Shown here: piece by piece, positions 1 through 14,169 of the stretch
Layout: each line of letters starts with the position of its first letter
Position numbering within the stretch: position 1 is the first letter of the stretch
NCBI RefSeq assembly: GCF_006345805.1
Contig: NW_021825865.1
Location: 1-14,169, forward strand
From: Octopus sinensis
Taxonomy: Eukaryota
Direction: 5' to 3'
DNA: 14,169 nt
Program-made: the position numbers and the translations under genes
Notes under the pieces: model-generated
Told to the model about the DNA's origin: nothing
The model's input: only the letters and a program-made list of their open reading frames with translations
Databases searched by the model: none

Positions 1-14
1 ATATATATATATAT

Positions 15-46
<32 letters not shown>

Positions 47-53
47 GTATATA
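1..53. repeat. (TA)n microsatellite, imperfect
   Basis: Visible TA dinucleotide run with a few interruptions. Confidence 0.95.
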
Positions 54-70
54 CACGCGCGCGTATACAT

Positions 71-299
71 GGGCGGCGAGCTGGAGAAGCGTTAGCACGC
101 CGGCGTAATGCCTAGTGGGATTTCGTCTGTGTTTACGTTCTGAGTTCAAATTCCGCCGAAGTTAACTTTGCCTTTCATCTTTTCGGAGGCGATAAACTAA
201 GTGCCAATTGCTTACTGGGGGTCGATATAATCGACTGGTCACTCCCCCAAAAAAATTTTGGGCCTTGTGCCTAGAGTAAAAAAGATTATTATTATTATT
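71..299 (+). mobile_element. tRNA-derived SINE, family A, tail type 1 with (ATT)n end
   Basis: Head GGGCGGCGAGCTGG...; B-box-like GTTCAAATTCC at 144-154; body similar to copies at 8821 and 10551; tail ...GGCCTTGTGCCTAGAGTAAAAAAG followed by (ATT)5. Confidence 0.85.
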
Positions 300-541
300 G
301 TGCTCCCCATACAGTAAAATCACAGAAATTTGGAGCTGAGAGTAAGTGAAAAAGTGTTTGTAGTCTATTCGGCCTTCTAAGGCCATGTTTTTTCTTTTAA
401 TTATTACCATTGCAATTCTGAGATTGTCTGGACTGCAAAAGGTAGTATTTTTACGTAGAAAACAGCCCCGGTTTTGCAGGGGTGCGTATCAATAATTTTT
501 GAATTTAACTACTTTCGCCCCAGGTAGCAATAACGGGAATA

Positions 542-1670
542 TTGGCCCCGTTTGTGGTGAGGAATATGGGAAATTTCCGCATAGATGAAGAAGATTTTAA
601 AATGGCAAGGAAAATTATAAAAAGGAATGGTAGAAGAGTAACTTTAAACCATCCATCCGATGGGGTAGAGAAGATCTCTTGATGCAGGGTAACATACTGC
701 TGCATTGAAGTCTTGTCTCAGCGGGTGGAAAATGTTCCTGGAACGAAATACAAATATGTCCCGGGAGCGTGTGAGAACAAAAGACTCACATCAGCCGAGG
801 AAAGAAGTTTGGAACTATTGAGGTGAGATACTTGGGACGGAAGAAGAAGCCAGGTGTCATTCCCCGACCACTTAATCCTCAGTTATCCCAGCCAATGTTT
901 TTCCAAGATTAGGATGTTGAATGTGCCACCAGAAATATCCATCACATGATTGGTGGCGGCCATCCTGGCAGGTCTCGAAGAAAACGAAGTGACGATATAG
1001 GAGGTGAAGAAAATGCCTAAGCAAAACTGGTCTGGTATAGGTATGGAATGGATTTTACAATCTATGCAGGACCATATTGACCAACTGCCCGATCTAATCG
1101 ATCTCCCGGATGGCACTCACCTATTGGTGTCAGTGGAGGGCAAACAGCCAAGATGCCACATATGTGAATGGGACTCGTTTAAAGGCTTTTCTGCCCTGAA
1201 ACAAGAAAAAATAAACTCCCACTGCTGACAACACCACAAACGCAAAATCATGAACGAGTGTTGAAGACTCCTACACCTACAGCCATGCACACATCCACTC
1301 CCAAACCAAGCCAAAGAAGAAGTCTACCTCCGGTTGCCACGGAAAAGCAAGCTTCTCCTGAATGCTCCACCTCACTAACCAACATCAACTGCAATGACAT
1401 GGAGGAGGAGGAAGAAGAGCTGATCAATACATCAATGGATCACAGTGACAAAAGGAGGTAGGCGAAAGAGGAGGAGAGTACGTAGCCCTACTCCAAGAGA
1501 TCAAGAAAAACATATTCTGAAACAGCAACTGCAACACAATTCACAACCACTTCAACAAGAGCAAGAACAACAATTTCAAAAAGAGCAACATCATGAAATC
1601 AGAGAAACACAGAAACAACCAATTACAGAACTTCAAAAACAAGATTATTCAACAGACTGTAAATGAAATG
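542..1670 (+). pseudogene. Degenerate Tx1-like ORF1 (gag-like, CCHC knuckle remnant, Q/E/P/T-rich linker)
   Basis: Pieces GVEKI/SRGKKFGTIEVR, YLGRK, SKIRMLNVPPEISIT*LV and KQNWSGIG...IDLPDGTHLLVSVEGKQPRCHIC align with the second element's GVKELCHQGKRFGTMEVR, YLGRRVTKIKIDQVPPELSISCLV and EKNWSGMG...INLPDGTRLHVAVEGRRPK. It contains stops, insertions and deletions; both ends are approximate. Confidence 0.8.
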
Positions 1671-1677
1671 TCCACGT

Positions 1678-2090
1678 CTGACTCAAATTCATTTACAATG
1701 GTACCAATCGTCACCACTTCAGAGTCCTCCGACACCGTGATGATGAGATCGTCTGCGTACGCCGACACTGCCCTCCTGAGTCCAGTGAAAGCAGGCAGCT
1801 CTGACGGACCGAACGTGCGATACTAAACGGTTCTGATAGATGGCCATTTGCTTTGACCACCGAGCAGGTGGCACTGTGCATTGCAGCAATCCAGCCTCTG
1901 AAAACGGGTCCGAAACCGACCCTTTTAGGGATGGATTCCAGGTAGCGATGGTCTACCCTATCGAAAGCTTTCGATTGATTCAAATTGATCAGGGCCCCAC
2001 TAAGCCAACTTTAGCCCCTGCCCTCTGTACGATGTATCGCACAAGGTGGGGTTGTTGTGGATAAACCTCTTTGGTAAAGTGTAAACCTGT
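1678..2090 (-). pseudogene. Inverted Tx1-like reverse transcriptase fragment
   Basis: Minus strand reads IHNN..LVRYIVQR...LINLNQSKAFDRVDHRYL..GFGPVFRGWI..NGHLSEPFSIARSVRQSCLLS, then after a ~75-nt deletion AVSAYADDLIITVS..NEFES. YADD codons are at 1748-1759. It is collinear with 6700-7150 of the second element. Confidence 0.9.
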
Positions 2091-2094
2091 GAGT

Positions 2095-2375
2095 CGGAAG
2101 AAAAGAGTTAGAGAGGACTCTCGTCCTTGGTATTTAGGGTGATCTTGGATGGGGGGGGGGTCCTCGATTATCCCTAGTGGTCCTCCTGTATCAAGGAGAC
2201 CCCATCACTATAATTTTTCCTTCTTTATCTAGTGTCATATACTATGTATATTTCACTTCTTCTAATGTATATCGTGTATACTATTTTTTTCATTCCAACA
2301 TGTGTAAACCCCCACACTTTATGTCTGCTTTTGTATTGACCCCTCATCCTTCGCCCTGGTGGCAAATAAAAGAAA

Positions 2376-2410
<35 letters not shown>
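2095..2410 (+). other. Putative LINE 3' UTR with polyadenylation signal and (ATT)11 tail
   Basis: Non-coding; G-run at 2150-2160, AATAAA at 2365-2370, (ATT)11 at 2378-2410. The last ~57 nt resemble SINE tail type 2. Confidence 0.6.
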
Positions 2411-3072
<662 letters not shown>

Positions 3073-3267
3073 TCTCTAAAGGACGGACGTGTCTCAGGAA
3101 GCTCCGTAAGTTTTGTACCAATTTTATTGGAAGTGTGTCTAAAAGTACATATTTTTTCGATATTTGTGTGGCCAAGCCAACTAACTTCTAGCGGAGCTAG
3201 TTGGTTAGGCAAAATTTCAGTTTGAACATTGAAAATTTTGCAAACACACACATTTATTTTAACAAAC

Positions 3268-5012
3268 ATGTCTTTGAAGAGAGCAGTTAGCTGTTCCCTT
3301 CTTCCAACACCACACCCTCCGCAACACACAATTTCGAAAACGGCTCCAAACCGACCGTTTCGCGCCTTAAAAGGCAACAAAGAATTTTCGAAAGAACGTG
3401 CTGGCACGTGCAGCGTTCAAAATGACAATACAAAAGAAGGCGTCATTGAAAATTTCCCTGCTCTTCCCTCCGTCAATGCTCCAGTACCGGAGAAGGAGGA
3501 AAGAACATCAATGAACAGCATCAACAATGACACCACCACCAGCAACAACACAACTGAACACATCGTAACGGTTTCACCTCCGCTGCTAAGCAGATCTCGG
3601 GGAAATACAAGTTACGATGGAAGAAATCAAACTGCTAAAAGTTTATTGAAGAAACAGGTGTACAGCATATTCCTGAATACACCACAAGAACTGATACAAG
3701 AAACAAACAGAAAACACAAATCTACAGATTTTCGAAAGAAAATACAGAAAATAAGCAATGCCGCACCACAACAACTGGAAATAGCTCTGAAGCCCATTGG
3801 GGTCAAAGAGCTATGTCACCAAGGGAAGCGGTTTGGAACCATGGAGGTTCGATTCCCAACAGAGGAGATGCAAGGAAACATGCCATTTCGCCCTTGCAAA
3901 CAGAAAGTTTCTTGCTCGTACGAATACCTTGGTCGGCGAGTAACAAAAATCAAAATTGATCAGGTGCCGCCCGAGCTGAGTATATCTTGCCTGGTGGAAC
4001 TGTCCTCTATGACATAGAGGCACTGCCACTATTCTGGATGTACGCAGGTTGCGAGAGAAGAACTGGTCAGGTATGGGAATACAGCTGCTGGCACAGATCG
4101 CAAGAAAATATATTCCATACCTGATTCCCATAAATTTGCCGGACGGCACCAGATTGCACGTTGCTGTAGAGGGGCGAAGGCCAAAATGGCTACGTCTGCA
4201 GCAGCGAAACCATCTGAAGAAAGACTGCCCCATTTACAAGCAAAGAATGGAAGCAGAAAACAAGAAACAGCAGCAGCAACAACAACAACAACAACAACAA
4301 CAGCCTGAAACACCAAAAATTGCCACACCACCAACACCATCACCACCACCACGAAGAGTAACACCACCTCCAGTCACCACCAAACCAATACCAACACCGA
4401 GAAGGACCACCCAGAAAGAAGCACCAACACCGTCACCAACACCAACAATTGCAGCAACAGCACCGTTTCCTACAAATATTACTGATTTTCGACAAACTGT
4501 GGAAACGGACCCCACAAAAGTCCCCTTTCCAGATCAGGTCAGCTCGGATTGTGCGAGCACTGATAGCAAAAAAAGGGGAGTGGCACACAGTGCCACCGAA
4601 AAAGAAAAGACGTAAAAAACAAAATGACACACATAACAGACGGGAGAAGCACGAACAAACAGAGCTTCCTATCATCAACAACAACACTTTCGCCACCATT
4701 AGTGTCACACACACCAACACATACAGACACCGTTACAGCTATAAACACAAAAAGGAAAAACTTGTCACGCACCTGAAAGAAAACACAGACACTAAAATCA
4801 CTTATTTTGTTATACCAACGCACAACACACCACCAGCACACATTCTTACCATAAAAGTAAACGAAGCAAAATATAACGAAATCAAGGAGAAATTACCTAA
4901 CGATGTCGGGTCGCTAGGGAGAAATTTTTCAAAAAATCTCTATAAAAACCTGGCGGAAACACCCGTGCAAAAGCACAAGGGAGCCACCCCACCAAACAAC
5001 AACAGTAAGTAG
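3268..5012 (+). pseudogene. Tx1-like ORF1 (RNA-binding/gag-like), frameshifted
   Basis: ATG at 3268 and TAG at 5010-5012, spread over three frames (track ORFs 3229-4017, 4049-4615, 4449-5012). The CCHC knuckle CYVCSSENHLKKDC can be reconstructed at 4187-4228. A polyQ tract at ~4268-4303 is followed by a P/T-rich linker. Confidence 0.85.
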
Positions 5013-5043
5013 AGCCTTTTTTCTCCTTCTGAACCTTTAAAAT

Positions 5044-8000
5044 ATGACTAAACTCAGAATAGGTTGCTTAAATGTGAGAGGCCTCGGGTCACCTTGGAAA
5101 CAGGGGCACCTGTTAAACGACCTGAGGTTTCACAGCGTGGATGTAGCAGCCATTAGTAAAACCAGGCTCTCCGACCCGCAGGAATTCGCGGCCCTTTTCG
5201 GCGGATACGAGATTTTGTTATCTCTGTGTCGGCCGGGAGCGGGCGGTGGTGGCACTGCGGTGTTGTTTCGGAAGGGCCTGAATTTGAAAATAAGGACAGT
5301 CTTCCTGGATCCAGAAGGTAAGTTGGTGGTCCTCGACGTAGACGGTAGTGATGGCGGTGCTTTCAGACTGCTGGCTGCCTACGCTCCGACAGGAGCAGGG
5401 CAGTCCGATTATTTCAAGCGTCTGGAAGTTTTCTTAGGAACGTCACGCACTCTAGTGCTAGTTGGGGATTGGAACGCTATCTTAGACGAACGTTTCGATC
5501 GGGTGGGCACGGGAGCATCTGATAGGAGAGGAGGGTGCAAGAGCCAACCTGCTCAGGCGCTTTCAGCTGTCCGACAGGTTTCGACTAGACAACCCGAATG
5601 TGCCAATGTGGACTTGGACTAATCGCATCGGGTCATCTAGATCGTACTTAGAGTGTTTTGTAGGCCAGCGGATAAGGACAGCATAGGGTGTCCACAATTC
5701 CACCTAGTCGACTACACGGACCACAAATTCGTTATCTGTACGGTCGACTTAGATAGGCTACATAGACAGGGACCCGGCTACTGGAAGCTGAACGCGTCGT
5801 CAACGGCTTGCAAAGCTTACAGAGACCGGATTAGTTTATTAGTTAAACGGGCGCTCACGGGGCAATCATCAACAACAACTGGTGGTTTCCTCTCAAGAGA
5901 GCAATTAGAGCAGAGTCGATTAGGTTTAGTAAGTCTCTAGCTGTAGAACATAGGAAAACAGAGCGGGAATTAGTTAGAAAACTAGACGAGGCTCTTGAGA
6001 CAGGCATCGCAACCGACGTGTTGGCGGCTAGGTTGGCCCTCGACCAACACTTTGACGCCAAACATGAAGGTTGCGTTGTCAGAGCTAAGGCGCGTTCGCT
6101 AAGCGGGGAGGGAACTAAGGCCGCTCGATGGGCCCGCGTGGCGGAGGCGAAGCATGGCATCAACGCGACCATTCGGTCTTTGGTGGACCAGAACGGGCGC
6201 GAGGTTTCCGAACCGAAGCAGATGTGTGCGGTGTTTCAGCAACACTTTGCTCTATTGTTTGGGACGAACGGTGGGACGGACAACGGTACAGACTTCGGTG
6301 TGTACCTGGACGGCCTACCGCAACTCTGGGACAGCGAGGCGGAGTGATGCGAAAGGCCGATATCTGCCTGGGAAATGGAAGAAGCGATGAAAACCTGCAC
6401 GAGAGGTAGATCGCCGGGTTTGGATGGTCTGCCCTTCGAGCTTTACATTTCAATGCCAGACTTGTTTGCGGGCCTCTTGGCAAACGTCTACTGCAACTGG
6501 CAGCAAAACGGGAGAATTCTTGCTTTTGTTTGTCGAGGAGTGTTGGCTTTGCTGAGAAAGGATCCAAACAAGGGGGACGTTATAGGGAACTTTCGGCCCA
6601 TCACTCTGCTCAATGCAGAGTTGAAGATGCTGGCCAAGGTGTTAGCCAAGAGATTGGCGCTTGTCGTGGACAAGCTGATTGACAAGGCGCAGACATGCGC
6701 CGTGCCGACCAGGTCAATGCACGATAATCTCCATCTCATATGCTACATCATAGAGAGGGTGGGTAAAGACGCTGGCGCGGGTGGGGTTTTGATCAATTTA
6801 GATCAGAGTAAAGCCTTCGATAGGGTCGACCATCGATACCGGTTTCGGTCCAGTCTTCCGCGGGTGGATTTCTGCTTTATACAGCAACATCTGCTCGGTA
6901 ATACGGGTGAATGGTCACCTTTCGGAGCCGTTTAACATCACGCGTTCGGTCCGCCAAGGATGCCCTCTCTCCTACCTCTTGTACATATTGACTCTCGAGC
7001 CATTACTGCGCAAGTTGGAGGCTTTGAGGGGTATCCCGCGTGATCTAGGAGGTGGAAACAGCGTGTCTGCCTATGCCGACGACGTCACCGTGATGGTGTC
7101 GAGCCACAGGCACATTGACCTGATCGGTGAGACACTAAACGAGTACGAAGCGGTGACATGGGCAAAAATTAACGCGGAAAAGTCCATGGGCTTGCAACTG
7201 GGCACCCGGAGAGGCAAGTCCATGCCGTCCAACAGCGTCGTATGGCGCTGGACAGACGGACCCGTTAAACTGCTCGGGGTCTGGTTCGGTCCGAACCTCC
7301 AGGTGGATAAAAACTGGGAAGAAGTGACGAGCAGGGTGGCCAATCTCACCCAGAAATGGGCCGAGAGGAAGCTGTCCCTGGAAGGCCGGGCGGAGGTGCG
7401 AATGCGTACATCGCATCCGTCATCATTTACCGCTTGACCGTCGTCCCTTGTCCCGACCGCTGGTTGACCAAGCTGGTGCGCTTGCTCTTCGACTTTTTGT
7501 ATAAGGGTCAGGTACCACTGGTCAGGCGATCCATCTGCTGTCAACGGCCGCTGAACGGAGGCCTTGGCATGCCGTGGTTACTGATGCGCAGACATGCGCT
7601 CAGGCTACGGCATCTCAAGCGTTTCCTAGACGGTGAACAGGTGTGGTCGTCTTTTGTCAGACGCGACTTTCCGCAGCTCGTCTCTTTGACAGAGCTGCAA
7701 TCCTGGATCAAACGCAGACCGAGAAAGGGCGCTTGGCACCTCGAGTGCCGTCAAGTTCTCTCCGCCCTCCACCATGCGGGCAATGCGATCGGTAGTAGTT
7801 CCACTCTAGCGTTCTATAGAGGGTTAGTGGAAGAAAAGTGCGACGACGTTCTCGGGGAAACTCTAGACGTTGACGATAACGAGCTAAGCAGTCTGTACGG
7901 AAGGACTTTCGGGCCGGGGCCAATGGACAATTTCTAAAAGTCCCTCGCCTGGCAGTGCTGCCGAGGGGTGCTGCCAGGACGACGAAACCGTTCTGCACGC

Positions 8001-8125
8001 ACTCGTCCAGTGTCCGAATATTGCTGAACTATGGGTTCATGTCGAACAGCTACTGTCGCGTGTAGGACGGATCCGGCTATCGGCTGAATCCATAGTGAAG
8101 ATTGCCCCGCCGACCTCCTTTAACC
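5044..8125 (+). pseudogene. Tx1-like ORF2: APE endonuclease + reverse transcriptase + C-terminal Zn-finger remnant
   Basis: EN: GCLNVRGL, GDWNA, TDH, GPGYWKLN. RT: RSPGLDGLPFELY, NFRPITLLNAELK, DQSKAFDRVDH, RQGCPLS, YADD, KLLGVWFG. C-terminus: CQDDETVLHALVQCP. Lesions: TGA at 6345-6347, TAA at 7935-7937, a ~23-nt deletion at 6840/6841, several frameshifts, and K in place of the conserved E of the EN xET motif (ISKTRL). Confidence 0.95.
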
Positions 8126-8251
8126 CGTCGACTTTGCATTTCATCCTTTCGGGGTCGATAAATTAAGTACCAATTGCGTACTGGGGTCGGTGTGATCGAT
8201 TGTCCCCTTCCCCACAAAAATCCAGGCTTTGTGCCTTTGGTAGAAAGGATT
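8126..8251 (+). mobile_element. 5'-truncated family A SINE, tail type 1
   Basis: GTCGACTTTGCATTTCATCCTTTCGGGGTCGATAAATTAAGTACC...GGCTTTGTGCCTTTGGTAGAAAGGATT matches the 3' half of the 71-299 copy. Confidence 0.8.
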
Positions 8252-8667
8252 GTTTTTTTATTCTTTCGTAACACAGTGTAGGTAAAAATGCACCGGAGTC
8301 TTTAGTCATCTGCCATGTGACAACAAGGTCCTGAGACAGATGATACTTTCCTTAAGATGTGCGTTATACCCAATAAGGCTGCTTTTTGCAAGACATCAAT
8401 CTTGAGCCCGACGCTCCGATCACCACTTGTATCACTTTTACATTACCCTCTTGCATTCCATACAGTCTTGTTATTTCCACTTTCAATTCGGAGTACTTGG
8501 TGATTTTCTCAACCTCTTTACTCACAACATTCATGTAATCTGATATAGCTACATCAATGATCTGATAGTATTTGTCTCTCTTATTCAATATGAAAATCAT
8601 AGTCCCAGAGCATCGTTACTTTTTCATCTTCCTGCATATCTTTACTTGGTACATGCTCATACCAGTT
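8252..8667 (-). pseudogene. R4/Dong-type non-LTR retrotransposon 3' fragment (restriction-like endonuclease domain + short 3' UTR)
   Basis: Minus strand: WYEHVPSK..EDEKVTMLWD / MIFILNKRDK..QIIDVAI...KEVEKITKYSELKVEITRL...VKVIQVVIGASG / LQKAALLGITHILRKV, the typical R4/Dong RLE layout. AATAAA lies at 8257-8262 (minus). Confidence 0.8.
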
Positions 8668-8676
8668 CGACTTTGC

Positions 8677-8819
8677 GAGGTTGACTTTGCCTTTAATCCT
8701 TTCGGGGTCGATTAAAAAAGTACCAGTTACGCACTGGGGTCGATATAATCGACTTAATCCGTTTGTCTGTCCTTGTTTGTCCTCTCTGTGTTTAGCTCCT
8801 TGTGGGTAGTAAAGAAATA
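8677..8819 (+). mobile_element. 5'-truncated family A SINE, tail type 2
   Basis: Body as in the other copies, then ...GTTTGTCTGTCCTTGTTTGTCCTCTCTGTGTTTAGCTCCTTGTGGGTAGTAAAGAAATA. Confidence 0.85.
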
Positions 8820-9000
8820 AGTATTTCGTCTATCTTTACGTTCTGAGTTCAAATTCCGCTGAGGTCGACTTTGCCTTTCATCTTTTCGGGGTCGATGAAA
8901 TAAGCACCAGTTACGCACTGGGGTCGCTATAATCTACTAGTCCCCTCCACCAAATTTCAGGCCTTGTGTCTATAGTAGATTATTATTATTATTATTATTA
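8820..9000 (+). mobile_element. Family A SINE body starting at the (A)GTATTT site, tail type 1 with (ATT)n
   Basis: GTATTTCGTCTATCTTTACGTTCTGAGTTCAAATTCC...GGCCTTGTGTCTATAGTAG followed by (ATT)7. Confidence 0.85.
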
Positions 9001-9069
9001 CCGATTTTGTCTGCCTTGTATCGTCTATCTGTCCGAATGTTTTATTGTCCTCTATTTGGGTTTTGCTCC

Positions 9070-9073
<4 letters not shown>

Positions 9074-9137
<64 letters not shown>

Positions 9138-9330
9138 TTGTGTGTCTGTGTTTGTCCCCCTAGCATTGCTTGACAACCGATGCTGGTGTGTTTATGTCCC
9201 CGTTACTTAGCGGTTCGGCAAAAGAGACCGATAGAATAAGTCCCGGGGTTGAATTGCTCGATTAAAGGCGGTGCTCCAGCATGGCCGCAGTCAAATGACT
9301 GAAACAGTAAAAGAGTAAAAGAGTAAAAGA

Positions 9331-9333
<3 letters not shown>
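9074..9333 (+). mobile_element. Family B SINE 3' module preceded by (TA)n(TG)n, ending in (GTAAAAGA)3
   Basis: GCTTGACAACCGATGCTGGTGTG...CGGTTCGGCAAAAGAGACCGATAGAATAAG...CCAGCATGGCCGCAGTCAAATGACTGAAAC; homologous to the minus-strand copies at 9764, 10006 and 12680. Confidence 0.8.
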
Positions 9334-9369
<36 letters not shown>

Positions 9370-9371
<2 letters not shown>

Positions 9372-9573
9372 GTTATATGTTACATTACTCGATAGTCAAG
9401 ATAAAACTCTGAGTTTCAGATGCCGAAGTGGGAATCCACGACATCTCTTCGGTTATCTGGCTATTTGAAAACGTTTTCAATAGCCAGATGACCGAAGAGA
9501 TGTCGTGGATTCCCACTTCGGCATCTGAAACTCAGTGTTTTATCTGACTATCGAGTAATGTAACATATAATTG
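9370..9573. mobile_element. Fully palindromic (foldback) MITE with TA flanks
   Basis: Arms 9366-9472 and 9473-9577 are reverse complements with 3 substitutions and 2 single-base indels, and no spacer. TA flanks at 9368-9369 and 9574-9575 suggest a Tc1/mariner-type TSD. Confidence 0.75.
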
Positions 9574-9641
9574 TATAGATAAATTTCCTCTATTTACATA
9601 ATATTGAGGTCTCTTTCTTCTTTTGTTATCTTACCATTTTA

Positions 9642-9644
<3 letters not shown>

Positions 9645-9731
<87 letters not shown>

Positions 9732-9760
9732 TATATATATATTTACATATATATATAGTA
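9645..9760. repeat. (TA)n microsatellite
   Basis: Long visible TA run. Confidence 0.95.
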
Positions 9761-9763
9761 TAT

Positions 9764-9993
9764 ATTTTTATTCGTTTATTTTTTCACTCATTTGACAATG
9801 GCCATGCTGGAGCACGCCTTAAAGGGTTTTATAGTCGAAGAACTCGACCCCAGGAATTATTGTTTTAAGAATAGTACTTATTCTATCGGTCTATTATGCC
9901 GAACCGCTAAATTACGCGAACGTAAACACGCCGACATCGGTTGTCAAGTGATGAGGGAGGGGAGGACAAACACAGATACAAAGACACACACAC
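9764..9993 (-). mobile_element. Family B SINE 3' module
   Basis: Reverse complement of the 9140-9305 module (CCATGCTGGAGCAC...TTCTATCGGTC...GAACCGCTAA...CGGTTGTCAAG). Confidence 0.8.
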
Positions 9994-10005
9994 CAATATA
10001 TATCA

Positions 10006-10221
10006 TTGCCTTGAAGAAATTGTAGTCGAATAAATCGACCCCAGTAATTATTTTCTTTTTTAAGGCGAGTACTTCTACCGGTTTCTTTTGGCAAACCGCT
10101 AAGTTACAGGGACGTAAAGACGCAAGACCGGTTGCCAAGCGGTGGTGGCCCACACACACACACAACACACACAATTATATATATATACAATATATACATA
10201 TACATACATATATATAATATA

Positions 10222-10259
<38 letters not shown>

Positions 10260-10421
10260 ACGTGATTCTTATAGTTTCCATCAACCAAATCCACTCACAA
10301 GGTTTTGATCGGTCTGAGGCTAGAGTAGAAGACACTCGCCGAAGGTGCCACACAGTAGGCCTGAACTCGGAACCATGTGTTTAGGAAACAAGCTTCTTAC
10401 CACACAAGCTACGCCTGCGCC
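10006..10421 (-). mobile_element. Family B SINE: tRNA-like head + CORE-like segment + internal microsatellite + 3' module
   Basis: Minus strand GGCGCAGGCGTAGCTTGTGTGGTAAGAAGC...GGTTCCGAGTTCAGG...GGCACCTTCGGCGAGTGTCTTCTAC, then (TA)n/(TG)n at ~10151-10254, then the 3' module. Confidence 0.8.
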
Positions 10422-10550
10422 TTAAAAGTGTGGCTTGCAAACCCGCTACAGAGAATCGAACGCCGTACCTCTCAAACTCCAGTTAAGCGTTCTGTATTGT
10501 TACGTTAAGCGACGCATGATAAATCTGTTCCAATGTATTCCTCTTTCTAG

Positions 10551-10781
10551 GGCGGCGAGCTGGCAGAAACGTTAGCACGCCGGATGAAATGCTTAGCGGT
10601 ATTTCGTCTGTCGTTACGTTGTGAGTTCAAATTCCGCCGAGGTCAACTTTGCCTTTCATCCTTTCGGGGTCGATAAATTAAGTACCAGTTACGCTCTGGG
10701 GTCGATATAATCGACTTAATACCTATGTCTGTCCTTGTTTGTCCCCTCTATGTTTAGCCCCTTGTGGGTAATAAAGAAATA
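10551..10781 (+). mobile_element. Young full-length family A SINE, tail type 2
   Basis: Complete head, B box GTTCAAATTCC at 10625-10635, tail ending AAAGAAATA; ~95% identical to the inverted copy. Confidence 0.9.
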
Positions 10782-11211
10782 GGTATTTTAGTCCGTCTTC
10801 ACGTTCAAGGTTCAAATACCTATTCTTTATTACCCACAAGGGGCTAAACATAGAGGGGACAAACAAGGACAGACATAGGTATTAAGTCGATTACATCGAC
10901 CCCAGTGTGTAACTGGTACTTAATTTATCGACCCCGAAAGGATGAAAGGCAAAGTCGACCACGGCGGAATTTGAACTCAGAACGTAACGGCAGACGAAAT
11001 ACCGCTAAGCATTTCTCCCGGCGCGCTAACGTGTCTGCCAGCTCGCCGCCTTAGTTGGTATTTGAACATGAAGGTTCAAATACCATCGAAGTCCTCATTG
11101 CCTTTCGGGTTGATAAAATAAGTACCAGAAGAGTACTGAAGTCAATGTAGTTGACCTACCCACTGCTCCGAAATTGCTGATCTCGTGCCAATATTTGAAA
11201 TCAATATTTTT
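10782..11211 (+). mobile_element. Older diverged family A SINE body, tail type 3, split by the inverted copy (pieces 10782-10820 and 11071-11211)
   Basis: GGTATTTTAGTCCGTCTTCACGTTCAAGGTTCAAATACC resumes as AAGGTTCAAATACCATCGAAGTC...GGGTTGATAAAATAAGTACCAG...CCGAAATTGCTGATCTCGTGCCAATATTTGAAATC. Confidence 0.7.
10821..11050 (-). mobile_element. Young full-length family A SINE, tail type 2, inverted, with a 14-bp TSD
   Basis: Reverse complement of 10551-10781 with 11 substitutions and 1 indel. AAGGTTCAAATACC occurs at both 10807-10820 and 11071-11084. Confidence 0.9.
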
Positions 11212-11289
11212 TGATAAATCTGTTTCAATATATTCCTCATTGCATTTTGTTTGTTATGTCCTGTTATTATTATTGTTTTTTTATTGTAT

Positions 11290-11570
11290 TTTGTATTGAT
11301 ATTCGTGTAACATCGTCTGTTTTTCCGTCCTTGTTTCGTATACTTTCGTTGCTTTTTTCCAAGGAATCTAATGCTCGTAGCTTAGTTTTTCCTTGGGGTT
11401 GGCTAGATTGGAGCAATCTCAAGATTAACCAGCCGAAATTGCGAGGATGATCCGGTTCTTGACTGAAGATAAAAGGCTTCGAATGACCCGTCCGTGTTTT
11501 TTTTTTTGTATCGTCTATCTGGATGTTTTGTTGTCCCGCTTTGCGTTCTTGTCCCATTTTGTATTTTATT
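11290..11570. repeat. Unclassified interspersed repeat ending at (TA)n
   Basis: Its last ~55 nt (TTGTATCGTCTATCT...ATGTTTT.TTGTCC...CCATTT) recur at 9016-9073, also directly before (TA)n. The left boundary is uncertain. Confidence 0.45.
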
Positions 11571-11586
11571 ATATATATATATATAT

Positions 11587-12216
11587 ATAAATTATTAGAG
11601 AGTTATCCACTATGTGGATAACTCTAGTGCTAAAAATAGCTCCGAAGCAACCACAGAAGATCCGTTTCCAACTGGAATCAACACACATTTAAATTAATAT
11701 CGATTTTTCACCCTCATTTATAATTTTATAAATTTAACCATGCGGCAGTTAATATTTTATTTGATGCGGCATACGTTTCCAATGGAGTCTAGGCATGCTT
11801 TTGGCGCGGAATTTGAGACATAACTAAAAATGTAATTGGTTGGACCGCTCGTGTTTTTGACGCTCGAATCGATCTAATTAATTGCATTTCTGACAAACTC
11901 TACCGAAGATTTATGGATGCAAGTGTAAGTAAAACTACATATTGCATTAGTAATGAAACATTGTATAGAGTCATCTATTTTATTCGTTGTATTTCACTTT
12001 CCTTCGGTTAAATGTGTGTTGATCCAGTTGGAAACGGATCTTCTGTGGGTTGCTTCGGAGCTATTTTTAGCACTAGAGTTTCCACTAGTGGATAACTCTC
12101 TAATAATTTATGTATAAATTTGTATTTTTCCGTGGGTTTTGTGCTAAGCCACTTGGTGTTAAATTGATGGTATTATTAATTAATATCGATTTTTCACCCT
12201 CATTTATAATTTTATA
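11587..12216. repeat. Composite repeat: ~104-bp inverted arms (11587-11692 / 12008-12111), each with a 26-bp palindrome, plus a 39-bp exact direct repeat (11692-11730 / 12178-12216)
   Basis: Directly visible; flanked by (TA)n on both sides. It could be a MITE or a tandem unit with a foldback. Confidence 0.8.
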
Positions 12217-12270
12217 TATATTATATATATATATATATATTATATAGCTGCGTACGTAGACGTAGTTCTC

Positions 12271-12317
<47 letters not shown>
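12211..12317. repeat. (TA)n-rich microsatellite, interrupted
   Basis: Two TA runs separated by ~30 nt. Confidence 0.85.
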
Positions 12318-12320
<3 letters not shown>

Positions 12321-12679
12321 TCTTTATTTGCCTTTATATCAATATACATTCCTCTTAATATTGTCCTTTATATTTTCTATCGTACTCTGTCCTACATTGC
12401 TTTGGCTACCACATCATATCTTATGGGATTCTTGTATACGAACTTTCCATTGAAGTTGCAAATGTCTTCAACTTTAATTTTGCCTAGGTTACATTTATTG
12501 TTGACTGATGCATTCTATCTTTTGTGTGGTGCATTTGGTGAGGGAGGATTCCTTGCTCCATCATTGCATAGAGGTAAACACTCAAGATAAGATGTTACAT
12601 AACTGTCGGTATTCCGTACTAGAGTTCCCCATATACTTTTATGCCCTCTACTTTCTGTGCTTTTCGTTTCAGATATTCA

Positions 12680-13242
12680 ATATTTTATCTTTTTCCTGGG
12701 TTCAGTCATTAGACTGCGGATATGGAGCAACGCCTTGACGGGTTTAATCGAACAAATCGACCCCAGTACTTAATCTTTAGTCTTCTAATGATTCTACCGG
12801 TTTCTTCGTCGAACTGCTAAGTTACGGGGATGTAGACAACCAGCACCAGTTGTCAAGCGATGGTAAGGGAAAACACAAAAACACACGCACAAATACACGC
12901 GCATACACACACACACATATACGTGTGCAAATATATATATATATATAGATAGATAGATAGATAGACAGACAGATAGATAGACAGACAGATAGATAGACAG
13001 ACAGATAGATAGATAGACAGATAGATAGATAAACAGATAGATAGATAAACAGATAGATAGATAAACAGATAGATAGATAGATAGATATAAAGTTCCTTTC
13101 AATTTCAGTCTACAAAATCCATTCACAAAGCTTTGGTCGGCCCGAGGCTATTGTAAAAGACATTTGCCCAAGATACCACGCAGTGGTACCGAGCCCGGAA
13201 CCATGTGGTTGGGAAGCAAGCCTCTTACCACATAGCCACGCC
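12680..13242 (-). mobile_element. Family B SINE, near full length, with an expanded internal (GATA/GACA)n
   Basis: Minus-strand head GGCGTGGCTATGTGGTAAGAGGCTTGCTTCCCAACCACATGGTTCCGGG...GGTATCTTGGGCAAATGTC; microsatellite at ~12900-13088; 3' module to ~12680. Confidence 0.8.
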
Positions 13243-13270
13243 AGTACGATGTTATTAGTAAACTAGAAAC

Positions 13271-13385
13271 GCGTGGCCAAGTAGTTAGGGTGTTGTACTC
13301 ACGATCGCAAGAACACGGTTTCGATTCCCAGAGACGCTGCATTGCTTTCTTGAGCGAAATTCTCCATGTCATGTTGCTCCTCTCC
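13271..13385 (+). mobile_element. tRNA-derived SINE head, family C, degenerate
   Basis: A-box-like TGGCCAAGTAGTTAGG, B-box-like GGTTTCGATTCC at 13317-13328, then a CORE-like TTCTTGAGCGAAA...GTTGCTCC. Confidence 0.6.
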
Positions 13386-13404
13386 ATTTGCAATAAACTA
13401 AACA

Positions 13405-13585
13405 CGGCGAGCAGACACAATCGTTAAGCACGCAGCATTTCTTCCAGTTCTACATTCTGAGTTCCAATTCTGCAGAAGTCGACTTTACCTTTCGTCCTGC
13501 CGGAAGTCATAAAATAATTACCAGTTGAGCAGTGGGGTCAAAGCAATCGACTAGCCTCCCCATAATTTCAAGCCTTATTCCCTTA
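13405..13585 (+). mobile_element. Old diverged family A SINE, tail type 1-like
   Basis: CGGCGAGC...ATTCTGAGTTCCAATTC...GTCGACTTTACCTTTCGTCC...ACCAGTTGAGCAGTGGGGTC...ATCGACT...AATTTCAAGCCTT. Confidence 0.7.
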
Positions 13586-13588
13586 ATA

Positions 13589-13937
13589 CAGTGTTTCTCA
13601 ACCGGGGTCCATATGGTCTCTGAGAGTCCAGATAAGATTTCTGGGGATCCACGCAACAAAATTGGAAATTGGGGATCCACAATAGTATTTTAAGGACCTC
13701 TAAAACAGTTTGCTTTAGAGATATGTATTAATATATATTGCAAGAAGCAGCCAGGATTCCTTCTCTTAAATTTTACATAGTTCAACCTACACAAGATAAT
13801 GTGTGAGAAACAAATTAGGAATTTTGAAAGAAGTTTCTATAAAACTAGGTTTTAAAGATCGAATGACTGTGGGAGTCCACCAGAATAAAATAGTAATCAA
13901 AATGGGCCCATAGATGAAAAATGGTTGAGAACCCCTG
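13589..13937. mobile_element. Non-autonomous hAT (Charlie-like) DNA transposon / MITE, 349 bp
   Basis: Termini CAGTGTTTCTCAACC and GGTTGAGAACCCCTG (13/15 inverted match) are typical hAT-Charlie ends. Both flanks share CTTAA, a degenerate TSD (CCTTAATA / CTTAACCG). Confidence 0.8.
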
Positions 13938-14169
13938 CTTAACCGAAAGAATTATTAGTAAACTGGTCGAATTACTGTTGTTATTTTCAACTACTGTTTG
14001 GTAGCCTTTTCCCAGCGCTCTGAGAGAGATCTGTCAGCCTTCGTGACTCTTCTAAAGTTCATTAGTTATTCAAATGATATTTTTACATTCGTCTTCGCAA
14101 CCTTGGTTTAGATGATCACTGGGTTTCTTATTCTGCTGGAGAAGTAGTTTCATTGTTAGAATCTCAAAT

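What the first reader, a model, noticed from the sequence alone, without database searches (positions are those of the whole stretch)
8677..11084. Candidate self-targeting, site-directed SINE: every tail-2 copy ends immediately before (G/A)GTATTT
Seen: three tail-2 3' ends, AAAGAAATA|AGTATTT (8811-8826), AAAGAAATA|GGTATTT (10773-10788) and minus-strand AAAGAATA|GGTATTT (10828-10814). GGTATTT is an internal motif of the same SINE family (10598-10604). The first two are followed by SINE bodies that differ in tail (type 1 vs type 3) and in divergence, which argues against one fixed dimer. The third sits on the opposite strand at a cryptic GGTATTT formed by a mutated B box (GTTCAAATTCC to GTTCAAATACC) and is bracketed by a 14-bp duplication, AAGGTTCAAATACC (10807-10820 / 11071-11084). 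Known: Tx1-clade endonucleases are often sequence-specific for multicopy targets, and TSDs mark target-primed reverse transcription. Inference: tail-2 SINEs are directed into older copies of their own family, by a site-specific Tx1-like endonuclease or by GGTATTT-primed annealing. This would build tandem arrays and inverted pairs. I do not know of a description of this.
Basis: partly seen in the sequence, partly recalled or inferred. Interest (0 to 1): 0.8.

Follow-up and report, generated by a model that had tools for sequence, protein, structure and literature searches.

The report
Octopus SINE tails abutting GGTATTT motif
In this stretch of octopus DNA, three copies of one short mobile element all end just before the same 7-letter motif, which is not chance; but only one copy is a clear insertion into an older copy, two look like double units copied whole, and the single copy found elsewhere lacks the motif, so self-homing is possible but unproven.

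Summary
All three tail-2 SINE ends in the window (8819, 10781, minus-strand 10821) are followed directly by RGTATTT, far beyond chance. The window is Octopus DNA. The only other tail-2 copy I could reach (O. bimaculoides, L001) is followed by (TA)n instead.

Only the minus-strand copy is a demonstrable insertion into an older SINE: both host halves are present, with a perfect 14-bp duplication. The two plus-strand cases lack the host's first 47 bases. One pair is bracketed as a whole by a 30-bp direct repeat. The other is 5'-truncated and sits next to non-SINE DNA. These two behave as two-unit elements moved as one piece.

Tail 2 is homologous to the 3' end of an L1-superfamily LINE present in the window. 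That LINE's own ends run into (ATT)n and do not sit at GGTATTT, which argues against an endonuclease-coded site.

My best reading is that GGUAUUU is carried at the 3' end of tail-2 RNA, because the first Pol III terminator after copy A lies inside GGTATTTT. It would then pair with nicked DNA and favour GGTATTT sites, which the family's own head supplies.

Sample size is four junctions. A genome-wide count is needed. Verdict: partly supported; a new variant of known mechanisms.

The parts
8676..8819 (+). Tail-2 SINE unit, 5'-truncated at SINE position 87; ends AAAGAAATA
   Evidence: BLAST to copy A: positions 87-230, 90% identity. Upstream is a minus-strand retroelement fragment, not a SINE head.
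8820..9001 (+). Downstream unit starting at SINE position 48 (AGTATTT); tail 1 followed by (ATT)n
   Evidence: BLAST positions 48-165, 90% identity. Tail matches the tail-1 copies at 71-300 and L001 2022-2250.
10517..10546 (+). Left copy of the 30-bp direct repeat that brackets the pair A + older unit
   Evidence: 27/30 identical to 11212-11241 (D4, E=9e-5). Ends 4 bases before the start of A.
10551..10781 (+). Copy A: full-length tail-2 SINE. B box at 10624-10636, internal GGTATTT at 10598-10604, no internal TTTT.
   Evidence: About 8 private substitutions relative to the other tail-2 copies.
10782..10820 (+). 5' part of the older tail-3 unit. It starts at SINE position 48 with GGTATTTT, which contains the first TTTT after A (10786-10789).
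   Evidence: Aligns to SINE positions 48-86 (D3). TTTT position.
10807..10820 (+). Target-site duplication, copy next to the 3' end of the minus-strand SINE (AAGGTTCAAATACC; GGTATTTGAACCTT on the SINE's strand)
   Evidence: Identical 14-mer at 11071-11084. It holds the mutated B box.
10821..11050 (-). Full-length tail-2 SINE inserted into the older unit
   Evidence: 95.2% identical to A. Forms a 232-nt inverted repeat with A (I1).
11051..11070 (.). 20-nt filler at the 5' junction of the minus-strand copy; a fold-back copy of the target
   Evidence: 18-nt arm 11050-11067 is 89% complementary to 11074-11091, with a 6-nt loop (I5).
11071..11084 (+). Second copy of the 14-bp target-site duplication
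11085..11211 (+). Rest of the older unit: core and tail 3, ending TTTGAAATCAATATTTTT
   Evidence: Joining 10782-10820 to 11085-11215 restores a continuous unit. It aligns to A (69%) and to the L001 tail-3 copy (69%).
11212..11241 (+). Right copy of the 30-bp bracketing direct repeat
   Evidence: D4.
2318..2410 (+). 3' end of an L1-superfamily LINE (…GGCAAATAAAAGAAATC) followed by (ATT)11; homologous to tail 2
   Evidence: MAFFT alignment with four tail-2 ends and two further LINE or LINE-like ends, 22 invariant columns. The 3' UTR matches L001 14880-15165; by eye it also resembles the 3' UTR of L090, but BLAST found no such match.
5044..8121 (+). Degraded ORF2 (endonuclease + reverse transcriptase + zinc-finger region) of the same LINE family. 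Its own 3' end is missing.
   Evidence: Pfam Exo_endo_phos and RVT_1; frameshifts; 75% DNA identity to L090, whose intact 912-aa ORF2 runs about 85 codons further. Best solved relative is human L1 ORF2p, 3e-50.
8127..8265 (+). 5'-truncated tail-1 SINE (from about position 91) fused to the truncated LINE

Best explanation
The motif travels with the element and then guides it.

1. Tail 2 is a copy of the last ~60 bases of an L1-superfamily LINE, but it lacks that LINE's (ATT)n tail and has no Pol III terminator of its own (shown).
2. A tail-2 unit is therefore transcribed into whatever follows it (inferred). In copy A the first TTTT lies inside GGTATTTT, so its RNA would end ...AAAUAGGUAUUUU (inferred from the shown TTTT position).
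3. During target-primed reverse transcription, a nicked DNA end ...AAATACC-3' can pair with that RNA end (inferred). This favours integration next to GGTATTT.
4. The commonest genomic source of GGTATTT is positions 48-54 of the family's own head (inferred). A mutated B box supplies the site for the minus-strand copy here (shown).
5. A unit that lands at position 48 of another SINE is then transcribed from its own promoter through the host's 3' part (inferred). This gives a two-unit RNA that carries a proper LINE-recognised tail (tail 1 or tail 3 with (AUU)n).
6. Such dimers spread as single pieces (inferred). The two plus-strand cases are daughters of this kind; the minus-strand copy is a primary event.

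Shown: the junction sequences, the duplications, the missing host heads, the LINE homology and the position of TTTT. Inferred: the RNA 3' end, the pairing step, and the founder-then-dimer history.
For: - All 3 tail-2 ends in the window are followed by RGTATTT.
- The minus-strand copy has both host halves and a perfect 14-bp duplication beginning with GGTATTT.
- No host head lies upstream of either plus-strand unit. A 30-bp repeat (27/30) brackets A + older unit. Case 1 is 5'-truncated at position 87, as expected for a long RNA copied by a LINE.
- The downstream units belong to different subfamilies (69% identity), so the junction formed at least twice.
- Tail 2 is homologous to the LINE 3' end. 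The LINE or LINE-like ends are followed by (ATT)n and unrelated flanks, so the site is not dictated by the enzyme alone.
- A has no internal TTTT; the first is at 10786-10789.
- SINEs of this genome do land in each other's tails: tail-3 SINE-(ATT)7-tail-1 SINE at L001 1804-2245.
- Precedents: L1 priming depends on base pairing between the nicked DNA and the RNA 3' end (PMC3649969). The first base of the duplication correlates with the RNA's 3' repeat in RTE-related SINEs (PMC6007223). Co-transcribed target sequence is proposed to strengthen specific integration of R-type elements (discussed in PMC4494074).
Against: - There are only four tail-2 junctions in all.
- The one from another genome region (L001) ends in (TA)n with no GG, which the model explains only by a different source copy or by internal priming.
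- Case 1 has AGTATTT, not GGTATTT.
- There is no direct evidence for the RNA 3' end or for read-through.
- The 30-bp repeat could instead belong to an older full-length host whose head was replaced by homology-driven 5' joining.
- Two different downstream subfamilies require at least two founder events, none of which was observed.
- Homology of tail 2 to the LINE end is moderate (59% mean column identity across 7 sequences).
- Endonuclease preference cannot be excluded with three LINE ends.
Confidence: 0.4

Rival explanations
1. The partner LINE's endonuclease nicks specifically at AAATACC^N, so all three tail-2 units are primary insertions into older genomic SINE copies. The missing host heads result from target deletions or from homology-driven 5' joining that replaces the host's head.
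For: The same 7-mer lies next to all three ends. Two of the three GGTATTT sites in the window that pre-date the tail-2 insertions are occupied, and both lie in one 170-bp older unit, on opposite strands. Tx1-clade LINEs are often site-specific, and SINEU-3 shares the target of Tx1-Mar (PMC4494074).
Against: The host head is absent in 2 of 2 plus-strand cases. The head of A is of the tail-2 type, not the tail-3 type (4 differences in 46 from the minus-strand copy). The three LINE or LINE-like 3' ends have (ATT)n and unrelated flanks. The L001 tail-2 copy is not at GGTATTT. The Tx1 clade was not established.
Confidence: 0.15
2. The pairs are chimeras made during a single reverse-transcription event. 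The enzyme starts on a tail-1 or tail-3 SINE RNA and stops or pauses at position 48. There the new DNA end ...AAATACC-3' pairs with the GGUAUUU end of a tail-2 RNA. The enzyme jumps to that RNA and continues.
For: It explains the missing host heads, the bracketing 30-bp repeat, the 5' truncation and the varied downstream subfamilies without any founder loci. The window holds another fusion of a 5'-truncated SINE to an internally truncated LINE (8121|8127). Template jumping by non-LTR reverse transcriptases, and the U6-L1 chimeras, are established (my own knowledge).
Against: There is no reason for a pause exactly at position 48. It lies at the loop side of a 13-bp hairpin, whereas pausing is expected on entry to a stem. 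This model also needs the tail-2 RNA to end in GGUAUUU. From local sequence it cannot be told apart from the dimer model.
Confidence: 0.2
3. Common descent plus coincidence. One old dimer family fixed the junction, its right units later diverged or were converted, and the third case is a chance hit on a GGTATTT.
For: The sample is small. All tails of this superfamily end in GAAAxx(ATT)n-like sequence, and GGTATTT can be read as a degenerate form of it.
Against: The right units are only 69% identical and carry different tails. A chance start of a 14-bp duplication with GGTATTT has a probability of about 1/16,000.
Confidence: 0.1

Closest known systems
SINEU-3 and Tx1-Mar in crocodilians (Kojima 2015, PMC4494074)
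   Same: A SINE mobilised by an L1/Tx1-type LINE that lands at one short site inside another interspersed repeat. It has a defined duplication, and tandem copies sandwich a duplication.
   Different: There the target is a foreign Mariner transposon, and the partner LINE shares the target. Here the target motif lies in the SINE's own family, and the LINE ends seen do not share it.
Base-pairing control of priming in L1-type and R-type elements (L1 'snap-velcro', PMC3649969; read-through target sequence in R1/R2, as discussed in PMC4494074)
   Same: The 3' end of the template RNA pairs with the nicked DNA end, which biases or fixes the integration point.
   Different: In L1 the pairing is poly(A) with T-tracts. 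In R1/R2 it supports an already sequence-specific endonuclease. Here a 7-base heteropolymer would do the guiding for a non-autonomous element.
Dimeric and composite SINEs (Alu; tRNA dimers and trimers cited in PMC4758252)
   Same: Two SINE units joined at a fixed junction that transpose as one element.
   Different: Known dimers have one fixed architecture. Here the right unit varies in subfamily, and the left unit also occurs alone.
Chimeric retrocopies from template switching (U6-L1 and related; my own knowledge)
   Same: A full small RNA copy is joined to a 5'-truncated second retro-element, and the whole is flanked by one duplication.
   Different: In those chimeras the truncation point of the 3' partner varies. 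Here it is the same position twice.
Microsatellite-targeting Tx1 elements Kibi and Koshi (cited in PMC4494074) and the tail/duplication correlation of RTE SINEs (PMC6007223)
   Same: Elements with simple-repeat tails insert where the same repeat already exists. In L001, SINEs sit in each other's (ATT)n tails.
   Different: GGTATTT is not a microsatellite.

Membership tests
tRNA-related LINE-tailed SINE (octopus CORE-type, OR2-like) | Internal Pol III promoter (A and B boxes) in a tRNA-like head | tested here: inconclusive
   A B-box-like GAGTTCAAATTCC and a stable head fold are present (z = -3.6). ARAGORN and Rfam find no tRNA. The resemblance to the CORE domain is recalled from memory, not tested.
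tRNA-related LINE-tailed SINE (octopus CORE-type, OR2-like) | 3' tail shared with a LINE | tested here: met
   Tail 2 aligns with LINE 3' ends at window 2318-2377 and L001 15090-15165.
tRNA-related LINE-tailed SINE (octopus CORE-type, OR2-like) | Dispersed copies with target-site duplications | tested here: met
   Eight units in the window and six in L001. A 14-bp duplication flanks the minus-strand copy and a 30-bp repeat flanks A + older unit.
Tx1 clade of non-LTR retrotransposons | AP-endonuclease + reverse transcriptase of the L1 superfamily | tested here: met
   Pfam Exo_endo_phos and RVT_1; zf-RVT in the intact relative P0121. Human L1 ORF2p 3e-50 versus R2 4e-24.
Tx1 clade of non-LTR retrotransposons | Placement inside the Tx1 clade in a reverse-transcriptase phylogeny | not testable with these tools
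   No reference set of classified LINEs was available. L1-Tx1 families are reported as recently active in O. vulgaris (PMC13282606).
Sequence-specific SINE/LINE pair (as SINEU-3 / Tx1-Mar) | Most copies sit at the same target sequence with the same duplication | tested here: inconclusive
   3 of 4 tail-2 ends abut RGTATTT. Only one has a duplication that proves target origin.
Sequence-specific SINE/LINE pair (as SINEU-3 / Tx1-Mar) | The partner LINE shows the same target | tested here: not met
   Three LINE or LINE-like 3' ends (window 2377, L001 15165, L001 11874 rc) run into (ATT)n, and where a flank can be read it is unrelated. The sample is small.
Dimeric SINE | Two units at a fixed junction, flanked as a whole by one duplication | tested here: met
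   The junction 'tail-2 end | position 48' occurs twice (8819|8820, 10781|10782). A 30-bp repeat brackets the second pair.
Dimeric SINE | Many copies descending from dimer master genes | not testable with these tools
   No octopus genome could be searched by DNA.

The most novel reading that the evidence does not exclude
A SINE subfamily homes into its own family without a site-specific enzyme. Its RNA ends in a 7-base sequence identical to a motif in the family's head, so base pairing at the nick steers new copies to position 48 of older copies. Each such hit creates a read-through dimer that borrows the host's better LINE tail and spreads faster. The result is a self-reinforcing loop that builds tandem and inverted SINE clusters in octopus genomes.
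Probability: 0.25. Interest if true: 0.65.

Novelty: new variant of a known kind. Interest (0 to 1): 0.42.

Why it matters
SINEs make up about 11.6% of an octopus genome (PMC13282606), and what shapes their clustering is not described. If pairing between an RNA end and DNA alone can make a non-autonomous element home into its own relatives, three things follow. It would show that target specificity can arise without change in the enzyme. It would explain how composite SINEs are born repeatedly. It would also give a source of long inverted repeats: here the arms are 232 nt and 95% complementary. Such repeats can form hairpin RNAs or fragile sites. If the genome-wide count shows random flanks, the finding reduces to an ordinary dimeric SINE plus one lucky insertion.

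Tried and rejected
Attempts to obtain more tail-2 junctions:
1. An exact-pattern scan of metagenome and viral contigs with GTGGGTARTAAAGAAATA gave 76 + 11 hits. None contained the SINE, so all were chance matches.
2. A protein search with the reverse-transcriptase fragment gave one O. bimaculoides protein and hence locus L001. The many long ENA contigs belong to another organism that lacks this SINE.
3. A search with a joined ORF2 saturated the word filter and gave five hits. One of them, P0121, led to locus L090, an intact LINE on a 3-kb contig.
4. A six-frame translation of the SINE gave three UniProt octopus proteins with exonised tail-1 SINEs. The two I looked up (P0127, P0128) are not on record for locus retrieval; P0126 was not tried.
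5. Logan contigs carrying the LINE hold no SINE and no LINE 3' end.
6. The window's own ORFs are not in the collection.
7. Full-text searches for SINE strings in papers found nothing. The supplement of the O. vulgaris repeat paper holds no sequences.

Ideas rejected:
- The LINE at 5044-8265 is not the tail-1 partner. The 'shared tail' is a separate 5'-truncated SINE fused to a LINE that has lost its own end.
- The right units were not inserted later into the tail of an older tail-2 unit: I saw no duplicate of the tail-2 end after the right unit in case 1.
- The inverted pair is not a DNA-level fold-back duplication of A. Beyond GGTATTT the arms share nothing, and a direct 14-bp duplication is present.
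- Rfam miRNA hits on the palindromes are all below the gathering score.
- The 9-bp complementarity between the start of tail 2 and ATAGGTATT (I6) is present only in A and the minus-strand copy, and is about what chance gives.
Full report
Source and setting. The window is octopus nuclear DNA. A reverse-transcriptase fragment from it (6375-6935) hits an Octopus bimaculoides protein (P0061). The 21.7-kb locus fetched for that protein (L001, chromosome CM046623.1) carries the same SINE at 89-91% identity. The window is a dense pile of retro-elements and microsatellites, with no tRNA gene and no Rfam family above threshold.

SINE anatomy. I number the SINE from copy A (10551-10781, 231 nt).
- The head runs to about position 90, with the B-box-like GAGTTCAAATTCC.
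- A core at positions 91-165 is shared by all units.
- A variable tail follows.
- GGTATTT occupies positions 48-54 and forms the 3' arm of a predicted 13-bp hairpin in the head.

BLAST with A finds eight units in the window:
- 71-300: full length, tail 1 + (ATT)n.
- 8127-8265: 5'-truncated, tail 1.
- 8676-8819: tail 2, starting at position 87.
- 8820-9001: starting at position 48, tail 1 + (ATT)n.
- A itself: tail 2.
- 10821-11050 on the minus strand: tail 2, 95.2% identical to A.
- The split older unit 10782-10820 + 11085-11211: starting at position 48, tail 3.
- A diverged unit near 13450.

Checking the observation. The window has exactly three tail-2 ends, and each is followed directly by RGTATTT. 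The motif occurs 11 times on both strands against 6 expected, so three independent coincidences are out of the question. The 14-bp duplicate AAGGTTCAAATACC (10807-10820 / 11071-11084) is exact and includes the mutated B box.

Removing the minus-strand copy, one duplicate and 20 extra bases restores a continuous older unit. That unit aligns along its length with A and with a tail-3 copy from L001. The 20 extra bases (11051-11070) are an inverted copy, 16 of 18, of the target at 11074-11091 (I5). This is a fold-back made at the 5' junction. So the minus-strand copy is a real nested insertion whose target began with GGTATTT.

Are the other two also insertions into older copies? A primary insertion leaves both halves of its host, as the minus-strand copy does. 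Neither plus-strand case does.
- Upstream of A there is no SINE head. Instead there is a 30-bp sequence (10517-10546) that recurs, 27 of 30, immediately after the (ATT)-like end of the older unit (11212-11241, E=9e-5, D4). The pair A + older unit is therefore bracketed like a single insertion.
- The head of A is of the tail-2 type (4 differences in 46 from the minus-strand copy), not the tail-3 type.
- In the first case the tail-2 unit is cut at position 87 and abuts the end of a minus-strand retroelement fragment (…NWYEHVPSK…). This is the pattern expected for a 5'-truncated copy of a longer RNA.

The two downstream units are only 69% identical to each other. They carry different tails, and tail 3 is a genuine subfamily seen full-length in L001. 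So the same junction, tail-2 end to position 48, arose at least twice. These loci, however, look like secondary copies of two-unit elements, or like chimeras made in one reverse-transcription event. They do not look like hits on resident copies.

The LINE partner. The window's LINE (ORF2 at 5044-8121: endonuclease, reverse transcriptase, zinc-finger region, many frameshifts) belongs to the L1 superfamily. An intact relative (P0121, 68% identical) matches human L1 ORF2p at 3e-50 and R2 proteins at 4e-24. Whether it falls in the Tx1 clade could not be tested. L1-Tx1 families are reported as recently active in O. vulgaris (PMC13282606).

Compared with the intact relative, the window copy has lost its last ~85 codons and its 3' UTR, and it is fused to a 5'-truncated tail-1 SINE. 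It therefore says nothing about which LINE owns tail 1. The true 3' end of this LINE family is present elsewhere: window 2030-2377 and L001 14880-15165. Its last ~60 bases align with tail 2 (…TGTCTG.C.TTGT.TTG…CCCCTC…GTGG.AAATAA.AGAAAT).

The LINE ends read GAAATC followed by (ATT)n, and where a flank can be read it is unrelated. Tails 1 and 3 also end in GAAAxx(ATT)n-like sequence. Tail 2 alone lacks the repeat and reads GAAATA + GGTATTT. With three LINE or LINE-like ends available and none at GGTATTT, an enzyme-coded site is unlikely, though the sample is small.

Outside the window. The only further tail-2 copy I could reach (L001 2877-2648) is full length and ends AAAGAAATA followed by (TA)n(TG)n. 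It lies in a TA-rich region. So 'every tail-2 copy' holds in the window but not in general. The total is three of four.

Mechanism. A has no run of four T inside it. The first such run is 10786-10789, within GGTATTTT. A Pol III transcript of A would therefore end …AAAUAGGUAUUUU.
- In L1-type integration, the nicked DNA end must pair with the RNA 3' end (PMC3649969). In RTE-related SINEs, the start of the duplication tracks the RNA's terminal repeat (PMC6007223).
- An RNA ending in GGUAUUU would pair best with …AAATACC-3'. That is exactly the primer implied by the minus-strand copy's duplication.
- The most abundant source of that sequence is the family's own head.
- A unit landing at position 48 of another SINE would be transcribed through the host's 3' part. 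It would thereby gain a proper (AUU)n-bearing tail and spread as a dimer. This fits the two plus-strand cases.
- Octopus SINEs do land in each other's tails (L001 1804-2245), so pairing-guided clustering is already at work here.

I put this reading at 0.4. A single-event template jump at the same 7-base overlap is at 0.2, an endonuclease-coded site at 0.15, and common descent plus luck at 0.1.

Comparison with known systems. A site-directed SINE driven by a Tx1-type LINE is known: SINEU-3 inserts into one site of a Mariner element, with tandem copies sandwiching a duplication (PMC4494074). Pairing-guided priming, dimeric SINEs and template-switch chimeras are also known. The possibly new points are that the target motif belongs to the element's own family, and that the guide may be the RNA end rather than the enzyme. 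I found no description of this in the searched literature.

Limits. The conclusions rest on four junctions and on local structure.

Noticed in passing
window 9359-9584: Near-perfect 226-nt palindrome (93.9% self-complementary). It draws sub-threshold hits to several miRNA-precursor models, so it looks like a fold-back or MITE-like element.
   Followed up: partly
window 10547-11054: A and the minus-strand copy form a 232-nt inverted repeat, 95% complementary, with 44 nt between the arms. It could make a long hairpin RNA or a cruciform. The Rfam hit to MIR2630 is below the gathering score.
   Followed up: partly
window 11051-11070: The filler at the 5' junction of the nested SINE is an inverted copy of the adjacent target (16/18), as if the cleaved top strand snapped back on itself before second-strand synthesis.
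   Followed up: partly
window 8121-8127: The LINE ORF2 stops about 85 codons short of its intact relative and is fused directly to a 5'-truncated tail-1 SINE. This is either an insertion with a deletion or a template-switch chimera.
   Followed up: partly
window 1794-2377: An inverted reverse-transcriptase fragment (1794-2063) lies next to the LINE 3' end (2030-2377). The arrangement resembles a 5' inversion by twin priming.
   Followed up: no
window 9001-9075 and 11506-11575: Two very short modules resembling the LINE 3' end, each followed by (TA)n. The first directly follows the (ATT)n of the pair at 8676-9001.
   Followed up: no
window 11573-12219: Inverted repeat 11573-11692 / 12008-12125 (93%), like terminal inverted repeats of a small DNA transposon. 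There is also a 42-nt direct repeat at 11692-11733 / 12178-12219 (97.6%).
   Followed up: no
window 9128-9320, 9790-9990, 10020-10150, 12700-12900; 10270-10415, 13100-13242: Two further SINE-like families are present. One ends in (AC)n(AT)n; the other is tRNA-like. Together with long (TA)n, (TG)n, (ATT)n and (GATA)n arrays, they make this a repeat-nest region.
   Followed up: no
L001 1804-2245: A tail-3 SINE, (ATT)7, then a tail-1 SINE in tandem. SINEs of this genome insert into each other's microsatellite tails.
   Followed up: partly
window 2941-3070: A 130-bp (ATT)n/(ATC) array lies immediately upstream of the 5' end of the LINE. This may mean the LINE family integrates into (ATT)n tracts.
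   Followed up: no
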